This document shows, piece by piece, positions 1 to 64,000 of a stretch of DNA of 64,000 nt; within the stretch, counting starts at the first letter, position 1, and each line of letters opens with the position of its first letter. The position numbers were made by a program, and so were the translations under genes. The stretch is from the sequence record MT446412.1. One strand, written 5' to 3'. The DNA comes from Escherichia virus TH41. Below the pieces are notes generated by a model. The model had not been told where the DNA came from. It did not search any database and saw only the letters and a list, made by a program, of their open reading frames with translations.

Positions 1-55
1 ATCAAAAGCTCTTAAAGCATTGGCCAACAAATTATATCTTGAGGTGCAACCGTGA
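1..55 (+). CDS. 3' end of an upstream CDS truncated by the window edge
   Basis: Frame-2 reading frame open from position 2 to TGA at 53-55; no start codon inside the window. Confidence 0.3.
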   Translation, partial: SKALKALANKLYLEVQP

Positions 56-315
56 GACTTTATGATTTTAATGAAGCGGGGCTTGAACATATCCGCGAAT
101 GTGATGTGGTTGACGACGATAATCAACCGAATACTATTAAGTATTGGTTTGAAGCTATCACTGACCGGGAAACTGGTCAACTTATCAAAGTCTATGTAGT
201 CACCGATTGGGCCGTAGAATTTAGCTTTAATGTAATGGAAGATGATACTCCAGAGACATTAATCCATATGGCTGAATCATGTATCAAGGATGCTTATTAT
301 GATGAAAATGTATAA
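52..315 (+). CDS. hypothetical protein (87 aa, GTG start)
   Basis: ORF with GAGGTG Shine-Dalgarno 7 nt upstream of GTG; sits upstream of gene 46. Confidence 0.45.
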   Translation: MRLYDFNEAGLEHIRECDVVDDDNQPNTIKYWFEAITDRETGQLIKVYVVTDWAVEFSFNVMEDDTPETLIHMAESCIKDAYYDENV

Positions 316-514
316 ACATGATTTTCATATTGGCGATGGCTGGTTCGGTAATGTAGAATGGGACGTGGATGGTTCTTGGTATACCGGAACTATGTATGTC
401 ACTTCTGAATATTCTGAAGGTGTTTCATGGGCCATGGAACTTGACGACGTGTTTGCTTCTTCCGAAGAAATGCTAGAATATGCTGAACAAACAATTCGTG
501 AGAACAATACATGA
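308..514 (+). CDS. hypothetical protein (about 68 aa)
   Basis: ORF 290..514, probable ATG at 308; stop overlaps gene 46 start (translational coupling). Confidence 0.45.
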   Translation: MYKHDFHIGDGWFGNVEWDVDGSWYTGTMYVTSEYSEGVSWAMELDDVFASSEEMLEYAEQTIRENNT

Positions 515-2193
515 AAACGTTTAAGTTAAAGAAAGTAACGTATAAAAATATTATGTCGGTAGGCCAGCAACCTATTACAATCCAACTTGATAAGGTCCAA
601 AAGACCTTAGTCACCGGTAAAAATGGCGCTGGGAAATCTACGTTCCTTGAAGCTGTTACATTTGCTCTGTTTGGTAAGCCTTTTCGTGATGTTAAGAAAG
701 GGCAATTAATTAACTCAAGTAACAAGAAAGACCTTTTGGTCGAACTGTGGATGGAATATGATGGAAAAGAATACTATATCAAACGCGGGCAAAAACCCAA
801 TGTTTTTGAAATCTCTTGTGGCGGTAAACGTCTTGATGAATCTGCCAGCAGTAAAGACTTCCAAGCGGAATTTGAACAGCTCATCGGAATGTCCTATGCA
901 AGCTTCAAACAAATTGTCGTACTCGGCACAGCTGGATATACCCCTTTTATGGGCCTATCCACTCCTGCAAGAAGAAAACTCGTCGAAGACCTTTTAGAGG
1001 TTTCTGTACTGGCCGATATGGATAAGCTGAACAAATCTCTTATCCGCGAAGTCAATAGTCAAATCCAGGTGCTGGATGTGCAGCATGATGGTATTGTTCA
1101 ACAGATTAAAATCTATCAGGACAACGAAGACCGTCAAAGAAAATTATCAGGTGATAATCTGTTGCGGCTGCAAACGATGTATGATGAACTTGCCACAGAA
1201 GCACGTGGAATCAAAACGACTATCGAAGAAGCAACGACAAGACTGACCGAGATAATCTTGGGAGAAGACCCTGAGCATGAACTCACGAAGTTAAAGCAAG
1301 AATCATTCCTGATTAAGTCGAAGATAGACGATTACCGAAAGGTTGTTGGTCTGTACGAGAAAGGTGGTTGTTGTCAGACTTGTGCCAGCCAGTTGCATCC
1401 AGGAGACCCTATTGTCGCCAGGATTGAGTCAAAGATTGAAGAATGTAATGTATCAGCTGATAACCATAAAGCTCGCCAGAACGCTGTTCAGGAGCAATTT
1501 GATGCGTATTCTGCTGCAAGACAAAAACAACGTACAATAGCTCAAGACATTCAAACTAAGAAACAAACCTTAGTTCAGACTGTCGAAAAAGCTAAAAAGG
1601 TTAAAGCATTAATCGAGCAAGCTAAGTCAGAATTCATTGACCATGCGGCAGACATTAAAATGCTTCAAGACCAGCTTGATAAAATAGTCAAACAGAAATC
1701 CGACCTTGTGATGGAAAAATATCAACGTGGTATCCTAACGGATATGTTGAAAGATTCCGGTATCAAAGGTGCGATTATTAAGAAATATATTCCTATCTTT
1801 AATAAGCAGATAAATGCTTACCTTAAAGTTATGGAAGCTGATTATAGTTTTACGTTAGATGAAGAGTTCAACGAAACGATTAAATCTCGTGGACGTGAAG
1901 ACTTCAGCTATGCATCATTTAGCCAGGGTGAAAAAGCTCGTATCGATATTGCATTGCTGTTTACATGGCGTGATATTGCTGCGAAAGTATCTGGTGTTAA
2001 TATTAACACCTTGATTCTGGACGAAGTTTTCGATTCAGCTACTGATGTAGAGGGGGTTAAAGCAATTGCTACCATCCTGAACAAATTGGAAGACACCAAC
2101 ATCTTTATTATCAGTCACCGAGACCATGACCCGGAAGCATACGGGCAACATCTCCAGATGAAAAAAGTTGGTCGATTCACTGTTATGGAATAA
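511..2193 (+). CDS. 46: recombination endonuclease ATPase subunit gp46 (Rad50/SbcC-like)
   Basis: 560 aa, same length as T4 gp46; Walker A GKNGAGKST, long coiled-coil centre, C-terminal LILDEVFDSATD Walker B/D-loop. Confidence 0.93.
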   Translation: MKTFKLKKVTYKNIMSVGQQPITIQLDKVQKTLVTGKNGAGKSTFLEAVTFALFGKPFRDVKKGQLINSSNKKDLLVELWMEYDGKEYYIKRGQKPNVFEISCGGKRLDESASSKDFQAEFEQLIGMSYASFKQIVVLGTAGYTPFMGLSTPARRKLVEDLLEVSVLADMDKLNKSLIREVNSQIQVLDVQHDGIVQQIKIYQDNEDRQRKLSGDNLLRLQTMYDELATEARGIKTTIEEATTRLTEIILGEDPEHELTKLKQESFLIKSKIDDYRKVVGLYEKGGCCQTCASQLHPGDPIVARIESKIEECNVSADNHKARQNAVQEQFDAYSAARQKQRTIAQDIQTKKQTLVQTVEKAKKVKALIEQAKSEFIDHAADIKMLQDQLDKIVKQKSDLVMEKYQRGILTDMLKDSGIKGAIIKKYIPIFNKQINAYLKVMEADYSFTLDEEFNETIKSRGREDFSYASFSQGEKARIDIALLFTWRDIAAKVSGVNINTLILDEVFDSATDVEGVKAIATILNKLEDTNIFIISHRDHDPEAYGQHLQMKKVGRFTVME

Positions 2194-2217
2194 TGCTTTA
2201 AACAAGGATGTTATAAT
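2192..2217 (+). promoter_or_regulatory. candidate MotA-dependent middle promoter
   Basis: aaTGCTTtA MotA-box-like motif, 11-nt spacer, TATAAT; coordinates +/-2. Confidence 0.4.
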
Positions 2218-2227
2218 AGAGGCTATT

Positions 2228-2419
2228 ATGGCTGACTTCTTAACCGGGCAGCATTTACTGGCTGTCCCTGAAATTAAACGGTATGTGTTAGTTAATACCT
2301 TTTCGAAAGATGAACACCTTGTTACTGAACGTGACTTACAAAACGCTTTCGGTGAAGAATATGTTAAAATAATCGCGAACAGACACAAAGCCTGGTTCGC
2401 ATATGAATACTTTGATTAA
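2228..2419 (+). CDS. hypothetical protein (63 aa; T4 45.2 position)
   Basis: ORF 2168..2419 with ATG at 2228; small ORF between 46 and 45 as in T4. Confidence 0.5.
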   Translation: MADFLTGQHLLAVPEIKRYVLVNTFSKDEHLVTERDLQNAFGEEYVKIIANRHKAWFAYEYFD

Positions 2420-2443
2420 TTGATAATGAATAGAGAGAATATT

Positions 2444-2851
2444 ATGAACAACGTAACTGCTAAAGATATCCAAGTTAAAACCATCCGCACCGACGCCAAC
2501 CCACATAACCAAAACCGCATCCGCAAATCCTGGGTCCTGGCATGTGATGAAGCATCTGCTACCCGTCTGCAGTCTCTGCCGCAAGAAATTAAATTCATGC
2601 TGTACGGTGTGATTGATACTGATGTATCTGATAAGTGGATTGAACTGATGCGTAATCACTACAACGATTCACTGGCTGCTGGTGCTAAACTGGTTATCGA
2701 CCGTGACGGTTCCGAACGTCTTGAAGATGATTATTGTGTTAACTCTGACGACCATCTGGTGCAAGCTGGTTCTATTATTGCTGCGCAACTTCCAGAGTAT
2801 ATTGAATCTCTTCCGGAAGCTATCCGCAAACAAATGGCAGTTGTTGCTTAA
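2444..2851 (+). CDS. hypothetical protein, RpbA-like by position (135 aa)
   Basis: ORF 2420..2851, ATG at 2444; directly upstream of gene 45 where T4 has rpbA; sequence identity not verified. Confidence 0.4.
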   Translation: MNNVTAKDIQVKTIRTDANPHNQNRIRKSWVLACDEASATRLQSLPQEIKFMLYGVIDTDVSDKWIELMRNHYNDSLAAGAKLVIDRDGSERLEDDYCVNSDDHLVQAGSIIAAQLPEYIESLPEAIRKQMAVVA

Positions 2852-2878
2852 TTTTTGATTTGAATAAAAGGTAATTAA

Positions 2879-3574
2879 ATGAAATTCTCTAAAGACACTA
2901 TCGCAGTTCTGAAAAACTTCACCTCCATTTACTCTGGCATTATGCTTAAGCCGGGTAATACCATCCTGACTCGTTCTGTAACCGGAGCGTCATATGGTGA
3001 ATCTGAAATCAATGATACAATCGACTTTGAAGCTGCAATTTATGACCTGAACGGCTTCTTAAGTATCCTGGGTCTGGTAACTGACCAAGCTGAAGTATCT
3101 CTGGCTGAAGATGCATCGAATATCATTATCAAAGACCAACGTTCAACGATTCACTGGCCTGCAGCTGACCCGAGCACTATCGTGTTCCCTGCTAAGAAGA
3201 TTCCTTTCCCGGTAGCTAAGGTTATCTTCGACCTGAAAGGTAGTGACCTGCAGCAGCTTCTGCGTGTGGCTGGTGGGTTGTCTCTGGATACTTTTGCAAT
3301 CACCAACAAAGACGGTAAGATTGTTATCCATGGTTATAACCAGCTCGAAGATAAAGAATTAGCACGCCCATTGTATTCCCTGGTGTGTGGCGATTACGAA
3401 GGCGATGCAGCGTTTAAATTTATCATTAACAAACTGAACATGAAAATGATTCCGGCTGATTACCGTGTTATGCTTTGGGCGAAAGATGATAAATTTGCTA
3501 CGAAGTTTGAAGGCACACAAGCAAGCTATGTGATTGCAATGGAACAAGGCTCTAGCCACGAATTCCAAGATTAA
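2879..3574 (+). CDS. 45: sliding clamp gp45
   Basis: 231 aa; N-terminus MKFSKDTIAVLKNFTSIYSGIMLK and later blocks closely match T4 gp45. Confidence 0.93.
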   Translation: MKFSKDTIAVLKNFTSIYSGIMLKPGNTILTRSVTGASYGESEINDTIDFEAAIYDLNGFLSILGLVTDQAEVSLAEDASNIIIKDQRSTIHWPAADPSTIVFPAKKIPFPVAKVIFDLKGSDLQQLLRVAGGLSLDTFAITNKDGKIVIHGYNQLEDKELARPLYSLVCGDYEGDAAFKFIINKLNMKMIPADYRVMLWAKDDKFATKFEGTQASYVIAMEQGSSHEFQD

Positions 3575-3577
3575 TAA

Positions 3578-3595
3578 ATGGGGCTTCGGCCCCAT
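3578..3595 (+). other. TTCG-tetraloop hairpin without U-tract (intercistronic 45/44)
   Basis: ATGGGGC-TTCG-GCCCCAT inverted repeat just after gene 45 stop. Confidence 0.4.
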
Positions 3596-3632
3596 GGAGT
3601 ACAAAGTAGAAACTAATATGAGGAAAATAATA

Positions 3633-4610
3633 ATGGCAACAGTAATTAACGGTTTGACAGTCAACGAATCCGACTTCATGTGGGAACAAAAATACCGCCC
3701 AGGTACATTATCAGAGTGTATTCTCCCGGCCCATGATAAAGAAACATTAGAGGCGATTGTTAAAAAAGGTTTGATTCCTAACTTGATTCTGGTCAGTAGT
3801 TCCCCTGGTACTGGTAAGACAACAGTTGCAAAAGCTATGTGTGCAGATACGAATTCTGATATGCTGTTTGTTAACGGCTCCGATTGCCGAATTGACTTTG
3901 TGCGTAATGAATTGACTCGCTTTGCATCATCCAAATCAATCGAAGGTCGCCGCAAGGTAATCGTTATCGATGAGTTTGACCGTGCAGGTCTGGCTGAATC
4001 ACAACGGCACCTCCGTAGCTTTATGGAAGCTTATTCGAGTAACTGTTCAATCATTATGACCGCGAACAATATTGATGGCATCATCACTCCGTTGCAGTCT
4101 CGTTGTCGCGTCATTAAGTTCGGTGAAGCAACTCCGGCTGACCAGACTACCATGATGAAAGAGATGATTCATCGTGCAGTTGCGGTATGTAAAAATGAAG
4201 GCGTTGAAATCGAAGACCTGAAAGTTGTTGCTGCTCTGGTTAAGCATAACTTCCCGGACCTGCGTAAGACAATTAACGAGCTTGACCGTTACTCTGCAAA
4301 GGGTGTTATCGATTCTGGTATTCTGAGTATCGTGACAAACAATCGCACGCCAATTGATGATGTGATTGATGCCCTTAAGGACCGTAATTTTAAAGTTCTC
4401 CGTGGTCTGGCTCCTAAGCATGCAAATGATTATTCAAGCTTCATTGCAAAGCTGGCTGATGAAATGTATGGCAAACTGACTGGTGCAAGTATCATCCGCA
4501 TGTATGAGATTGTAGGTGAGAATAATCAGTATCATGGCATTGCGGCCAATACCGAAGTTCACTTGACTTATCTGTTTGCTCAACTGGCTGGGGAAATGAA
4601 ATGGCTGTAA
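3633..4610 (+). CDS. 44: clamp loader large subunit gp44
   Basis: ATG at 3633 after AGGAAAA RBS; P-loop SPGTGKTT; AAA+ clamp-loader blocks near-identical to T4 gp44. Confidence 0.93.
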   Translation: MATVINGLTVNESDFMWEQKYRPGTLSECILPAHDKETLEAIVKKGLIPNLILVSSSPGTGKTTVAKAMCADTNSDMLFVNGSDCRIDFVRNELTRFASSKSIEGRRKVIVIDEFDRAGLAESQRHLRSFMEAYSSNCSIIMTANNIDGIITPLQSRCRVIKFGEATPADQTTMMKEMIHRAVAVCKNEGVEIEDLKVVAALVKHNFPDLRKTINELDRYSAKGVIDSGILSIVTNNRTPIDDVIDALKDRNFKVLRGLAPKHANDYSSFIAKLADEMYGKLTGASIIRMYEIVGENNQYHGIAANTEVHLTYLFAQLAGEMKWL

Positions 4611-5179
4611 GTCTCTTTGATGATGACGTTCAATTAAACGAACATGAGGTTGCGTGGAAATCACGCGACTTTAACAAAATTCAGGAATTGTCCGATTCAT
4701 ACAAAGAGAAAGCAGAAAATGAATTGTTCGCGATTCTTAACGACATAACCGTTAGCAAAAAACCACGGAACCTGATTCAATCGGAAAACTACAATAAATT
4801 CTGGCTGGATAACGCATTGAGTCAACATGTTGATTGCATCATGCAGGTGAACGTGATGAACTTAATCGGTTCCGGGTTAACAGACCAGCAGCATTATAAT
4901 TATTTGCTGCATGCAGTTCCGCAAGGTAAGCGTTACGGCAAATGGGCGAAGGCTGAACCGGATGTAGTCAACGTCCAGCTTGTGCTCAAGCTTTTAATGA
5001 AATATTATACAATTAATGCAGATGATGCTTTGATGTATATGGAAACATTGAAAGTCAAAGGTAGTCTTAAAGATGTTTTGAAAAAGACAAAAGGTCTGGT
5101 AACGGATGAATTCTTAAAGACCGTTACCAGTAATGTGAAAGAACAAAAAGAAATTAAAAAACAAATATTGGAATGGTAA
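4601..5179 (+). CDS. 62: clamp loader small subunit gp62
   Basis: 192 aa, start overlaps gp44 stop; size and position as T4 gp62. Confidence 0.85.
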   Translation: MAVSLFDDDVQLNEHEVAWKSRDFNKIQELSDSYKEKAENELFAILNDITVSKKPRNLIQSENYNKFWLDNALSQHVDCIMQVNVMNLIGSGLTDQQHYNYLLHAVPQGKRYGKWAKAEPDVVNVQLVLKLLMKYYTINADDALMYMETLKVKGSLKDVLKKTKGLVTDEFLKTVTSNVKEQKEIKKQILEW

Positions 5180-5180
5180 A

Positions 5181-5549
5181 ATGATTGAAATTACATTAAA
5201 GCAACCTGAAGACTTCCTGAAAGTTAAAGAAACTCTGACCCGTATGGGCATCGCAAATAATAAAGACCGTGTGCTGTACCAGAGCTGCCACATCCTCCAA
5301 AAGCAAGGTCGTTATTATATTGTTCACTTCAAAGAAATGCTGCGCATGGATGGTCGTCAGGTTGATATTGACGGTGAAGACTATCAGCGCCGTGATTCCA
5401 TCGCCCAACTGCTTGAAGACTGGGGCTTAATCGCTATCAAAGAAGAAGAGCATAATGAATTGTTCGCAGTAACAAATAACTTCCGTGTTATTTCATTCAA
5501 ACAAAAAGACGACTGGAAGCTCGTAGCCAAATATACAATTGGTAATTGA
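5181..5549 (+). CDS. regA: translational repressor RegA
   Basis: 122 aa; MIEITLK..VLYQSCHILQK..FRVISFKQK..KYTIGN matches T4 RegA. Confidence 0.93.
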   Translation: MIEITLKQPEDFLKVKETLTRMGIANNKDRVLYQSCHILQKQGRYYIVHFKEMLRMDGRQVDIDGEDYQRRDSIAQLLEDWGLIAIKEEEHNELFAVTNNFRVISFKQKDDWKLVAKYTIGN

Positions 5550-5550
5550 T

Positions 5551-5766
5551 ATGAAGCATGAAATTGAAACATGTGAACGCCTTAAAGAAGTATATGGACT
5601 TTCCCCAACTCAAACTATTTTTGACCTTTCCGAAGAACTTCAAATAGAATTTCAAAAGGAACTCAATAAATTATTGCATCCTGGACAGAGAGTCTTCCAG
5701 GCTATGGTTAGAACTAAAGATGAAAATGGTAATCCGACCATCGAACGTCGTACAATAGAAATTTAA
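5551..5766 (+). CDS. hypothetical protein (71 aa)
   Basis: ORF 5539..5766 with ATG at 5551 directly after regA stop. Confidence 0.5.
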   Translation: MKHEIETCERLKEVYGLSPTQTIFDLSEELQIEFQKELNKLLHPGQRVFQAMVRTKDENGNPTIERRTIEI

Positions 5767-5771
5767 AGCAA

Positions 5772-5790
5772 AGGGACTTCGGTCCCTTTT
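5772..5790 (+). terminator. intrinsic terminator (TTCG tetraloop)
   Basis: GGGAC-TTCG-GTCCC followed by TTTT; a TATAAT follows at about 5795. Confidence 0.7.
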
Positions 5791-5851
5791 GTAGTATAAT
5801 AGCGTCAAGTCATAAAACAAAAGTCAATCACTCGACTATAAAGGAAATCAA

Positions 5852-8566
5852 ATGCAAGAATTTTATTTAACTATCGAACAAATCGGTGACAACCTACTCG
5901 AACGATATATTGACAAGAATGGTCATGAACGTGTTCGTGAAATCCCTTATGCTCCATGCTTGTTTATGCACGCCCGCGAAGACCAAGCTGCAAAGTATAC
6001 AGACATCTATAATAAAGGTTGTGTGAAAAAAGAATTCGATTCCATGCGTGATGCATCCCAGTGGATGAAGCGAATGAATGACATGGGTCTCGAAGCTATG
6101 GGTATGGACGACTTTAAACTCGCATACTTGTCCGACCGTTACCCACACGAAATCAAATATGATTCAAGTAAAATCCGTGTTGCTAACTTCGATATCGAGG
6201 TGACATCTCCTGATGGGTTCCCTGAACCGTCTGAAGCACGTCACCCTATTGACGCCCTGACGCACTATGATTCGGTAGACGATAAATTCTATGTCTTTGA
6301 CCTTTTGGGCTCACCATACGCCACTGTGGAGCAATGGTCTATTGATATTGCTGCTAAGCTGCAGGAAGACGGTGGTGATGAAGTCCCGGAAGAAATCCTG
6401 GAAAAAATTGTTTATATGGCTTTCGATTCAGAAGAAGAAATGCTCCAGCAGTATTTGGTATTCTGGAACGAGAAAACTCCGGTTATGTTAACTGGTTGGA
6501 ACATCGAGAAGTTTGATATTCCATATATCTACAACCGCCTTAAAAATGTATTTGGTGAAGCTACAGCAAAACGTCTGAGCCCACATCGTCGTACAAAAGT
6601 TAAGGTCATTAACAACGGCTTTGGCGAAGAACAAGAAATCATTCAGATTCTGGGTATCTCTGTTCTGGATTATCTGGACCTGTATAAAAAGTTCAGCTTC
6701 ACAAACCAACCGTCTTATTCGTTGGATTATGTTGCGGAATCTGAACTGGGTGTTGGTAAACTCCCGTATGATGGCCCGATTTCTAAACTGCGCGAATCAA
6801 ATCACCAGCGGTATATTTCTTATAACATCATCGACGTTTATCGTGTTGTGCAGATTGACCGTAAGCGACAGTTTATTAACCTGAGTCAGTCAATGGGTTA
6901 TTACGCAAAAATGCAGATTCAGTCTGTATTCAGCCCAATCAAAACTTGGGATGCGATTATCTTTAACAGCTTGAAGACTCAAAACAAAGTTATTCCGGAA
7001 ACCAAATCGCATGTTCGCCAATCGTTCCCTGGTGCATTTGTTAAGGAACCTATTCCGAACGCATACAAATATGTAATGAGCTGTGACTTAACATCTCTGT
7101 ATCCGAGCATCATCCGACAGATTAACATCAGTCCAGAAACGATTGCCGGGTCATTTGCGCCAGCCCAGATGTATGAATACATCGCAGGAACTGCTGACCG
7201 TCCATCTGATACATTTAGTTGTGCTCCAAATGGTATGATGTATTTTAAAGATGTTGCGGGTATTATTCCGACAGAAGTCACCAAGGTGTTTAATCAGCGT
7301 AAAGAGCACAAAGGCTATATGCTTGCGGCTCAACGTAATGGTGAACTGATTAAGGAAGCTCTGCGTAATCCAGGAACTGGCACAACCGAACCAGAAGTTG
7401 ATTATCGTCATGACTTTGATGACAATATGAAAACGGCCCTGCATGGTCTGAATCAAACAGTCCTAAATGGTATGCTGTACAAAGCGCAGATGGAAGAAGT
7501 TGCAGGCATGACCGCACAGATTAACCGTAAACTGCTTATCAACAGTTGTTATGGCGCTCTGGGTAATATCTGGTTCCGTTACTTTGACCTGCGAAATGCA
7601 ACCGCGATTACATCTTTCGGACAACTTGCACTGCAGTGGATTGAGCGTAAAGTTAACGAATACTTCGATAGTGTTTGTGGTACAAGCGGTGAAACTTATG
7701 TGTTCTATGGCGATACTGACTCCATTTATATCCAGTGCGATAACCTGATTAAAAAGGTTGGTGGCGAATCTAAATTCCGCGATACAAACCACCTGGTTGA
7801 CTTCATGGACAAGTTTGCGAAAGACCGTCTGGAACCGGCAATCGATAAAGCTTTCCGTGAGCTGGCTGAATACATGAACAACAAACAGCACCTTATGTTT
7901 ATGGACCGTGAGGCGATTGCATGTCCTCCGCTGGGTTCGAAGGGTGTGGGTGGATTCTGGACGGCGAAGAAGCGTTATGCGTTGAACGTGTACGATATGG
8001 AAGGCACACGTTATGCTGTTCCAAAATTGAAAATCATGGGTCTGGAAACTCAAAAGTCGAGTACTCCAAAGGCATGTCAGAAAGCTCTGAAAGAATGCAT
8101 CCGCCGTATGCTGCAAGAAGGTGAAGAATCTCTGCAGACATACTTCAAGGAATTCAATAAGGAATTTAATGAGCTTAACTACATGACCATCGCAGGGGTA
8201 TCATCGGTTAACAACATCCAGAAATATAATGAAGGTGGTTTCCCTGGATTTAAGTGCCCGGCTCATATCAAAGGTGTGCTTGCATATATGCGTGCAACTA
8301 AAGGTCTGAAGACTGTTCCGCAAATCATGGAAGGGGAAAAGGTGTATGTACTTCCTCTTAAAGTCGGCAACCCATTTGGTGAAACCGTGATTGCATGGCC
8401 ATCAGGGATTGAACTCCCGATTGAAATTCGTGACCAAGTCTTGCAGTGGATGGACTACAACACACTGTTCCAGAAGACTTTTGTCAAACCGTTAACAGGT
8501 TTCTCTGAAGCTGCAAAGGTTGATTACGAAAAGAAAGCAACTCTTTTTGATATGTTTGACTTTTAA
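5852..8566 (+). CDS. 43: DNA polymerase gp43 (family B)
   Basis: 904 aa; exonuclease and polymerase motifs (FDIE, YGDTDS); C-terminal clamp-binding tail TLFDMFDF. Confidence 0.95.
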   Translation: MQEFYLTIEQIGDNLLERYIDKNGHERVREIPYAPCLFMHAREDQAAKYTDIYNKGCVKKEFDSMRDASQWMKRMNDMGLEAMGMDDFKLAYLSDRYPHEIKYDSSKIRVANFDIEVTSPDGFPEPSEARHPIDALTHYDSVDDKFYVFDLLGSPYATVEQWSIDIAAKLQEDGGDEVPEEILEKIVYMAFDSEEEMLQQYLVFWNEKTPVMLTGWNIEKFDIPYIYNRLKNVFGEATAKRLSPHRRTKVKVINNGFGEEQEIIQILGISVLDYLDLYKKFSFTNQPSYSLDYVAESELGVGKLPYDGPISKLRESNHQRYISYNIIDVYRVVQIDRKRQFINLSQSMGYYAKMQIQSVFSPIKTWDAIIFNSLKTQNKVIPETKSHVRQSFPGAFVKEPIPNAYKYVMSCDLTSLYPSIIRQINISPETIAGSFAPAQMYEYIAGTADRPSDTFSCAPNGMMYFKDVAGIIPTEVTKVFNQRKEHKGYMLAAQRNGELIKEALRNPGTGTTEPEVDYRHDFDDNMKTALHGLNQTVLNGMLYKAQMEEVAGMTAQINRKLLINSCYGALGNIWFRYFDLRNATAITSFGQLALQWIERKVNEYFDSVCGTSGETYVFYGDTDSIYIQCDNLIKKVGGESKFRDTNHLVDFMDKFAKDRLEPAIDKAFRELAEYMNNKQHLMFMDREAIACPPLGSKGVGGFWTAKKRYALNVYDMEGTRYAVPKLKIMGLETQKSSTPKACQKALKECIRRMLQEGEESLQTYFKEFNKEFNELNYMTIAGVSSVNNIQKYNEGGFPGFKCPAHIKGVLAYMRATKGLKTVPQIMEGEKVYVLPLKVGNPFGETVIAWPSGIELPIEIRDQVLQWMDYNTLFQKTFVKPLTGFSEAAKVDYEKKATLFDMFDF

Positions 8567-8568
8567 GT

Positions 8569-8598
8569 GTTTACAACGGCAATGGATTGCCGTATGAT
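8569..8598 (+). promoter_or_regulatory. early promoter (cassette type) with spacer hairpin
   Basis: GTTTACA -35, 8-bp inverted repeat ACGGCAAT/ATTGCCGT in the spacer, TATGAT -10; leader CATCAACTGATGA before the imm ATG. Confidence 0.55.
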
Positions 8599-8635
8599 TA
8601 CCCCATCAACTGATGAATAACTTGAGGATATTAAA

Positions 8636-8878
8636 ATGGAAACATTAATTGCGGGTACTGTTGTTCTTGGTGCAGGTTCTTTCTTCCTGGCTGCACTGGC
8701 ATATTTTCTGCCGTGGATTATCGCGCTACTGCGTGGAACCAAAAGTAATTGCGGAATCTTCTTTGTTAACCTCCTGTTAGGTTGGACAATGGTCGGATGG
8801 TTTATTGCATTTATCTGGGCACTCGTTGCTGAACGTAAATCAAACGCACAAGTAATTATCATCAAGGAATCAAAATGA
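8636..8878 (+). CDS. imm: superinfection immunity membrane protein Imm-like
   Basis: 80 aa, two TM helices, YFLPWIIALLRG...LLGWT.VGWFIAFIWAL; T4 imm position downstream of 43. Confidence 0.55.
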   Translation: METLIAGTVVLGAGSFFLAALAYFLPWIIALLRGTKSNCGIFFVNLLLGWTMVGWFIAFIWALVAERKSNAQVIIIKESK

Positions 8879-9018
8879 AGATAATTACAATTATTGTATT
8901 GATTGCATTTTTTAGTATGTCAATCTATTGGGCAATAATGACTCCACATATGATTCCAACTTTAATTTTGGGTTGGGTATTTTTGGGGCTCCAAGCCCGC
9001 TATGAATGTTTTAATTAG
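8875..9018 (+). CDS. small hydrophobic protein (47 aa)
   Basis: ATGA overlap with imm stop; MKIITIIVLIAFF... single TM; below the ORF-track size cutoff. Confidence 0.3.
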   Translation: MKIITIIVLIAFFSMSIYWAIMTPHMIPTLILGWVFLGLQARYECFN

Positions 9019-9026
9019 GAAGCAAA

Positions 9027-9530
9027 ATGAAAAAGTTAGCTATCGCAGCTGTTATGCTGCTATCTGGTTGTGCTTACCAGGGTGATGTTGTTAATGCCAA
9101 CGAGATTGGTAAAGCGCGAATTGCTGCAGACCGTCAGGTGCATAATGGTTCCTTTGATTTCAAAGGTGGTACTGGACTTATCTACAAACGCGACAACAAT
9201 CAATGTGGAAACAACTGCGCGAAATATGCTCAACAAGAAATTGAGTACAAACGCGAGCAAGCTGCGAAGCATGACGAAATCATTGCCAAGCTGGAAGCAG
9301 AAACCAAGCGACAAAATGACCTGGACACTGTTAACCAGATTTCACAGGTCTGCATGTCATACATCAATATGCAGATAAACATCATGCGCGCAGAAGCTTA
9401 TCAGGCAGCGGAGATGGGTTCTCCAAAAGCTAATGAGTACCGCGATATGTATCAGCGTTCTGCTCAAAACCGTCTGAGCTATATTAATAAATGTGTAGCT
9501 AAAGAGAAAGCACGCCAAGGTATTAACTGA
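9027..9530 (+). CDS. putative lipoprotein (167 aa)
   Basis: Signal peptide with lipobox LLSGC; coiled-coil-rich; occupies the slot between imm and uvsX. Confidence 0.6.
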   Translation: MKKLAIAAVMLLSGCAYQGDVVNANEIGKARIAADRQVHNGSFDFKGGTGLIYKRDNNQCGNNCAKYAQQEIEYKREQAAKHDEIIAKLEAETKRQNDLDTVNQISQVCMSYINMQINIMRAEAYQAAEMGSPKANEYRDMYQRSAQNRLSYINKCVAKEKARQGIN

Positions 9531-9637
9531 TGTTATTATTACTTCTGATTGTTGTAACAGTAATTGGTTTGCTGCTATTAGAAAAGCGTAATAAGCATTT
9601 GGCTGAAGAAAACTGGAAATGTGGTAACGTTTACTGA
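9530..9637 (+). CDS. tiny membrane peptide (35 aa)
   Basis: ATG overlaps lipoprotein stop; MLLLLLIVVTVIGLLLL...; speculative. Confidence 0.25.
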   Translation: MLLLLLIVVTVIGLLLLEKRNKHLAEENWKCGNVY

Positions 9638-9721
9638 GTTAATTGCTCTAAAAATACAGTGATATAATTATCCTATCTTAAACCTGTGAGAAAAATATAA
9701 TGGTGCCTATGGAAAAAATGA

Positions 9722-10900
9722 ATGTCTATTGCAGATTTGAAATCCCGTTTGATTAAAGCTTCTACATCCAAAATGACTGCGACTCTTACCAAGTCCAAGT
9801 TCTTTAATGATAAAGATGTAGTTCGTACAAAAATCCCGATGCTGAACATTGCAATCAGCGGTGCACTAGATGGTGGTATGCAGTCAGGTTTGACTATTTT
9901 TGCTGGTCCGTCAAAACACTTTAAATCCAATATGGGTTTAACGATGGTCTCTGCATATATGAACAAATACCCCGATGCAATCTGTTTGTTCTATGATTCA
10001 GAATTTGGTATCACAGAAGCATATCTTCGTGCAATGAAAGTTGACCCGGAACGTGTTATCCATACACCAATCCAGTCGGTTGAACAATTGAAAGTTGATA
10101 TGGTTAACCAGCTTGAAGCAATTGAGCGTGGTGAAAAAGTCATTATCTTTATTGACTCAATCGGTAACATGGCGTCGAAAAAAGAAACAGAAGATGCGAT
10201 GAACGAAAAAGTTGTTGGCGATATGACTCGTGCTAAATCCCTGAAATCTCTGTTCCGTATTGTTACCCCATATTTTAGTATCAAGGATATTCCTTGTGTC
10301 GCGGTTAACCATACAATTGAGACGATTGAGATGTACAGCAAAACCGTTATGACCGGTGGCACAGGTGTTATGTATTCCGCAGACACCGTATTCATTATCG
10401 GCAAACGCCAGATTAAAGAAACTGGTAAAGAACTTGAAGGCTTCCAATTTGTTCTGAACGCCGAAAAATCTCGTATGGTCAAAGAGAAAAGTAAATTCTT
10501 CATTGATGTAAAATTCGATGGGGGTATTGACCCGTATTCTGGCCTGCTTGATATGGCAATGGAAATCGGATTTGTGGTGAAACCAAAAGTTGGTTGGTAT
10601 AACCGTGAATATCTTGATGTTGAGACCGGCGAAATGGTCCGCGAAGAAAAATCATGGCGCGCAAAAGATACTAACTGCACCGAATTCTGGGGTCCGCTGT
10701 TCAAGCACGAACCTTTCCGTGATGCAATTAAACGCCATTACCAACTGGGTGCAATCGATAGCAATGCTGTTGTTGATGCTGAAGTTGATGCGCTTATTGC
10801 CTCCAAGGTTGAAAAATACTCTGCTCCTGAAGGTAAGACAAAACCGTCCGCTGCAGATATCGAAAACGATTTAGATATGATGGAAGACCTTGATGAATGA
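9722..10900 (+). CDS. uvsX: RecA-like recombinase UvsX
   Basis: 392 aa; Walker A GPSKHFKS; near-collinear match to T4 UvsX. Confidence 0.95.
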   Translation: MSIADLKSRLIKASTSKMTATLTKSKFFNDKDVVRTKIPMLNIAISGALDGGMQSGLTIFAGPSKHFKSNMGLTMVSAYMNKYPDAICLFYDSEFGITEAYLRAMKVDPERVIHTPIQSVEQLKVDMVNQLEAIERGEKVIIFIDSIGNMASKKETEDAMNEKVVGDMTRAKSLKSLFRIVTPYFSIKDIPCVAVNHTIETIEMYSKTVMTGGTGVMYSADTVFIIGKRQIKETGKELEGFQFVLNAEKSRMVKEKSKFFIDVKFDGGIDPYSGLLDMAMEIGFVVKPKVGWYNREYLDVETGEMVREEKSWRAKDTNCTEFWGPLFKHEPFRDAIKRHYQLGAIDSNAVVDAEVDALIASKVEKYSAPEGKTKPSAADIENDLDMMEDLDE

Positions 10901-11234
10901 TATCGATTTATCTGATTTAGATAATTTCGAGAAAGATGCGGAGGGAGCTAAGGCTCCTTCTGTACCTTACTACGAAAAAAGTTTGGAGATTATCCGGCAA
11001 TCCATGGGAACCGTACGACAGGAAATTCTGTTATCACTCCCTGATGGGTCCAGTCACATTGTGTACGTAACCGGAATTAAAATTGAACCATCTGGAAAAG
11101 TTTCAGTTGATTTCGGCACCCCTTCTGAAGACCGCAAAGCGGAGCTTGCAGTGCATGTAGAAAAGTGTGTTACAATGCAAATACAAGATGAAATTGATAA
11201 GATTAAAATGAAAAAGAGGTGGTGGAAGTGGTAG
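10890..11234 (+). CDS. gp40-like protein (114 aa)
   Basis: Size and position between uvsX and 41 as T4 gene 40; sequence not independently recognised. Confidence 0.45.
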   Translation: MMNDIDLSDLDNFEKDAEGAKAPSVPYYEKSLEIIRQSMGTVRQEILLSLPDGSSHIVYVTGIKIEPSGKVSVDFGTPSEDRKAELAVHVEKCVTMQIQDEIDKIKMKKRWWKW

Positions 11235-12658
11235 AAACTATTTTATCCCAGCTACTCTTTAACAAGGAATATTTTGTTAAAGTCTGGCCATATCTGAATA
11301 ACACATATTTTGAAAAGGGTCCAGCAAAGACCCTTTTTAATACGATTAACGAACACGTAAAAGAATATCAAGCGGTACCAACTAAGACTGCACTTGATAT
11401 CGCGCTCGACAGTTCTGACCTTTCTGAAGTCGAATATGAAGGCACAAAGAAACTCTTAGGAGTCCTGGCCGATACTCCAGAAGACCAGGAATGGTTGGTT
11501 AAAGAAACCGAGAAGTATGTACAGAAGTCTGCGATGTTCAATGCCACATCCAGGATTATCGAAATCCAGAGCAATGCCGAACTTCCGAAAGATAAACGTG
11601 ATAAACGAATCCCGGATATTGGTGCTATCCCTGACATCATGCGCGATGCATTGTCTATCTGTTTTGACTCTGCTCTGGGCCATGACTGGTTAAACGATTA
11701 CGAAGCTCGATTCCAGACTTATCTGAACAAATCGAAGAAGGTTCCGTTCCGTATTAACATCCTGAATAAAATCACGAAGGGCGGGGTTGAGTACGGTACA
11801 GAGAACGTTTTACTGGCCGGGACGAACGTCGGCAAATCCCTTGGACTTTGTTCGCTGGCGGCTGACTATCTTCAGACTGGTCATAATGTGCTTTATATAA
11901 GCATGGAAATGGCTGAAGAAGTATGTGCCAAACGTATTGATGCCAACTTGCTGGATGTGTCTCTGGATGATATTGATGAAGGTCATGTGTCATGGGCGGA
12001 ATACAAAAGTAAGATGGAAAAATGGCGTGCAGCCGGGACCCTTGGGACTCTGAAGATAAAACAATATCCAACTGGCGGTGCTCATGCGGATACCTTCCGT
12101 GCATTGCTGAATGAATACAAACTGAAGCAAGGGTTTGTGCCGGATGTGATTATTGTTGACTACCTGGCAATCTGTGCAAGCTCAAGACTGAAAACGTTTA
12201 CCGAAAACAGTTACGGCCTGATTAAGATGGTTGCAGAAGAACTTCGTGGTCTGGCGGTCGAGAAAAATGTGGTCCTGTGGACTGCAGCGCAGACAACCAG
12301 GGGTGCGAACGTTGCAGCTGAGATTGATATGGCTGACATCGCTGAATCTTTTGGTATTGCTCACACGGCCGACTTTATGTTGGGTGTTGTTGAGACCGAA
12401 GAATTCGCTCAAATGGGACTACAGTTAATCAAACAGCTTAAGTCTCGTTACGGCGATAAGAACTACTATAATAAATTCAAGATGGGTGTTAAGAAAGGTA
12501 ATCAGCGCTGGTACGAGGTTGATGATGATTCAGCTCCTAAACAAGGCCCTACGGTTAAAGAAGCCACTGGTGAGATGAATCGCCAGGCTGAAATGAATAG
12601 ACAAACCAGGGTCAACAGGAGCGACCTGGACGACCTTGCTGCTCAAATGAAATTCTAA
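11219..12658 (+). CDS. 41: replicative DNA helicase gp41 (DnaB family)
   Basis: Walker A GTNVGKS, DnaB-like blocks matching T4 gp41; start probably GTG at 11228 (M-V-E-T-I-L) overlapping gp40 stop. Confidence 0.93.
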   Translation: MVEVVETILSQLLFNKEYFVKVWPYLNNTYFEKGPAKTLFNTINEHVKEYQAVPTKTALDIALDSSDLSEVEYEGTKKLLGVLADTPEDQEWLVKETEKYVQKSAMFNATSRIIEIQSNAELPKDKRDKRIPDIGAIPDIMRDALSICFDSALGHDWLNDYEARFQTYLNKSKKVPFRINILNKITKGGVEYGTENVLLAGTNVGKSLGLCSLAADYLQTGHNVLYISMEMAEEVCAKRIDANLLDVSLDDIDEGHVSWAEYKSKMEKWRAAGTLGTLKIKQYPTGGAHADTFRALLNEYKLKQGFVPDVIIVDYLAICASSRLKTFTENSYGLIKMVAEELRGLAVEKNVVLWTAAQTTRGANVAAEIDMADIAESFGIAHTADFMLGVVETEEFAQMGLQLIKQLKSRYGDKNYYNKFKMGVKKGNQRWYEVDDDSAPKQGPTVKEATGEMNRQAEMNRQTRVNRSDLDDLAAQMKF

Positions 12659-12677
12659 AGACCTTCGGGTCTTTTTC
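12658..12677 (+). terminator. intrinsic terminator (TTCG tetraloop)
   Basis: AGACC-TTCG-GGTCT followed by TTTTT right after gene 41 stop. Confidence 0.65.
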
Positions 12678-12685
12678 ATTTAGAG

Positions 12686-12715
12686 GTTTACAACACCATA
12701 AAAAGGGTGTACTAT
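12686..12715 (+). promoter_or_regulatory. early promoter cassette
   Basis: GTTTACA, spacer hairpin ACACC..GGTGT, TACTAT; leader CATCAACTACTGATGAGG. Confidence 0.5.
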
Positions 12716-12746
12716 TATCCCATCAACTACTGATGAGGATAATAAA

Positions 12747-12995
12747 ATGTTATTAGTTAATGTGCAGTACCAGTTCAAATCTGAAGAAGCTCTCCAAAAG
12801 TATGCTGATATTTGTGAGCATAATAAAAGAACAGCTGCCATTGTTGGTCTGAAGCCTTTTAAAATTTTGGATTGCTCCTTGAACAGAGCAAGACGCTGGT
12901 GTAGTGTTGCCTGTCATGCTTCAGTTGAAGGGAATGATTATTTTTTCATTACTTTCAATGCACAAGATTTTCATTTAATTAATGAATTAAAATAG
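12747..12995 (+). CDS. hypothetical protein (82 aa)
   Basis: ORF with RBS, preceded by cassette promoter and leader. Confidence 0.55.
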   Translation: MLLVNVQYQFKSEEALQKYADICEHNKRTAAIVGLKPFKILDCSLNRARRWCSVACHASVEGNDYFFITFNAQDFHLINELK

Positions 12996-13024
12996 TGTAC
13001 AAGCCCCTTGTCTTAGGACATAAT
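12995..13024 (+). promoter_or_regulatory. early promoter cassette
   Basis: GTGTACA, 17 nt, CATAAT; leader CCATACTGAGTT. Confidence 0.6.
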
Positions 13025-13073
13025 GATTCCATACTGAGTTACACAATAAACCAACTGTTAAAAGGAAAACCAT

Positions 13074-13376
13074 ATGTTTAATCAAACCGATATGAACCGT
13101 TACTATTTTGGTCAGTTCGCTCGCCGTGATGAAAACTGTGCTGCTCTTATCGCATCAGGCATTCAAACTGGTAAATTAATAAAGCTCAAAAGCGATGTTC
13201 AACCTTCATCTGTTCGCAGCTCTCTTCGTGAGTATCTGCTTGCAGGCGGGGCAGTATATGTTATCGCTGAACCTTTTGTTAACGTGTGCGACGATTACAC
13301 AATTAGTGTGACTGTTATGCACCCAACTACTGGGAAAATTCGTTGTCTGACTATGCACAACTATGAGTTGGCGTAA
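13074..13376 (+). CDS. hypothetical protein (100 aa)
   Basis: ORF following the cassette promoter. Confidence 0.55.
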   Translation: MFNQTDMNRYYFGQFARRDENCAALIASGIQTGKLIKLKSDVQPSSVRSSLREYLLAGGAVYVIAEPFVNVCDDYTISVTVMHPTTGKIRCLTMHNYELA

Positions 13377-13383
13377 GTGAATA

Positions 13384-13406
13384 AAGGGGCTTACAGCCCC
13401 TTTTTC
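13384..13406 (+). terminator. intrinsic terminator fused to a -10/leader
   Basis: GGGGCT-TAC-AGCCCC followed by TTTTT, then TATAAT and leader CTATCAACTACTGGAG. Confidence 0.65.
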
Positions 13407-13444
13407 TTATGTTATAATGACTCTATCAACTACTGGAGAATAAA

Positions 13445-13762
13445 ATGAAAACCATTGATTGCAAGGCAGAATACAAAGTTTATTATCATGGGTCAAGTTC
13501 TAATGCTGGAATCCAAAATATGCTTTGTCCTCCTGATGCAACTGGTGTTCTGTCAGAAGTTGGGCGTAAGAAAAATTTAGGGCGTGTGTTTTTTACTGAA
13601 GATATTGGTTTGGCGCGTATCTATGCAGGAAGAGCAGCTCGCTCATATGGAGGAGAACCCCGTCTTTATCGTGTGATTGCACCTGTTGACGTGGTTTGTT
13701 TAAATGATACTAAAGGCGCAACAGTTTATCACGCTGACTGGGCCTTCTGTGAGGAAATCTAA
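13445..13762 (+). CDS. hypothetical protein with PARP/diphtheria-toxin-like H-G-S motif (105 aa)
   Basis: YYHGSSSNAGIQNM then GRVFFTEDIGLARIYAG pattern; see findings. Confidence 0.55.
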   Translation: MKTIDCKAEYKVYYHGSSSNAGIQNMLCPPDATGVLSEVGRKKNLGRVFFTEDIGLARIYAGRAARSYGGEPRLYRVIAPVDVVCLNDTKGATVYHADWAFCEEI

Positions 13763-13966
13763 ATGTATAAATTAGAGAACGTAGTATTTATTGGTTGGTT
13801 TGAAAATGGTAATATGTTTACCAAAGAAACCGCGCTGGATGTCAGTGACAAAAATATGATTGAATGGGTTACAGTGCAGTATGCGGAAGTGAATAATGCG
13901 CTGGTTAAAGCCTTTGTTAATGACAATAAAGTTTTTGAATATGATGCCCGCATTGAGGAAATCTAA
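13763..13966 (+). CDS. hypothetical protein (67 aa)
   Basis: ORF abutting the previous stop; shares NALVKAFVND block with the next ORF. Confidence 0.5.
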   Translation: MYKLENVVFIGWFENGNMFTKETALDVSDKNMIEWVTVQYAEVNNALVKAFVNDNKVFEYDARIEEI

Positions 13967-14308
13967 ATGACTTTTAATCCAGAAGACCGCGTAAAAGTAA
14001 CAATCAAAGTGAGTGCCGTTGGCGTTCCATCTTTTGAGCGCTCAAGTATGTTCCATCCCGCAGGTATTCACTGGTATGTTCAGAAGACTGCTGATAACTA
14101 TAATGCGCTTGTTGAAGCTTTTGTTGATGGCGAGCTAATCCATAAAGTAGACATGCGTAAGGGCACTGCATTGCGTAATCTTATCTTGACCGTTGAAGCT
14201 CAACTGGTAAATGAAGAAATCTGCCTTACTGATATTGAAGCAGCTCTTCATATTGCACGTGCTGAATATTACAAATTGACTGGTTTTTCAGTTGAAGGTG
14301 AAAAATAA
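13967..14308 (+). CDS. hypothetical protein (113 aa)
   Basis: ORF; NALVEAFVDG block paralogous to the previous ORF. Confidence 0.55.
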   Translation: MTFNPEDRVKVTIKVSAVGVPSFERSSMFHPAGIHWYVQKTADNYNALVEAFVDGELIHKVDMRKGTALRNLILTVEAQLVNEEICLTDIEAALHIARAEYYKLTGFSVEGEK

Positions 14309-14338
14309 GTGTACATCAAAGGGGTAATGCAGTATATT
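14309..14338 (+). promoter_or_regulatory. early promoter cassette
   Basis: GTGTACA, 17 nt, TATATT; leader CTATCAACTACTGAGGAG. Confidence 0.6.
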
Positions 14339-14366
14339 ATCCCTATCAACTACTGAGGAGATTGAA

Positions 14367-14660
14367 ATGAAAAAGTTATTAATCGCAGCAATTCTTACCG
14401 TAGCATCATGTGGTACAGCCCCAGTTACTGCTGGGCTTGATAAAGACCTTTGTGAGTGGTCCATGACTGCGGACCAGACTGATGTTGAACACCAGATTTA
14501 TGCTGACATCATGAACATTACTAAACGTGACCACCCAGATATGGTTAAAGAAGTATCTGACCAACTGGCTTCTGGTGACGTTATGCAGTATAACTATGTT
14601 CTGTATTGCGATGCTTCATTTGACAACAGCAAGATTGTTCAATGGGTTACAGGTGAATAA
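14367..14660 (+). CDS. putative lipoprotein (97 aa)
   Basis: Signal peptide with lipobox TVASC. Confidence 0.55.
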   Translation: MKKLLIAAILTVASCGTAPVTAGLDKDLCEWSMTADQTDVEHQIYADIMNITKRDHPDMVKEVSDQLASGDVMQYNYVLYCDASFDNSKIVQWVTGE

Positions 14661-14661
14661 A

Positions 14662-15102
14662 ATGATTAACAGAAATTTAGTTATCAAAAAACTTCGTTGT
14701 AAAAATCAAAATGCACAAGCATACAGGATGTTTTGGAGCGACGAACCCATTCAATACCTGGGTTATTTTCTTGTTGATAGTGATAATAGAATTACGTTTG
14801 CTCATAAACTTCTTAACAAAGAATTAAACCATTGGCAAGAACTTATTGCGGTCAAGTCTAAATTATTTTCGCGCAATACAATGCACCAATTGGTTTATTT
14901 TTTCGCTGACGGTATTCCTGACAAGGTTGAGTTTGATGGGTTTGAATTTAAAGACATCACCCCTGATAATGAATTGAATGACAGTATTGTTAATATGGGT
15001 ATCCCGGGTAAGTACATCAAAAACAGTCTTTTGAAACTTCTGGAAACCCCTGTATATTCAGTTGACGACCAGATTTTTAATGCCTTCATGAAGCGAGATT
15101 AG
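14662..15102 (+). CDS. hypothetical protein (146 aa) with C-terminal DDQIFNAFMKRD tail
   Basis: ATG at 14662 (track ORF 14527 is a GTG-extended version overlapping the lipoprotein); tail shared with next ORF. Confidence 0.55.
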   Translation: MINRNLVIKKLRCKNQNAQAYRMFWSDEPIQYLGYFLVDSDNRITFAHKLLNKELNHWQELIAVKSKLFSRNTMHQLVYFFADGIPDKVEFDGFEFKDITPDNELNDSIVNMGIPGKYIKNSLLKLLETPVYSVDDQIFNAFMKRD

Positions 15103-15103
15103 T

Positions 15104-15463
15104 ATGAGTTATTATAATTTTCTGAATTTTGAACTGGCGAGCAATAATGATGGTAATGCTCATTATGAATTTCGTGAGCCACGGTTTAATCAAGCGATTG
15201 GTTATATTATCGTCAAAGATGATGTTATCATAAAGGCTCGCTCATTTATGGTAATGAATGGACCTTATGAAGATACTCGCGGCTATCCATTTGATAAAAA
15301 GAATGTGCGCGATTGTGCAGCATGGATAACCGGAAACCCCGAAATTGGGGTCATGATATCTACTGAAGCGAATGACATTCTGGAAGGGGTTTGGGCCAAA
15401 GCTCAAGAATCGTCTATTGCTATTGACGACCAGATTTTTAATGCCTTCATGAAACGAGGTTAA
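15104..15463 (+). CDS. hypothetical protein (119 aa) with C-terminal DDQIFNAFMKRG tail
   Basis: ORF; last about 36 nt nearly identical to the 3' end of the preceding gene. Confidence 0.55.
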   Translation: MSYYNFLNFELASNNDGNAHYEFREPRFNQAIGYIIVKDDVIIKARSFMVMNGPYEDTRGYPFDKKNVRDCAAWITGNPEIGVMISTEANDILEGVWAKAQESSIAIDDQIFNAFMKRG

Positions 15464-15464
15464 T

Positions 15465-15686
15465 ATGTTTGTTTTAACTCAATTTTCTAAAGCAACATAT
15501 AGCTACTCTTGTCAATGGGAAGTCTTCATTGATACACCGTCTCCCAAGTATGGAGTTTTCGGACGAGTAACTACACAAGCTTATGTTGCGCGACCAACCA
15601 AACGTCAGATTCGTAAGCTTAAAAAGGCGCATCGCCAACTGATTAAAAGAAGGGAACAATATGAGTGCAATGTGTACGGGCTCTAA
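15465..15686 (+). CDS. hypothetical protein (73 aa, basic C-terminus)
   Basis: ORF starting 2 nt after the previous stop. Confidence 0.45.
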   Translation: MFVLTQFSKATYSYSCQWEVFIDTPSPKYGVFGRVTTQAYVARPTKRQIRKLKKAHRQLIKRREQYECNVYGL

Positions 15687-15852
15687 GATTTCCGTATTCG
15701 AGATTTTTGAAGAATATGAAATCGTGTCGCAAGACCAAGAAGCAATCCATGTTATCGCTGATGATGGTGTTACCTGGATTATTCCGTTGTATCATGAAGA
15801 CACTTATGAAGTGACTGATGCAAATGGTGATAAAGCTGTCTTCGTTGTATAA
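15661..15852 (+). CDS. hypothetical acidic protein (63 aa)
   Basis: ORF overlapping the previous ORF end. Confidence 0.45.
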   Translation: MSAMCTGSKISVFEIFEEYEIVSQDQEAIHVIADDGVTWIIPLYHEDTYEVTDANGDKAVFVV

Positions 15853-15855
15853 ATA
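15848..15855 (+). promoter_or_regulatory. late-promoter-like TATAAATA box
   Basis: Exact TATAAATA 17 nt upstream of a small ORF ATG; overlaps the preceding stop codon. Confidence 0.4.
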
Positions 15856-15871
15856 GCGGAAAGGGGGTGTT

Positions 15872-16039
15872 ATGAAAACATTCAAAGATTTTATCAACGA
15901 AAATATGGTTGCCGGTGATGCAGGTGGAAATCCAACTAATATCGCAACAGGTACCACTTCCGGGGCAGTTGTCAATAAAGGCCCTGAACAAATCCCATCA
16001 AAAAAGCGTAAGAACAAAGACGATAAACCTACAGTATAA
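15872..16039 (+). CDS. small hypothetical protein (55 aa)
   Basis: ATG after GGGGGTG RBS; MKTFKDFINEN...KKRKNKDDKPTV; below the ORF-track size cutoff. Confidence 0.35.
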   Translation: MKTFKDFINENMVAGDAGGNPTNIATGTTSGAVVNKGPEQIPSKKRKNKDDKPTV

Positions 16040-16071
16040 TGGTCCTCCGGGGCCATTGAAATGAGGAAACT

Positions 16072-17100
16072 ATGTCATATATTGATAAAGAATTTGCGGT
16101 TAGAGCTTTATCGTATCAACCACGTTATAGAGAAGTCACCGGGAGCACATTTAAAGCAAACTGTCGTTGCAAGGTTTGTGGGGACTCCCAGAAAGATTCA
16201 CACAAGGCTCGATTCTGGGCGTATACTAATCCGGCTGATGGCGCGGTTTACGTGAAATGTTTTAACTGTGACTACTCCACGCATATAAGCAAATACATAA
16301 AAGAGTTTGAGCCGGATTTACACTGGGAATATATGGTTGAGAAGTATAAGGAGAATGCCTTTGGCAGACAACGTAATGAAGTTGCCGAAACTCCGAAAGA
16401 ACCAGAAAAAACTCCGGTTATCGAAGAGCTTGCTTTTTGTGAAAGACTCGATACTTTACCAGAAGCGCATCCTATAATTAAGTATGTAAAAAGTCGGTGT
16501 ATTCCTAGCAATGTTTGGAACCGGTTATGGTTTACAAACAAATGGCCTGCATTAGTTAACTCCGTTAATCCTGGGACGTATAAGAATGAAACGAATGAAC
16601 CACGCTTGGTTATTCCTATCTTCAACGGCAAAAAAGAAATCGAATCTTTCCAAGGACGAGCTCTTCGCAAAGATGCACCACAAAAATATATCACAATCAA
16701 AGCTCACCCAGAAGCTTCCAAAGTCTATGGTGTAGACAAGATTGATGAGCGCAAGCGCGTGTGGGTAATGGAAGGTCCGATTGATAGTTTGTTTATCCCT
16801 AACAGCATTGCGATAACTGGTGGAACATTGTCATTGGAAGCCGTTCCTTATCCAGAAACCAGAGTATGGGTAATGGACAACGAACCAAGACATCCGGATA
16901 CGATTAAACGTATGAAGAAGCTCGTTGAAGCTGGCGAAGCTGTTATGTTCTGGGACAATGCACCATGGCATACGAAAGACATAAATGAGATGGTTAAATC
17001 AGAAGGAGCAACCCCTGAACAAATCGAATCATATATGGCTGATAACGTTGCCCAAGGATTGATGGCGAGAATGCGACTTTCGAAGTACGCAAAAGTTTAG
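16072..17100 (+). CDS. 61: DNA primase gp61
   Basis: 342 aa as in T4; N-terminal zinc ribbon CRCKVCGDS...CFNCDYS plus TOPRIM-like core. Confidence 0.93.
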   Translation: MSYIDKEFAVRALSYQPRYREVTGSTFKANCRCKVCGDSQKDSHKARFWAYTNPADGAVYVKCFNCDYSTHISKYIKEFEPDLHWEYMVEKYKENAFGRQRNEVAETPKEPEKTPVIEELAFCERLDTLPEAHPIIKYVKSRCIPSNVWNRLWFTNKWPALVNSVNPGTYKNETNEPRLVIPIFNGKKEIESFQGRALRKDAPQKYITIKAHPEASKVYGVDKIDERKRVWVMEGPIDSLFIPNSIAITGGTLSLEAVPYPETRVWVMDNEPRHPDTIKRMKKLVEAGEAVMFWDNAPWHTKDINEMVKSEGATPEQIESYMADNVAQGLMARMRLSKYAKV

Positions 17101-17297
17101 GAAGGGATTCCGGTAAAGTAACCAATAATAGAATGGATATGTTCCATTGTGACCTGAGGTAAGTGCACCCCTTGTGTTGCGGCGATGGGTACAACCAGTA
17201 AGTTCCACAGGAAAACATCAAGAGCTAAAAAGCCCATGATGAGCTTCTTGTCTTTCTTACTGGTTAATTTCCAAATCTGATAGAATAATGTTCCCAT
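17097..17297 (-). CDS. small membrane protein (66 aa), paralog A
   Basis: Antisense ORF convergent on gene 61; GGTGG RBS; TM segment FLWNLLVVPIAATQGVHLP. Confidence 0.5.
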   Translation of the reverse strand: MGTLFYQIWKLTSKKDKKLIMGFLALDVFLWNLLVVPIAATQGVHLPQVTMEHIHSIIGYFTGIPS

Positions 17298-17305
17298 AGT
17301 TCCAC

Positions 17306-17503
17306 CTATATAAGGCCGATTAATGCCAGTGAAACATCTACAACTGATTCGAGCGCGACGACTGGTAATATAACACCATGTGCCAATGCAATAGGGGCAA
17401 CAATGAAATTCCAGAGTAGAACTAAACAGAGTACCGAAAGGACCAGAATCGTTCGCTTACGACTGCCTTTGATGGCTTGAATTAGACTAGATAGTTTTAG
17501 CAT
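17306..17503 (-). CDS. small membrane protein (65 aa), paralog B
   Basis: Strong AAGGAGGA RBS 7 nt upstream; TM segment LLWNFIVAPIALAHGVILP paralogous to the neighbour. Confidence 0.5.
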   Translation of the reverse strand: MLKLSSLIQAIKGSRKRTILVLSVLCLVLLWNFIVAPIALAHGVILPVVALESVVDVSLALIGLI

Positions 17504-17523
17504 ACATCCTCCTTTCTTGTATT

Positions 17524-17549
17524 TATGCTTTAAACCAATACGATATAAT
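17524..17549 (+). promoter_or_regulatory. candidate MotA-dependent middle promoter for gene 56
   Basis: taTGCTTtA, 11-nt spacer, TATAAT. Confidence 0.45.
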
Positions 17550-17587
17550 TAACATACAAACAACATGAATTGATAAGGAAAAATATA

Positions 17588-18106
17588 ATGGCACATTTTA
17601 ACGAATGTTCTCAACTGATTGCTGGTGTTGATAAAGCTCAAGGCGCTTATGATAATGCAATTTTTGAAGGCACTGACCCACTGCAAATTATGCTTGATAT
17701 GCAGAAATCGTTGCAGGTTCGTCTGGCTAAAGAAAAACCAGAATATAACGAACATCCTGATAACCTGGCGACTGCTGGTGAAGTTGTTACCTGGCTCCGC
17801 AACCAGAAAGATTATATTGATGATGAATTCCGTGAACTGATTACTGCATTAGGTGGCATGTCCAATGGCGAGAAAGCTGCCTCGGCCGTATGGAAGCCTT
17901 GGAAAGCACAACATGGCGAAATGCAGCAAACCCTAATTAATGATTTATCTCCTGAAGACCAGCTCGAAATTAAATTTGAGATGATTGATATCCTGCACTT
18001 TGTTCTGAATATGTTCCATGGCCTTGGACTGACTGCAGAAGAAATCTTTAAATTGTATTACCTGAAAAATGCTGAGAACTTTGCTCGTCAAGACCGAGGT
18101 TATTAA
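17588..18106 (+). CDS. 56: dCTP pyrophosphatase gp56 (MazG-like)
   Basis: ATG at 17588; MAHFNEC N-terminus and later blocks match T4 gp56. Confidence 0.85.
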   Translation: MAHFNECSQLIAGVDKAQGAYDNAIFEGTDPLQIMLDMQKSLQVRLAKEKPEYNEHPDNLATAGEVVTWLRNQKDYIDDEFRELITALGGMSNGEKAASAVWKPWKAQHGEMQQTLINDLSPEDQLEIKFEMIDILHFVLNMFHGLGLTAEEIFKLYYLKNAENFARQDRGY

Positions 18107-18387
18107 TGGCTCGTTTAAATAAACGTCAGCTTAAGAAAGCTCGCAAGAAATATATTAACGATATAATTGAAAATGTTAATACCGAAATCTTCGTAGAACT
18201 CTTATCTAATCAACTAAAACATTTATCTAAACATGAAATTGATATGAATACTGAAAATGCTAAAAATGTAATTGAAACTCATAATGCTTTTGCTAATGCA
18301 ACAGCAGAATGGATGGCGAATCCTACTGCTGAAAATCTAGCTAAAATGACTGAAGCCAATAAAGCAGTTCAAGCCATCAAATTGTAA
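18106..18387 (+). CDS. hypothetical protein (93 aa)
   Basis: ORF overlapping gp56 stop. Confidence 0.5.
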   Translation: MARLNKRQLKKARKKYINDIIENVNTEIFVELLSNQLKHLSKHEIDMNTENAKNVIETHNAFANATAEWMANPTAENLAKMTEANKAVQAIKL

Positions 18388-18389
18388 GT

Positions 18390-18397
18390 TATAAATA
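18390..18397 (+). promoter_or_regulatory. late promoter TATAAATA upstream of soc
   Basis: Exact TATAAATA about 30 nt upstream of the soc ATG. Confidence 0.5.
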
Positions 18398-18428
18398 CAC
18401 CTGTAATTAAACAACAAAGGAGTTAATT

Positions 18429-18662
18429 ATGGGTGGTTTCGTTAATATCAAAACCTTTACGCATCCAGCTGGTGAAGGTAAAGAAGTTAAAGGTGTTGAA
18501 GTATCTGTTCCGTTTGAAATCTATTCAAATGAGCACCGTATTGCCAATGCTCATTATCAGACTTTTCCTTCCGAAAAGGCCGCTTATGTCACCGTAGCGT
18601 CTAGTGCAGCTGATTGGCGAACTAAGAACGCGGCGATGTTTACGCCTACCCCAGTAGTTTAA
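18429..18662 (+). CDS. soc: small outer capsid protein Soc
   Basis: 77 aa; GFVNIKTF...HYQTFPSEKAAY blocks match T4 Soc; late promoter upstream. Confidence 0.7.
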   Translation: MGGFVNIKTFTHPAGEGKEVKGVEVSVPFEIYSNEHRIANAHYQTFPSEKAAYVTVASSAADWRTKNAAMFTPTPVV

Positions 18663-18665
18663 TTA

Positions 18666-18690
18666 TAGGGAACCTTCGGGTTCCCTTTTT
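18666..18690 (+). terminator. intrinsic terminator (TTCG tetraloop)
   Basis: GGGAACC-TTCG-GGTTCCC followed by TTTTT. Confidence 0.7.
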
Positions 18691-18738
18691 GCTTTTAATA
18701 GAAGCGGTATAATTATTTCAATTACAGAGGAGAATACT

Positions 18739-18936
18739 ATGTTAAACCGTTGGATTAAACCAAATAAAACTTTAGATGAAGTTATTGCCCATGATGTCCA
18801 TTTTAAGTATGGTCTGGGTGTGTTTGATGAGGTTGTCGTACATTCATTCATGATGCACGATGATGATTCTTTAGAATTCAATATTGAAATCCGTTGTGAT
18901 GATGGTAAAGTTGAATTTAAACGAGGTTTTCTATGA
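18739..18936 (+). CDS. hypothetical protein (65 aa)
   Basis: ORF with AGGAGA RBS. Confidence 0.45.
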   Translation: MLNRWIKPNKTLDEVIAHDVHFKYGLGVFDEVVVHSFMMHDDDSLEFNIEIRCDDGKVEFKRGFL

Positions 18937-19274
18937 TTAGTTGGCTCAAGAATTTATTCAAGACCAAACCGAATGAAGGTGTGGTTCCCGTTAGCCTACC
19001 GGATGTTAAGCTAAGAGAATATGTTTACATGGGCGATGGCATGATGGAAGAAGTGGTCAAATCAAAATCAAAAGACCTATATTCTACAATGTCAGAAGAA
19101 GACTTACAAAAACGTTTAACTCGACTGCAAGAACAAAGAGCTCAAGCCCAAAGCAGTATCGATACTACTTCGATTGTGGTTACCGCTGCTGCAGTTAGTT
19201 CGTGGACTGGTGATTCGTCTTATTCCTCCTATGATTCAGGAAGCTGCGATTCGTCTTCCAGCTCGTGTGATTAA
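18933..19274 (+). CDS. hypothetical protein (113 aa) with Ser/Cys-rich C-terminal tail
   Basis: ORF; C-terminus SSWTGDSSYSSYDSGSCDSSSSSCD. Confidence 0.5.
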   Translation: MISWLKNLFKTKPNEGVVPVSLPDVKLREYVYMGDGMMEEVVKSKSKDLYSTMSEEDLQKRLTRLQEQRAQAQSSIDTTSIVVTAAAVSSWTGDSSYSSYDSGSCDSSSSSCD

Positions 19275-19469
19275 ATGAGAATTACAAGTTGGCTTAAAGA
19301 TTGGTTGGTTACTCCAGGGATTGATGATTCCTGGGTGGCCAGAGCCGAGGAAGAAATGCAGCGCGAAGCTGAAGAATGGGCTGCTACAGGGCTTAAAGCT
19401 ATGCAGGAAAAGAAGACCGAACGAGCTGCGCTTAAACTGATGCGTGATATCTACGGAGATAAATCATGA
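19275..19469 (+). CDS. hypothetical protein (64 aa)
   Basis: ORF immediately downstream. Confidence 0.45.
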
Positions 19470-19611
19470 CACAAGAAGAAGCTGAACGCCGGGCAAAAGA
19501 AGCACTGGATTTGCTTTTGAAAATTGGCAGTAAAATGATGGAAGAAAATGAAAAGTACATCAAGGAAAATAAAGTTCCTGATGGTCCATTAGTTGGTAAG
19601 AGGAAAACATT

Positions 19612-20100
19612 ATGAAAGTATATGAATTAGAATTCTATGTCCGTGATTCTGCTGGGCAAACACGACCTTACGATGCAACAGCCTGTCTTATCTTTGCATA
19701 TAATGGCATGGATTCGGTTACTGAGTTGGAAACAAAATTAATGAACCTGACGATGCCAGAAAACGTTATGCTGAAGGTATTTCATAGAAAAAACGTTAAT
19801 GTGGCTGAAGGGTGTCCGTTTACTGTTTCCGAAGCTCTGCATATCAAAGGCTATCGTCACCCGGACCCATATGCAGAAGGTACTGCGGATATTTTCTATA
19901 AAGATAGAGATAAAATGGCCACTGAACGTCTCCAAGGTCGCACATATCTGATTTCCACTACCGACGACCTTGCTGAAGTTGAACGTCAGATTTGGAAGCA
20001 CTTTGATATCGGCTTGCGCTTTACTTTAACAGAAGAAGCTATTCAAGATACTAAAATGCGTGCTCGTATGTATGGTTACGGTCCTATCGGTGGCTACTAA
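19612..20100 (+). CDS. hypothetical protein (162 aa; T4 mrh position)
   Basis: Size and position between soc and the ADP-ribosyltransferase genes as T4 mrh; sequence not independently recognised. Confidence 0.5.
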
Positions 20101-20275
20101 TGGATTTATTTGAACTTTTTGAAGAGCCTAAAGCTCCTACGGAAGCCCGTGTGGACCTAGTTGACGAACTTGATGCGATTATACAGAAGCATGGTTTTAG
20201 TCTCCCAATGGAAGTTCTACGCGACCTGGCCTCATATTACGACGACCCACCTCCATGGGCACCATGGGTGAAACG

Positions 20276-20509
20276 ATGAACTGGTTAACAAATATCCCCA
20301 CATCGGCGCTGGATATCGACCGTAAACACGCTCATAAGGAAATTGAGCAACAAAAAATTAATCGCTTACAAAGGATTAAGACTGAATCCAAGACAATTAA
20401 AGCCGAACGCCCGACAGAATCGAAAAGTTCTTACTCATCATATCAATCTCCGATTGGCATGGCCGCAGACATTGCAGTCTTTGGCGTCCCACTTGGAGTA
20501 TTTAAGTAG
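20276..20509 (+). CDS. hypothetical protein (77 aa)
   Basis: ORF 20255..20509 with ATG at 20276. Confidence 0.45.
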   Translation: MNWLTNIPTSALDIDRKHAHKEIEQQKINRLQRIKTESKTIKAERPTESKSSYSSYQSPIGMAADIAVFGVPLGVFK

Positions 20510-20565
20510 TTTACTTACTCCCCTCCTAATGACATAATGGTCTTTCTTACAACAGAGAGGCCATT

Positions 20566-21126
20566 ATGAACATCATCAAATCTGATACCGAACCCAACCA
20601 GTTAAAATTTAATGAAATGGAGATAGCTTCATTATTTGAATGCCGCGCATCAAAGGTTGATAAGACCTTACATTCAAACATCAACTCAATCATCAAGTCA
20701 AGGTTGTCTATACCTGATACAGTCTTGTATCGTGGGGTAACCCAGCAAGAGATTGATTTGTTAGATGAAGCAAAAGAATCAATGCAACCTTTTGAATTTG
20801 GAAGGATAACCTCCTTTACAGAAGACTATGGTATTGCCAGGGATTTTGCTGCAATGGAATATGTGTCAAGGACTATCATCAGATTGAATCATACAAAAGC
20901 TTTTTGTTATCATGATGCGATGCGCAAAATCGCGCTTGACGTTCCACTGGAATTCTTCAATACAGCCTCTGGTTCCGAACAGGCAGCAACGTTAAGGCGT
21001 GAAGAATACATGGACATGATTGATTCTGAGCTTGAATGGTTTGTTCCAGTTGACCAGAAATTCGTGATAGTTGATGCTGGATTTGTTGATGATTATTATG
21101 TTCTTGACTGTGTACAAGAGCAATAA
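20566..21126 (+). CDS. mono-ADP-ribosyltransferase, ModA/ModB family (first copy)
   Basis: R-S-E motif set: LYRG, TSFT, ELEWFVP; 186 aa; T4 modB position. Confidence 0.6.
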   Translation: MNIIKSDTEPNQLKFNEMEIASLFECRASKVDKTLHSNINSIIKSRLSIPDTVLYRGVTQQEIDLLDEAKESMQPFEFGRITSFTEDYGIARDFAAMEYVSRTIIRLNHTKAFCYHDAMRKIALDVPLEFFNTASGSEQAATLRREEYMDMIDSELEWFVPVDQKFVIVDAGFVDDYYVLDCVQEQ

Positions 21127-21170
21127 GACACGTTAAGATGTTCCTATCAACTACTGATGAGGATAATAAA

Positions 21171-21785
21171 ATGCTGTACACTGATGACGTTTTGAATGGA
21201 ATTATTGACATTGCCGCTTCTAGTGAGTCTTTTCGTAACCAATGTCAAGCGGAGATTGATGCTCTTTATACAGATAATGAACAATCAGTACTCTGGCAGT
21301 GTATGGAAAATAAACCCGACCTGATTCAAGAAGACTTAACCAGGATTATCCGCAACAATCTGAATACTGCACCACCTGCGGCATTGTTCCGTGGTATATC
21401 AAAGAAAACTATGGAATACCTGGAAGATTTCAGATATGTTGGTGCAACGATTGAGTTCAATCGTGTGATGAGTTTTTCCAGGGACTGGCAGGTTGCAAGA
21501 AATTTCGCATCATACAGTTTCTATGGCACAAGGAATATTTTCTGCATAAACAATGCACCATATGCGTATAACTATCAGGAAGCAATCTTTAAAATGATTT
21601 GTGGCGCTCCTCCTGAAGAGTTCAATGGTGCATATCCAGAAGCAACCAGGAAGTCAAACTTACACCTGGTTAATGATGAGGATGAGTTTATGTTTCCCGC
21701 TGGGACTACGCTTCGCGTAGACTTGATTGAGACACACCCATTGAATAACCTTTATACTGTTTGGCATTTGACTGTTTTGAACTAA
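21171..21785 (+). CDS. mono-ADP-ribosyltransferase, ModA/ModB family (second copy)
   Basis: LFRG, SFSRD, DEDEFMFP; ATG at 21171 after leader CTATCAACTACTGATGAGG; 204 aa. Confidence 0.6.
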   Translation: MLYTDDVLNGIIDIAASSESFRNQCQAEIDALYTDNEQSVLWQCMENKPDLIQEDLTRIIRNNLNTAPPAALFRGISKKTMEYLEDFRYVGATIEFNRVMSFSRDWQVARNFASYSFYGTRNIFCINNAPYAYNYQEAIFKMICGAPPEEFNGAYPEATRKSNLHLVNDEDEFMFPAGTTLRVDLIETHPLNNLYTVWHLTVLN

Positions 21786-21844
21786 CTAAAGACCTTAGAA
21801 CCATTATACACAGTAAAAATAAAAGCGTTAAAGGCGAAAAAGTA

Positions 21845-21873
21845 GTGTACACACCCAATGGATGGTGTATAAT
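21845..21873 (+). promoter_or_regulatory. early promoter cassette
   Basis: GTGTACA, 16 nt, TATAAT inside ATGGAT..ATCCAT inverted repeat; leader CCATACTGAGTT. Confidence 0.6.
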
Positions 21874-21920
21874 GAATCCATACTGAGTTGCCAAATCGTC
21901 CGTAAGATGAGAAAAATATC

Positions 21921-22667
21921 ATGACTTTATCAAAAACCAAAACGTTGAAAGTTAAACGTCGTCTGGAACACACTCAAGCTTCCGCTAAACGCCGCGGTAA
22001 AGACTTTAACCTGGATTTTGATTATCTGGTTAATATTCTTGACCAAAAAGTTTGTGCTTATTCTGGTGAGACATTTAATAACTCTATTGAAGGTGAGAAG
22101 TTATCATTAGAGCGTTTTAACAATGATATTGGTTATATCAAGGGTAATGTTATTCCTGTTAAAAAGAAATACAATACCATGCGTTCTGATTGGTCCTTGG
22201 ATGAGCTTAAACAACGTCGCGATGATGTTGCTGTAAAAATTGCTCGCCCCTCTGCCAAGAAGATTGAAAAGTTAAATCTGACTTCAGAGAAATGGGAACA
22301 GATTAAAAAGTCATATACTCATATCAAGAACATCCAGCACAAACGTGATAATCGCGTTAAGCATTATGCTCAAATGAGTAAATCAGAGCAGTCCAAAGAA
22401 AACCAATTAAAAATGGTTGCTCTGAAGGCTCGCATTGATGGTTCCCGTGTTGCGGAAGGACATGAGCTTACTAAATTGAATGTCCTGCTCAAAGGTAATG
22501 ACTGGAAAGTTACCAAGAAATTAACTGATGCTGAAACGCTTTTTGATTGCTATGATAAAATCATTCAAGGTCTTGAGCGTTTTGAGAAGATTGGTTTTAT
22601 TGGTAAATTAAAACTGAAACGTGGTCTGCCTTTGAACGCGTCAATTTTTAAACTGATTAGAGGTTAA
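21921..22667 (+). CDS. hypothetical lysine-rich protein (248 aa; T4 srd position)
   Basis: Position downstream of the ART genes and upstream of dda; size close to T4 Srd. Confidence 0.4.
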   Translation: MTLSKTKTLKVKRRLEHTQASAKRRGKDFNLDFDYLVNILDQKVCAYSGETFNNSIEGEKLSLERFNNDIGYIKGNVIPVKKKYNTMRSDWSLDELKQRRDDVAVKIARPSAKKIEKLNLTSEKWEQIKKSYTHIKNIQHKRDNRVKHYAQMSKSEQSKENQLKMVALKARIDGSRVAEGHELTKLNVLLKGNDWKVTKKLTDAETLFDCYDKIIQGLERFEKIGFIGKLKLKRGLPLNASIFKLIRG

Positions 22668-22671
22668 TGTG

Positions 22672-22968
22672 ATGTACTACGCATATGTGCTGGTTCACAA
22701 AGATAAAGATGGTTTTGAACGCCCATTGGAGTATGATGGAAAGGTTACCTTATACACCACAAAACCGGGCGCAGAGTATGAACTTGCCAACTATTTATAT
22801 ACTACAAACCGCTATTTACGCATGGGACGTATTGAAACACGGTATACTCCCAGAAAATGGTGGTTTGATAAGCGGGAAACAAAAACTGTTTTTCCTACTG
22901 AAGAACACGCACGAGAATTGAAATTAGTTTTAGATACTTTATATGTTAAGCGAGTAAAATTGGCATGA
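22672..22968 (+). CDS. hypothetical protein (about 98 aa; T4 dda.1 position)
   Basis: ORF 22669..22968; ATG at 22672. Confidence 0.5.
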   Translation: MYYAYVLVHKDKDGFERPLEYDGKVTLYTTKPGAEYELANYLYTTNRYLRMGRIETRYTPRKWWFDKRETKTVFPTEEHARELKLVLDTLYVKRVKLA

Positions 22969-24293
22969 TTAAATTTGAAGACTTGAACACAGGACAAAAA
23001 GAAGCTTTTGATTATATCACTGAAGCTATTCAGCGACGTTCAGGGGAATGTATCACTCTGAATGGTCCAGCTGGTACAGGTAAGACCACTCTGACAAAAT
23101 TTGTCATTGACCATCTAGTGCGTAATGGAGTTATGGGAATTGTGCTTGCTGCGCCAACTCACCAGGCGAAAAAAGTTTTATCTAAATTGTCTGGTCAAAC
23201 CGCGAATACAATCCATAGTATCCTGAAGATTAACCCGACCACATATGAAGACCAAAACGTTTTTGAACAACGCGAAATGCCTGACATGTCAAAATGCAAT
23301 GTTCTGGTTTGTGATGAAGCAAGTATGTATGACGGGTCTCTGTTTAAGATTATTCTTAACTCTGTTCCTGAATGGTGTACTATTCTTGGGATTGGTGATA
23401 TGCACCAGCTGCAGCCAGTTGACCCAGGAAGCACACAACAAAAGATAAGCCCATTCTTTACGCATCCTAAGTTCAAACAGATTCATCTGACTGAGGTCAT
23501 GCGAAGCAATGCTCCTATCATTGAAGTGGCGACAGAAATTCGTAATGGTGGTTGGTTCCGTGACTGTATGTATGATGGTCATGGTGTACAGGGTTTCACC
23601 TCACAAACCGCTTTAAAGGATTTCATGATAAACTATTTCAGTATTGTAAAAGATGCTGATATGTTGATGGAAAACAGGATGTATGCGTACACGAATAAAT
23701 CAGTTGAAAAACTGAACAATATTATTCGTCGCAAGCTCTATGAAACGGATAAAGCATTTTTACCGTATGAAGTCCTGGTTATGCAAGAGCCACACATGAA
23801 AGAGCTGGAATTTGAAGGCAAGAAATTCAGCGAAACCATTTTTAATAATGGTCAGTTGGTTCGCATCAAGGATTGCAAATACACTTCCACCATTCTCCGT
23901 TGTAAAGGCGAATCGCACCAGTTAGTGATTAATTACTGGGACCTGGAAGTTGAGTCAATTGATGAAGATGAAGAATATCAGGTTGACCGCATTAAAGTTT
24001 TACCAGAAGACCAGCAACCAAAATTCCAGGCATATCTGGCTAAAGTTGCTGACACATACAAACAGATGAAAGCCGCTGGTAAACGTCCGGAGTGGAAAGA
24101 CTTCTGGAAAGCTCGCCGGACCTTCTTGAAAGTTCGTGCTCTTCCGGTCAGTACAATTCACAAGGCCCAGGGCGTTTCAGTGGACAAAGCATTCATCTAT
24201 ACTCCATGCATCCATATGGCCGAAGCTTCATTAGCGAGCCAGTTGGCTTATGTAGGAATCACACGAGCGAGGTACGACGCATATTATGTATAA
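22965..24293 (+). CDS. dda: DNA helicase Dda (SF1)
   Basis: 442 aa; Walker A GPAGTGKTT, Walker B VLVCDEASM; size of T4 Dda. Confidence 0.9.
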   Translation: MIKFEDLNTGQKEAFDYITEAIQRRSGECITLNGPAGTGKTTLTKFVIDHLVRNGVMGIVLAAPTHQAKKVLSKLSGQTANTIHSILKINPTTYEDQNVFEQREMPDMSKCNVLVCDEASMYDGSLFKIILNSVPEWCTILGIGDMHQLQPVDPGSTQQKISPFFTHPKFKQIHLTEVMRSNAPIIEVATEIRNGGWFRDCMYDGHGVQGFTSQTALKDFMINYFSIVKDADMLMENRMYAYTNKSVEKLNNIIRRKLYETDKAFLPYEVLVMQEPHMKELEFEGKKFSETIFNNGQLVRIKDCKYTSTILRCKGESHQLVINYWDLEVESIDEDEEYQVDRIKVLPEDQQPKFQAYLAKVADTYKQMKAAGKRPEWKDFWKARRTFLKVRALPVSTIHKAQGVSVDKAFIYTPCIHMAEASLASQLAYVGITRARYDAYYV

Positions 24294-24531
24294 AGTACAT
24301 AAAGAAGATTTAGATACTCTTATCTATGGTATTCAGGACGCGGTTGAATTTTTCGAAGATAATCCGACTATCGTCGTGCAGGGTAATTACGTTTTACTGG
24401 AACTGAATCTTATTCGGAAACGTATGGCCGCGATTGAATATTTTAACAATGAAGAGCCAGGGATTTTTATCTCCGACTATGTTGCTGGTGAAATTCAGAA
24501 ATTAAAAGAGATGTGCGATGGTTGCTGGTGA
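24286..24531 (+). CDS. hypothetical protein (81 aa)
   Basis: ORF whose 3' end lies in the tandem 40-bp duplication. Confidence 0.5.
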   Translation: MYKVHKEDLDTLIYGIQDAVEFFEDNPTIVVQGNYVLLELNLIRKRMAAIEYFNNEEPGIFISDYVAGEIQKLKEMCDGCW

Positions 24532-24560
24532 AATTCAAAAATTAAAAGAGATGTGCGATG
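24481..24560 (+). repeat. perfect tandem duplication, 2 x 40 bp with 1 mismatch
   Basis: GTTGCTGGTGAAATTCA(G/A)AAATTAAAAGAGATGTGCGATG repeated head-to-tail; second copy ends in the dexA start codon. Confidence 0.9.
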
Positions 24561-25241
24561 ATTGATGCTATTATTGACTTTGAAACTCTGGGAAACGGCT
24601 CGAAGGGAGCCGTTATTGACCTGGCTCTGATTACATTCGAATCTGACCCTGCTATTGTGGAATCATTCGAAACCCTGGTTAATCGCGGCAAACGTATCAA
24701 GTTTAGCCTTGAATACCAAAAAGGTAAGCGTCTGTTCGATACAACAACCATGAGTTGGTGGAAAAAGCAATCAGCAGAAGCCCGTGTTAACTTGGCTCCT
24801 TCTGCGCAAGATGTTGATACTCTGACCGGTATCCAACAGGCAATTGATTATCTGAATGGTAATGGAATTAACAAATACGAAAGCCTTATGTGGTGTCGTG
24901 GAATGTCTTTTGACTTCCCGTTGTTTGTTGACCTTATCCGTGACCTACAGCGCAATGAGGGTATTCCCGAGCGTGAATTGAATACATATGGCCTGGAGCC
25001 GGTTGTATTCTGGAACCAGCGAGATATCAGGACAGCAATCGAAGCCCTATCACTCGTCCGTAAGATGTGTGAAACTCCATTACCAAAGGGGGCTTTAGAT
25101 GGATTTGTGGCGCATGATTCGGTGCATGACTGCGCGAAAGATATTTTGATGCTTAAGTATGCCCAGCGCTATGCTCTTGGTTTGGATGAAGTTCCTTCCG
25201 AAGAAGATGCAGACCCGTTATCTTTACCGAAAAAACGATAA
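24558..25241 (+). CDS. dexA: exonuclease A DexA
   Basis: 227 aa as in T4; DEDDh-like N-terminus IIDFETLG. Confidence 0.8.
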   Translation: MIDAIIDFETLGNGSKGAVIDLALITFESDPAIVESFETLVNRGKRIKFSLEYQKGKRLFDTTTMSWWKKQSAEARVNLAPSAQDVDTLTGIQQAIDYLNGNGINKYESLMWCRGMSFDFPLFVDLIRDLQRNEGIPERELNTYGLEPVVFWNQRDIRTAIEALSLVRKMCETPLPKGALDGFVAHDSVHDCAKDILMLKYAQRYALGLDEVPSEEDADPLSLPKKR

Positions 25242-25247
25242 AAAGTA

Positions 25248-25277
25248 GTGTACAAGGCCAATGGAAAGAGACATAAT
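25248..25277 (+). promoter_or_regulatory. early promoter cassette
   Basis: GTGTACA, 17 nt, CATAAT; stem-loop CTCATCA-actac-TGATGAG in leader. Confidence 0.6.
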
Positions 25278-25308
25278 CATCTCATCAACTACTGATGAGG
25301 ATAACAAA

Positions 25309-25566
25309 ATGATTACTTCTTTTGAAATTGGCCAACAATATGAAATGTCTGCTTTTCAAGCTGCTGAAGCAGGTCTGACTGAAGCGTTTGAATGTGCATT
25401 TACAAATATTCGTGGTAAAATCTTTACTGTCAATAAAATTGCGGTATATGATAAAGAAACAGACATGAACAAAGGCATCTACTTGAACGTGTCAAACGCA
25501 AAAGGCCGTCGTGAAATTATGGTTGTACAACCTAACCAACTGGCGATGTTCAATAAGGTTACATAA
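25309..25566 (+). CDS. hypothetical protein (85 aa)
   Basis: ATG at 25309 right after the leader. Confidence 0.5.
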   Translation: MITSFEIGQQYEMSAFQAAEAGLTEAFECAFTNIRGKIFTVNKIAVYDKETDMNKGIYLNVSNAKGRREIMVVQPNQLAMFNKVT

Positions 25567-26321
25567 TGAAACCAGAATTTATTGACTTTGATGTTGTAAG
25601 CATGTATGTTCGCCCAATTAAACCATTAAAACTTGAGAAACAAAATATGACTATTGAAATTAACAAAACTTATCAACTGATTGAACCTATTATTCAAAAC
25701 GCAGCTATGGTTTCTGGGTATAATACTCTGACTGATGCTTTAGGCGAAGGTGAATTTATTGTTGAAACTTTTGTAAAAAGTAACTGGTTTGATAAAGCAT
25801 ATATTTTGCATGCACGTCGCCTTGATACAAATGAAGTAGAAAAAATTATGGTTTATGAAGCTGAGATTGAACTCTTCAAAGAAGTTGAAGAAACTCCCAT
25901 CAAAGTTGGTAAAACCTATCAGCTTATTGAAGATGCCAGTCAGTTTGGAAAGACTGTTGCAATGCATGCCGGGTGGCGGGTACTGAAAGGTATTTTTGGA
26001 TTTGCTCCATTTACCGTTAAAACAGTTAAGTACCACAATCACCAAAGCATCTTTGAATTTACTGCGGTCAATGAATCAGGTGACAATCTTGAAGCTATCC
26101 TTTATCCGCGTGAATCTGTACTGCTGGAAGAAGTTAGCGAGCTTGGCGACCCTATTGACTTGCTATGTAAACCAGTTCAAATCAAACGCCCATTTAACAG
26201 TTCCATTTGTGGTTGGGTAACAGACCAGTGGATTGAAGATGGTGTTGAACTCCTGAACGTTGTTCATTGTGGTAGTTTTACTGTTGTACCACGTTCCATG
26301 GTTGTTGAAATTTTTAATTAA
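25566..26321 (+). CDS. hypothetical protein (251 aa) with internal repeat
   Basis: Internal duplication (INKTYQLIEP / VGKTYQLIED) and C-terminal domain shared with the ORF at 26398. Confidence 0.55.
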   Translation: MKPEFIDFDVVSMYVRPIKPLKLEKQNMTIEINKTYQLIEPIIQNAAMVSGYNTLTDALGEGEFIVETFVKSNWFDKAYILHARRLDTNEVEKIMVYEAEIELFKEVEETPIKVGKTYQLIEDASQFGKTVAMHAGWRVLKGIFGFAPFTVKTVKYHNHQSIFEFTAVNESGDNLEAILYPRESVLLEEVSELGDPIDLLCKPVQIKRPFNSSICGWVTDQWIEDGVELLNVVHCGSFTVVPRSMVVEIFN

Positions 26322-26325
26322 ATTT

Positions 26326-26355
26326 GTGTACAAACTCGTGGGGCCAGAGTATAAT
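26326..26355 (+). promoter_or_regulatory. early promoter cassette
   Basis: GTGTACA, 17 nt, TATAAT flanked by GGGGCCA..TGGTCCC imperfect inverted repeat. Confidence 0.6.
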
Positions 26356-26397
26356 GGTCCCACTGGAGAATAAACTTATTAATCAAGAGAGAAAATT

Positions 26398-26889
26398 ATG
26401 AAAGTTGAAGCTGGTGATATTGTACGCGTTTCTAAAGAATCTCGTTCTAAAGCTGCTGGTCGTTTTGTTGAGGTTGTGGGTCTTCGCACTAATTTAGTAG
26501 GTGGAATTAAAGAAGTTAAAGTGCGTATTATTCCTAAAAATGGCCAGACTGAAACTCAATTGGCTTATGTACATCCTAAATTCCTGGAATCAACTGAATT
26601 TACTGGATATATCGCTCCTGTGGTTGAAGAAGTTGAAACCATTGACCAGTCTCATGTTGGGGTTGATTTTAAATGGAAATTAGGTAAAGGTGTCTTTTTC
26701 GTTTCACCTAAACCGTTTGAATACAATTGCAAGTATGGTCCGACTTATGAAACCACTAGCATGTCTGGTTATATCACAGACCAGTGGGTTGAAGAAGGGG
26801 TTAAACTGTATAATATTGTGTTCCTTGGAACCTTTAAGGTTGTTCCTGAAAGTTTTATCGTTGAGTATGCTGATATTCATTTTGCCTAA
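26398..26889 (+). CDS. hypothetical protein (163 aa), paralog of the C-terminal domain of 25566..26321
   Basis: Shared block ITDQWVEEGVKLYNIVFLGTFKVVPESFIVE. Confidence 0.55.
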   Translation: MKVEAGDIVRVSKESRSKAAGRFVEVVGLRTNLVGGIKEVKVRIIPKNGQTETQLAYVHPKFLESTEFTGYIAPVVEEVETIDQSHVGVDFKWKLGKGVFFVSPKPFEYNCKYGPTYETTSMSGYITDQWVEEGVKLYNIVFLGTFKVVPESFIVEYADIHFA

Positions 26890-26939
26890 ATTATAAAATA
26901 ATGATAGGGTAATTTTGCCCTATCAATGAGGAGAATATT

Positions 26940-27170
26940 ATGTTTAATGAAGATTGCGTGACCACTTCCCTGACCGCTGAAGAGTTCTGGGAAACCGCTG
27001 AAAGTGATAAAGTGATTGTTAAGAAAAACATCAATGAATTTCTTTGCACCACTGATATCATTTATGTGTATGCGTATGAAGGCGCGGAATTACCTAGCTA
27101 TGCACTGTTCCGTGAAGAATCAGAAGATGGCACAGATTTTTGGAAGGAGACTTATCATGTTGAAATTTGA
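26940..27170 (+). CDS. hypothetical protein (76 aa)
   Basis: ORF with GAGGAGA RBS. Confidence 0.5.
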   Translation: MFNEDCVTTSLTAEEFWETAESDKVIVKKNINEFLCTTDIIYVYAYEGAELPSYALFREESEDGTDFWKETYHVEI

Positions 27171-27531
27171 AACTGATAAATGGTATTATTTTAAAGATAA
27201 TGTTGCTGAAAGCAGATTTCGTTTGTTATGCTCTGATAATGATAATATAGCTGATGCTATAATCAATGGTGAAGGATTTAGACCAGTCGGAATTGAAGGT
27301 GGTGATGTATATCGGATAGAATTTTCGACCGGTGGAATAGAGAGAATATTCATAAAGGAAGATGAGCGTCGTTTCTTTGAAGAAGAAAAAGATGACGATA
27401 CTGAAGACGAATGCGAAGACGCTGATGAAGCATTTGAACCAAGCGAATTCCCTTTGACTAAAATCACCATTTCTAATAACTCTGAAGCCTGGACCGTTTA
27501 CCAGATGTTGAAAGCACACTTTAAGGAATAA
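27157..27531 (+). CDS. hypothetical acidic protein (124 aa)
   Basis: ORF 27016..27531 with ATG at 27157; acidic C-terminal half. Confidence 0.5.
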   Translation: MLKFETDKWYYFKDNVAESRFRLLCSDNDNIADAIINGEGFRPVGIEGGDVYRIEFSTGGIERIFIKEDERRFFEEEKDDDTEDECEDADEAFEPSEFPLTKITISNNSEAWTVYQMLKAHFKE

Positions 27532-27532
27532 C

Positions 27533-27709
27533 ATGCCACTTTATGATTACAAATGCCAATCCAATGACTGCGCGAAAGAATACGAAAAAATCAAGAAAAT
27601 CTCTGAAAGAGATAATGATGTTTGCCCTGATTGCCATCGGCTGGCTGTTCGGTTAGTCTCGGCTCCTAAACATGTTAATGGCGGTTTTTACGACCTGCTG
27701 ACTAAGTGA
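27533..27709 (+). CDS. small zinc-ribbon protein (58 aa)
   Basis: MPLYDYKCQSNDC...CPDCH; two Cys pairs in FmdB-like arrangement; below the ORF-track cutoff. Confidence 0.4.
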   Translation: MPLYDYKCQSNDCAKEYEKIKKISERDNDVCPDCHRLAVRLVSAPKHVNGGFYDLLTK

Positions 27710-27715
27710 GGAATT

Positions 27716-27976
27716 ATGAAATACATTAATCGTTCTATTGCAGCACTGGTACTGGCGGTTTCATTGGCTGGTTGTACTGATGCAGATAATGCCATTCGTG
27801 TATTAGATGCAAACGGCTATGAGCAAATCCAAATCACCGGATATAATTGGTTCTCTTGCGGTAAAGATGATTTTCAACACACAGGTTTTACAGCCGTGGG
27901 CCCAACTGGTAAGAAAGTTGAAGGAACCGTTTGTTCTGGATTGCTGTTTAAGAATTCAACCATCCGATTCGAATGA
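27716..27976 (+). CDS. putative lipoprotein (86 aa)
   Basis: Signal peptide with lipobox LAGC. Confidence 0.55.
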   Translation: MKYINRSIAALVLAVSLAGCTDADNAIRVLDANGYEQIQITGYNWFSCGKDDFQHTGFTAVGPTGKKVEGTVCSGLLFKNSTIRFE

Positions 27977-27983
27977 GGATATT

Positions 27984-28382
27984 ATGTTTAAAATTGGAAA
28001 GAGTTATTGCATTAAAGATTTAGATGGCTTCCTTAAACATGTCGGTATGCCTGGTAGCATTTTGAACCAACAAGGAACCTCTATCATTGATTTGGTTACT
28101 ACCAAAGAGTTTTCAGTCACTAAGATGGAAGCAAATGTTGTTACGGAATTTAGTACTATAGATGGAACTGGATTTTCTTTCCATAGTCGTAATGGAACCG
28201 GTCTTATTTTTGGTGATGAATTTAAATATTTTGAAGAAGTCCCGGAATGTGATTCTGAAATAACCGAACAGGAATCAAAAGAGGATATCGTTGTTACCGG
28301 CGGCGATGTTATTATTACGGTTAAAACTGAAGCCGGCCGTCTACAAGCTATTAAAATGTTAGAGCAGCTTCGATTCAAATAA
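27984..28382 (+). CDS. hypothetical protein (132 aa)
   Basis: ORF 27807..28382 with ATG at 27984 after GAGGA RBS. Confidence 0.5.
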   Translation: MFKIGKSYCIKDLDGFLKHVGMPGSILNQQGTSIIDLVTTKEFSVTKMEANVVTEFSTIDGTGFSFHSRNGTGLIFGDEFKYFEEVPECDSEITEQESKEDIVVTGGDVIITVKTEAGRLQAIKMLEQLRFK

Positions 28383-28383
28383 A

Positions 28384-28401
28384 AGGCCTTCGGGCCTTTT
28401 T
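28384..28401 (+). terminator. intrinsic terminator (TTCG tetraloop)
   Basis: AGGCC-TTCG-GGCCT followed by TTTTT. Confidence 0.65.
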
Positions 28402-28425
28402 GCTTTAAAATATGTGACTTATAAT
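28399..28425 (+). promoter_or_regulatory. candidate MotA-dependent middle promoter for gene 39
   Basis: ttTGCTTtA, 12-nt spacer, TATAAT. Confidence 0.45.
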
Positions 28426-28447
28426 ACCTCCATACACAAGAGGAAAG

Positions 28448-30280
28448 ATGATGATTAATAATGAAATTAAAGTACTCTCGGACGTCGAGCATATCAAAAA
28501 ACGTTCCGGGATGTATATTGGTTCCAGTTCAAATGAAGCGCATGAGCGATTCTTGTTTGGTGAATATAAGTCTGTAAGCTATGTTCCTGGTATTGTAAAA
28601 CTGATTGATGAAATTATCGATAACTCTGTTGATGAAGCAATTCGCACCAGTTTTAAATTTGCCAATAAAATTGATGTTCAAATTAAAGATAATCAGATTT
28701 CGGTTTCTGATAATGGTCGTGGTATTCCTCAAGCAATGGTTACAGACCAAAACGGTGAACAAATCCCTGGCCCTGTTGCAGCATGGACTATTCCAAAAGC
28801 CGGTGGCAACTTCGGTGATGATGCTGAACGTAAAACTGGCGGGATGAATGGTGTCGGGTCTTCTCTGACCAATATTTTCTCTGTATTGTTCACCGGGATT
28901 ACCTCTGATGGAGCAAACGAAATTACTGTTAACTGCTCCAACGGTATGGAAAACAAAGGTTGGTCCACCAAGAAATCTAAGGGCAAAGGTACAACTGTTA
29001 TATTTGTTCCAGATTTTAGTCACTTTGAAGAAAATAGTCTGTCCCAGATTTATCTGGATATTACATTGGACCGTTTACAGACTCTCGCGGTTGTTTATCC
29101 GGATATTCAGTTCACCTTTAATGGTAAAAAGGTTGATGGTAATTTCAAGAAGTTCTCCAAGCAATTCGGAACCGAAGTTGTTATCCAGGAAACTGATACA
29201 GTATCAATGGCTTTTACGACCAGCCCGGATGGTTTCCGTCAGTTGACTTATGTCAACAACATTCATACAAAGAATGGCGGACACCACGTTGAATGTGTTA
29301 TGGATGATATCTGTGAACACCTTCAGCCTGCGATTAAGCGCAAATATAAAGGCATCGAGGTGACCAAGGCACGAGTTAAAGAATGCCTCACCATGCTTAT
29401 GTTCATCCGCGATATGAGCAACATGCGATTTGATTCCCAGACCAAGGAGCGATTGACTTCTCCGGCTGGTGAAATTCGAAATCACATTAAGATTGATGCT
29501 AAGAAAATCGCACAAGCTATTCTGAAAAATGAACCGCTGATTATGCCGATTGTTGAAGCTGCATTGGCTCGTAAATTGGCTGCAGAGAAAGCAGCAGAGA
29601 CCAAGGCGAATAAGAAAGCTTCGAAGGCCAAGGTGCAGAAACACATCAAGGCAAACGAATGGGGCAATGATAAGCTGGAAACGACTCTATTCCTGACCGA
29701 AGGGGATTCTGCAACTGGTCCATTTATCAAGGTTCGCGACCGTGAATTGCAAGGTGCTTATCCATTACGTGGTAAGTTTAAAAACACATGGGGTCTGAAA
29801 GCTGTTGAAGTTATGAAGAACGCTGAAGCCTTTGATGTGTGTGCAATTACTGGGTTAACGATTGGACAACCGGCCGAGAATATGAATTACCGAAACATTG
29901 CTATCATGACAGATGCGGATGTGGATGGTGTCGGTAGTATCTATCCATCGTTATTGGCGTTTTTCAGTAACTGGCCAGAGTTGTTCCATGAAGGACGAAT
30001 TCGCTTTGTGAAAACACCTGTTATTATTGCACAGCTCAAAGATAAACAAGAATGGTTCTATTCTCTTCCTGACTATGAAGAAGCTAAGGATAAACTTCCG
30101 AAGCACACCATCCGATATATCAAGGGGCTTGGTTCTCTGGAAGATTCCGAGTACAAACGCGTATTGCTCGAACCGGTATTCGAAGTTGTTCAATTGCCCG
30201 ACAACTGGAAAGAACTGTTCGAAATGCTATTCGGTAAAGATTCCCAGCAGCGTAAAGACTGGATGAATGCGACGCTATAA
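28448..30280 (+). CDS. 39: DNA topoisomerase II large subunit gp39 (GyrB-like), uninterrupted
   Basis: 610 aa; GHKL ATPase and TOPRIM blocks collinear with T-even gp39; no separate gene 60. Confidence 0.93.
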   Translation: MMINNEIKVLSDVEHIKKRSGMYIGSSSNEAHERFLFGEYKSVSYVPGIVKLIDEIIDNSVDEAIRTSFKFANKIDVQIKDNQISVSDNGRGIPQAMVTDQNGEQIPGPVAAWTIPKAGGNFGDDAERKTGGMNGVGSSLTNIFSVLFTGITSDGANEITVNCSNGMENKGWSTKKSKGKGTTVIFVPDFSHFEENSLSQIYLDITLDRLQTLAVVYPDIQFTFNGKKVDGNFKKFSKQFGTEVVIQETDTVSMAFTTSPDGFRQLTYVNNIHTKNGGHHVECVMDDICEHLQPAIKRKYKGIEVTKARVKECLTMLMFIRDMSNMRFDSQTKERLTSPAGEIRNHIKIDAKKIAQAILKNEPLIMPIVEAALARKLAAEKAAETKANKKASKAKVQKHIKANEWGNDKLETTLFLTEGDSATGPFIKVRDRELQGAYPLRGKFKNTWGLKAVEVMKNAEAFDVCAITGLTIGQPAENMNYRNIAIMTDADVDGVGSIYPSLLAFFSNWPELFHEGRIRFVKTPVIIAQLKDKQEWFYSLPDYEEAKDKLPKHTIRYIKGLGSLEDSEYKRVLLEPVFEVVQLPDNWKELFEMLFGKDSQQRKDWMNATL

Positions 30281-30283
30281 ATA
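30276..30283 (+). promoter_or_regulatory. late-promoter-like TATAAATA box
   Basis: Exact TATAAATA overlapping the gp39 stop, about 40 nt upstream of a small ORF. Confidence 0.35.
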
Positions 30284-30286
30284 GAT

Positions 30287-30306
30287 ACGGGAGAATATTC
30301 TCCCGT
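30287..30306. other. perfect 20-nt palindrome
   Basis: ACGGGAGAATATTCTCCCGT is fully self-complementary. Confidence 0.5.
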
Positions 30307-30322
30307 CTTATAGGAGAAGTCC

Positions 30323-30475
30323 ATGAAAAAGTGGTGGGTTACGTTGTCAAATGGCGAATACGGTTATCTGTGGGCCGATACTAAACCCCTGTTTGCATCC
30401 TTTGTCACCATTATGTGCGAGACCTGGGATGGTGAATACTATACCGCGTATGGGCAAGTCTATAAAGTTGAGTAG
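30323..30475 (+). CDS. small hypothetical protein (50 aa)
   Basis: ATG after GGAGAAG RBS; MKKWWVTLSNGEYGYLW...; followed by terminator. Confidence 0.35.
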   Translation: MKKWWVTLSNGEYGYLWADTKPLFASFVTIMCETWDGEYYTAYGQVYKVE

Positions 30476-30478
30476 CCA

Positions 30479-30501
30479 AAAGGACCTTCGGGTCCTTTTT
30501 T
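30479..30501 (+). terminator. intrinsic terminator (TTCG tetraloop)
   Basis: AGGACC-TTCG-GGTCCT followed by TTTTTT. Confidence 0.7.
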
Positions 30502-30551
30502 ATTATGTACAAGCCATAAAAATTGCGTTAAGATGTCCTTGAGGTGAAAAT

Positions 30552-30836
30552 ATGATTATGTCTGACGGAAGTTTAGTTAATCTACAGAATGTTGCTCGTT
30601 GTATTATGGAAGCAGGCCTGAGGAAGGTGCAGGAGCTCCCAGATAGCGACAGGAAGCGAAGTTACTTGTTGGCTGTAAGAGCATCAGCCATGAGCATTAA
30701 GGCTGGCCAGAAGGTTCCTGAGGAGCGAATTGAAGCACTCCTTGCATTGATATACCATGGCCAAGAACATAAAGCTACCATGCGTAGTATGAGAAAAATA
30801 TTACAGGAGATTGGAAATGACGAACTTCAAAGTTAA
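30552..30836 (+). CDS. hypothetical protein (94 aa)
   Basis: ORF with GAGGTGA RBS. Confidence 0.5.
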   Translation: MIMSDGSLVNLQNVARCIMEAGLRKVQELPDSDRKRSYLLAVRASAMSIKAGQKVPEERIEALLALIYHGQEHKATMRSMRKILQEIGNDELQS

Positions 30837-31020
30837 TATGGAACTGTTTGATAAGGCTATCCATAAAGAGTACCGTGTTATCCAACGATTTTTTGATATA
30901 AGAGAAGCTGAAGAGTTTAAAGAACGCTTCAAAGAAATCCGTATTAAAATAGCTTCAGACACCGCAACAAAGGATGAACTTCTTGAAGTTGCAGAATTAA
31001 TCAAACGTAACATAAAGTGA
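30817..31020 (+). CDS. hypothetical protein (67 aa; T4 rIIA.1 position)
   Basis: ORF 30811..31020; ATG at 30817 after GGAGA. Confidence 0.45.
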   Translation: MTNFKVNMELFDKAIHKEYRVIQRFFDIREAEEFKERFKEIRIKIASDTATKDELLEVAELIKRNIK

Positions 31021-31027
31021 GAAAAAC

Positions 31028-33262
31028 ATGATTTTAGAAACTGAAAAGGAAACAATCCTTGGTAATGGTGCCAAGGCATCAGCATTCACAATCCAGGCAT
31101 CTCCAAAGGTGTTTAAGATTCTGACCAGCGACCTTTATACAAACAAGGTGCGTGCGGTTGTTCGTGAGCTGATTACCAATATGATTGATGCTCATATGCT
31201 CAATGGTTGTCAGGATAAATTCATTGTGCAAGCTCCTGGTGAACTGGACCCACGTTTTGTATGCCGTGACTTTGGTCCGGGTATGAGTGATTTCCAGATT
31301 CGTGGTGATGAAAATACCCCAGGTCTGTATAACAGTTTCTTTGCATCATCCAAGGCTGAATCCAACGATTTTATTGGCGGCTTTGGTCTGGGCTCTAAAT
31401 CTCCGTTCAGTTATACAGAGACGTTTAGCCTGATTTCATATCACGATGGTCAAGTTAATGGTTATGTCGCTTATATGGACGGCGATGGCCCACAGATTAA
31501 ACCAACCTTTAGCGAACCAATGAAACCTGGTGACCGCACGGGGATTGAAGTTGTTGTCCCGGTTGATAGTAATGATTTTGGTAAGTTCCGCTACGAGATT
31601 GCATATATCATGCGTCCATTTGCTGGACTGGCTGAAGTGCAAGGCGTAAGCGAAATTGAATACTTCCCGGAATTTGATGATTATTATGCTCCAGAGCGTA
31701 TTAATTATAGCAGCCCAGAACGTTATGGTCTTTATGCAATTTACGGTGGAATTGTTTATCCAATTGCCGACGGTTATACAAAGAAAACCTGGATGACTGC
31801 CAAAAACGATGTTGTCTTTATTAAGTTCCCGATGGGTTCGTTGGATATTGCACCTTCTCGCGAAGCATTATCACTGGATAAACGTACGGTCGCAAATATC
31901 GTTGAACGTATTGAATCCCTTGATAAGAAAGTCATGGAAGATGATTGTAAGAAATGGCAGGAATCAGAATGTATCCGCCACACGTATCGCGAATTACAGA
32001 GTCTGAGTTATGAAGCTCGTAATTTTCTGAAAGCTCGTAATGCTGAAACGAAATTTACGAAATCGCAATTGACCTTTAACCAGATGTATGAAATGTTCGA
32101 GCTGGACAAAGACCTTATTAATGCCGGGGTTGTCTATGATATCTATAGCACTACCCGTCTGAAACGTCTGCGTAACTCAAGCTCGAACACGAATACTGCA
32201 AGTCTGACGAGCATGTTTGGTATTCAGAATAATACCTTGAACATTGTTATTGACGATGCTAAAGGGCGAATTGCGATGATTCGTGGTATCAGTTCAATGC
32301 TATATGACACCAGCGCGAAAGCCAAAAAGCTCAAAGCATCTGGTAAAGTCCCGACTGTACAAGGTAGTAGTCTATTGTTCGTTGACCCAACCAGCGAAAT
32401 TCAAACACGTCTGATGGTTCAACTTCAAGAACGATTTAAAGGCGATACAGTTAATATCTATCGTACGTCTGAACTGACCGCCCTTGTAAAAGACTGGATT
32501 CCGGTTGCTGACCCGAAAGCGCGCGTTAAGTCAAAGACTCCATCATTGATTCGTTGGACTAAAACTAATGGCAAATGGCAGTCTGTTGAAGAATTTACAT
32601 GTGCAGCTGATGCAGAGGAAATCGATGGTTATGCTGTATTCATTAACCGCAGTAGCATTTCCCCGTTGAATCAAGAATATGGCACCACGACCTTCGGGAC
32701 CCAGACATTGTGTAAACTGGCAAACCTGTTGGAAATCAATGAATTCTGTGTTATTCGTCCACAGCTTCAGAAAAAGATTACCAAGCTGGCGCAGTGTGAT
32801 TGTCTGATTGAAGCTGCAGTCAATCGTTATGTGGAATTGATTGATGCGGTTGATGCGGACCAGTACATTGCCGCTTCAAGCCGTTCGCGTTATTATATTC
32901 CTATCCTGTCTGAATATGCAGAACTGAATTTTATGTTCAAGTATTTTTATGCAAAAGATGTTCAGAAAGATGTGAATACTGACTATGCCGAATTAATGCA
33001 GTTCAATAAGTTCTTTGCTTATAACGCATATAACAGTGGAACAGTTGATAAGACCATGCAGGAAACTCTGGTCCTTTGTAATAAGATTTATGACGACCTG
33101 ACCAAAAACGCTTCGGTAACAAGCGATAAAATGGTTTTTGAATTTGAAAAGAATCACCCGATTGTTTCACACTTTTTATATAACCGTAACGCCATGTCAA
33201 CTGAACAAGTACAGAACGTTGCTCAAATCATGAAGGCCGTGGAAGCGGCCAATAAGGAATAA
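31028..33262 (+). CDS. rIIA: rIIA protein
   Basis: 744 aa; N-terminal GHKL-ATPase-like region; size and position as T4 rIIA. Confidence 0.9.
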   Translation: MILETEKETILGNGAKASAFTIQASPKVFKILTSDLYTNKVRAVVRELITNMIDAHMLNGCQDKFIVQAPGELDPRFVCRDFGPGMSDFQIRGDENTPGLYNSFFASSKAESNDFIGGFGLGSKSPFSYTETFSLISYHDGQVNGYVAYMDGDGPQIKPTFSEPMKPGDRTGIEVVVPVDSNDFGKFRYEIAYIMRPFAGLAEVQGVSEIEYFPEFDDYYAPERINYSSPERYGLYAIYGGIVYPIADGYTKKTWMTAKNDVVFIKFPMGSLDIAPSREALSLDKRTVANIVERIESLDKKVMEDDCKKWQESECIRHTYRELQSLSYEARNFLKARNAETKFTKSQLTFNQMYEMFELDKDLINAGVVYDIYSTTRLKRLRNSSSNTNTASLTSMFGIQNNTLNIVIDDAKGRIAMIRGISSMLYDTSAKAKKLKASGKVPTVQGSSLLFVDPTSEIQTRLMVQLQERFKGDTVNIYRTSELTALVKDWIPVADPKARVKSKTPSLIRWTKTNGKWQSVEEFTCAADAEEIDGYAVFINRSSISPLNQEYGTTTFGTQTLCKLANLLEINEFCVIRPQLQKKITKLAQCDCLIEAAVNRYVELIDAVDADQYIAASSRSRYYIPILSEYAELNFMFKYFYAKDVQKDVNTDYAELMQFNKFFAYNAYNSGTVDKTMQETLVLCNKIYDDLTKNASVTSDKMVFEFEKNHPIVSHFLYNRNAMSTEQVQNVAQIMKAVEAANKE

Positions 33263-33263
33263 T

Positions 33264-34238
33264 ATGTTTAATATCAAATGTATGTCTAAAGCCGAACAAG
33301 CTGATGTGGTCCAGATGTATTCAACGGGCAATTATACCCAGCCTGAATTGGCAGAATATTTTGCTGTGTCCGTTGACACCATTCGTCGCGTTTTGAAAAA
33401 TGATAAAGAATCAAAATTAGCTAAAACCATTTCTGCATCACTGAAAGCCGCTGTCGGGGTGGCGATTAATGCTCCGGTGACAGTAACGGTTGAAGTCCCG
33501 GTTGTTGAAGATACAATCGGCGGTAGCCGTCCAGAAATCGTATGGAACGCCTCAAGCAAATTCGTTTCCATCACTGAAGGTCGTACAGTCTGGAACGCAA
33601 CAAAAGACCATAAACACTTTGATGATATTATTCAGGCACTCAAAGAATCTCGTTTTGATGATGCTATCGAGTTTATCTCAATCAAAGCTGCAGTACAAAA
33701 ATATGTGAAAGGTGATGTGCGTATTGAAGGTGGTAGTTTGTTCTATCAGGGAATTGAACTGCGCTCTGGCCTGGTTACTCGTATCATTGATTCAATGCAA
33801 AATGGCGAAGACTTTGAATTCTATCTACCGTTCCTTGAGAATCTCCTTGAGAACCCGAGTGAGAAAGCCGTACAGCGTTTGTTTGACTTCCTGGTTGCGA
33901 ACGATATCGAAATCACCGAAGACGGCCATTTCATCGCATGGAAAATGGTTCGTGCAACTTACAAAGATTGTCACTCAAACACATTCGACAACAGCCCTGG
34001 TCAATATGTTAAAATGCCGCGCTCTCGTGTGAATGATAATGACGAACAGACCTGTTCAACCGGGTTGCATGTTTGCTCTAAAGGCTATATCGGAAGTGGT
34101 TTTGGTCATGGTGATGGACGCATCGTATCCTGTAAAGTTCACCCGCGTGATGTTGTAAGTATCCCGGTTGATTATAACGATTCCAAAATGCGGGTCTGTG
34201 GTTACCTGGTTCTTGATGATGTAACTGAACAATTCTAA
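33264..34238 (+). CDS. rIIB: rIIB protein
   Basis: 324 aa starting 1 nt after rIIA stop; size and position as T4 rIIB. Confidence 0.85.
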   Translation: MFNIKCMSKAEQADVVQMYSTGNYTQPELAEYFAVSVDTIRRVLKNDKESKLAKTISASLKAAVGVAINAPVTVTVEVPVVEDTIGGSRPEIVWNASSKFVSITEGRTVWNATKDHKHFDDIIQALKESRFDDAIEFISIKAAVQKYVKGDVRIEGGSLFYQGIELRSGLVTRIIDSMQNGEDFEFYLPFLENLLENPSEKAVQRLFDFLVANDIEITEDGHFIAWKMVRATYKDCHSNTFDNSPGQYVKMPRSRVNDNDEQTCSTGLHVCSKGYIGSGFGHGDGRIVSCKVHPRDVVSIPVDYNDSKMRVCGYLVLDDVTEQF

Positions 34239-34244
34239 ATTAAT

Positions 34245-34260
34245 CGGGGCTTCGGCCCCT
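34245..34260 (+). other. TTCG-tetraloop hairpin without U-tract
   Basis: GGGGC-TTCG-GCCCC after rIIB stop. Confidence 0.4.
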
Positions 34261-34271
34261 AATGAGGCTTT

Positions 34272-34469
34272 ATGTTAGGTTTCCAAGCACGTGTAGTTGA
34301 AGAACATGACCAGCTGGTTTTGAAAATCAATGCTCTTGAAGAATTTATTAAGGGCGGTGTTTTTGAAACTCTCGATGCTCGTCAACAAGGTCTTTTGATT
34401 GCCCAGTTAGATGCGATGGGCGCATATGCTCATATTCTGGCAACTCGTATCTCTTATTTTGGTGAATAA
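34272..34469 (+). CDS. hypothetical protein (65 aa)
   Basis: ORF. Confidence 0.5.
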   Translation: MLGFQARVVEEHDQLVLKINALEEFIKGGVFETLDARQQGLLIAQLDAMGAYAHILATRISYFGE

Positions 34470-34472
34470 ATT

Positions 34473-34793
34473 ATGATTAACTATATGAACGTTGGCGATG
34501 AATCTATTAATGAAATTCGGTTGCATGGTAATCATGTTGCGGATATTGTTTATTGTGTTGATTGTCATTATGCTTCTACAAAGTCAACTGGCCGGTTATA
34601 TGCGAGAGACATCATTCTTGCAACGAAAGAAGAACTTCGTAGTCTGGACCATTCTACTCTAGCCGAAAGTGCCAGAATTTATTATGGCGTCGTTCATGTA
34701 GACAAAGTTTATATTGGCAGTGATTATCAAGAGCAAGCTGAGCAAAATTCTTTGGATATTGTCGAAAAATCCGATATGTATTTTAAAGGATGA
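34473..34793 (+). CDS. hypothetical protein (106 aa)
   Basis: ORF. Confidence 0.5.
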   Translation: MINYMNVGDESINEIRLHGNHVADIVYCVDCHYASTKSTGRLYARDIILATKEELRSLDHSTLAESARIYYGVVHVDKVYIGSDYQEQAEQNSLDIVEKSDMYFKG

Positions 34794-34797
34794 GCTG

Positions 34798-35391
34798 ATG
34801 ATTCAGAAGAGTAAAACATGGGAGCATCTGAAAAAGATGCCCTCCTTTCTTTATACAAAGGAAGACTTAACCCCCGAATCCCTGCAAAAGATTGTAGATA
34901 CAGCCAGGTATTCATTGCGTAAAGACCCGGGTCAGGACCGTGAGCAAGTCATGCAAAGATGTATGGTGGCTACAATGGCTGAACAAGCTATTGCTAAATG
35001 GACTTCAGGTTTTTTATGTGGCGGTGATGAAGATTACGATAATCCTTATTCCTTTGCATTTGATGTAGTTTCGAAGGAAGGGGTAAGAATCGAAGTCAAG
35101 ACTCATCAGTCTGGTTCCAAATGGATATCCGTACATACTGGTCACCAGGGTGATTATCCACATGGTTACGGGGTTAATCTTGGCCCTTTTATGCAGCACA
35201 AGCTTGCTGACCTTATGATTATGTTTAATGTAAAAGAGACTCTCAAAGGTTATAGATTTAAACCAAAATTCCTTGCTGGGCCTGGTGCTTTCGTTCCTGA
35301 GTCTGGTCTTGTGCAGAAATCACAAGGGGATGGCTGGTACCTCCGTTCTTGTTCAGAAGAAAAATTTCCCTATCACCGGTTTACAAGCTGA
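34798..35391 (+). CDS. hypothetical protein with PD-(D/E)xK-like nuclease motif (about 197 aa)
   Basis: ORF 34714..35391 with ATG at 34798; FAFDVV...IEVKT resembles D...E-x-K; in the region where T4 has denB. Confidence 0.5.
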   Translation: MIQKSKTWEHLKKMPSFLYTKEDLTPESLQKIVDTARYSLRKDPGQDREQVMQRCMVATMAEQAIAKWTSGFLCGGDEDYDNPYSFAFDVVSKEGVRIEVKTHQSGSKWISVHTGHQGDYPHGYGVNLGPFMQHKLADLMIMFNVKETLKGYRFKPKFLAGPGAFVPESGLVQKSQGDGWYLRSCSEEKFPYHRFTS

Positions 35392-35403
35392 ACCAACTGT
35401 GTA

Positions 35404-35437
35404 ATAATGTCCTCATACCAACAAATGAGGACATTAT
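35404..35437 (+). promoter_or_regulatory. 13-bp stem-loop sequestering the RBS of the downstream ORF
   Basis: TAATGTCCTCAT-accaacaa-ATGAGGACATTA perfect stem; GAGGA Shine-Dalgarno lies in the 3' arm, ATG at 35439. Confidence 0.6.
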
Positions 35438-35438
35438 C

Positions 35439-35714
35439 ATGGAACACGTTACTACTCACAACATCAAACAAATTCTTATCCAAGCACTCAAAAACAACAA
35501 CATCAATTTTCCAACCCATGAAATTTTTGATGTAGCATTCAACGAAGTCCAGGGTCAAGTTGCATATTATGACGTTATCGTTTATCTTTCAGAATTTGAA
35601 GTCTACCACCTGACTGAAATTGCTTTCTATCTCTATCGTGGGACTGCAGATTTTACTGGGGTCGTGAATGCAGTTGGCGCATATAAAGAAGTTAAAGAAC
35701 AAATGCACAATTAA
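35439..35714 (+). CDS. hypothetical protein (91 aa)
   Basis: ORF 35349..35714 with ATG at 35439. Confidence 0.5.
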   Translation: MEHVTTHNIKQILIQALKNNNINFPTHEIFDVAFNEVQGQVAYYDVIVYLSEFEVYHLTEIAFYLYRGTADFTGVVNAVGAYKEVKEQMHN

Positions 35715-35724
35715 TTAAAAAGTA

Positions 35725-35754
35725 GTGTACATCAGTATGGAGTCTATGTATAAT
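35725..35754 (+). promoter_or_regulatory. early promoter cassette
   Basis: GTGTACA, 17 nt, TATAAT; leader CCATACTGAGTT. Confidence 0.6.
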
Positions 35755-35788
35755 GATTCCATACTGAGTTACCAAACTGGAGAATAAA

Positions 35789-35944
35789 ATGAAACCTGCT
35801 CAATATGCAATGACTTTATACCTTGAAGTTAATGGCGATATTACTGAATTTTTTAAATTAATGCAACAGCGCGGAAAAAGTTTTGCAGTTACTGAGCGTC
35901 AATTTTACGCTTGCCGTAAAAATACATACAATCGTTATGCGTGA
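35789..35944 (+). CDS. small hypothetical protein (51 aa)
   Basis: ATG after GGAGAA RBS directly after the cassette leader. Confidence 0.35.
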   Translation: MKPAQYAMTLYLEVNGDITEFFKLMQQRGKSFAVTERQFYACRKNTYNRYA

Positions 35945-35954
35945 GGAAAACAGA

Positions 35955-36221
35955 ATGGATATTAAATTATACTACGCCAAACACAAAGTTACAGGTATGG
36001 TTGTTGCTGCTATGTATGATGCGTCAGGTGATGGTGATGATATTACTACAGAATTGTCTCTTTCTGAATGTAAATTTCTTCGCCCGCTAGTTGCCTCAAA
36101 GCGTGATTTAAAAAAGCTTATTGATGGAAAACTGGATAATGTTGATGGCATAGATATTCTTTATGACCTTCGCACCGCATTGCACAGGGGTCTGATTGAA
36201 ATAAAAGAGGTGATATTTTGA
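35955..36221 (+). CDS. hypothetical protein (88 aa)
   Basis: ORF 35883..36221 with ATG at 35955. Confidence 0.5.
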   Translation: MDIKLYYAKHKVTGMVVAAMYDASGDGDDITTELSLSECKFLRPLVASKRDLKKLIDGKLDNVDGIDILYDLRTALHRGLIEIKEVIF

Positions 36222-36311
36222 GCAGCAAAACCTGGTGTCTTATCTGGATGTTGTGTATCCCAGTAATTTGCGTTTGTTTTAGTTTATTATTAATGAAACT
36301 TGCATAAAAGA

Positions 36312-36340
36312 GTGTACATCTCCGGTGGTTGTAGTATAAT
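36312..36340 (+). promoter_or_regulatory. early promoter cassette
   Basis: GTGTACA, 16 nt, TATAAT; leader CTATCAACTACTGGAG. Confidence 0.55.
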
Positions 36341-36360
36341 GAACCTATCAACTACTGGAG

Positions 36361-36483
36361 ATGATTATGAAAAAGTTACTTAAAGCCATTTGGAACATGT
36401 TTGTACTGTTTGTTGTCCTGAGCATTTTCCCAATTGTTTTTATGATTGACCATGTACGCGTTTACTTTAACTATTTCTTTTGA
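36361..36483 (+). CDS. small membrane peptide (40 aa)
   Basis: ATG after the leader; MIMKKLLKAIWNMFVLFVVLSIFPIVF. Confidence 0.3.
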   Translation: MIMKKLLKAIWNMFVLFVVLSIFPIVFMIDHVRVYFNYFF

Positions 36484-36493
36484 GGATAATATT

Positions 36494-36700
36494 ATGAATT
36501 ACAATTCACAATTTCAGAAATCTAATCGTCGCTTTGACTTTATGTTCAAGTTTATTGTGGCAATGATTATCCTGATTTTCATTGGTGCCATTGCAATGAT
36601 TGGTTTCCAGCTCTGGATTGCTGCTGAAGTGTTCACACAAATCCAGGATAATGGTTTGAAGTCTGTTGTTGATGTAATTTGGAATGGTGCTAAGCAATGA
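36494..36700 (+). CDS. small membrane protein (68 aa)
   Basis: ORF 36446..36700 with ATG at 36494 after GAGGA. Confidence 0.45.
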   Translation: MNYNSQFQKSNRRFDFMFKFIVAMIILIFIGAIAMIGFQLWIAAEVFTQIQDNGLKSVVDVIWNGAKQ

Positions 36701-36942
36701 AACTTTTTAAAGACATTGCAGTTGGTGAAAAATTTGTCCTGGGTAATGGTCAACAACTGATTCGCATTTCGCCTTTAATGGATAACAGTGAGCGCCCTGT
36801 GCGTACTGAAAACTGTTTGGATTATCCTTTTTATCAGAAACGTTTTGCAATTGAAAATAATACTGAGTGCTTCACAGTTGATGAACTGATGGAATCATCA
36901 GAAGAAGTTGACTTGTGGGATGGCGCGGTAGATGTAGAATAG
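36697..36942 (+). CDS. hypothetical protein (81 aa)
   Basis: ORF overlapping the previous stop. Confidence 0.5.
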   Translation: MKLFKDIAVGEKFVLGNGQQLIRISPLMDNSERPVRTENCLDYPFYQKRFAIENNTECFTVDELMESSEEVDLWDGAVDVE

Positions 36943-36971
36943 TGTACAAACTCATGGGAGCAGAGTATAAT
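36942..36971 (+). promoter_or_regulatory. early promoter cassette
   Basis: GTGTACA, 17 nt, TATAAT. Confidence 0.6.
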
Positions 36972-37009
36972 GTTCCCGTGGATAATAAAATTTAATTGAG
37001 GAAAATATT

Positions 37010-37354
37010 ATGTCTAAAGTATTTTTTGGTAATCGCAACATTATGTTCTTTAAACAGATTAGCATATCAGAAGCATTTGATTTAAGTTATTCAGGTGGTA
37101 CAAAAGCTGTTAACCTTAAAAATTTGATGTCTGCAGAATTTGCATTCTATCAGGACCCTGAAACTGGTTTCTATAAATTTATTAAGTTCCGCATGACTAT
37201 GGACCGCGATTATCGCGATGTTTATTATACAAGTTATGAAAGTGTTGTGAATGCAATTCGTGAAGCTTATGGGTTGGATTCGTTGTCTCTTGACCGTCTG
37301 TATAATGCAAGCCTTTACACCAGTGGATTTATTTTAGAACAACTACAAAAATAG
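37010..37354 (+). CDS. hypothetical protein (114 aa)
   Basis: ORF after the cassette. Confidence 0.55.
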   Translation: MSKVFFGNRNIMFFKQISISEAFDLSYSGGTKAVNLKNLMSAEFAFYQDPETGFYKFIKFRMTMDRDYRDVYYTSYESVVNAIREAYGLDSLSLDRLYNASLYTSGFILEQLQK

Positions 37355-37383
37355 TGTACAAACTCTTGGGGTCAGAGTATAAT
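37354..37383 (+). promoter_or_regulatory. early promoter cassette with -10 inside a perfect hairpin
   Basis: GTGTACA, 17 nt, TATAAT; GGGGTCA-gagtataa-TGACCCC 7-bp inverted repeat (37368-37389). Confidence 0.6.
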
Positions 37384-37427
37384 GACCCCACTGGAGCACA
37401 AAACTTTAACTTACTGAGGAAATTAAT

Positions 37428-37877
37428 ATGACTACTTACATGACCCGTCGTGACGTACTGAATGCTGGTGCTACCACTGTTGCTTATATCCATAATGGTA
37501 ATTATGTTGCCGGTCGCCCAACTAAAGAAGCTATCGCTCAACCAGGTTTTTATTTCGTGGTTAAAGGTGAAGGCGAATCACGTATTGTTGCTGCACGTTT
37601 TTATGTTGGTAACCAACGTTCACAACAAGGGTTTGACACTGTATTAAGTCACATCCGCAAACAACGTTCACAATTGTCTCGCACAATGGCGAACAATGGT
37701 GTTATCTATGAAGTCCTGTTTGTTCCAGTTTCTAAAATGAAACCCCTGACAACTGGTTATGGTAAAGGTCAAATTGCGATGGCGTTCACTCGCTCACATA
37801 GTTCTGATTGCCAGACCCTTTCAGAAATGAATCGCATGCTTGCTGATAACTTTAAATTCATTCTGCAGAGCTATTAA
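37428..37877 (+). CDS. Ndd-like protein (149 aa)
   Basis: Size and position (between rIIB and 52) as T4 nucleoid-disruption protein Ndd; recalled similarity, not verified. Confidence 0.5.
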
Positions 37878-37878
37878 T

Positions 37879-38052
37879 ATGAGACATTTCTTTACAATGG
37901 GTTACCTATTTGTTTTAGCCCTATTTGTTATTACAGGAGCCTTTATAGCCTTTGGTGCTCCATTTAATGATAAAGTTGCTGTTACTATGTGCTTTAGTGG
38001 TGGGTATATCTGTTTTGAACGCTTATGCAAAATGTGTGGTATATATGAGTAA
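37879..38052 (+). CDS. small membrane protein (57 aa)
   Basis: ORF 37840..38052 with ATG at 37879. Confidence 0.4.
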
Positions 38053-38132
38053 TTTCCATAACGAACATGTGATGCAATGGCATCGTCATAATCTGAAATT
38101 AACCGGCGTCTTCGGACGTCCTTGAGGAAAAT

Positions 38133-38288
38133 ATGAATAAATTTGTTCATGGTGTAGCTTTTTTCTGCTGGTCATTTTTATTTGTTGGAACATTAATAAC
38201 TGGTGAAACTTCAGTATTTCTGCAGTCAACAGCTCAAGGTGTATTAGCAGTTTTATCACTATTTAAATTATTGGATAAAAATGATTAA
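38133..38288 (+). CDS. small membrane protein (51 aa; T4 ac position)
   Basis: ATG after GAGGAAA RBS; MNKFVHGVAFFCWSFLFVGTL... Confidence 0.4.
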   Translation: MNKFVHGVAFFCWSFLFVGTLITGETSVFLQSTAQGVLAVLSLFKLLDKND

Positions 38289-38421
38289 GAAAATCCTGGG
38301 CTACTCGTTAGCCCTTGCTGCCTTATTGGTGGCGCTGTATTATGGAGTTGTATTTGCATTAGTGCAGGTTGTGCTTTTTATTTCTGATGCTATAATGGCA
38401 GTACATTCGTTAATCTGGTAA
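38281..38421 (+). CDS. small membrane peptide (46 aa)
   Basis: Overlaps the previous stop; MIKKILGYSLALAALLVALYYGVVFALV. Confidence 0.3.
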   Translation: MIKKILGYSLALAALLVALYYGVVFALVQVVLFISDAIMAVHSLIW

Positions 38422-38429
38422 GGTGATAT

Positions 38430-39809
38430 ATGTCTGACGTTTTAAGTATGATGTCCAAACAGTTCAGTGATTCTATGGGGACCCTTAACCCACGCAGTCT
38501 AAAAGACATTATTGACGTGGAAGCATTGTCATATGCTATCTACACTGTGGAAGGTCGTGCCATTCCAAACATGATTGATGGTTTTAAACCAGTTCACAGA
38601 TTTGTTATGGCGAGAGCATTAGACCTGGCTCGTGGTGATAAGAATAAATTCCATAAGGTTGCATCCATTGCAGGTGGCGTAGCTGATTATGGTTATCACC
38701 ATGGCGAAGCATCAGCGGAAGAAGCAACTTCTGGTTTGGTCGCAACATATAAAAATGAATATCCTATGTTTGATGGGCAAGGTAACTTTGGTTCCAGAAT
38801 GGTTCCAGAAGCATCATCAGCTCGTTATGTATTCGCAAGGGTTTCAAAGAACTTTTACAACTTGTTTAAGGATACAGAATATGCTCCGGTCCATCCTGAT
38901 GAAGAACATAAGCCTCCTGCTTTTTATCTTCCTGTTATTCCTACTGTATTACTTAACGCCACTTCTGGGATTGCTGTTGGCTTCGCTACTGATATCCTTC
39001 CTCATTCGTTCCAGGACGTCAAGGAAGCTGTTAAAGCTATCGTGGAAGGTCGTGAGCCGGTTGCTCCGAAAGTAAAATATCCAGAATTCCGTGGTAAAGT
39101 TGTTGAGCTGGAAGAGCCTGGTAAGTATGAACTTCACGGCACATACAAAATGACCTCAAGGACTCAAATGGAAATTACTGAAATCCCGGTCCAATGGAAC
39201 CTGGAAAAATATACAAGTAAAATCCTGGACCCACTGGAAGAGAAAGGTTTTATCACCTGGAAAGATAACTGCGGCGAGCATGGTTTTGGGTTTAAGATTA
39301 AATTCCGCAAAGAATACAAGTTGGATGGCACTGAAGAAGAGAATCATGAGAAAATCATGAAAGACTTTGGTCTGATTGAGAAACTCTCCCAGAACTTAAC
39401 TGTGCTTAATCACAAAGGCAAATTAGCTGAATACACCAACACGCTTGACCTGATTCGCGATTTCGTTGATGTCCGTAAGACCTATGTTCAAGTGCGAATT
39501 GACAGTAAGATTAAAGAAACTGAAGCGGCATTTAAACTGGCCCGGGCAAAAGTCTTCTTTATTAAAGAAGTGATTGATGGTAAGGTTGTTATCCAGGGGA
39601 AACCTCGTAAGAAGTTGATTGAGGAACTCCAGGCGAGTGAAATATATGGCGATTATGCAGAGAAGTTAGTGGCGATGAACATCTACCATATGACCTCTGA
39701 TGAAGCCAAGAAGCTTGCAGACGAAGCAAAGGCTAAGAAAGCTGAGCATGAGTACTGGAAGACAACTGATGTTAAAACTGAATACCTTAATGATTTGGAG
39801 GCTCTATGA
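38430..39809 (+). CDS. 52: DNA topoisomerase II medium subunit gp52 (GyrA-like)
   Basis: 459 aa; breakage-reunion domain blocks; size and position as T4 gp52. Confidence 0.93.
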   Translation: MSDVLSMMSKQFSDSMGTLNPRSLKDIIDVEALSYAIYTVEGRAIPNMIDGFKPVHRFVMARALDLARGDKNKFHKVASIAGGVADYGYHHGEASAEEATSGLVATYKNEYPMFDGQGNFGSRMVPEASSARYVFARVSKNFYNLFKDTEYAPVHPDEEHKPPAFYLPVIPTVLLNATSGIAVGFATDILPHSFQDVKEAVKAIVEGREPVAPKVKYPEFRGKVVELEEPGKYELHGTYKMTSRTQMEITEIPVQWNLEKYTSKILDPLEEKGFITWKDNCGEHGFGFKIKFRKEYKLDGTEEENHEKIMKDFGLIEKLSQNLTVLNHKGKLAEYTNTLDLIRDFVDVRKTYVQVRIDSKIKETEAAFKLARAKVFFIKEVIDGKVVIQGKPRKKLIEELQASEIYGDYAEKLVAMNIYHMTSDEAKKLADEAKAKKAEHEYWKTTDVKTEYLNDLEAL

Positions 39810-39901
39810 GTTTTGGAGTTGAGTTTGCATTGCTTTGTATTTTTGCGGCAATCGCAGGTGTGATTGTTGGTATGTTTATTGGCAATAAGATAGATAAAGA
39901 C

Positions 39902-39926
39902 TAGGACCCTTCGGGGTCCTTTTTAT
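39902..39926 (+). terminator. intrinsic terminator (TTCG tetraloop)
   Basis: AGGACCC-TTCG-GGGTCCT followed by TTTTT. Confidence 0.7.
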
Positions 39927-39938
39927 TTTAAAAAAGTA

Positions 39939-39968
39939 GTGTACAAGTCCCTTGACCTGATGCATAAT
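39939..39968 (+). promoter_or_regulatory. early promoter cassette
   Basis: GTGTACA, 17 nt, CATAAT; leader CCATACTGAGTT. Confidence 0.6.
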
Positions 39969-40017
39969 GATTCCATACTGAGTTACACAATGAATCACAA
40001 AAACTTTGGAGAATAAA

Positions 40018-40233
40018 ATGTTTACTGCACAACAGAATGAAGGTCAAGAATACATTAACGCTAAATTCAAATCTAATAAAGAAGCTTGCTATTACTACTT
40101 TGACATGTTCAAACTGGCAAACTCTAAAGAAGAACGTAAACAAGCGATTGATGTGATTGTTTCTACTTCCCATATGAAACGTACTGTGGTACAATCATAT
40201 GCATCAAATTATATGAAATCTATTAAGGGATAA
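40018..40233 (+). CDS. hypothetical protein (71 aa)
   Basis: ORF 40006..40233 with ATG at 40018. Confidence 0.5.
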   Translation: MFTAQQNEGQEYINAKFKSNKEACYYYFDMFKLANSKEERKQAIDVIVSTSHMKRTVVQSYASNYMKSIKG

Positions 40234-40235
40234 TT

Positions 40236-40844
40236 GTGAACAAGTTAAATTATATCGTTAAATGCTCCCAGAATGCTCTACATGAGACTGATGTTAATGC
40301 TCTGGTGTTTGTATACAAAAACAACTTCGTGCGTCCTGAGGTTGTTTTAGGCCAGCAGAACACGTCAATTGATAGCGTGCAGACATTGTTGAATAACAAC
40401 TATGTTGAAGCTTCTGGTGATGGTTTGATGGTTACAGAAAAAGGTGTTGACCTTATTCTGGATGCAGCTGAACTTTGGGCAAATGAAAATAATCCTGACC
40501 TTCTGGAAGTGAAGAAGACAAGAACAAAACGCGGTGTGACTGATGAAATGGAAGCGACTGCAGAATATATCAAAGAGCAATTGTTGTCTATTGGTATTGA
40601 CTTTAAGAGCATTTCAGAAGACCGCAGCAATCTGATTGTGAAGTTCAAGCGTGTCAAGACATTAAAACAGATTGATGTTCGTCGTGATGGTCAGATTCGC
40701 GTGCATGCGTATAATACTGAACAAAAGATAGTAAAACAGTTTACAGACGTGGGATTTAGCGTTAAAGTAGGTGGATTGAATACCTACATTGACAATCATA
40801 TGTCAACTGAAAACATTCAACATGTTATTAACATCTTAAAGTGA
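40236..40844 (+). CDS. motA: middle-transcription activator MotA
   Basis: 202 aa, GTG start; ASGDGLMVTEKGVDLI and C-terminal QFTDVGFSVKVGG blocks resemble T4 MotA. Confidence 0.75.
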   Translation: MNKLNYIVKCSQNALHETDVNALVFVYKNNFVRPEVVLGQQNTSIDSVQTLLNNNYVEASGDGLMVTEKGVDLILDAAELWANENNPDLLEVKKTRTKRGVTDEMEATAEYIKEQLLSIGIDFKSISEDRSNLIVKFKRVKTLKQIDVRRDGQIRVHAYNTEQKIVKQFTDVGFSVKVGGLNTYIDNHMSTENIQHVINILK

Positions 40845-40851
40845 GGAAATT

Positions 40852-41184
40852 ATGAATAAGCTGAATATTGTTAATGAATTGCGTGCTTGTGTAGAACCCA
40901 CTCAAGAGGGTTGGGATGTTTGGTATCATGGCGCTTACCTTGGGACTATTGTCAAGGTCAAAGCTGGTCAGTATCTTATCCATCGCCAGGATGATGCAGT
41001 AGCTCCATTTGGTGCTCGCAAGAACTTCATGGCGGCGATTGGTGCCTTTGTTCCAGCAGCATATGAAGTCTATAAAGCTGACTATAAAGAATACCTGGAA
41101 TCACAACCAGTTATTCGCTCAATTGGTGTTAATAAAGCTCAACAGAAAAGTCTGTGGCAACGTGTTAAAGGTTGGTTCAAATGA
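40852..41184 (+). CDS. hypothetical protein (110 aa)
   Basis: ORF. Confidence 0.5.
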   Translation: MNKLNIVNELRACVEPTQEGWDVWYHGAYLGTIVKVKAGQYLIHRQDDAVAPFGARKNFMAAIGAFVPAAYEVYKADYKEYLESQPVIRSIGVNKAQQKSLWQRVKGWFK

Positions 41185-41519
41185 TTCCTATGGAACTAAA
41201 TTGGGATGGCGAAGGTCATTCCCTTAAATTGATTGAAGAACAACGTAACGCTTGGGATGAGCGCTGTGCCCTGGTGAATGGTATTAAGAAAACTTATCAA
41301 CTTAACCTCCAGATTGATAATGTTACTCTTGAATTTGGTATGCAGCTATTGCGATTTCTTGAGCTTATTTTTACGGAAAAAGTGAATATAACTTCGTATG
41401 GCGAAGGCAAAACAGTTGATATTAAATTATCATCCTATTATAAAGGTGATTTAATTGAAACCGCCGCTAAAATTCAAGAATTCGCTAAAGATAACGGTTA
41501 TAAGGTGATTTTCAAATGA
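41172..41519 (+). CDS. hypothetical protein (115 aa)
   Basis: ORF. Confidence 0.5.
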
Positions 41520-42127
41520 ATCCATTAAAAGGTAAAGCGTTATCCTTTAAAGACCGTATGGCCTTGTTAGATAAAGCTCTTTCTCGGGAGACTCCTGAAA
41601 GTCTCGCTGCTAAATTACATGCATACGGTGATTACACCGAATATAATGAAGAAGGTAATTGTGAAATGAATCCGTTTATCACTCGTTTAGAAATGTTACC
41701 AGCACCAGAATCGCGTGAAACCCCCAAAAGCCTCGCTGAAAAATTTAAAGCACATGGATACACATGCGATGAAAAAGATATTCTGGAAGAAGTCCCAGAA
41801 ATCTGTTGGCAGATTGCACATTGGAATAACAATGAAAAATATCAGCGACGGATTGTATGTGCCGCCAACCGATTTAAGTTAAAAGATGGTGGGACTCTGG
41901 TTATTCCTGGTGCCAGACATTATTCCAAGGATATGGCAGAAGTGCTTGACCAAGTAAGTGATAAACTTGTGTCAGACCATGTTTGTGGTGTTAATCAAGG
42001 ATTCATTGACCAGTACAGCAATTACTGGACCCGCGAAGAAGCAATGATTATTGCGACTTATGCAAATCAAGTGCGTATTGAACGTGGCGGTAGTGAAAAA
42101 GAACTTTATTCAGAGGACCTTTATTAA
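41516..42127 (+). CDS. hypothetical protein (203 aa) with internal tandem repeat
   Basis: [16 protein letters not shown] / [16 protein letters not shown] repeated N-terminally. Confidence 0.5.
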
Positions 42128-42405
42128 TGAACCTTAAACAACTCCAGATTGATGCAATCGAAACCCATATCAATCATATCAAACGTCTGAACACTATGAT
42201 GGAAGACAACTGGGGAACTTATGTTAACCAGCCGGCTTGGGATGCTTTAGACCATGAATATATAAAGGATATTAGTGATAACACGTATAGAGTTAGAGAA
42301 GGTCTGAAACCCTTCCTACGTGATATGTATATTGCAACTAATAAAGAAATTATCAGTTCTCTTGAATATCAATTAAGGAAATTGCATGAACAATCTGGTA
42401 GCTAA
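42127..42405 (+). CDS. hypothetical protein (92 aa)
   Basis: ORF. Confidence 0.5.
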   Translation: MNLKQLQIDAIETHINHIKRLNTMMEDNWGTYVNQPAWDALDHEYIKDISDNTYRVREGLKPFLRDMYIATNKEIISSLEYQLRKLHEQSGS

Positions 42406-42717
42406 GCACGATTTCAATAAGGCGTCTGTCCATAAGGACAAGAAGAAAACCAAAATGCAGTCCAAACGTAAGCAGAAGCACAAAGGGAATCATTATGAGC
42501 CATAACTTAGAGAACACCATCACCGGTCAACGTACGCACGAGCAGGCTTGCTTTGAGGAATTCCTTGGAGCTGATTTTAAGTTCCAGGAACCAGTTGAAC
42601 AGATGTATCAGGAATATGTTGTACAGATGGAAAATCATGTGTACAACCCAGAGGAATAATAGTATAATACCCTTACTGAATAATTGAATGTCTTATTGAA
42701 TACTTGAGTAAATTAAA

Positions 42718-42993
42718 ATGACTAAATTTGAAATCGTTTCTGAAATTGTTACTATAACTTCAATTTTGATTAAAACCGACCGGGAAGATATTACGATGAA
42801 GCGCGATGTGTTTATCGCGTTTTTGAATGAGTTGGGATTGAGAAATGAGAATGGGAATGAGTTAAACAATGTATCGTTTAACAAGTTGTTTAAAAGTTTA
42901 TCTGAAGATGAAATTGAACAAATTATTGAACAATTTAACGAAGGATTCGAAGATATACACCGTTATCTTATGATGTATACCTCCGGATTCTAA
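42718..42993 (+). CDS. asiA: anti-sigma-70 factor AsiA
   Basis: 91 aa; ITSILIK..REDI..FIAFLNE..QFNEGFEDIHRYLMMYT matches T4 AsiA. Confidence 0.85.
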   Translation: MTKFEIVSEIVTITSILIKTDREDITMKRDVFIAFLNELGLRNENGNELNNVSFNKLFKSLSEDEIEQIIEQFNEGFEDIHRYLMMYTSGF

Positions 42994-43643
42994 CGTGTAC
43001 GCCCAAGCGTACGACCTGCTTGTCCACACATAGAAGAAAGCCTATCAAAACCAAGGTCGGGTTTTTGCTTATACCAGTACAGTGAGACTGTGCCTGCATA
43101 AACGTTTTCCAAATTAAAGAATGGGCAGCTGAACATATATGTGAAGCTGCTTTTTTTCTTTGTTGGTAAGAATACAGATTCCACACTGGATTCAAAATAA
43201 TTACCATTAACCCCCGCCAAATATTCCGCTGAAGTCTTATCTATTGGAAACCCACCTAAATTTTTTTCGTCGACTGTATCAGGCAATATCCCCTCGTAAC
43301 CCACCATATCCACAAAGTAGTTAAGGTTAGTTGGCCTAAAAGAATATATTGCTGTAAAGTCTGCCCCACTTGACGAGTGGACTATCTGGATTTGCTCGAT
43401 AGCTGCAATTTTAAATCTGTTATCCTGGTCTTGCCTTATCATTTCAGTGTATGAGGCATATGAAGCATCCCTGTACGCATCTAAAAGTGCATCACCTTTA
43501 TACCAGATTACCGCCATTAAAAATAATAGAACAATAACTAGTACCCGGGAAAAAACAACTTTCCCGGTCGCATTATCTTTAAAAATTCTATCAAGAAGTC
43601 CAAAAAGTAGGTCGGGTATTGATATTCCTACTTTTGGTTCCAT
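42990..43643 (-). CDS. t: holin T
   Basis: 217 aa; LLFGLLDRIFKDNATGKV, single TM and large periplasmic domain blocks match T4 holin. Confidence 0.9.
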   Translation of the reverse strand: MEPKVGISIPDLLFGLLDRIFKDNATGKVVFSRVLVIVLLFLMAVIWYKGDALLDAYRDASYASYTEMIRQDQDNRFKIAAIEQIQIVHSSSGADFTAIYSFRPTNLNYFVDMVGYEGILPDTVDEKNLGGFPIDKTSAEYLAGVNGNYFESSVESVFLPTKKKSSFTYMFSCPFFNLENVYAGTVSLYWYKQKPDLGFDRLSSMCGQAGRTLGRTR

Positions 43644-43662
43644 ACTTTTCTCCTTTAAAGAT

Positions 43663-43670
43663 ATTTATAG
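43663..43670 (-). promoter_or_regulatory. late promoter TATAAATA for t
   Basis: TATTTATA on + strand, 20 nt upstream of the t start. Confidence 0.5.
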
Positions 43671-43680
43671 CGCTTATGTA

Positions 43681-44460
43681 CTATAACCATGAGCCGTAAA
43701 TTGTGCCTGTAGCACCCCATGATGGGGAGGAACCGAATACTGCTCTACCAGGAGCACCACCACCCGACCTGGATAAGTTATTACCCCATCCATTGCCACC
43801 AGCGCCTCCAGCATCACCGCCATTGCCACCGCCAAATTGGCTTGCATTACCACCGCCACCTGGACCATCATAACTAGCATTGCCGCCTGGCCAATTAACA
43901 CCACCGCCGCCGAGACCAAATGGTCTGCCGCCACCGCCACCTGCTGTAGCATTTGCAGGCCAACTATTCTGTAATGATGCGGCACCGCCGCCACCACCAC
44001 CGGAGGCTATCACACCATAATTCCAAATGCGAAGTCGTCCACCAATATCATTTTGGATTACGTCACCACCATTAGTGCCCGGGCTTCCATTTACTGTACC
44101 GTTGCCACCTCGGCCCCACATATGAACACCACCATGAATATTCAAAGTAACATATTCGTTAGGGGTATCACCGTACATAAAGAACAACGGAACATCTTTA
44201 GTATATGATACTAAGTTGCCTGTGATATTAAACACTATAGGAGCACCGCCGGCTTCAAAGCAACGGTCTCTAAACCATTGCCCGTTAAAGTTGTGGTCCG
44301 CACCAAGTGTGTGAATAATCTCACGGGACCGACCAGCAAATTGCGACATTGATACCGGTAGTCCCAATCTTAACTGTCCAGCCGCTGCAGACATCCATCG
44401 CTGGCCTGTTTCAGCCACTGCTGATGTTCCAATCCAACCAGGAATTCCTACTACTGCCAT
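43681..44460 (-). CDS. 38: long-tail-fibre tip adhesin gp38 (T2 type, glycine-rich)
   Basis: 259 aa; conserved N-terminus [15 protein letters not shown]...[19 protein letters not shown] and C-terminal polyglycine tracts. Confidence 0.8.
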
Positions 44461-44470
44461 AAAAACCTCC

Positions 44471-44486
44471 AGGGCCCGAAGGCCCT
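44471..44486 (-). other. TTCG-tetraloop hairpin between genes 37 and 38
   Basis: On - strand AGGGCC-TTCG-GGCCCT then GGAGG and TTTTT before the gp38 ATG. Confidence 0.4.
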
Positions 44487-44489
44487 TTC

Positions 44490-47400
44490 TTATAATAATG
44501 ATTTAATTAATGCTTTCAACTCAGCAATTTCAGATTTCAATTCCTTGATTTCGTCAGTATGCTCGTTGATAGTAGCAGTATTTAAACCGATAATACCGTT
44601 ATAGTTTAAACGAAGTAAGCCGGTCTCTTTATCTTCAGTCACAAGTTCAGGCAATACTTCTTGAACTTCCTGAGCAATTAAACCAGCAGACGGTTTAACT
44701 TCATCTGTGACAGAGTTTTTAAGCAGATAAGTATAACCGCCTAAGAGTTTAGATTTCTCTTGGGCATTTTCTATAAGCTTAATTTCTGACTTACAGCGAA
44801 TATCAGAACGGATATAAACGTCGTTAACATCGATGTTGTCACGAACATACATACCGGCGTTAACGTTTAGAAACTTATTTTGCTCGGTCGTAATACCGCC
44901 AGCTTCCCAGAAAAATACACTCTGCGCATTAGCATACGCGCCTAGACTACCATCACCTCTAGTAGCAAGACCTGTATCGTTATCGCCAATAGCAATAGAA
45001 GCATTTGGTAATGAACATGATGTACCAATGCCCATTCGAGACGCAGCATTCAAAGCATTAGGGGCGGTTAAGGTGCCGTCGGCGCCAAAAACGTATATCG
45101 CATTAGGATGGCTTGCATCGCCGCTTTCAGCAGAACCCACACGAATAACAGCAGAACCCCAGGTAGCCGCTCCACCTAATCGAATAATACCGAAGTCTGC
45201 TTTAGTAGAATATCCTTCAGTAGCTAGAGTGCTTTTTCCTTTGATAATTGGCATATAACTATCTTTAGGAACGGATTCACCAAAGTCAACGAAATAAGGA
45301 GCTTCTGTTTGCCATTGGTTTCCGTAACCATGACCTTGAGTATTAACCCATGCTCGACCGTTAACATACATGCGATAATAATTCATTTGCATTGCCAGAC
45401 CAGCACCAGAAAGGTCTACGTTGAATTCACCGTTATTGGTGATATACAGGCCACAGTTAGTAGCATAGCTGTAAAGGCCTATTCCATTATCGCTGCCACC
45501 TTTACCGACATACCAGTTGCCGGTACCATTTACATCAGAACGGATATGTGAACTATTACCTGTAGTTGTTCTTAATACTAAAGCATCACCAGGGGCTTCT
45601 ATTGTCAGCTTGCCTGTCATTGTATCGCCTTCTTTAGCAACACGAGTAGCAATGGCATCGCGAATATTAGTTACATCGCCTGCTGAAGTAAACGTTTTCC
45701 AAATATCGGACCAGATATTACCATTTCGGGCAATAGTAGCTTCACCACCACCAACCTGCACGTTATCGGGGAAGTTAACTGTACCATCGGCATTAAATCT
45801 TGAGGTATGACCTTCGGTCCCGTCTTCTTTAAGATGGTGTAAAACAAAAGTCCCGGAATTAATTTCAGTACCTAAAGACCAAACAGCTTTTCCTTGTAAG
45901 AATTTCTGCTTAACAATAGGATAATATTTACTTACTGCGGCATCATCAATTTCTTGGAAAATAGGAGCTGCTTGTGCATATTGAATATCGTAACCGCCTG
46001 CACCAGCCCCATGACCAACAAATTTAATATAGCCGTTTGCTGCGAACGTATTGTAACTTGATTGTAAATCTGGAATAGTAACTTTACCAGTATCTAAAGC
46101 CATACTAAATGGGCGAAGTGGACCGATATCACCGCCCTGTCCTTCACCAAACGCTGTAGGAATAATATGAAGACTTCCTTCTGAGCGACGGAAAATAGCA
46201 CCGTAATCGTCGTTCCAAATTCTAAGGGCATTAACAGCATTACCTGCAATTTCACCATGTGCGCTGATTGTACCATCAAATGTAGCATTTTTTACTACGG
46301 TCAGGTTTTCATTAACAATCTGGGAGCCATTTAGAACCGATTCGACTTTACCAGCAGTTGTTCGTTGAATATATTGCATCCAGCTAGTAGCATCAGATAT
46401 TTCCATTACGTTTTTGCGAGTACCGTCTACAGTGGTAAAAGTATCGCCCCAAACGCGTATATTCATATTATCGACAGAGCTTTGACCAGACGTATAGCTA
46501 CTAAACAGTAAGGTTGAAGCATTACTGCGGCCGTCGATATTAATTAAACCGCCAATCACATCGATATTACCCGGAGTAACCAACAAACCACCCGTGGTGT
46601 TAATGTTTGTAGTGCCTTTACCACGAAAATAGTGGTGATATGCTCCACCTTGATAATATCCTAAAAGAGTTTGTCCATCACCGAAGGCATTATTATCATG
46701 ATAAGTAACAACGGTACCAAGCGCATAGTTTTCTGTCGGCGGCGTAGTTAAATCGTTACCGTTTACAGAATAACCCATGACCATTTTTCTAAGGCTTACA
46801 GTTGATTCAGGGCTGTAAAGGAAAGTTCTCGTACCATTGTTTACTGCATAGAAATAACCATCTTGGTACCATTTTAACCCGGTGTCATTATCACCAAGAG
46901 CAATAGAACCCTTACCTAAGGCTGAATATGTCATAGGCCCTGATTCCATACCCACTGCAATCGAATGTCCAGCTTGAAAACCACCTGAATAAGCAAAAGA
47001 TAACATATAATCAGTAGGGGTTGAACCAGAATACCAACTGATACCGTTATTTTCACAAATTTCATGGAGCATTGCGGCGGCTGCATCAGTACGCACAACA
47101 CGTAAATTATTTTTATCTGTGTTAGAATTATTATTTGCTAATGAATAGATATCATAATCACCAGCTTTCTTACCATTTGTAATAACTTTATCAGTCAGAA
47201 TTTGTGGGGATGAAATAGATTTCCATGCTGATACTTCAGGTGAAGTAAATTGACCATTGCCTGAAAACGCGTAAGTGCTTTCGCTACCAGCGGCATAATC
47301 TTGCACTCGTATATTAACTACCTGAGTTGTCAAACCCGCATTGTTAGGAGAAAAGATAATACCGCGTTCGCGTGATGCACCATCAAAAAAACGAAGATGC

Positions 47401-47756
47401 GAAGTCGATGCACTCTTAGAAATAAGTTCACCACCTTCAGTCATTATCTGACCCGCGGCAATAATATCGCGAGCTACACGAGCAATGCCGGTTAAATTAA
47501 AATCACCAGTTTGGGTAAAAGTACCATTCAGGGTATAATCACCAGTTTGATTGTAATTACCGTTATGAATAACATTACCATCAATATTACCGCCTTTGGC
47601 AAAACCAAGGTCGATAATGGCGCCGGTGTCATCTTTAGTAAAAAGTAAGCGGTCTTTCAGGTTGATAGCCAGTTCACCTTCAGCAAGAACTGTTGGCGCC
47701 GGACGAACGCCGGCAACCTTACTTCTTTTAAATTGTATTTGTTTTAAAGTAGCCAT
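44490..47756 (-). CDS. 37: long tail fibre distal subunit gp37 with C-terminal intramolecular chaperone domain
   Basis: 1088 aa fibrous ORF between 36 and 38; last about 105 aa [14 protein letters not shown]...coiled coil resemble autoproteolytic chaperone modules. Confidence 0.85.
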
Positions 47757-47764
47757 AATGCCTC

Positions 47765-48412
47765 TTAATAATATCCAAAATCTTGTACGGAGTCTTTAAG
47801 AACGATTTGGTCAAAACGAGGCACATGGGCCGGGTCTGATGCTGGGTTCCTAGAGAAGAAATTAGGTGCTGACAAGTTACCTGTCATTGTTTGCAATGTA
47901 CTATTATTTAGTTCTACCTGTTGCTGGTTAGTTACATTACCAAGACCAACTTGAGCTTTTGACGGAGTATTCCCTGGAGAAAATACACGACCTGTTTCAT
48001 CATAAATTTGTCGAGCTAACGTATCACCCATAACAGTAAGACGTTTTGCTCCTGTCGTAGTATCAGGGTCAAAAATAACAAATGGTGTTCCCGTTTCAGT
48101 CTCAAATCCGAATGGTCCTTTAATACGGAAAGATGCTGTAAATGGTGTTCCGCCTGTTCTTGCTCCTAACTTAATCCCGTAACCATTTGAATCGTTAAAT
48201 GTCAGACCCTGTTCGAAATACACATTTGCTTTATAATTACCACCCAGAGCTTTAGAAACAAAATCGTTATCGACTGCTTGTGGCTTGTTATATTCGGAAT
48301 AAATTTTATAAGTTTTGAAATATAAGTCATTACTGACTGGTGTTAATGGGAAATTACCCTGGTGCCAGAGGACCGAACCTCCGGCTGTTGAGCCTAGTTT
48401 TAAATCTGCCAT
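47765..48412 (-). CDS. 36: long tail fibre subunit gp36
   Basis: 215 aa; position between 35 and 37; late promoter upstream. Confidence 0.75.
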   Translation of the reverse strand: MADLKLGSTAGGSVLWHQGNFPLTPVSNDLYFKTYKIYSEYNKPQAVDNDFVSKALGGNYKANVYFEQGLTFNDSNGYGIKLGARTGGTPFTASFRIKGPFGFETETGTPFVIFDPDTTTGAKRLTVMGDTLARQIYDETGRVFSPGNTPSKAQVGLGNVTNQQQVELNNSTLQTMTGNLSAPNFFSRNPASDPAHVPRFDQIVLKDSVQDFGYY

Positions 48413-48447
48413 TTATAAGTCCTCTTCAACCGGCATATGATATTTTG

Positions 48448-48455
48448 TATTTATA
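48448..48455 (-). promoter_or_regulatory. late promoter TATAAATA for gene 36
   Basis: TATTTATA on + strand about 36 nt upstream of the gp36 start. Confidence 0.45.
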
Positions 48456-48458
48456 ACG

Positions 48459-48480
48459 AAAAAAGGACTCCGAAGAGTCC
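48459..48480 (-). terminator. intrinsic terminator after gene 35
   Basis: On - strand GGACTC-TTCG-GAGTCC followed by TTTTTT; overlaps the gp35 stop. Confidence 0.6.
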
Positions 48481-49610
48481 TATTGTTTTTCTCGTAGTTC
48501 GGCTGCGTATATCTTGCCGGCTCTTGGAGCTTGCGCATCCGGGAATGTTACAATTGTATTGCCTGTATTTGTTGCATCGTTTGCATATGACATCCTTATG
48601 CCGTTGACACCAAATTCAGCCGGTTTGAACGCAGAGTCACCTCTGGTTATCTCACCAATAACAATATTGCGTATTGACCCAGTTCCGGTAGCTACAGTTC
48701 TTGATGTTACTACTGTAAAGCCATCAGCTCCTGGCGGAATCTCGACATATCTTTCGAAACTCGCCCAAGCCCCGGCAGGAATGTTTGCTGCGATATCGAT
48801 GTTTGTATTTGATATCGGCGAAGTGCTGGGGCTTTTAAAGAATCGAACCGAAGTCCTTACGGTCCCCGCAGCTTTCAGTGCAGCGTCAAATGACATCTGA
48901 AACTTCAAGTAAAGCACATCCAAAGGTAAAAGGTTATAGGTGTCCATAGGAGTCACCAGGTCCTCTGTGGGGAACCTTTTAATTGTGGTTGATGTTCCAT
49001 CACCTGTTGATGAATACGTGCTCTCGTCTTCCGTTATGCGTACAGGATAGCCTGTTGCTCCTATATCACTAAAGGTATCATAAATGACTTCAAGCGGAGT
49101 CGAAACATCCTCAACTAACTTCCCGTCATTATACTTAACATGCTCCGAAACAATTACATTCCGGCCGGTTATGTAAAAAGCCGAGTACGATGTATCAACT
49201 TTATCAATCAGCCATTTATCTGGGAATGCTCTTGAACCACATTTACGGAACCAATCAATTAATGGCTGTGATGCGTTTAGTTTCCCTGAAGAAATAAAAG
49301 CAATCAATCTTCCGGCTGGAACAGATTCCACAAAGGTGATTAATGCCTGACTGATTGCATCATGTGTGCTAGTTAATGAATAGTTTTTCGTGTTAACAAT
49401 TTTATTCGTAGTTGTATCAATTTCCAATAGAGTCAGACCATTACCAAAAGTAGTTGGTCCAATTCGTTCATCCTGAAATTTGATATACGATTTCACCGTG
49501 GAAAGAGTACAGCTCCCTGCTATACTCATTTTAAATTTAACGGCATTATTTTCTGATATAACTGGCGTTTGGACGTATCCTTGTCCAAACTCTGCCATAA
49601 ATTTTTCCAT
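48480..49610 (-). CDS. 35: long tail fibre hinge subunit gp35
   Basis: 376 aa; position and size as T4 gp35. Confidence 0.7.
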   Translation of the reverse strand: MEKFMAEFGQGYVQTPVISENNAVKFKMSIAGSCTLSTVKSYIKFQDERIGPTTFGNGLTLLEIDTTTNKIVNTKNYSLTSTHDAISQALITFVESVPAGRLIAFISSGKLNASQPLIDWFRKCGSRAFPDKWLIDKVDTSYSAFYITGRNVIVSEHVKYNDGKLVEDVSTPLEVIYDTFSDIGATGYPVRITEDESTYSSTGDGTSTTIKRFPTEDLVTPMDTYNLLPLDVLYLKFQMSFDAALKAAGTVRTSVRFFKSPSTSPISNTNIDIAANIPAGAWASFERYVEIPPGADGFTVVTSRTVATGTGSIRNIVIGEITRGDSAFKPAEFGVNGIRMSYANDATNTGNTIVTFPDAQAPRAGKIYAAELREKQ

Positions 49611-49618
49611 ATTACCTC

Positions 49619-52600
49619 TTATTCAATCCATTCAAACTTAACGGATTTAGTGGTCGGGTCTGGGATGATACGCACGTTACCGATACGCAACCAATCAAGA
49701 ATGGTTAAGTTCCCCATCGTTGTGTTGTCAGCCGGTAATGCGCCAACATCCTCTGCAGACGGAGGGTTATCCGCGGTATAAACCATTGCGAAAGTCGTCC
49801 ATGCTGATTTATTTTTCTGCCATGTACGAGTATAACGAATAGTACCACCGTTCAATCCAGTTGGATAACAAACCCAATCTTGATAGCACGAATCCAGCGT
49901 ATTACCAAACTGAGTCAATGTACCAGGATATTTAATTTGTTTATCACGAACTGAATAGTCAAACCAGGTTCCGCGCAGTTTCTGTCCGGAGCTACCTAAT
50001 ACTTCATCACCGAGTGTACCATCATCAGTACGATAACGAATAGCGGGCGAGGCAAAAGTTCCGTTTTCAGTTAACCAACCAGAAGCATTCCAAACTTCAT
50101 CAGTTACCCCAGCAGGTTTAGTTTGAACCGTATCAATGTTTACTTGACGTTTTAACTTCATTGTCCAATAACCAGGGAACTGGCTATAAGTCGGTTCATC
50201 ATTGATATCGACAGACCAGAAACCAACAGTATCCGCAGTCGGAGCTTGTGCGATAAGACTTGGTTTCGTACCGAATACACGGACCGGAGCATTCACACGG
50301 AGCACACCAGACATTGTATCACCGGCTTGGTTAACAAAGTTTCTATCTACAATCTCAACAGCGTTTTTCTCGGTCAGGACTTTAAATGCGCCGCCACCAT
50401 TTGCTATGATATTGCCAGCATCAAGAGTTTTAAGCACTAAATTCTGCGAGTTATCACCCAGAGCCAGAGTTGCACCAGAAGCTTCACCCGTTGTGGTTGC
50501 GATAGTACGACCATTTAGAACGTAATTATTTTTGGCTTGAACATCATTTCCGGCGCTAAGGTTGTTCAATACAGCAGCATTACCCGAGGCGGTGTTTAAT
50601 GTCAATACGTTAGTCGTATCGCCAATAGTCATTGTCGTTCCGGTGGAAGGAGCGGTGATTTTCCACTTGTTAGTTCCGTTAACAACATTCACAGTTCCGA
50701 ACGTCGAAGTGCCAGCCGTTACATCAGTAAACACTGCAGTGCTCGTCGATACAACCGGAGCAGATATATTTGTCTGTTTAGTAAGAGTTAACACACCTTC
50801 AACAGTCTGAGCAATATCACGACGAATAAACTGGGTCGAATCAAGGTTATCCAGTTTTTCAGCATTAACAGCCATCGCATTTATCGGTAAGAAGTTTTGC
50901 AATACGCGGTTTAATTCGTAAGGCGAAACTGCATAACCAGATTTTGAATAGCTAACCAGTTTACTTGGGTCCGGAGTATACACACCATTTGCATATGTAA
51001 ATCCTGCACCAGTCGTTGTAGTTGCGGCCGAAGTAGCTGTACCAGAAGATAAACGAACAAATCCACGTAGGGTTTCAGATGCTTCCCAGGTTGTTTCCGT
51101 TTGGGCAATATATTTCAGCGCCGACGGACTGATGGCCAAGACTTTTGATGTGCCTGCTGTTGCTTCTGCGTTTGTCGCGATGCGAACAATACCTTCGGCA
51201 TTTTCAGTGGCTTTTTTCGACATCAATTTAAGCGGAGTAACGATTGTTTTATCGTCAGTGCCGGTATTGACTTCACCCTGAGTTGCTAATCTTGCCGTAC
51301 CACGTTGAGTCTCATTTGCTTCAAGAATATTCAGGCTATAATGGTCCCAGAGCGTCCCTGTTTCTACTAAACCACTTAATGCATTAACAGAAGTGCGAGC
51401 AGTATTATTAAATCTAGTTTTAATTTTTAATGGAGTTGAGATACGAGTATCATCAGTTCCAGTATCAAATTCTGATTGCGTAGCAATCTCGGCTATGCCG
51501 GTTAACGTTTCTGATGCTTTACGGTCATTTAACGTTTTAGGAGTCACAGCTCTGGTATAATCAGTTCCTGCATCTGTTTCCACCTGAGTAGCAATCTCGA
51601 TTAAACCGATACGGGAATCAAGAGCAGTTTTGCGATGCAACATTTCTGGAGTAACGACTGCGTTTGCCCATCCAGATTGAGAAGTACCAGCAATTACTTC
51701 ACTTTCAACCGCAAGAATAACCGCACCTTGTTGGGTGTAAGTAGCTTTATACTGGTCAAGAGCTTTCGGAGAAACAACCAGATTAACCGTATTTTTATTA
51801 TAAACGTTTGTACCATTTAATTCACGCGAAGCAGCAGGAGTTGTACCGGTTGTTGAAACGTAAGTTACAATACCAGATAGCGATTCTGAGCCCTGGCGCG
51901 CTTGCAGTTTCTTCGGAGTGATAATTGTGGTATCATCTACACCTGCATCAGTTTCTTGCTGTGTGGCGAGTTCTGCGAGCCCACGTCTCGTTTCTGTTGC
52001 CGTACGTTCATTGAGTTTTTTCGGAGAAATAATTACATCATCAACAAATGCAAAATCACTGTTCTGATTTACTTGAGCAGTCGTTGCGATTCTGGCAATA
52101 CCTCGTTGGTTCTCTTTAGCAACACGGTTGGCCAAAGTCTGAGGGGTAATTGCAAGTTCTTTCTCTGGGTTATTTTCATGGTCAACGTTTGCCTGAGTCT
52201 GGTTTGCCAGAGCAATAACACCAAGACGTGCGCGCGTGGAATCATTTAATGAGTCAACTCGTTCAACAGTCGGAACGTTTTGAGCAACAACCCAATAACT
52301 TGTTCCAGACACTGTATCTTCTGCATATGATAATTCAATAACCGGAGTATAACTGATGTTGCCATTAAAGGTCAATGAATCAACCAACACCCAAGTTGTA
52401 TCCGGTGGATACTCGGAACGTTTAGGGAATTGTAGCAATTTAATGTCAGATGCAATCTTATCGCCAACAGCAGCTCTTATATTAACAGTCTGCGATTTAC
52501 GGAGATAGTTCAATGCAATTTTAACAATATCACCTTGTAAAACATTAGTTGGTAAATCGATATTAATCGTTGCTGGAGTTGAGTTATCTTCACCAAATAC

Positions 52601-53575
52601 AATGATACTTTCGTTTGGTAAAAGTTTAACGCTGTCACGAATAACGCGCAGACGAGTTTTAAAATCGCCATCCCAAACATACCAGAGTTTTTCGGCAGCA
52701 TTATAAACGAAGAAACCATCACCTGTAGTACGGAATTCCATTTGATGCTGACCAGCTTTACCAAGACTAGAACTGGTGTCAAAGGTTTCAACCATCAGGT
52801 GGAACGTTGGTCCCATGCCATCGATATCAACAGATTTGACAATATCACCCTGGTTTGCATACTTAGGAAGAATGAAAGTAATCGGTGCACCAGTTGTATA
52901 ACGACGCATAATAAAGTCGCCAGCTTGTGCATGGAAACGACCTGTCGATGGTTCTACTCTGATGCCACGTTCTTCGTTGCCAGCTTCCCAAAATTGCCAT
53001 AAGCGGTTTGAAAAGATAAGCATGTTATAAGAGAATGGTTTGGTAATTAAAATTTCCGGATACTGATTACCAAAGCGAACAATCTTTTGGTTACCTGCCC
53101 CTGGTACGTTGCTTGACTGGATTTTAATTTCATTGTAACCAACATTCCCACCGATATCTTTAATAACGATGGTATCACCATCAACCGGGTTTGGAGGCAA
53201 TGTAAATGTGGTAAAGCTTGCAGCAGAGTCGACGGCGATAAATTCGCCCGAGTTAAGCTGACGAGTTGGAGATGCAACAGTTTCCCATTTAGGGTCAGTA
53301 CGAGTTGCTAACCAATACTGAGGGGTAAATTCTCCGGCAGGAGCCGCGATATCACGTTGAGCAACCCAAATACGGTTATCGTTAATAACTACAAAGTTCT
53401 TTTTGTATCCGCGTGTTGCATCATATTGTTGAACTGTGTTTTCTTCTATAAAGAAATCTACGTTAACGCCGTCTGATAAAACTGAGTAATCAGCTTTTGC
53501 GACATTAATGACTTTCTCACCAGCAGCGTCGAGACCGGATGTTGCTCTGAATGCTGGTTTTAAAATATCGGCCAT
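49619..53575 (-). CDS. 34: long tail fibre proximal subunit gp34
   Basis: 1318 aa repetitive fibrous protein; first gene of the fibre operon. Confidence 0.85.
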   Translation of the reverse strand: MADILKPAFRATSGLDAAGEKVINVAKADYSVLSDGVNVDFFIEENTVQQYDATRGYKKNFVVINDNRIWVAQRDIAAPAGEFTPQYWLATRTDPKWETVASPTRQLNSGEFIAVDSAASFTTFTLPPNPVDGDTIVIKDIGGNVGYNEIKIQSSNVPGAGNQKIVRFGNQYPEILITKPFSYNMLIFSNRLWQFWEAGNEERGIRVEPSTGRFHAQAGDFIMRRYTTGAPITFILPKYANQGDIVKSVDIDGMGPTFHLMVETFDTSSSLGKAGQHQMEFRTTGDGFFVYNAAEKLWYVWDGDFKTRLRVIRDSVKLLPNESIIVFGEDNSTPATINIDLPTNVLQGDIVKIALNYLRKSQTVNIRAAVGDKIASDIKLLQFPKRSEYPPDTTWVLVDSLTFNGNISYTPVIELSYAEDTVSGTSYWVVAQNVPTVERVDSLNDSTRARLGVIALANQTQANVDHENNPEKELAITPQTLANRVAKENQRGIARIATTAQVNQNSDFAFVDDVIISPKKLNERTATETRRGLAELATQQETDAGVDDTTIITPKKLQARQGSESLSGIVTYVSTTGTTPAASRELNGTNVYNKNTVNLVVSPKALDQYKATYTQQGAVILAVESEVIAGTSQSGWANAVVTPEMLHRKTALDSRIGLIEIATQVETDAGTDYTRAVTPKTLNDRKASETLTGIAEIATQSEFDTGTDDTRISTPLKIKTRFNNTARTSVNALSGLVETGTLWDHYSLNILEANETQRGTARLATQGEVNTGTDDKTIVTPLKLMSKKATENAEGIVRIATNAEATAGTSKVLAISPSALKYIAQTETTWEASETLRGFVRLSSGTATSAATTTTGAGFTYANGVYTPDPSKLVSYSKSGYAVSPYELNRVLQNFLPINAMAVNAEKLDNLDSTQFIRRDIAQTVEGVLTLTKQTNISAPVVSTSTAVFTDVTAGTSTFGTVNVVNGTNKWKITAPSTGTTMTIGDTTNVLTLNTASGNAAVLNNLSAGNDVQAKNNYVLNGRTIATTTGEASGATLALGDNSQNLVLKTLDAGNIIANGGGAFKVLTEKNAVEIVDRNFVNQAGDTMSGVLRVNAPVRVFGTKPSLIAQAPTADTVGFWSVDINDEPTYSQFPGYWTMKLKRQVNIDTVQTKPAGVTDEVWNASGWLTENGTFASPAIRYRTDDGTLGDEVLGSSGQKLRGTWFDYSVRDKQIKYPGTLTQFGNTLDSCYQDWVCYPTGLNGGTIRYTRTWQKNKSAWTTFAMVYTADNPPSAEDVGALPADNTTMGNLTILDWLRIGNVRIIPDPTTKSVKFEWIE

Positions 53576-53606
53576 GTGCTTTATCCTTATTGATTTGGTA
53601 TATGTG

Positions 53607-53614
53607 TATTTATA
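53607..53614 (-). promoter_or_regulatory. late promoter TATAAATA for gene 34
   Basis: TATTTATA on + strand about 32 nt upstream of the gp34 start. Confidence 0.5.
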
Positions 53615-53641
53615 TTGCTTTAAAAATTTTATGCTAATATA
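53614..53641 (+). promoter_or_regulatory. candidate MotA-dependent middle promoter for rnh
   Basis: atTGCTTtA, 13-nt spacer, TAATAT; divergent from the gene 34 late promoter. Confidence 0.4.
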
Positions 53642-53671
53642 ATCGAGTCAACTAATTGAACAGAGGTTCAT

Positions 53672-54616
53672 ATGAATTTAGATTTTTTACTCCCTGAAGA
53701 AGACCGTCAAAAAGATGGTTTTCAGTTACTCGATTTTAGTCAGCTCATCATGGCTGCAGCCTTCCAGGAATTCGGCAAAGACGCAGGCTTTCCGAAGGTA
53801 ACAACTGCAATGACCAGGCACCTGGTTCTGAACTCTATCCGAAAAAATATTGTGCAGTTCAAGAAGCTCGGTTATAAGATTCCGATTATTTGTGTTGATA
53901 ACTCTAAGAATGGCTATTGGCGTCGGACTAAATCTTATTATTATAAGAAAAACCGTGCGAAAGCTCGTGAAGAGTCTCAATTCGATTGGGAAGGTCTACA
54001 TGCGGCCATGCACATCATCATCGATGAAATGGAAAAACATATGCCTTACATCGTGATGAATATGGATAAAGTCGAGGCTGATGACCATATTGCAGTATTA
54101 ACGAAGTTGCTAACTGGACTCGGACATCCGGTTATGATTGTTTCTTCGGATGGTGACTTTACACAGTTGCATAAATTCCCTGGGGTGAAACAATGGTCCC
54201 CGATGCAGAAAAAATATGTCAAAACTAAATCAGGCGATGCCCTTATGGATTGCGTGACAAAGGTTGTTAAAGGTGACAAAAAAGATAACGTGTCGAGCAT
54301 CAAAGTTCGTGGTGATTTTTATTACACTCACGAAGAAGGTGAACGCACTCCACCGACCCGTGCAGCCGAGCTTGAACAAATTGCGCTCAACTATTACGAC
54401 CATGACGTGCTGAAAACGCTTTTAACAGAAGAGCAATATAATAGATTCTGTGAAAACCAATTGTTGATTGATATGGACTTTATCCCAACGGAAATATCCG
54501 CTTCAATCTTAGAACGATATAATAACTACGTTATCCCAGCCAAAAGTAAAGTTTATCCTTACTTTGTTAAGTCTGGTCTGTCTAAACTAACTGCAAACAT
54601 TGCTGAATTTTATTAA
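53672..54616 (+). CDS. rnh: RNase H (5'-3' exonuclease / flap endonuclease)
   Basis: 314 aa; conserved acidic blocks (IICVDNSKNGYWRR, SSDGDFTQLH) as T4 RNase H. Confidence 0.85.
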   Translation: MNLDFLLPEEDRQKDGFQLLDFSQLIMAAAFQEFGKDAGFPKVTTAMTRHLVLNSIRKNIVQFKKLGYKIPIICVDNSKNGYWRRTKSYYYKKNRAKAREESQFDWEGLHAAMHIIIDEMEKHMPYIVMNMDKVEADDHIAVLTKLLTGLGHPVMIVSSDGDFTQLHKFPGVKQWSPMQKKYVKTKSGDALMDCVTKVVKGDKKDNVSSIKVRGDFYYTHEEGERTPPTRAAELEQIALNYYDHDVLKTLLTEEQYNRFCENQLLIDMDFIPTEISASILERYNNYVIPAKSKVYPYFVKSGLSKLTANIAEFY

Positions 54617-54624
54617 GGTATATT

Positions 54625-54894
54625 ATGAAAGAGAAAAAAGTGAAAGTTGAATTTTGTCCTGATACTCATGGTGCTGAACTGGCCAAGCTGATTAAAGCTG
54701 CTTCCGATACCAAATTAAAAATGGAAGCATATGCAGACGAAATTAAAGACCTTAAAGACAAGGCAAAAACTGAATTAGGTGTTGACGGTAAGATGTTCAA
54801 TACACAGCTCGGCCTGTATCATAAAGGCACTCGTGAGCGTTTTGAAGATGAAAAAACCGAAGCTGTGGAGCTCTATGATGTCCTCTTTAGTTAA
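54625..54894 (+). CDS. dsbA: DsbA-like dsDNA-binding late-transcription protein
   Basis: 89 aa as in T4 DsbA; position between rnh and 33. Confidence 0.6.
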   Translation: MKEKKVKVEFCPDTHGAELAKLIKAASDTKLKMEAYADEIKDLKDKAKTELGVDGKMFNTQLGLYHKGTRERFEDEKTEAVELYDVLFS

Positions 54895-55168
54895 TTTTGA
54901 TACACAGAAAACTGAATCGCCTTCCGGGGCGATTAGTAAGCAGCAAAACGGGCTTGATATTGAAGCCATGGTCGAGACAACTGAAATGTCTTATCTGGAA
55001 GCTGCGACTGCCTGGTTGGAAGAACGTGGAATTCCTGAAGGCAATTTTGCGCGATATATCCCTGCGGGAATCGTCGATAAGATTATGAATGAAGCATATG
55101 ATGATAACTTGCTTCGTCCGAGTATGTCTCGTACACAGAAAACTAATACGCTGGACTTTTTGTTATGA
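54875..55168 (+). CDS. 33: late transcription co-activator gp33
   Basis: ORF 54779..55168 with ATG at 54875 overlapping dsbA end; C-terminal TLDFLL tail; position before 59. Confidence 0.5.
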   Translation: MMSSLVNFDTQKTESPSGAISKQQNGLDIEAMVETTEMSYLEAATAWLEERGIPEGNFARYIPAGIVDKIMNEAYDDNLLRPSMSRTQKTNTLDFLL

Positions 55169-55833
55169 TTACGATTCGCATGCCTCCAAATAACAACCGA
55201 TATATAAATGGTAAATCAGTATACCAACTGTACTTATCCATCAAACAGCATTTTTCGGGTCGTTATGATATTATCAAATATAACTGGACCATGCGAATCT
55301 CCGATAGTGCTTATCAAAAACGTCGCGATAAGTATTTTTTCGAAAAGCTTAGCGATAAGTACACTCTCAAAGAATTAACGTTAATATTCATGTCAAACCT
55401 GGTTGCGAACCAGGATGCATGGATAGGCGATATAAGTGATGCCGATGCTCTGATATTTTATAGAGAATACATTGGTAGACTTAAAAGAATTAGACAAGTA
55501 TACGAAGATGATATAAAGAACATCTATTACTTCAGTAAGAAAGTCGAAGTCAAATCGCTCCAAGAGATTTTCGAGTATAATACTAAAGTGAACACAAGTT
55601 ATATTTTCAAACTTCTCCAATCGAATGTTATCTCATTTGAAACGTTTTGTTTGCTTGATTCATTTTTAGGTATTATAAATAAACATGATGAACAGACTAA
55701 CGACTTGGTTTGGGAAAAGTATTCAACCAAACTAAATGCCTATAAGAAAATCTTAAATATAGATTCTCTTGAAGCTCGTAAATTGTTCATCGAGACCGTT
55801 AAAAACTGTCAAATAACGCTTCAATCACTTTGA
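55165..55833 (+). CDS. 59: helicase loader gp59
   Basis: 222 aa; YNWTMRISDSAYQKRRDKYFFEKLSDKY...LVANQDAWIGDISDADA matches T4 gp59. Confidence 0.9.
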   Translation: MITIRMPPNNNRYINGKSVYQLYLSIKQHFSGRYDIIKYNWTMRISDSAYQKRRDKYFFEKLSDKYTLKELTLIFMSNLVANQDAWIGDISDADALIFYREYIGRLKRIRQVYEDDIKNIYYFSKKVEVKSLQEIFEYNTKVNTSYIFKLLQSNVISFETFCLLDSFLGIINKHDEQTNDLVWEKYSTKLNAYKKILNIDSLEARKLFIETVKNCQITLQSL

Positions 55834-55893
55834 AGTATAATTAATACGTAATCAAAACAACTGCTAAAAATCAAATAATCTAAGGAAAATCAT

Positions 55894-56805
55894 ATGTCTA
55901 TGTTTAAACGTAAAAACCCTGCTGACCTGGCTGCTTCCCTTAACGCTCTGAAAGGTGGTGCTGGTTTCTCTTCTGACGATAAAAAAGAATGGAAACTGAA
56001 AGATACTGATGGTGTCGGCTCTGCGGTTATTCGTTTCCTGCCTTCTAAGAATGAAGAAAATCCATCTCCGTTCATCAAGCTCGTTAACCACGGCTTTAAA
56101 AACGCGGGTCAATGGTATATTGAAAACTGTACTTCTACTCACGGTGATTATGAAAACTGTCCTGTGTGTGCGTACATGAATAAGAATGACCTGTACAATA
56201 CAAACGAATCCGAATATCGTAAACTGAAGCGTAATACTTCTTACTGGGCTAACATCCTGGTCATTAAAGACCCTGCTGTTCCGTCTAATGAAGGTCAAGT
56301 ATTCAAATACCGCTTCGGCAAGAAAATCATGGACAAAATCAACCAGATGGTTGAAGTCGATGTTGACATGGGTGAAACTGCTATCGATGTAACTTGTCCG
56401 TTTGAAGGTGCGAACTTCGTACTGAAATCTAAAATGGTTTCCGGTTATAAAAACTACGATGATTCCAAATTCATGAACCAGTCTGAAATCGCTGGTATCA
56501 ATGATGAAGCATTCCAGAAAAAACTTTGGGACGAAATGTCTGACCTGAATGAATTGCTGGTATTTAAATCTCTTGAAGAGAATCAGAAGAAATTCTCTAA
56601 AGTAATGGGTACGGCTGCTCTCGGTGGTGCTGCTTCTAAAGCTGCTGCGCAAGCCGATAAACTGGGCGCTGACCTGGACGATTTTGATAAAGATATGGAA
56701 GACTTCACTTCCAGCAAACCTGCTAAGTCTGAACGCACTGCGACTGCTCCAAGCACTCCAGAGCCTTCTGATGATGGTCTTGACGACCTTCTGGCTGGCC
56801 TTTAA
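55894..56805 (+). CDS. 32: ssDNA-binding protein gp32
   Basis: 303 aa; zinc site [10 protein letters not shown]; acidic C-terminal tail; collinear with T4 gp32 (start may be the second ATG at 55900). Confidence 0.95.
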
Positions 56806-56809
56806 TATA

Positions 56810-56834
56810 AGGGGACCTTCGGGTCCCTTTTTTA
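56810..56834 (+). terminator. intrinsic terminator (TTCG tetraloop)
   Basis: GGGACC-TTCG-GGTCCC followed by TTTTTT. Confidence 0.7.
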
Positions 56835-56847
56835 TTTTCAAAAAGTA

Positions 56848-56877
56848 GTGTACAAGTCCCTTGAGCTAAGGCATAAT
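56848..56877 (+). promoter_or_regulatory. early promoter cassette
   Basis: GTGTACA, 17 nt, CATAAT; leader CATCAACTACTGA. Confidence 0.6.
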
Positions 56878-56915
56878 GATTCCATCAACTACTGATAACA
56901 ACTGAGGAAATAAAA

Positions 56916-57278
56916 ATGGAAATCGGCAAAAAATATGAGTTCAATCCACATCGTATTAAATCTTTCATTGATATTAGTTCATCGAATGCTAGTATGGTTG
57001 ACATCATCCAAGAAAATGGCGGTTGGTTTGAAGTTAAATCAATATCAAGTGCAGACGGCTATGATTATGTAACCGAAATCATTTGTGCTAATGGTGCAAT
57101 CTATAATGATGATGGCATGGGTGATGATTATTTTGAACTTAGTGAAGAAGAGTTTTATTGCTTCCGTGAATACTCTAGTTATACAAAAACACCTTCAGGG
57201 GCGGTTTCTATTAATTGTGTTGTAGATGTTAATAACGTCGACCAAATCATTGAACTTCTACAAAAAGCTTTCAAATAG
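56916..57278 (+). CDS. hypothetical acidic protein (120 aa)
   Basis: ORF; paralogous to 57628..57996. Confidence 0.55.
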   Translation: MEIGKKYEFNPHRIKSFIDISSSNASMVDIIQENGGWFEVKSISSADGYDYVTEIICANGAIYNDDGMGDDYFELSEEEFYCFREYSSYTKTPSGAVSINCVVDVNNVDQIIELLQKAFK

Positions 57279-57280
57279 CA

Positions 57281-57310
57281 GTTTACAACGGGTCTATGAT
57301 TATGTTATTA
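57281..57310 (+). promoter_or_regulatory. early promoter cassette
   Basis: GTTTACA; GGTCTAT..ATAGACC inverted repeat around an AT-rich -10; leader CTATCAACTACATGAGG. Confidence 0.5.
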
Positions 57311-57340
57311 TAGACCTATCAACTACATGAGGAAAATAAA

Positions 57341-57568
57341 ATGGCTAAGGTTAATATTGATATCGTTGATTTTGAATACACTTACGAAGTTATTCGTAAT
57401 CGGTATCCTTCTTTGTGTATGACTTACATTAAAGATACTGAAGTCTTTGGTATTCAAATTGAAGTCCAAGGTCCTCTTGAAGATATTACCCGCTTTATGC
57501 AAAATGAATATTGTGACGGTATGTACCCAGAAGACGCTGAATTTTATATGGGTTTGATTCAAGCTTAG
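57341..57568 (+). CDS. hypothetical protein (75 aa)
   Basis: ORF. Confidence 0.5.
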
Positions 57569-57602
57569 TATACAAACCAACTGGAACATGATAATATGTT
57601 CC
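57568..57602 (+). promoter_or_regulatory. early promoter cassette with -10 in hairpin loop
   Basis: GTATACA; GGAACAT-gataat-ATGTTCC perfect inverted repeat (57583-57602). Confidence 0.5.
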
Positions 57603-57627
57603 CTCAATTGAATATGAGGAAATTAAA

Positions 57628-57996
57628 ATGATGGAAACTGGTAAATTTTACGTATTAGACCCTGCTGCCAAAAAACAATTCATCGCTGGTAGTCCTGATG
57701 ACAATTCGCGTATGATTAAGTTGATGGAACAACATGGTAGTTCCTTCAAAGTCCTGGACATGTGCTTTATTGATGGCGATTATTTTGTTGAAAAAGTTGA
57801 AATGAAAGATGGCACCATCCTGGATAGTATGGATGGTGCTGATGAGTACTTTGAACTCGCTGAATGGGAATTCCGTCACTTCATAGAAGTAGATGGTGAT
57901 GCTCCTGATGTTGATACCCAAACCATTCATGTGCAAGTCAATCACAAAAATGCAGCAGAAGTCATTGCACTGATTAAAGCAACTTTTGGGGTCTAA
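57628..57996 (+). CDS. hypothetical acidic protein (122 aa)
   Basis: ORF; paralogous to 56916..57278. Confidence 0.55.
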   Translation: MMETGKFYVLDPAAKKQFIAGSPDDNSRMIKLMEQHGSSFKVLDMCFIDGDYFVEKVEMKDGTILDSMDGADEYFELAEWEFRHFIEVDGDAPDVDTQTIHVQVNHKNAAEVIALIKATFGV

Positions 57997-58252
57997 CATG
58001 ACTAAAGATGATTTCCTGGATGCAGTAGAAAAAGCAAGCGAACAGTTTGAAGTAATGGGTGTACGAGTTCATAAAGACAGAAATTATGGTCTGGATGTTC
58101 AAACATACTCATTATGGCTTGTTGGTGAGCACAGTCTTGCAACCAATCTGGTGATGGGTATGGATGTTCATCCTTTATTAGTTAAGTTCAGAAGTATGGA
58201 AAAAGCCACCAAGGAAATGATTAAACTTGGCAAATGGCTTGATAAAATTTAA
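57986..58252 (+). CDS. hypothetical protein (88 aa)
   Basis: ORF. Confidence 0.5.
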   Translation: MGSNMTKDDFLDAVEKASEQFEVMGVRVHKDRNYGLDVQTYSLWLVGEHSLATNLVMGMDVHPLLVKFRSMEKATKEMIKLGKWLDKI

Positions 58253-58258
58253 AAAGTA

Positions 58259-58288
58259 GTGTACAACCAAATGGGGCTATGACATAAT
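58259..58288 (+). promoter_or_regulatory. early promoter cassette
   Basis: GTGTACA, 17 nt, CATAAT; leader CCATACTGAGTT. Confidence 0.6.
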
Positions 58289-58329
58289 GGTCCCATACTG
58301 AGTTAACAACTAAAACCCTGGAGAATAAA

Positions 58330-58569
58330 ATGAAATTACAACGTGAGAGCATCAAAGATTCAGAAGTTAAAGGCAAATGGTACTTCACAATCCAGGGTAA
58401 CAATCCAGAAGCTCTGGAAAAAGCTGAAGAAACTTTATGCGCGATGGGTTGGAAAGATGAGTGCGATGGTTGCCCTCTTTATGAAGATGGTAGCTCATCT
58501 GGTTTCTGGATTCACCACTCTGACGTTGACCAATTTAAAGCTGACTGGAAAGTTGCTAAGAAAGCGTGA
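58330..58569 (+). CDS. hypothetical protein (79 aa)
   Basis: ORF after the cassette. Confidence 0.5.
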   Translation: MKLQRESIKDSEVKGKWYFTIQGNNPEALEKAEETLCAMGWKDECDGCPLYEDGSSSGFWIHHSDVDQFKADWKVAKKA

Positions 58570-58579
58570 GGAAAATATA

Positions 58580-60355
<1,776 letters not shown>

Positions 60356-60356
<1 letters not shown>

Positions 60357-60553
60357 TGAATATTCGTATAGTAAACAATAGATACGGCACCAATGAGGTG
60401 CTGTTTGAAAAAATGAACATAAGTCTCGATGAACTGCCTAAAGAGAAAACAACGATTTTTGTCCAGGGTAAAGAACTTTATGTTATGCGTGTTATTAAAT
60501 CGTATGAATATGATGATTTCAATCGGTCTATCTGGTTTATTGTCGAGGTATAA
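60356..60553 (+). CDS. hypothetical protein (65 aa)
   Basis: ORF overlapping td stop. Confidence 0.45.
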
Positions 60554-60614
60554 TGAAAATTCAAATTGCCGGTATTTTATTTCTGGCCGTAATGGTCGGG
60601 CTTAACTTCCTACT

Positions 60615-60914
60615 ATGAAAGCCTGTCGGGTTGTTAACAAATATCAATCCGACTTTGATGTGAATATTCAACGGGGTACCATGTGGGGAAATCCATATAA
60701 AGATGGTACCCGAGAAGAAAACATAAAGAACTTTAAAGAATATTTCATAGCAAAGATTAAATCGGGTGAAATCAAAAGAGAACATCTTGAAACTCTCCGC
60801 GGAATGCGATTAGCCTGCACATGCAAACCGAAGTCATGTCATGGCGACGTTATCGCTCTGGTCGTTAACAAACTTTTCAAAGACACCTTTTCGCTCGAGG
60901 ATTTGGGTACATAA
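60615..60914 (+). CDS. hypothetical Cys-containing protein (99 aa)
   Basis: ORF; GNPYKDG and CTCKPKSCHGD motifs. Confidence 0.5.
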   Translation: MKACRVVNKYQSDFDVNIQRGTMWGNPYKDGTREENIKNFKEYFIAKIKSGEIKREHLETLRGMRLACTCKPKSCHGDVIALVVNKLFKDTFSLEDLGT

Positions 60915-60973
60915 ATACGATTCCGCTTCAGGGCACTGTGATATAATTATTTAAAATTTAATGAGAGGAAATT

Positions 60974-61219
60974 ATGAATTTACGATTTAAACGCCAGTCA
61001 GGCGAAGTCATTTTTGAAATGCCACAATTTACCGAACAGGATTTACCTGCACCAAATTCTTATATCACTATTGACGGAATCAAATTTCTGGCCAAACGAC
61101 ATGAACGTGTCTACTGTCATGATTCAGCCGGTGATGTCCAGTCATATTTTGACATCACTGTCCAGTCAGAAGAAGAATATAATGATGAAATGACTTCGGA
61201 ACTACCAGAGACAATTTAA
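60974..61219 (+). CDS. hypothetical protein (81 aa)
   Basis: ORF with GAGAGGAAA RBS. Confidence 0.5.
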   Translation: MNLRFKRQSGEVIFEMPQFTEQDLPAPNSYITIDGIKFLAKRHERVYCHDSAGDVQSYFDITVQSEEEYNDEMTSELPETI

Positions 61220-61252
61220 GGTTCCCAACCCTTTTGAACTATAGAGGAAAAC

Positions 61253-63508
61253 ATGCAAGTACAAAAAAGTAGTGGTGTATCCCAAGATTTTGATGGCCAG
61301 AAAATTATTAAAGTTCTTTCTTGGTCATGTGAAGGAACCAATATCGACCCATACGAATTATACGAAACAATCAAACCACATCTGCGCGATGGCATGACTA
61401 CTCGCGATATTCAGACGGTTATCATCAAAGTGTCTGCTGGGCTTATCTCGGTTGAAGAACCAGATTACCAATATGTTGCAGCCAAAGCTACGATGTTTGC
61501 TCTGCGTAAAGATGTTTACGGACAATTTGAGCCGCGTTCTTTTATTGACCAGATTTCTTATTGTGTTAATGAAGGCAAATACGACCCGGAGCTGTTGTCA
61601 AGCTACTCCGCCGAAGAGATTACTTATCTGGAATCTCGTATCAAACACGAACGTGATTTTGACTTGACTTATGCAGGCGCGATGCAGCTTAAAGAAAAAT
61701 ACCTGGTTAAAGATAAAACCACTGGGAAAATCTACGAGACTCCGCAATTCGCTATCATGGCTATCGGCATGGCACTGCACCAGGATGAACCAACGGACCG
61801 CCTGAAGCACGTTTGCCGTTTTTATGATGCAGTATCCACCCGACAGGTTTCGTTGCCCACACCTATCATGGCGGGCGCCAGAACACCTACCAGGCAGTTC
61901 AGTTCATGTGTGGTTATCGAAGCGGCTGACTCCCTGAAGTCAATTAATAAGACTGCTAATTCAATCATCGAATATATCAGTAAGCGTGCAGGTATCGGTA
62001 TCAACGTTGGCATGATTCGTGCTGAAGGTTCGAAAATCGGTATGGGCGAAGTCAAGCATACTGGTGTTATTCCGTTCTGGAAACATTTCCAAACGGCTGT
62101 TAAATCATGTTCACAAGGTGGAATCCGTGGCGGCGCTGCTACTGCTTATTATCCTATTTGGCATTTGGAAGTTGAAAATTTACTCGTTCTGAAGAACAAC
62201 AAGGGCGTTGAAGAAAACCGCATCAGACATATGGACTATGGTGTCCAGCTGAATAACCTGATGATGGAACGACTGGCTAAGAATGATTACATCACTCTGT
62301 TTAGTCCACACGAAGCTGGCGGTGAATTGTATTATTCATATTTTGATAACCCGGATAAATTCCGCGAGTTATATGAAGCCTTAGAAAAAGACCCGACAGT
62401 TCGCAAGAAACGTATCAAAGCAAAAGATGTATTTGAATTATTCATGACCGAACGTTCCGGTACGGCCAGGGTTTATCCGCAGTTCGTCGATAACGTGAAT
62501 GACTACACTCCGTTCATCCGTGACAAGGCTCCGATTCGTCAATCAAACCTTTGCTGCGAAATTGCAATCCCGACTACTGATGTGAACAGCGAAGACGCTG
62601 AAATCGGATTGTGCACATTGTCCGCATTTGTTCTGGATAGTTTTGACTGGCAGGACCAAGATAAGATTAATGAACTGGCCGAAGTTCAAGTTCGGGCTCT
62701 TGACAACCTGTTGGACTATCAGGGTTATCCGGTTAAAGAAGCTCTGAAAGCCAAAAAACGCCGCAACCTGGGTGTTGGGGTTACTAACTATGCTGCATGG
62801 TTGGCAAGCAATTTCGCTTCCTACGCTGATGCAAACGATTTAACGCATGAACTGTTTGAGAGATTACAATATGGCCTTATCCGTGCATCAATCAAGCTCG
62901 CCAAAGAAAAAGGACCTTGCGAATATTATTCAGACACTCGTTGGGCTCGAGGCGAATTACCTATCGACTGGTACAATAAAAAGATTGACCAAATCGCAGC
63001 TCCAAACTACGTTTGTGACTGGGCGCAGTTGCGGGAAGACCTGGTTGAACATGGCATCCGTAATAGCACATTATCAGCACTTATGCCTTGTGAGTCATCT
63101 TCCCAAGTTTCTAACAGTACAAACGGTATCGAACCTCCGCGTGGACCAGTCTCTATTAAAGAGTCAAAAGAGGGTTCCTTTAATCAAGTCGTGCCCAATA
63201 TTGAGCACAATAAAGGATTGTACGATTACGCATGGGTGCTAGCTAAGCAAGGTAACAAACCTTATCTGACACAAGTCGCGATTATGCTGAAATGGGTATG
63301 TCAATCAGCTTCAGCGAATACATATTATGACCCGCAGAATTATCCGAAAGGAAAAGTTCCGATGTCTGTTATGCTTGACGACCTGATGTACTTCTGGTAT
63401 TTTGGTGGAAAAAACCTTTATTATCATAACACTCGAGATGGTTCCGGAACAGACGATTACGAAATCGAAGCTCCTAAAGCAGAAGACTGCTCCGCCTGTA
63501 AACTTTGA
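61253..63508 (+). CDS. nrdA: ribonucleotide reductase large subunit NrdA (class Ia)
   Basis: 751 aa; ATP-cone N-terminus, active-site NLCCEI, C-terminal CSAC. Confidence 0.93.
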   Translation: MQVQKSSGVSQDFDGQKIIKVLSWSCEGTNIDPYELYETIKPHLRDGMTTRDIQTVIIKVSAGLISVEEPDYQYVAAKATMFALRKDVYGQFEPRSFIDQISYCVNEGKYDPELLSSYSAEEITYLESRIKHERDFDLTYAGAMQLKEKYLVKDKTTGKIYETPQFAIMAIGMALHQDEPTDRLKHVCRFYDAVSTRQVSLPTPIMAGARTPTRQFSSCVVIEAADSLKSINKTANSIIEYISKRAGIGINVGMIRAEGSKIGMGEVKHTGVIPFWKHFQTAVKSCSQGGIRGGAATAYYPIWHLEVENLLVLKNNKGVEENRIRHMDYGVQLNNLMMERLAKNDYITLFSPHEAGGELYYSYFDNPDKFRELYEALEKDPTVRKKRIKAKDVFELFMTERSGTARVYPQFVDNVNDYTPFIRDKAPIRQSNLCCEIAIPTTDVNSEDAEIGLCTLSAFVLDSFDWQDQDKINELAEVQVRALDNLLDYQGYPVKEALKAKKRRNLGVGVTNYAAWLASNFASYADANDLTHELFERLQYGLIRASIKLAKEKGPCEYYSDTRWARGELPIDWYNKKIDQIAAPNYVCDWAQLREDLVEHGIRNSTLSALMPCESSSQVSNSTNGIEPPRGPVSIKESKEGSFNQVVPNIEHNKGLYDYAWVLAKQGNKPYLTQVAIMLKWVCQSASANTYYDPQNYPKGKVPMSVMLDDLMYFWYFGGKNLYYHNTRDGSGTDDYEIEAPKAEDCSACKL

Positions 63509-63546
63509 TATAATTATGCTCATGGATGAGCTATTGAGGAAATAAA

Positions 63547-64000
63547 ATGAGTACAGTTTTTAATACCACTCCAGTGGATGTTTTAGCCGAGCCGATGTTC
63601 TTCGGTTCTGGATTGGGGATTGCACGTTATGATATCCAGCGCCATAAAGTTTTCGAAGAATTAACAGAAAAGCAATTATCATTCTTCTGGCGACCTGAGG
63701 AAGTCAACCTGATGATGGATGGAGCTCAATTTAATAAGCTTCCTGAACATCAACAAAATATTTTTACCAACAACCTGAAATACCAATCACTTCTGGATAG
63801 TATCCAGGGTCGTGCTCCAGCTGCAGCATTAGCCGCATTAGTTTCTGACCCGAGTCTTGATACATGGATTCAGACCTGGACATTCAGCGAGACAATTCAC
63901 TCTCGTTCTTATACGCACATCATGCGAAATCTCTATACGGACCCGGCGAAGGTATTCGACGAAATCCTGTTAGATGATGCAATCATGAAGCGCGCAGAAT
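63547..64000 (+). CDS. nrdB: ribonucleotide reductase small subunit NrdB (5' part, runs off window)
   Basis: ATG at 63547 after GAGGAAA; frame open to window end; di-iron ligand block (FSETIHSRSYTH). Confidence 0.85.
   Translation, partial: MSTVFNTTPVDVLAEPMFFGSGLGIARYDIQRHKVFEELTEKQLSFFWRPEEVNLMMDGAQFNKLPEHQQNIFTNNLKYQSLLDSIQGRAPAAALAALVSDPSLDTWIQTWTFSETIHSRSYTHIMRNLYTDPAKVFDEILLDDAIMKRAE

Follow-up and report, generated by a model that had tools for sequence, protein, structure and literature searches.

Two adjacent genes of Escherichia virus TH41, ORF1 and ORF2, very probably occupy the modB and modA positions of this phage and code for paralogous stand-alone mono-ADP-ribosyltransferases (ARTs) of ca. 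190-200 aa, which belong to the Mod family of the R-S-E clade. The ADP-ribosyltransferase chemistry of both proteins is well supported.

Organization of the mod Locus

The stretch of DNA analyzed here (64,000 nucleotides, referred to as the window) is from a Gaprivervirus, a T4-like phage of Straboviridae, and shares 97-99% identity with phages TH44, UPEC01, and VR20. The original prediction was that the window contains two adjacent open reading frames, each with an R-S-E signature. Both frames are found on the plus strand, and the quoted motifs are present in them and make up a complete R-S-ExE motif in each (Table 1). Flanked by modA.2 and srd, the genes lie in tandem, and the lengths of their products agree with those expected for stand-alone Mod-family proteins (ca. 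180-230 aa).

Table 1. Features of the TH41 mod locus (positions in the window)
Feature	Coordinates	Strand	Evidence
T4-early-type σ70 promoter-like site	20509..20538	+	Consensus scan, 9/12 with TG extension
Predicted RNA hairpin	20533..20568	+	MFE -12.7 kcal/mol, core z = -4.27
ORF1, 186 aa, predicted Mod-family arginine-type ADP-ribosyltransferase	20566..21126	+	Motif, PHROG 832, AlphaFold, synteny
ORF1 Arg motif LYRG, R56 codon	20731..20733	+	
ORF1 Ser motif TSFT, S83 codon (S83-F-T)	20812..20814	+	
ORF1 Glu pair ELEWFVP, E155 and E157 codons	21028..21030 and 21034..21036	+	
Intergenic spacer, 44 nt	21127..21170	+	GAGGA Shine-Dalgarno at 21159-21163; unconserved in-frame ATG at 21138
ORF2, 204 aa, predicted Mod-family arginine-type ADP-ribosyltransferase	21171..21785	+	Motif, PHROG 832, AlphaFold, synteny
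ORF2 Arg motif LFRG, R74 codon (204-aa numbering)	21390..21392	+	
ORF2 Ser motif SFSRD, S101 codon (S101-F-S)	21471..21473	+	
ORF2 Glu pair DEDEFMFP, E170 and E172 codons	21678..21680 and 21684..21686	+	
Promoter-like site TGTACA-16-TATAAT	21846..21873	+	Consensus scan, 10/12; 135-nt gap between ORF2 and srd

The order of genes around the pair (srh, modA.4, modA.3, modA.2, [modB, modA], srd, dda.1, dda) is the same as in T4, with synteny extending to soc, mrh.2, and mrh.1 before srh and to dexA after dda. The pair is found in the same context in T4, APCEc01, FB, SP18, and VR20. In the TH44, UPEC01, and VR20 records, the counterparts of ORF1 and ORF2 are named modB and modA, and the near-identical genomes that label the pair modB/modA include VR20 (96.5%), UPEC01, VR7, and SP18. 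The tandem order proposed at the outset, modB followed by modA as in T4, is thus borne out by both synteny and public annotation. Since near-identical published phages already carry these annotations, the identity of the genes is known, and the finding is correct but ordinary.

The same two genes, in the same context and with few amino acid changes, are essentially shared by VR20, VR7, UPEC01, TH44, and SP18: VR20 ModB is 96.8% identical to ORF1, and the TH44 homologue is 99.5% identical to ORF2. SP18 differs in carrying an old, divergent allele of ORF2 (67.9% amino acid identity by tblastn; 135/203 aligned positions). Proteins of the ORF1 type, at 90% identity or more, are present in only 32 phage records, while everything else is below 60%. 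The mod locus itself stands out as a 91-98% patch in a genome that is otherwise 100% identical to UPEC01; it is, by this pattern, a recombination patch.

While the reading frames are as originally given, the start of ORF2 most likely is the ATG at 21171, not the ATG at 21138 that opens a longer frame (21138..21785, 215 aa), because a GAGGA Shine-Dalgarno sequence is located 7 nt upstream and the start is conserved in relatives. An alignment of the gene junction with Dhakavirus and Mosigvirus relatives revealed that the equivalent of the 21171 start is kept and the upstream ATG is absent, and all database homologues of ORF2 (200-204 aa) start at this position. With this start, the intergenic spacer is 44 nt rather than 11 nt long.

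Family Membership and Relationship to T4 ModA and ModB

Assignment of both proteins to the ModA/ModB-type family was upheld by profile searches, alignment with the T4 enzymes, and predicted folds. The PHROG 832 profile ("RNA polymerase ADP-ribosylase") matched ORF1 with an E-value of 2.8e-27 and ORF2 with an E-value of 1.8e-38. In BLASTP comparisons, T4 ModB (1.5e-23, 79.7 bits) and T4 ModA (2.6e-12, 49.3 bits) were matched by ORF1, and the corresponding values for ORF2 were 1.4e-28 (94.0 bits) and 4.3e-19 (68.6 bits). All close homologues carry the precomputed Pfam tag PF26816. An exhaustive HMMER search for relatives yielded 152 clusters at E <= 1e-3 and 16 at E <= 1e-30. No matches were obtained in an NCBIfam scan of both proteins, and a scan of a Pfam-A copy that lacks the PF26816 model returned only sub-threshold matches to DRAT, Sld5, and FTR, which were treated as noise.

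Both proteins are 27-36% identical to the characterized T4 enzymes. Mod proteins of Tevenvirinae separate into five subfamilies, each recovered in 100/100 bootstrap replicates, with 22-34% identity between subfamilies. In neighbor-joining trees, the ORF2 clade grouped with T4 ModA in 27/100 and with T4 ModB in 6/100 replicates, while the ORF1 clade showed no specific grouping with the T4 ModB clade (0/100). Neither isoelectric point nor charge separated ModA-like from ModB-like proteins. Thus, no clear orthology links ORF1 or ORF2 with T4 ModA or T4 ModB, and, given the low identity, the ModB-leaning scores, and the bootstrap values, the assignment of targets by gene position is unproven.

Both proteins could be active ARTs whose substrates are unlike those of T4 ModA and ModB, e.g., other host proteins (defence or metabolic) or nucleic acids; RNAylation, if either copy is competent for it, might then not belong to the modB-position gene. 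We consider this possible, if rather unlikely. The division of the family into separate subfamilies with low mutual identity speaks for it, as do the confinement of the ORF1 type to a small set of phages, the presence of another upstream subfamily at the same position in Dhakavirus and Mosigvirus, and the swapping of the locus by recombination between otherwise identical genomes. In a published survey, viral ARTs are mostly fast-evolving, conflict-related enzymes (PMC9503650), which points in the same direction. Against this, the position between modA.2 and srd is conserved, and exactly two paralogues are present in 4/4 genera examined, suggesting that two functional roles have been retained. 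The ARTT/C-terminal part of ORF2 is, in addition, somewhat nearer to T4 ModA than to T4 ModB (37% versus 27% identity, from small counts).

Catalytic Motif, Predicted Fold, and Selection

The alignment check that had been proposed for the active-site residues was carried out, and these residues do align with those of T4 ModA and ModB: all four motif positions of ORF1 and ORF2 share columns with the T4 proteins. In an alignment of 38 family members, the motif columns contain R in 38/38, G in 38/38, S in 37/38, and both glutamates in 38/38 sequences. R56-G57 of ORF1 and R74-G75 of ORF2 align with R73-G74 of T4 ModB, and mutation of R73 in T4 ModB abolishes both ADP-ribosylation and RNAylation (PMC10468400). 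The motif match is far beyond chance.

AlphaFold models of ORF1 (pLDDT 88.4) and ORF2 (pLDDT 91.3, pTM 0.85) place the motif residues in comparable secondary-structure context. In both models, the arginine lies in a strand and the serine in the core strand that comes next (R56 in strand 54-57 and S83 in strand 82-85 of ORF1; R74 in strand 71-75 and S101 in strand 100-103 of ORF2), and the ExE segment just precedes a strand (157-160 and 172-175, respectively); the proposed geometry of the motif is derived from this context. When the models were compared with the PDB using Foldseek, the best 50 matches listed were R-S-E ARTs only (probability 1.00, E 4e-7 to ca. 1e-4), and the top-ranked ones had E-values of ca. 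1e-5 or lower; TM-scores were modest (0.4-0.58). The best matches were HopU1, iota toxin Ia, C3, and CDTa for ORF1 (E 4e-7 to 1e-5) and C3bot, Certhrax, HopU1, and XopAI for ORF2 (E ca. 1e-6). In BFVD, the best matches of ORF2 were models of phage modB/modA proteins (TM 0.80-0.87). Sequence searches of the PDB, with the single proteins and with the family profile, revealed no related solved structure; the only hits, to truncated haemoglobin and to glutathione reductase (E ca. 1), were attributed to chance.

It is very improbable that one copy is a catalytically dead paralogue that acts only in binding or as a decoy. A degenerate member is frequent in tandem paralogues, and ORF1 lacks about 20 N-terminal residues present in ORF2 and T4 ModB, with its first 11 residues predicted to be disordered. 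However, neither copy, nor any member of the two subfamilies, has lost R, G, S, or ExE, and both copies are confidently predicted to be complete ART domains. Both are also under purifying selection: dN/dS was 0.10-0.21 for ORF1 in comparisons with VR20, SP18, and UPEC01 and 0.06-0.10 for ORF2 in comparisons with UPEC01 and VR20 (in the codon alignment of ORF2 with SP18, synonymous sites were saturated). Finally, R, S, and ExE alone are low in information and Pfam gave only sub-threshold DRAT matches, as would be the case for a coincidental motif in unrelated small phage proteins, but the PHROG profile E-values, the full-length BLASTP alignments to T4 ModA and ModB, and fold matches exclusively to ARTs refute this reading.

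Transcription and Translation Signals

The second gene had been described as preceded by a promoter-less cassette leader. The first half of this description holds, as scans of the spacer for σ70 promoters and for MotA boxes returned nothing above chance; the "leader", however, is simply the short spacer with its Shine-Dalgarno sequence, and the true cassette-like element, which combines an early promoter, a stem-loop, and a Shine-Dalgarno sequence, is found upstream of ORF1 and not of ORF2. The ORF2 leader folds no better than shuffled sequence (z -1.1), and no MotA-box middle promoter was detected between positions 17,550 and 25,150. A σ70-like match within ORF1 (21071-21099, 9/12) was rejected as an ORF2 promoter since its score is at chance level.

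The putative promoter upstream of ORF1 consists of a GTTTACT -35 element (20509-20515), a 17-nt spacer, and an extended -10 element, TGa-CATAAT (hexamer at 20533-20538). The GTTTAC -35 sequence and the -10 element are position-aligned before the first mod gene of VR20, SP18, FB (Dhakavirus), APCEc01 (Mosigvirus), and T4; the early-type element, a predicted promoter, is conserved across four genera. A strict search of the window for GTTTAC-N16-18-WATRAT returned only two other sites. The site departs from the consensus TTTACW-N17-TAYWAT of T4/PST PeSL promoters (PMC4122927) only at the first base of its -10 element.

The 5' arm of the predicted hairpin (20533-20547) is formed by the -10 box and the bases downstream of it, while the 3' arm (20554-20568) contains the Shine-Dalgarno sequence AGAGAGG (20554-20560) and AUUAUG, which includes the ORF1 start codon. 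Equivalent hairpins can be folded in FB (z -4.8), APCEc01 (z -6.3), and T4 (z -5.4), and RNAalifold analysis supports 15 pairs, 6 of them with compensatory double changes. Over the whole window, searches with Rfam (at the gathering threshold) and ARAGORN gave no matches.

T4-type phages contain regulatory cassettes known as PeSLs (promoter-early stem-loops; Arbiol 2010, Comeau 2014). In a PeSL, the -10 element is overlapped by the stem-loop, and a Shine-Dalgarno sequence and an ATG are located at the 3' end (PMC2839356). The element before ORF1 has the same layout, an early σ70-type promoter, a stem-loop over the -10 element, and a Shine-Dalgarno sequence and ATG on the 3' side, and we regard it as a PeSL-like cassette with a predicted regulatory role. 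It differs in that the Shine-Dalgarno sequence and start codon are also paired in the stem, an arrangement suggestive of translational masking in place of, or besides, termination, and in that no T-run follows the stem. At the other end of the pair, the candidate promoter between ORF2 and srd likely marks the start of the next transcription unit, which bounds the mod pair on its 3' side.

Discussion

The two genes are proposed to function as follows. Soon after infection, host σ70 RNA polymerase would transcribe both as one unit from the promoter upstream of ORF1, and the Shine-Dalgarno sequence in the spacer would serve translation of ORF2. Each enzyme would bind NAD+ in a split β-sandwich ART fold, holding it by the arginine on strand β1 and the serine of the S-x-S/T strand; in the ExE (ARTT) loop, the second glutamate would be catalytic, and the first would steer transfer to arginine side chains. 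ADP-ribose attached to host proteins would then redirect host transcription and translation machinery.

In T4, ModA (200 aa) modifies both α subunits of RNA polymerase by ADP-ribosylation of Arg265. T4 ModB (207 aa) is an NAD-protein ADP-ribosyltransferase and an RNAylating enzyme, whose targets are rS1, rL2, EF-Tu, and trigger factor. By analogy with T4, one TH41 copy may modify Arg265 of RNA polymerase α and the other S1 and further translation proteins, including translation factors, and the activity of the second may include transfer of NAD-capped RNA.

A textbook host-takeover module is thus confirmed in one more T4-like phage. The database labels "modA" and "modB" are positional and not based on orthology, and target predictions copied from T4 are therefore unproven for the Gaprivervirus group. 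The mod locus acts like a slot for two genes that can be exchanged. It is possible, if rather unlikely, that ORF1 and ORF2 represent Mod subfamilies apart from both T4 ModA and T4 ModB, that at least five well-separated subfamilies, swapped by recombination, fill this single locus across Tevenvirinae, and that Gaprivervirus phages may therefore employ it for ARTs that differ from those of T4 in host targets or in RNAylation. T4 ModB RNAylates ribosomal proteins, and bioconjugation applications are now being built on it. A comparison of divergent Mod subfamilies, ORF1 and ORF2 included, could reveal the features that confer use of NAD-RNA, which would be useful for bioconjugation.

Comparison with Known Systems

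T4 ModB shares with the window the family, fold, R-S-ExE motif, first place in a tandem pair, and flanking genes, and is also preceded by an early promoter and a hairpin that covers the ribosome-binding site, as is ORF1. Of the T4 proteins, ModB gives the highest score with both ORF1 (30-33% identity) and ORF2 (36%); relative to it, ORF1 lacks 21 aa at the N-terminus. T4 ModA, likewise alike in family, fold, and motif, is second of its pair and directly upstream of srd; it is 28% identical to ORF1 and 35% to ORF2, shares the segment DExE-x-M-x-P-A-G with ORF2, and a T4-type modA model superimposes on that of ORF2 with a TM-score of 0.85. The N-terminal helices and core of ORF2 are nearer to T4 ModB than to ModA. 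The T4 genes overlap at the modB stop codon (ATGA), whereas the two genes of the window are separated by a spacer.

The R / S-x-S / ExE active-site logic is common to C3bot, iota toxin Ia, CDTa, VIP2, Certhrax, and HopU1. These C3-like and binary-toxin ARTs, the best solved-structure matches of both models, differ in sequence (9-15% identity) and match the ORF1 and ORF2 models with TM-scores of only 0.4-0.58. As exotoxins or effectors of bacteria, they act on eukaryotic targets, in contrast to the predicted phage early proteins described here.

Gene pair and genomic context

Two adjacent ORFs, ORF1 and ORF2, were found exactly where the original prediction had placed a tandem pair of ModA/ModB-type ADP-ribosyltransferases (ARTs), and all six sequence strings quoted for their R-S-E motifs are present (Table). 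The claimed likeness to the T4 modB-modA arrangement also holds, as the gene order, followed by srd, matches that of T4 (modB, 207 aa; modA, 200 aa; srd) and of VR20, and a tandem pair lies at the equivalent place in SP18, Dhakavirus FB and Mosigvirus APCEc01. Over the 1.7-kb region, identity is 97.2% to Escherichia virus TH44, 96.5% to phage vB_EcoM_VR20, and 94-95% to VR25, VR26, VR7, and UPEC01, all of which belong to Gaprivervirus (Straboviridae, Tevenvirinae). The VR20 record gives the pair as modB (186 aa) and modA (204 aa), within the order soc, mrh.2, mrh.1, srh, modA.4, modA.3, modA.2, hypothetical, modB, modA, srd, dda.1, dda, dexA.2, dexA. The pair is thus already known from the annotation of near-identical genomes; the refinements offered here are a probable ORF2 start at 21171, a likely single early transcription unit whose promoter and hairpin are PeSL-like, a recombination patch, and caution about targets. 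Genes near the pair encode a modA.3 homologue, which is a T4 MRH-like protein (PF24070, E 2.7e-45), the Srd anti-sigma factor (PHROG 1400, E 2.6e-98), a Dda.1/Y01A protein (PF25693), and Dda helicase (PHROG 325, E 3e-167).

Between the modA.2 homologue and ORF1 lies an 84-aa ORF that has no counterpart in T4 and is labelled hypothetical in VR20, SP18, and UPEC01. Its product is rich in Ser and ends in a hydrophobic tail (…PIGMAADIAVFGVPLGVFK), and an NCBIfam search with it gave no match. In the UPEC01 record, MW233709.1, the modA.4, modA.3, and modA.2 homologues are named 'molybdenum ABC transporter…', apparently because a bacterial gene is also called modA, and the ART product is written as 'NAP-protein ADP-ribosyltransferase'.

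Table. Coordinates of features at the mod locus (window positions unless a comparison genome is named)
Feature	Position	Strand	Remarks
84-aa ORF	20255-20509	+	
Early promoter-like site	20509-20538	+	GTTTACT-N17-(TGa)CATAAT; upstream of ORF1
Hairpin	20533-20568	+	-10 box to ORF1 start codon; 3' arm with SD and AUG
Conserved promoter-hairpin element	20509-20568		L002 (T4) 2433-2477; L004 (FB) 1366-1410; L005 (APCEc01) 1276-1320
ORF1	20566-21126	+	186 aa; LYRG, TSFT, ELEWFVP
ORF2	21138-21785	+	215 aa from first ATG; LFRG, SFSRD, DEDEFMFP
Heptamer TATCAAC	21147-21153		ORF1-ORF2 spacer
SP18 modA	L003 (SP18) 2372-2986		compared with window 21171-21785
Sigma-70-like site	21846-21873	+	TGTACA-16-TATAAT; score 10/12; in 135-nt ORF2-srd gap
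Terminator-like hairpin	21871-21848	-	scan call; overlaps the sigma-70-like site
Divergent patch versus UPEC01 (L006)	about 20,190-22,190		~2 kb; end of modA.2, 84-aa ORF, ORF1, ORF2, start of srd
UPEC01 genes named 'molybdenum ABC transporter…'	L006 (UPEC01) 2078-2891		window about 19466-20279

Family membership and predicted fold

Both proteins matched PHROG 832, 'RNA polymerase ADP-ribosylase' (E 2.8e-27 for ORF1 and 1.8e-38 for ORF2). In BLASTP comparisons, ORF1 scored 79.7 bits with T4 ModB (E 1.5e-23, 33% identity) and 49.3 bits with T4 ModA, and ORF2 scored 94.0 bits (E 1.4e-28, 36% identity) and 68.6 bits (35% identity), respectively; ORF1 and ORF2 matched each other at 64.7 bits (28% identity), and T4 ModA matched ModB at 59.3 bits. 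The R-S-EXE motif that marks arginine-specific ARTs is present in both ModA and ModB (PMC10468400). ORF1 residues R56, G57, S83, E155, and E157 are among the invariant columns of a four-way alignment with ORF2, T4 ModA, and T4 ModB. The column holding R56 and the ORF2 motif Arg corresponds to R73 of T4 ModB, in which the R73A and G74A substitutions abolished both ADP-ribosylation and RNAylation (PMC10468400). When 1.84 billion cluster representatives were searched exhaustively with HMMER, 152 clusters of relatives emerged at E <= 1e-3, of which 16 also passed E <= 1e-30. When 28 of these relatives were aligned with the window, T4, SP18, FB, and APCEc01 proteins, the R, the G, and both Glu residues were present in 38/38 sequences, and the Ser in 37/38.

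AlphaFold2 models built from 13-sequence alignments were confident for ORF2 (pLDDT 91.3, pTM 0.85) and for ORF1 (pLDDT 88.4, pTM 0.81; disorder confined to residues 1-11). The motif residues of both models are placed as in R-S-E ARTs, with R within a strand, S-x-S/T within the next core strand, and ExE immediately ahead of a strand. No solved Mod protein structure was detectable by sequence searches. The top Foldseek PDB matches were all R-S-E ARTs (C3bot, Certhrax, HopU1, XopAI, Tre1, iota toxin Ia, CDTa, and VIP2), the leading ones with E 4e-7 to 1e-5, probability 1.00, and TM-scores of 0.4-0.58. Among predicted viral structures, the best matches of ORF2 were phage Mod proteins labelled either modB or modA; the model compared with Serratia phage CBH8 'modB' at TM 0.86 (39% identity) and with Shigella phage Sf22 'modA' at TM 0.85 (28% identity). 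Failure of the catalytic residues to align had been named as the outcome that would speak against the assignment; the residues do align, at the level of sequence and secondary structure, and the outcome therefore favours the finding. PHROG 832, BLASTP, motif, and predicted folds agree on a ModA/ModB-type ART identity. We conclude that the finding is real and its interpretation correct at the family level.

Relation to T4 ModA and ModB

A neighbour-joining tree of the 38 sequences (100 bootstrap replicates) contained five groups, each recovered in 100/100 replicates: a T4 ModA type; a T4 ModB type; a 'downstream' type (window ORF2, SP18, FB, and APCEc01); a Dhakavirus/Mosigvirus 'upstream' type (FB and APCEc01); and an ORF1 type (window, SP18, and sequence P0014), with sequences P0024 and P0015 added at 99/100. 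Bootstrapping gave no support for relations between the five groups. The ORF2 type joined ModA in 27/100 replicates and ModB in 6/100, and the ORF1 type joined ModB in 0/100; between-group identities were 22-34%. By segment-wise identity, with small counts, the N-terminal helices and R-to-S core of ORF2 are nearer ModB, while its ARTT/C-terminal part is nearer ModA (37% versus 27% for ModB). The database modB and modA labels are therefore positional, and judged by these comparisons neither ORF1 nor ORF2 can be shown to be orthologous to T4 ModA or ModB.

In T4, ModA modifies Arg265 of both RNAP alpha subunits (PMC2988021); ModB has translation proteins as its substrates, and it RNAylates rS1 and rL2 (PMC10468400). 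Since orthology is not demonstrable, the targets of ORF1 and ORF2 are inferred, and these activities may be transferred to the window proteins, by analogy, as hypotheses only. That these divergent Mod subfamilies differ from T4 ModA and ModB in their substrates or NAD-RNA use is a tentative and rather unlikely proposal. The dN/dS values (ORF1: 0.10 versus VR20, 0.16 versus SP18, 0.21 versus UPEC01; ORF2: 0.10 versus VR20, 0.06 versus UPEC01) indicate that selection maintains both genes.

Mosaicism of the mod locus

Over its first 25 kb, the window matches UPEC01 at 99.0% identity. In 200-nt bins, identity is 100% on both flanks and 91-98% across the divergent patch, which suggests that exactly the mod module was recently exchanged by recombination. 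ORF1 of the window and SP18 share 94% protein identity (dS 0.14), and in a codon alignment of ORF2 135/203 residues are identical and synonymous sites are saturated (pS 0.77). The breakpoint falls directly after the ORF2 start codon, and the SP18 ORF2 allele is closer to that of Dhakavirus FB (81%). These comparisons indicate that SP18 ORF2 is an old divergent allele beside a closely related ORF1. Proteins of the ORF1 type with >= 90% identity were matched in 32 phage records, with every remaining match under 60%. Together, the UPEC01 patch, the SP18 break, and this distribution indicate that the mod locus is an exchangeable slot, a feature typical for the accessory regions of T4-type phages.

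Probable ORF2 start codon and the intergenic spacer

The ATG at 21138 is without a good Shine-Dalgarno (SD) sequence, and its counterpart is ATC in FB and absent in APCEc01. The ATG at 21171, preceded at 7 nt by GAGGA (21159-21163), is kept in 5/5 aligned genomes (window, VR20, SP18, FB, and APCEc01). ORF2 homologues in databases are 200-204 aa long, and the annotated form is short in VR20, FB, and UPEC01 and long in SP18. The probable start is 21171 rather than 21138, which makes the spacer 44 nt. The stretch ahead of ORF2 had been described as a promoter-less cassette leader. No sigma-70-like site was found in the spacer and no MotA-box middle-promoter pattern in the mod region, and the spacer folded no better than shuffled sequence. 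ORF2 is therefore most likely co-transcribed with ORF1, and in this sense 'promoter-less' is right.

The spacer heptamer TATCAAC is invariant in the same five genomes, even though the bases flanking it have diverged in FB and APCEc01. Across the window, the MotA-box pattern TGCTTNA-N11-13-TANNNT has 11 matches (1661-59459, all on the plus strand; 3.2 expected by chance), those nearest the mod genes being at 17526 and 25150; the excess fits T4-type middle-mode transcription.

Promoter-like site and hairpin upstream of ORF1

Both boxes of the early promoter-like site upstream of ORF1 are positionally aligned in VR20, SP18, FB, APCEc01, and T4, and its -10 box shows complementarity to the region around the first mod gene's start codon. 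The core of the resulting hairpin has a folding energy of -12.7 kcal/mol (z -4.3), and equivalent hairpins have z-scores of -4.8 (FB), -6.3 (APCEc01), and -5.4 (T4); the RNAalifold consensus contains 15 pairs, 6 with compensatory double changes. RNA begun at the ORF1 promoter (~20545) would be without the hairpin 5' arm and translatable, while in read-through RNA from upstream promoters the hairpin would form and mask the ribosome-binding site. We infer that translational masking would operate in read-through RNA only.

The pair most likely forms a single early transcription unit with a promoter and hairpin like those of the promoter-early stem-loop (PeSL), a regulatory cassette of T4-type phages. 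In a PeSL, an early promoter is combined with a stem-loop, which in most cases overlaps the -10 box, and with a 3' SD and ATG (PMC2839356); the T4-type promoter consensus of PeSLs is TTTACW-N17-TAYWAT (PMC4122927). The element upstream of ORF1 matches this description in its early promoter, its stem-loop on the -10 box, and its 3' SD and ATG, and its promoter-like site is one base off the consensus.

What the first reader, a model, noticed from the sequence alone, without database searches (positions are those of the whole stretch)
24481..24560. Perfect 40-bp tandem duplication at the dexA translation start
GTTGCTGGTGAAATTCAGAAATTAAAAGAGATGTGCGATG is repeated head-to-tail with one mismatch. 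It duplicates the last 13 codons of the upstream ORF and the dexA initiation region. The upstream ORF now ends ...CDGCW instead of the inferred ancestral ...CDD overlapping the dexA ATG. This is a very recent replication-slippage event, possibly a polymorphism or an assembly artefact.
Basis: seen in the sequence. Interest (0 to 1): 0.5.

Follow-up and report, generated by a model that had tools for sequence, protein, structure and literature searches.

The report
Shared 40-bp duplication before phage dexA
A real 40-base head-to-tail duplication sits just before the exonuclease gene dexA of a T4-like coliphage, but it is an old variant shared by about a third of related phages and probably has little effect, so it is ordinary.

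Summary
Window 24481-24520 and 24521-24560 are a head-to-tail 40-bp repeat, 39/40 identical (G at 24498, A at 24538), with none expected by chance. The window comes from a Gaprivervirus (a T4-like coliphage of the VR7/SP18 group). The repeat copies 13 C-terminal codons of a small ORF (Pfam Phage_T4_Y00H_G) together with the dexA ribosome-binding site and ATG.

Eighteen related genomes and a more distant outgroup have one copy, with the ORF ending ...CDD and an 8-nt ATGATTGA overlap with dexA.

The duplication is not very recent, not private and not an assembly artefact. The same junction occurs in 9 other independently sequenced isolates and 2 independent metagenome assemblies. The copies have diverged in different ways in different lineages. 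Carriers differ by up to 4.4% in their flanks, and copy number barely follows the flank phylogeny.

Best reading: an old segregating duplication, probably of single origin, moved by recombination and repeatedly collapsed. It is probably close to neutral. Both ORFs and the dexA start site survive, and a 15-codon mini-ORF recreates the ancestral stop/start overlap. Interest is low.

The parts
24481..24520 (+). Copy 1 of the 40-bp unit (GTTGCTGGTGAAATTCAGAAATTAAAAGAGATGTGCGATG). It is still part of the small ORF and carries a duplicated SD-like AAAGAG (24505-24510) and ATG (24518-24520).
   Evidence: This copy is identical in all 10 two-copy phage genomes.
24521..24560 (+). Copy 2 of the unit (A instead of G at 24538). 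It holds the small ORF's new tail and stop (GCW, TGA at 24529-24531), the working dexA SD-like AAAGAG (24545-24550) and the dexA ATG (24558-24560).
   Evidence: Copy 2 is the variable copy among relatives: A18 in 8 genomes including the window, T36 in VR20 and UPEC01, and further changes in L036 and L037.
24286..24531 (+). Small ORF of 81 aa with unknown function (Pfam PF26837 Phage_T4_Y00H_G, phrog_5263; annotated 'DexA.2-like' in VR7). Its C-terminus is ...EMCDGCW here and ...EMCDD (79 aa) in single-copy relatives. Its ATG overlaps the dda stop by 8 nt (ATGTATAA).
   Evidence: (the phrog_5263 profile of 77 positions is matched up to residue 78).
24518..24565 (+). A 15-codon mini-ORF (MVAGEIQKLKEMCDD*) created by the duplication. 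It starts at the duplicated dexA ATG and SD, reads copy 2 in the old ORF frame, and ends at the ancestral TGA that overlaps the dexA ATG (ATGATTGA).
   Evidence: translation and distances. Whether it is translated is an inference. Its peptide is not conserved (MAAG... in L036, MVVG... in L037).
24558..25241 (+). dexA, the 3'-5' exonuclease A gene (227 aa). It is intact and has the same 40 nt upstream of its ATG as in single-copy alleles.
   Evidence: PF16473, E=4e-16; phrog_255 exonuclease, E=2.5e-74; annotated as dexA in relatives.
22965..24293 (+). dda helicase gene, the first gene of the tightly packed dda / small ORF / dexA string.
   Evidence: PF18343 Dda SH3 domain, E=2e-33; AAA_30.

Best explanation
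This is an old, segregating structural polymorphism of the genus Gaprivervirus. A 40-bp segment spanning the end of the small Y00H-like ORF and the dexA ribosome-binding site and ATG was duplicated in tandem. The event most likely happened once, in an ancestor that had the single-copy ...CDD / ATGATTGA arrangement. The allele has since been carried onto different flanking haplotypes by the frequent homologous recombination typical of T4-like phages, and it has repeatedly collapsed back to one copy. It persists because it costs little. The small ORF only swaps its last residue (D) for GCW. dexA keeps an identical 40-nt upstream region with its SD and ATG. Ribosomes finishing the small ORF stop 26 nt before the dexA ATG, a distance at which re-initiation is about as efficient as at the ancestral -8 overlap. 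The new 15-codon mini-ORF also ends in the ancestral overlap. Shown: the repeat, its distribution, the ancestral state, the divergence between copies and the reading-frame consequences. Inferred: single origin, collapse events and near-neutrality.
For: The repeat is real and non-random. Ten of 28 distinct Gaprivervirus genomes, counting the window, have two copies with the identical junction, and 18 have one. Two-copy contigs were also assembled independently from two metagenomes (L036 and L037), and 81/93-aa ...DGCW proteins occur on many contigs including a metagenome-assembled viral contig. The outgroup at 79% protein identity has one copy...EMCDD and an 8-nt overlap, and the PHROG profile ends at residue 78. 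Copies differ at position 18 in 8 genomes including the window, at position 36 in VR20 and UPEC01, at positions 2, 9 and 18 in L036, and at positions 5 and 18 in L037. Flanks of carriers differ by up to 4.4%, and each carrier's nearest single-copy neighbour is about as close as its nearest two-copy neighbour. Copy number needs 5-7 changes on flank trees, against 8.4 for shuffled labels. M719-6WT.2 has flanks of the window clade, one copy and the A18 variant otherwise seen only in copy 2, which is what a collapse product would look like. There is no microhomology at the exact junction, so identical breakpoints argue for one origin. T4 duplications studied experimentally arise at 6-10 bp microhomologies with different boundaries each time (PMC9391042). 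The intergenic distance changes from -8 to +26. Measured re-initiation is roughly constant from 0 to 25 nt and falls only below -10 (PMC4538824). Predicted accessibility of the dexA start region is similar in both alleles. No promoter, terminator, Rfam family or T4 late or MotA motif lies in the unit.
Against: UPEC01 carries the duplication inside a DK-13-like haplotype that begins 4 bp upstream and resumes within about 50-70 bp downstream. A single origin therefore needs a very short conversion patch or crossovers inside the repeat, and a second independent duplication cannot be excluded. Near-neutrality rests on a reporter-based model from E. coli operons and on folding predictions, not on measurements in this phage. 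A 36% frequency on several continents could also reflect selection. No read-level data were available.
Confidence: 0.72

Rival explanations
1. Recurrent hotspot. The same 40-bp duplication arises repeatedly, for example by misalignment at the imperfect direct repeat ATG(A)TTG(C/A)TG that brackets the unit, and collapses repeatedly, so that copy number flips back and forth within lineages.
For: Copy number is almost unlinked from flank phylogeny (5-7 changes). Genomes with identical +/-200-bp flanks carry one or two copies. UPEC01 and DK-13 share both flanks but differ in copy number. T4-type phages generate duplications and deletions readily (PMC9391042).
Against: All carriers share exactly the same breakpoints, yet there is no microhomology at the junction (T|G on the left, G|A on the right). 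Slippage on the nearby TTG or ATG matches would give a different junction base or a 39-bp period. Copy 1 is always the common allele while copy 2 carries the variants. A fresh duplication would instead give two identical copies, and no carrier has identical copies. No 3-copy allele was seen in 28 genomes or the metagenome contigs.
Confidence: 0.18
2. Selected expression variant. The two-copy allele is kept by selection because it changes DexA dosage (uncoupling from the small ORF, a competing upstream start, a mini-ORF leader) or because the GCW tail alters the small protein.
For: The allele is frequent (10 of 28), geographically widespread and old enough for its copies to diverge. The dexA SD is weak (-2.9 kcal/mol), so DexA output may depend on coupling geometry. 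All two-copy proteins seen keep the DGCW tail.
Against: The coupling model predicts similar re-initiation at -8 and +26. Folding shows no clear change in accessibility. The mini-ORF peptide is not conserved. The DGCW conservation in L036 and L037 reflects how they were found, by exact protein look-up. Repeated loss of the allele in close relatives suggests no strong advantage.
Confidence: 0.08
3. Assembly artefact, or a private and very recent slippage event in this one genome.
For: The copies are nearly identical (39/40), and short tandem repeats can in principle be mis-assembled.
Against: The same two-copy junction with the same G/A difference is present in 7 other GenBank genomes. A second two-copy haplotype occurs in VR20 and UPEC01. 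Two independent metagenome assemblies also carry two copies. An 80-bp array is shorter than a typical sequencing read.
Confidence: 0.02

Closest known systems
Short tandem duplication/deletion polymorphisms in T4-like phage genomes (recombination- or slippage-generated, as in T4 rII duplications and the dmd-tifA amplifications)
   Same: Head-to-tail direct repeat in a T4-like genome. It lies in the early region around dda, dexA and motB, which I recall (my own knowledge, not tested here) to be non-essential and deletion-prone in T4. It appears to be gained and lost during evolution, and relatives show both states.
   Different: It is much shorter (40 bp against hundreds to thousands of bp), has two copies only, and has no 6-10 bp microhomology at its boundary. 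It is a natural polymorphism shared across a genus, not a laboratory-selected amplification.
Translational coupling through overlapping stop and start codons in bacterial and phage operons
   Same: The single-copy allele has the classic arrangement: the downstream ATG and RBS lie inside the upstream ORF, ATGATTGA, distance -8. The same geometry joins dda to the small ORF (ATGTATAA). The duplication converts it to a +26 spacing and adds a mini-ORF that restores the -8 overlap.
   Different: Coupling has not been measured for these genes. The published distance dependence (PMC4538824) predicts little difference between the two geometries, so this is a change of architecture without a demonstrated change of output.
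Upstream leader peptides (uORFs) that regulate a downstream gene
   Same: The two-copy allele has a 15-codon ORF with its own SD and ATG immediately upstream of dexA and overlapping its start.
   Different: It arose as a by-product of the duplication. Its peptide varies between carriers. No attenuator or terminator structure or RNA family is present. Single-copy relatives do without it.

Membership tests
Tandem (head-to-tail) duplication | Two adjacent copies with no spacer, the same orientation, and similarity far above chance | tested here: met
   24481-24520 and 24521-24560, 39/40 identical, 0 expected by chance.
Tandem (head-to-tail) duplication | Derived state: relatives and an outgroup carry a single copy at the same place | tested here: met
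   Eighteen single-copy Gaprivervirus genomes, and outgroup loci L032-L035 with one copy.
Assembly artefact | Confined to one assembly and not reproduced in independent data | tested here: not met
   Nine other isolates and 2 metagenome assemblies have the same junction. The window's own raw reads could not be inspected.
Microhomology-mediated duplication as documented in T4 | A short direct repeat (typically 6-10 bp) at both ends of the duplicated segment, with one copy left at the junction | tested here: not met
   The bases flanking the unit do not match the unit ends (T versus G on the left, A versus G on the right). Only an imperfect repeat, offset by 1 nt, lies nearby (xTTGxTG); compare.
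Stop/start-overlap translational coupling | The downstream start codon and its RBS lie within, or overlap the end of, the upstream ORF | tested here: met
   Single-copy alleles have ATGATTGA, d=-8. In the window this holds for mini-ORF to dexA (d=-8) but not for small ORF to dexA (d=+26).
Stop/start-overlap translational coupling | Downstream translation depends on upstream translation | not testable with these tools
   This needs reporter fusions or ribosome profiling.
Phase-variable contingency repeat | Copy number varies over several states and switches a gene's reading frame or promoter on and off | tested here: not met
   Only 1 or 2 copies were seen in 28 genomes and the metagenome contigs. 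Both states leave the small ORF and dexA intact.
Regulatory leader peptide / attenuator | Conserved leader ORF coupled to an alternative RNA structure or terminator | tested here: not met
   The peptide differs in L036 and L037. There is no terminator-like site, no distinctive fold and no Rfam match.

The most novel reading that the evidence does not exclude
The two-copy and one-copy states could be a maintained, reversible switch: a duplication/collapse hotspot at the dexA start that lets Gaprivervirus populations toggle DexA exonuclease dosage, or the C-terminus of the Y00H-like protein, through a change in translational coupling. Both alleles would then be kept by fluctuating selection.
Probability: 0.07. 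Interest if true: 0.45.

Novelty: new member of a known kind. Interest (0 to 1): 0.15.

Why it matters
It matters little beyond genome annotation and population genetics of this phage genus. It explains why the small ORF upstream of dexA is annotated as 79/91 aa in some Gaprivervirus genomes and 81/93 aa in others. It gives a convenient PCR-sized marker (a 40-bp length difference) for tracking recombination among these phages. It also offers a natural pair of alleles for testing how a -8 overlap compares with a +26 spacer plus mini-ORF in translational coupling. It does not point to a new mechanism.

Tried and rejected
(2) The metagenome scan for the unit gave one single-copy contig, and the genome-collection scan gave none.
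(4) RNA folding and accessibility of the dexA start region in one- versus two-copy constructs gave no clear difference.
(5) The sigma-70 promoter and terminator scan, T4 late (TATAAATA) and MotA-box motifs, and the RegB GGAG motif found nothing in the unit.
(6) Rfam gave only a sub-threshold chance hit (isrF, 12.9 bits against a 40-bit gathering score) at the locus, and nothing in the whole window.
(7) Literature searches for the Gaprivervirus/VR20 phages found no paper on this repeat. One search was swamped by 'dexamethasone'.
(8) A protein search of the phage collection for named outgroups found only about 33%-identical homologues in CC31-like phages of Enterobacter and related hosts, too distant for a DNA-level comparison. 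The metagenomic outgroup P0004 was used instead.
(10) The substitutions in copy 2 fall at third-codon positions of one frame or the other. I considered whether this shows selection and rejected it: there are too few sites, the variants also exist in single-copy alleles, and L036 and L037 were found by exact protein match.

Full report
**Observation**

The window reads GTTGCTGGTGAAATTCAGAAATTAAAAGAGATGTGCGATG at 24481-24520. The same 40 bases follow immediately at 24521-24560, with one difference: G at 24498 and A at 24538, which is unit position 18. Tandem Repeats Finder reports period 40, 2.1 copies, 95% matches, no indels and score 154. A search allowing 3 mismatches finds exactly these two sites, with zero expected in shuffles. 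It is by far the strongest tandem repeat in the 64-kb window.

**Context**

The + strand carries three closely spaced genes:
- dda helicase, 22965-24293 (Dda SH3 domain, E=2e-33).
- A small ORF, 24286-24531, 81 aa.
- dexA, 24558-25241 (PF16473, E=4e-16; phrog_255 exonuclease, E=2.5e-74).

The small ORF belongs to phrog_5263 and to Pfam PF26837, Phage_T4_Y00H_G. VR7's authors annotated it as 'DexA.2-like'. Its function is unknown.

Megablast places the window in the genus Gaprivervirus, the T4-like coliphages of the VR7/SP18 group, at 92-99.4% identity to 33 records.

**What the repeat does to the reading frames**

- The unit equals 13 codons of the small ORF (VAGEIQKLKEMCD) plus one base. It also contains dexA's SD-like AAAGAG, a 7-nt spacer and the ATG.
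- With two copies, the small ORF runs from copy 1 into copy 2 in a shifted frame and ends ...CDGCW at TGA 24529-24531.
- dexA starts at 24558 and has the same 40 nt upstream as in a one-copy genome.
- The duplicated ATG at 24518 opens a 15-codon mini-ORF, MVAGEIQKLKEMCDD. It ends at the TGA that overlaps the dexA ATG (ATGATTGA).

**Relatives**

I fetched the locus from all 27 distinct GenBank genomes and read the junctions.
- Eighteen have one copy. Their ORF ends ...EMCDD and its stop overlaps the dexA ATG by 8 nt.
- Nine have two copies with exactly the same junction as the window: TH22, TH55, UPEC07, ECML-359, MN01, TH54, TH57, UPEC01 and VR20. These were isolated in the USA, Uganda, Bangladesh, Lithuania and elsewhere.
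- The window's exact 81-aa protein also sits on two independently assembled metagenome contigs, both with two copies (L036 and L037).
- Further ...DGCW proteins occur on other contigs, including a metagenome-assembled viral contig.
- A more distant lineage (P0004, 79% protein identity; L032-L035) has one copy...EMCDD and the 8-nt overlap.
- The PHROG profile ends at residue 78 of the ORF.

The duplication is not an artefact and is not private to this genome.

**Age and history**

Copy 1 is identical in all ten two-copy phage genomes. Copy 2 varies:

| Carrier(s) | Positions where the two copies differ |
|---|---|
| Window plus seven other genomes | 18 (A in copy 2) |
| VR20, UPEC01 | 36 (T in copy 2) |
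| L036 | 2, 9, 18 |
| L037 | 5, 18 |

Flanks of carriers (-1000/+680 bp) differ by up to 4.4%. Each carrier's nearest one-copy genome is about as close as its nearest two-copy genome.

On neighbour-joining trees of the flanks, copy number needs 5-7 changes, against 8.4 for shuffled labels. Genomes with identical +/-200-bp flanks carry either state.

M719-6WT.2 has the window clade's flanks and a single copy. It carries A18, a variant otherwise seen only in copy 2, so it looks like a collapse product. DK-13 (one copy, T36) and UPEC01 (two copies, T36 in copy 2) share both flanks.

The junction has no microhomology: T|G on the left, G|A on the right. Only an imperfect xTTGxTG match lies nearby, one base off. 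Experimentally observed T4 duplications arise at 6-10 bp microhomologies, with different boundaries in each lineage (PMC9391042). Identical breakpoints without microhomology in every carrier, and the absence of any carrier with two identical copies, favour one origin followed by recombination and repeated collapse.

The UPEC01/DK-13 pattern would then need a very short conversion patch. I therefore keep recurrent origin as a live rival, at about 0.18.

**Likely functional effect**

Using the distance definition of Tian and Salis (start minus stop minus 3), the geometry changes as follows:

| Junction | One copy | Two copies |
|---|---|---|
| small ORF to dexA | -8 | +26 |
| small ORF to mini-ORF | not present | -14 |
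| mini-ORF to dexA | not present | -8 |

Their measurements show re-initiation roughly constant from 0 to 25 nt, falling only below -10 and peaking at -4 (PMC4538824). Little change in coupling is therefore predicted.

Other results point the same way:
- The dexA SD is weak (-2.9 kcal/mol), and predicted accessibility of the start region is similar in one- and two-copy constructs.
- No sigma-70-like promoter, terminator, T4 late or MotA motif, or Rfam family lies in the unit.
- The mini-ORF peptide is not conserved (MAAG... in L036, MVVG... in L037).

I conclude the allele is probably close to neutral. This step is an inference, not a measurement.

**Comparison with known things**

This is an ordinary short tandem-duplication polymorphism of the kind T4-like genomes generate and lose. 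It sits at a stop/start-overlap junction of the classic translational-coupling type. It fails the tests for an assembly artefact, a microhomology-mediated T4-style amplification, a phase-variable contingency repeat and a regulatory leader peptide (see the membership table). I found no paper describing it. The sequences themselves are public, and the two protein lengths are already in GenBank.

**Verdict**

Interest is low (0.15). The most novel reading still open is a maintained, reversible dosage switch for DexA, with a probability of about 0.07.

Noticed in passing
window 24286-24293: The dda stop and the small ORF's start overlap by 8 nt (ATGTATAA, distance -8). This is the same geometry as the ancestral small-ORF/dexA junction (ATGATTGA), so dda, the small ORF and dexA form a chain of -8 overlaps in single-copy genomes.
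   Followed up: partly
window 24250-24255: Several GenBank annotations (UPEC07, UPEC01, CJ20, YenM_P8) start the small ORF 12 codons earlier, inside dda (MLESHERGTTHI..., giving 91/93 aa). In this window that extension is closed by a TAG right after the ATG (ATGTAG), and the PHROG profile starts at the shorter ORF's Met. The 79/81-aa start is therefore probably the real one.
   Followed up: partly
L015 (PQ671644.1, Escherichia phage DCP80, 140,978 bp): This record has broken synteny around the locus: rIIA lies next to srd, and 'terminase large subunit' and 'tail sheath' genes lie just after the gene that follows dexA. The genome is also about 30 kb shorter than its relatives. That suggests a large rearrangement or deletion, or a mis-assembly. 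It sits on a long branch in the wide-flank trees.
   Followed up: no
window 47498-47549 and 32013-32048: Two weaker 18-bp tandem repeats: 2.9 copies at 67% matches, and 2.1 copies at 85% matches with indels. They are probably in-frame coding repeats. Not examined.
   Followed up: no
window 24286-24528 (protein): The local Pfam-A scan found no family for the 81-aa ORF. The precomputed annotations in the protein collection assign it to PF26837.1, Phage_T4_Y00H_G. The family may be missing from the local copy, or the score may fall below the filter.
   Followed up: no
window 1-64000: There are no tRNA genes and no Rfam family at gathering threshold anywhere in the 64-kb window.
   Followed up: yes
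L010-L027 versus L001-L009, locus coordinates about 3936-4281 (window about 25261-25566): The small gene after dexA (VR7 gp013-like; called DUF2693 in the EAWsc9 record) is annotated with two different starts among relatives, at 3936 or 3984 in single-copy locus coordinates (101 aa or 85 aa). The window's ORF list gives the 101-aa form.
   Followed up: no

What the first reader, a model, noticed from the sequence alone, without database searches (positions are those of the whole stretch)
25566..26889. Repeat-containing protein family between dexA and gene 39
ORF 25566..26321 has an internal duplication (INKTYQLIEP versus VGKTYQLIED). It also shares its C-terminal domain with ORF 26398..26889 (TDQW-x-E-x-GV-x-L-x-N-x-V...F-x-VVP-x-S), which has its own cassette promoter. 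This is a modular family built by domain duplication and shuffling; the function is unknown.
Basis: seen in the sequence. Interest (0 to 1): 0.4.

Follow-up and report, generated by a model that had tools for sequence, protein, structure and literature searches.

The report
T4-type motB.1 and motB genes
The two ORFs are the known early genes motB.1 and motB of a T4-like (Gaprivervirus-type) phage, and their shared C-terminal domain is already published; the only apparently undescribed detail is that this lineage's MotB.1 carries two N-terminal small beta-barrel modules where other phages carry one.

Summary
Both observations are real and significant. The shared C-terminal domain gives BLASTP E=4e-13. 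The internal repeat gives BLASTP E=2e-6 and a profile-profile E=2e-13 over the whole 80-residue module.

The genes are not an unknown family. ORF 26398-26889 is MotB (Pfam PF17613, 174 bits). T4 MotB is a characterised non-specific DNA-binding protein that remodels H-NS-DNA complexes. ORF 25566-26321 is MotB.1 (phrog_2333, E=1.9e-77), annotated motB.1 in the 96%-identical phage SP18.

The literature already covers most of the finding. The MotB/MotB.1 shared C-terminal domain and the variable N-terminal domains were described in 2021 (PMC7827196). The LSm-like/SH3-like N-terminal barrel of MotB.1 was described in 2025 (PMC12152347).

What I found no description of:
- The 251-aa protein reads leader, barrel A, barrel B, C-terminal domain. 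Barrel B is found only in 33 Gaprivervirus-like genomes.
- A and B are only 35% identical, so the arrangement is old or was assembled by recombination. It is not a recent duplication.

MotB.1 function remains unproven. I infer that the acidic shared C-terminal domain is a partner-docking module and the barrels are interchangeable ligand-binding heads.

Novelty: already known. Interest: low.

The parts
25566..26321 (+). motB.1 coding sequence (251 aa). Its ATG overlaps the TAA stop of the upstream 101-aa ORF (TAATG).
   Evidence: phrog_2333 E=1.9e-77. Pfam motB matches the C-terminal domain only, 36 bits against a cut-off of 25. Annotated motB.1 in SP18 and VR7.
25566..25649 (+). Leader, aa 1-28. 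It holds the conserved motif IDFDVVSMYVRPIKPL and is predicted to be disordered.
   Evidence: pLDDT is below 50 for residues 1-27. D7, D9, Y14, K19, P20 and L21 are nearly invariant. The same motif lies just before the C-terminal domain in KOW-type and LSm-type relatives.
25650..25889 (+). N-terminal barrel module A, aa 29-108. This is the type found in most ~180-aa MotB.1 homologues.
   Evidence: It matches phrog_2333 positions 43-129 at E=1.5e-22. It is 65% identical to the Tequatrovirus A module. pLDDT is 80-91, with element order b1-helix-b2-b3-b4-helix-b5.
25890..26141 (+). N-terminal barrel module B, aa 109-192. It is an in-register 83-residue extra module specific to Gaprivervirus-like phages.
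   Evidence: The alignment shows a clean insertion. tblastn with B alone finds 33 phage records, all at 75% identity or more. hhalign against A gives E=2e-13. It is 53% identical to the single-module metagenomic form P0094.
26142..26318 (+). C-terminal domain shared with MotB, aa 193-251 (DPxDLLCKPV...CGWVTDQWIEDGVELLNVVH.G.F.VVPRS). It is a five-stranded small beta-barrel.
   Evidence: BLASTP E=4e-13 against MotB. Alignment A3. Strands at 203-207, 213-224, 227-234, 237-242 and 246-249, with pLDDT 80-88.
26327..26355 (+). Early-type sigma-70 promoter of motB (TGTACA-17-TATAAT). A conserved inverted repeat GGGGCCA/TGGTCCC brackets the -10 element, and a GGAG follows it.
   Evidence: Best promoter match in the region. 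Promoter and hairpin are conserved in T4 and in locus L004.
26398..26889 (+). motB coding sequence (163 aa).
   Evidence: Pfam PF17613 E=3.7e-51, 173.6 bits, full length. phrog_1671 E=3.9e-67. Annotated motB in relatives.
26398..26595 (+). MotB N-terminal KOW/SH3-like domain, aa 1-66. It is basic (pI about 10).
26659..26886 (+). MotB C-terminal domain, aa 88-163. It is homologous to the MotB.1 C-terminal domain and has a longer first hairpin.
   Evidence: Alignment A3. pLDDT 84-95. phrog_2333 matches MotB aa 80-156 at E=2.9e-11.

Best explanation
SHOWN. The region is the conserved early-gene block dexA - (variable ORF) - motB.1 - motB - cef - goF - 39.2 - 39.1 - 39 of a T4-like phage. The phage is Gaprivervirus-type, 98.6% identical to phage UPEC01. 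ORF 26398-26889 is MotB: a basic KOW/SH3-like N-terminal domain, a disordered acidic linker, and a C-terminal domain. ORF 25566-26321 is MotB.1: a conserved disordered leader motif, two homologous SH3/LSm-like barrels (A and B), and the same C-terminal domain.

The family is a mosaic. A rare C-terminal domain is combined with interchangeable N-terminal barrels: KOW, or one or two LSm-like modules. That domain has only 36 clusters among 1.84 billion representative proteins, and 7 of those are tail-protein repeat matches. The two-barrel form is confined to Gaprivervirus-like phages. It arose either from an old duplication or from in-register recombination of two long-diverged N-terminal alleles. 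It is not a recent tandem duplication.

ESTABLISHED ELSEWHERE, for T4 MotB. It binds DNA tightly without sequence specificity. It co-purifies with H-NS and StpA, changes H-NS footprints, de-represses H-NS-silenced host genes, and doubles burst size.

INFERRED, mechanism. In MotB the positive charge sits on the KOW domain, while the shared C-terminal domain is acidic to neutral. I therefore propose that the KOW domain contacts DNA. The shared C-terminal domain, possibly together with the leader motif, would be a docking or oligomerisation module for a common partner: H-NS/StpA, or MotB itself.

MotB.1 is acidic throughout (pI 4.9, net charge -13). I propose it uses the same C-terminal domain to reach the same partner but presents LSm/SH3-like barrels that bind a different ligand (RNA, peptide or protein). 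In this lineage the barrels are doubled, which doubles valency. motB also has its own early promoter, so it can be made independently of transcripts that read through from dexA and motB.1.
For: Identity:
- Pfam, PHROG and annotation.
- Synteny with T4, SP18 and metagenomic contigs.

Domain homology:
-.

Folds:
- AlphaFold2 models with mean pLDDT 77 and 80.

Mosaic architectures:
-.
- The C-terminal-domain profile finds only 36 clusters among 1.84e9 representatives.

Lineage restriction of module B:
-.

Age of the A/B split:
- A to A orthologues 65%, B to P0094 53%, A to B 35%.
- No DNA repeat remains.

Charge distribution:
-.

Promoter:
-.

Published biology:
- PMC6070864.
- PMC7827196.
- PMC12152347.
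Against: The mechanistic part is inference from charge and architecture only.
- Son et al. assign the C-terminal domain to a cold-shock-type OB fold that could itself bind DNA. I could not search with the C-terminal domain alone, so the choice between SH3-like and OB is not settled.
- A T4 motB.1 deletion has a wild-type burst size and latent period, and MotB.1 had no effect in an RNA-stability reporter. No phenotype therefore supports any role. However, the tested 13.8-kDa protein matches the size of the 119-aa reference ORF, which lacks the last ~27 residues of the C-terminal domain present in a newer T4 assembly.
- AlphaFold3 gave no confident homo-oligomers for MotB.1.
- No direct contact between MotB and H-NS has been shown; the co-purification may be mediated by DNA.
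Confidence: 0.8

Rival explanations
1. MotB.1 is an RNA-binding, Hfq-like chaperone. On this reading the LSm-like barrels, here in two copies, bind phage or host RNA and control its stability or translation, and the C-terminal domain is secondary. This is the hypothesis raised for the GoF/MotB.1/Frd.2 family.
For: - Modules A and T4 MotB.1 give weak full-length hits to the GoF family phrog_622 (E=0.04 and 0.0019).
- GoF(D25Y) stabilises gene 41 RNA (PMC12152347).
Against: - MotB.1 and wild-type GoF had no post-transcriptional effect in the reporter assay.
- Both barrels are acidic (pI 4.5 and 5.6).
- The helix lies between b1 and b2, not before b1 as in canonical Sm/LSm proteins.
- No confident ring oligomer was predicted.
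Confidence: 0.2
2. The shared C-terminal domain is the DNA-binding OB-fold module. MotB.1 would then be a second non-specific DNA-binding, nucleoid-remodelling protein, redundant with MotB.
For: - HHpred assigns the MotB C-terminal domain to the cold-shock OB family, through eIF5A (PMC7827196).
- Many database records annotate MotB.1 as a 'MotB-like transcriptional regulator'.
Against: - The C-terminal domains are acidic or neutral: pI 4.65 in MotB.1, 5.2 in this MotB, 7.9 in T4 MotB. MotB.1 as a whole has net charge -13.
- The residues invariant across the family are D, E, W, N and G on a hairpin, not basic residues.
- The top structural neighbours are SH3-like barrels.
- The database annotations are transferred by homology, not tested.
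Confidence: 0.2
3. The internal repeat is a recent in-situ tandem duplication within the Gaprivervirus motB.1 gene, made by replication slippage or unequal crossover.
For: - The two modules are adjacent and in register.
- Both begin with (I/V)x(N/G)KTYQLIE and end with L(F/L)(K/E)EV.
- The two-module form is confined to one genus.
Against: - A and B are 35% identical. A is 65% identical to Tequatrovirus A modules, and B is 53% identical to the single-module metagenomic protein P0094.
- The DNA of the two modules aligns only weakly (131 identical columns in the 260-column alignment), and the only DNA-level repeat between them is a 23-nt stretch at 74% identity.
- A separate B-plus-C-terminal-domain gene exists at the same genomic position in another phage. 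That favours recombination between allelic N-terminal types, or an ancient duplication followed by loss.
Confidence: 0.05
4. The similarities are chance or compositional, and there is no real family.
Against: E-values of 4e-13, 2e-6 and 2e-13, with no shuffle reaching the observed scores. Independent Pfam and PHROG profiles agree.
Confidence: 0.01

Closest known systems
Phage T4 MotB (Pfam PF17613, 'modifier of transcription'; PMC6070864, PMC7827196)
   Same: ORF 26398-26889 matches the full-length profile (174 bits). It has the same length (163 against 162 aa), the same KOW-like N-terminal domain, linker and C-terminal domain, the same position between motB.1 and cef, and the same early promoter with a hairpin.
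   Different: It is 53% identical to the closest T4-type MotB cluster (P0206). This MotB is less basic overall (pI 6.0 against 9.2). It lacks the ~20-residue linker insertion (ESHDGYVCESNDIRG...) that many Dhakavirus/Mosigvirus-like MotB proteins carry. DNA binding and the H-NS effect were not tested for this orthologue.
Phage T4 MotB.1 (P39415; phrog_2333; 'Category 2/4' proteins of PMC7827196; LSm-like family of PMC12152347)
   Same: It has the same C-terminal domain (72% identity over the part the T4 reference retains) and the same gene position. Its N-terminal beta-barrel belongs to the same profile family. It is an early gene in a region that is non-essential in T4.
   Different: This protein has two barrels (A and B) plus a 28-residue conserved leader, 251 aa in all. 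T4 has one short barrel of a third sequence type (27-33% identity to A and B) and no leader. The annotated T4 reference protein (119 aa) is truncated within the C-terminal domain relative to an intact ~143-aa ORF in assembly OZ035787.1.
T4 GoF and Frd.2 (LSm-like N-terminal domain family, PMC12152347)
   Same: They have a predicted five-stranded SH3/LSm-like N-terminal barrel. They are early, non-essential genes in the same region. The window encodes goF at 27157-27531 and a second GoF/Frd.2-like ORF at 27993-28382.
   Different: Their C-terminal domains are different. Sequence similarity to modules A and B is marginal (phrog_622 E=0.004-0.04) and my thin-profile hhalign did not detect it.
Eukaryotic tandem Tudor / chromo / BAH 'Royal family' readers and KOW domains (for example 53BP1 tandem Tudor 3lgf, Spt5 KOW)
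Other phage proteins that counteract H-NS: T4 Arn and T7 gp5.5 (from my own knowledge, not tested here)
   Same: They are small early phage proteins that interfere with H-NS. Arn is acidic, like MotB.1.
   Different: No sequence or fold relation was found or tested. This is a functional analogy only.

Membership tests
MotB (PF17613) | Full-length match to the family profile above Pfam's gathering score | tested here: met
   ORF 26398-26889: 173.6 bits against a cut-off of 25, profile positions 1-161 of 162. phrog_1671 E=3.9e-67.
MotB (PF17613) | N-terminal KOW/SH3-like domain plus C-terminal beta domain joined by a linker | tested here: met
MotB (PF17613) | Conserved position between motB.1 and cef in the dexA-to-39 early block | tested here: met
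   The gene order is identical in T4, SP18 and metagenomic contigs.
MotB (PF17613) | Non-specific DNA binding, co-purification with H-NS/StpA, toxicity on overexpression | not testable with these tools
   Known only for T4 MotB (PMC6070864, PMC7827196).
MotB.1 (phrog_2333; Categories 2 and 4 of PMC7827196) | C-terminal domain homologous to the MotB C-terminal domain, of the short MotB.1 type | tested here: met
   BLASTP E=4e-13. Pfam motB matches aa 211-247 at 36 bits. 72-77% identity to other MotB.1 C-terminal domains.
MotB.1 (phrog_2333; Categories 2 and 4 of PMC7827196) | Full-length profile match and position immediately upstream of motB | tested here: met
   phrog_2333 E=1.9e-77 over aa 2-251. 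The syntenic gene at the same position in SP18 is annotated motB.1.
MotB.1 (phrog_2333; Categories 2 and 4 of PMC7827196) | A single N-terminal barrel, as in T4 and in the common ~180-aa forms | tested here: not met
   Two barrels are present. 8 of 137 retrieved clusters have this form, all 90% or more identical to the window protein. This is an architectural variant, not an exclusion from the family.
LSm-like fold family of Tevenvirinae (GoF / MotB.1 / Frd.2; PMC12152347) | N-terminal bent five-stranded antiparallel beta-barrel | tested here: met
Canonical Sm/LSm/Hfq | N-terminal alpha-helix before strand 1 | tested here: not met
   The helix lies between b1 and b2 in both modules (46-59 and 131-144).
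Canonical Sm/LSm/Hfq | Ring oligomer and RNA binding | not testable with these tools
   AlphaFold3 gave no confident oligomers for T4 MotB.1, and there was no RNA effect in a reporter assay.
OB-fold, cold-shock DNA-binding family (proposed for the C-terminal domain in PMC7827196) | OB strand topology of the C-terminal domain | tested here: inconclusive

The most novel reading that the evidence does not exclude
The rare C-terminal domain and the short, conserved, disordered leader motif (h-h-D-x-D-V-x-S-M-Y-x-x-P-x-x-P) together form a portable docking unit for one host target, plausibly H-NS/StpA. The leader sits directly before the C-terminal domain in KOW-type and some LSm-type relatives, but here it is separated from it by the inserted barrels. 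T4-like phages would graft interchangeable small-barrel heads onto this unit. The fully acidic two-barrel MotB.1 of Gaprivervirus would then act as a competitor or modulator of MotB, or as a decoy for nucleoid proteins, rather than binding nucleic acid. If the 119-aa form is what was tested in T4, part of the published negative data on MotB.1 would come from a protein with a truncated C-terminal domain.
Probability: 0.12. Interest if true: 0.5.

Novelty: already known. Interest (0 to 1): 0.18.

Why it matters
It matters little beyond annotation. The window carries the ordinary motB.1-motB pair of a Gaprivervirus-type phage, and the modular relationship is published.

Three small points may help people working on T4 early proteins:
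- The Gaprivervirus MotB.1 is a natural two-barrel variant. It shows that the N-terminal module can be exchanged or added in register.
- The charge distribution argues that the shared C-terminal domain is not the DNA-binding part of MotB.
- The annotated T4 reference MotB.1 is truncated inside the shared C-terminal domain relative to a newer T4 assembly. This could affect how published negative results are read.

Tried and rejected
1. I tested whether the upstream 101-aa ORF (25261-25566) and the extra N-terminal module 'N8' of ~248-aa MotB.1 variants belong to the same barrel family.
- hmmsearch of the N-terminal-module HMM put ORF 25261 as the top non-self hit, with full-length coverage but E=0.066.
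- hhalign gave only 2.5% and 7.5% probability.
- N8 has no PHROG match.
- Result: not supported, left open.

2. I tested sequence-level links between modules A/B and the window's GoF-like ORFs, and between the C-terminal domain or KOW domain and the N-terminal modules. hhalign probabilities were 4.2% or lower. No link is detectable with the thin profiles available, which agrees with the literature statement that BLASTP does not see it.

3. I considered and rejected a recent tandem duplication.

4. Seven long proteins (601-2408 aa) were hit by the C-terminal-domain profile. They match through a short repeated motif (SLSGYATEQWVED); Pfam shows tail-protein domains in the three of four examined that had any match. 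I treat this as a motif-level resemblance, not domain homology.

5. PDB sequence searches with both family profiles found no solved relative. NCBIfam has nothing.

6. I did not search the defence-system library, because nothing pointed to a defence context.

Full report
WHAT IS THERE

The window comes from a T4-like phage. The stretch 25200-27000 is 98.6% identical to Escherichia phage UPEC01 and about 96% identical to Shigella phage SP18, genus Gaprivervirus. The plus-strand gene order is:
- dda, 22965-24293
- a small ORF
- dexA, 24558-25241
- a 101-aa ORF, 25261-25566
- ORF 25566-26321
- ORF 26398-26889
- cef, 26940-27170
- a goF-type ORF, 27157-27531
- a zinc-ribbon ORF (39.2)
- a lipoprotein-like ORF (39.1)
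- a second GoF/Frd.2-like ORF, 27993-28382
- gene 39, from 28448

It is the T4 early block dexA - motB.2 - motB.1 - motB - cef - goF - 39.2 - 39.1 - 39.

ORF 26398-26889 is MotB. It matches Pfam PF17613 at E=3.7e-51 over the full length. ORF 25566-26321 is MotB.1. It matches phrog_2333 at E=1.9e-77, and Pfam motB matches only its last 40 residues. The syntenic genes in SP18 and VR7 are annotated motB.1.

CHECKING THE OBSERVATION

Both similarities are real.

Shared C-terminal domain:
- BLASTP gives E=4e-13, 53% identity over 38 aa.
- The Smith-Waterman score is about 16 standard deviations above shuffles.
- In a family alignment the homology spans the whole domain, from DPxDLL / VDFKWKL to ...VVP(R/E)S. 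MotB carries an extra hairpin of about 17 residues.

Internal repeat:
- BLASTP gives E=2e-6.
- Profile-profile comparison gives probability 98%, E=2e-13, over 78 columns, which is the whole module.
- Both modules hit the same profile positions of phrog_2333.

Promoter: TGTACA-17-TATAAT lies at 26327-26355. It is conserved in T4 and in a metagenomic relative, although the flanking proteins are only about 50% identical.

ANATOMY

The AlphaFold2 model of the 251-aa protein has mean pLDDT 77. It shows:
- a disordered leader, aa 1-27
- two barrels with the same element order, b1-helix-b2-b3-b4-short helix-b5 (A at aa 29-108, B at aa 109-192)
- a five-stranded C-terminal domain, aa 193-251

The MotB model has mean pLDDT 80. 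It shows a four- to five-stranded N-terminal barrel, a disordered linker at 68-84, and a C-terminal domain with long hairpins.

DISTRIBUTION AND ORIGIN OF THE REPEAT

Among 137 clusters retrieved with MotB.1 queries, the architectures are:
- leader-A-CTD, about 180 aa, the large majority
- an extra N-terminal module plus leader-A-CTD, about 248 aa
- B-CTD, one metagenomic protein (P0094) at the syntenic position
- leader-A-B-CTD, only in relatives 90% or more identical to the window protein

Here CTD means the shared C-terminal domain.

The alignment shows B as a clean in-register insertion of 83 residues. tblastn with B alone finds 33 phage genomes, all Gaprivervirus-like and all at 75% identity or more.

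A is 65% identical to Tequatrovirus A modules. B is 53% identical to the module of P0094. A and B are 35% identical to each other. At the DNA level only a 23-nt stretch at 74% identity survives. The arrangement is therefore either an old duplication or a recombinational join of two diverged N-terminal alleles. It is not a recent duplication.

THE WIDER FAMILY

A C-terminal-domain profile searched against 1.84 billion representative proteins finds only 36 clusters. Seven of these are long proteins that match through a short repeated motif; the ones examined with Pfam carry tail-protein domains. The genuine members show further combinations:
- KOW with the short MotB.1-type C-terminal domain
- KOW, leader, C-terminal domain
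- LSm-like barrel, leader, C-terminal domain

The leader motif (h-h-D-x-D-V-x-S-M-Y-x-x-P) thus travels with the C-terminal domain. In those relatives it lies directly in front of the domain. In the window protein the two barrels sit between the leader and the domain.

WHAT IS KNOWN

T4 MotB is toxic when overproduced, binds modified and unmodified DNA without sequence specificity, co-purifies with H-NS and StpA, and doubles burst size (PMC6070864). It alters H-NS footprints and de-represses H-NS-controlled host genes (PMC7827196).

PMC7827196 describes the shared MotB/MotB.1 C-terminal domain. It defines four categories with different N-terminal domains and suggests a gene duplication. Its Table S4 lists SP18_gp012, which SP18 annotates as motB.1 at the syntenic position.

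PMC12152347 shows that MotB.1, GoF and Frd.2 share a predicted LSm-like/SH3-like N-terminal barrel. It also shows that a T4 motB.1 deletion has a wild-type burst, and that MotB.1 has no effect in an RNA-stability reporter.

The main text of PMC12152347 does not mention duplication or a tandem N-terminal domain, and the passages of PMC7827196 that I read do not either.

MECHANISM (INFERENCE)

Charges are asymmetric:
- MotB's KOW domain is basic, pI about 10.
- The shared C-terminal domain is acidic to neutral, pI 4.65-7.9.
- MotB.1 is acidic in every folded domain, net charge -13.

The residues invariant across both C-terminal domains are W, D, E, N and G on one hairpin.

From this I infer:
- DNA binding by MotB resides mainly in the KOW domain.
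- The shared C-terminal domain is a docking or oligomerisation module for a common partner.
- The barrels of MotB.1 are exchangeable ligand-binding heads.

This disagrees with the published suggestion that the C-terminal domain is a DNA-binding OB fold. I could not test the topology at domain level. I put about 0.3 on the mechanistic part and about 0.95 on the identification.

VERDICT

The only apparently undescribed element is the lineage-specific two-barrel MotB.1. Interest is low.

Noticed in passing
L001 (NC_000866.4) 2640-3160 minus strand; L003 (OZ035787.1) 601-1038: The T4 reference motB.1 (119 aa, ending ...WVTDQWIGRWR*) has one extra G (ATTGGAAGATGG against ATTGAAGATGG) relative to T4 assembly OZ035787.1. 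In that assembly the ORF is intact (~143 aa) and ends ...WVTDQWIEDGVELLNVVHAGEYSVVPRSAVVAILN*. The annotated T4 protein therefore lacks the last ~27 residues of the shared C-terminal domain. This is either a reference error or a strain frameshift. The 13.8-kDa MotB.1 studied in PMC12152347 matches the size of the truncated form, and the '29-aa peptide' of RB69 in PMC7827196 may be the same kind of artefact.
   Followed up: partly
window 25566-25649 (MotB.1 aa 1-28): The conserved leader motif IDFDVVSMYVRPIKPL is predicted to be disordered. D7, D9, Y14, K19, P20 and L21 are nearly invariant. It recurs in very divergent relatives but at a different place: directly before the C-terminal domain in KOW-leader-CTD proteins (P0264, P0265, P0267, P0271, P0273) and in one LSm-leader-CTD protein (P0269). 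Here the barrels look inserted between the leader and the C-terminal domain. It behaves like a short linear motif, and its partner is unknown.
   Followed up: partly
window 26333-26370: An inverted repeat, GGGGCCA...TGGTCCC, brackets the -10 TATAAT of the motB promoter and is followed by GGAG. The hairpin is conserved in T4 (GGGACCA/TGGTCCC, where an A-T pair replaces a G.T pair) and in L004 (GGACC/GGTCC). It could structure read-through RNA from motB.1. From my own knowledge, GGAG is the motif cut by T4 RegB.
   Followed up: no
window 25261-25566: The slot that holds motB.2 in T4 (166 aa; the equivalent gene in L005/L006 is Pfam Phage_T4_Y00F) holds an unrelated 101-aa ORF here (phrog_17795, no Pfam match). 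Its stop overlaps the motB.1 start (TAATG). It gives a weak but full-length match to the MotB.1 barrel HMM (E=0.066, the best non-self hit among 464 ORFs), which hhalign does not support (2.5% probability).
   Followed up: partly
window 27157-27531 and 27993-28382: There are two GoF/Frd.2-type ORFs in the same early block (phrog_622 E=1.3e-29 and 1.1e-15). The second also matches the goF phrog_13003 at E=5.7e-7 and gives a weak Pfam FRD2 hit. It lies between 39.1 and gene 39, where T4 has no gene. Together with MotB.1, this puts four predicted LSm/SH3-like barrels within 3 kb.
   Followed up: no
P0274, P0277-P0280, P0282, P0284: Long proteins (three of four examined with Pfam carry phage-tail domains) have 4-7 copies of a short repeat, SLSGYATEQWV(E/L)D. 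The repeat closely resembles the most conserved hairpin of the C-terminal domain (SMSGYITDQWVEEG). The similarity covers only about 14-24 residues per copy and is probably motif-level convergence.
   Followed up: partly
MotB homologues P0186-P0257: MotB is itself mosaic. There are two N-terminal sequence types (MKVEAGDIVRVSKESRSKAAGR... and MKIGDIVRVSLDSKSKVSGKK...), an optional linker insertion of about 20 residues (ESHDGYVCESNDIRGVVAQDVE) that this window lacks, and at least three C-terminal-domain subtypes. These occur in different combinations.
   Followed up: no
window 26902-26925: An 8-bp stem-loop (TGATAGGG-N8-CCCTATCA) lies between motB and cef, just upstream of the cef ribosome-binding site. 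It is not followed by a T run on the coding strand, so it is not a canonical terminator.
   Followed up: no
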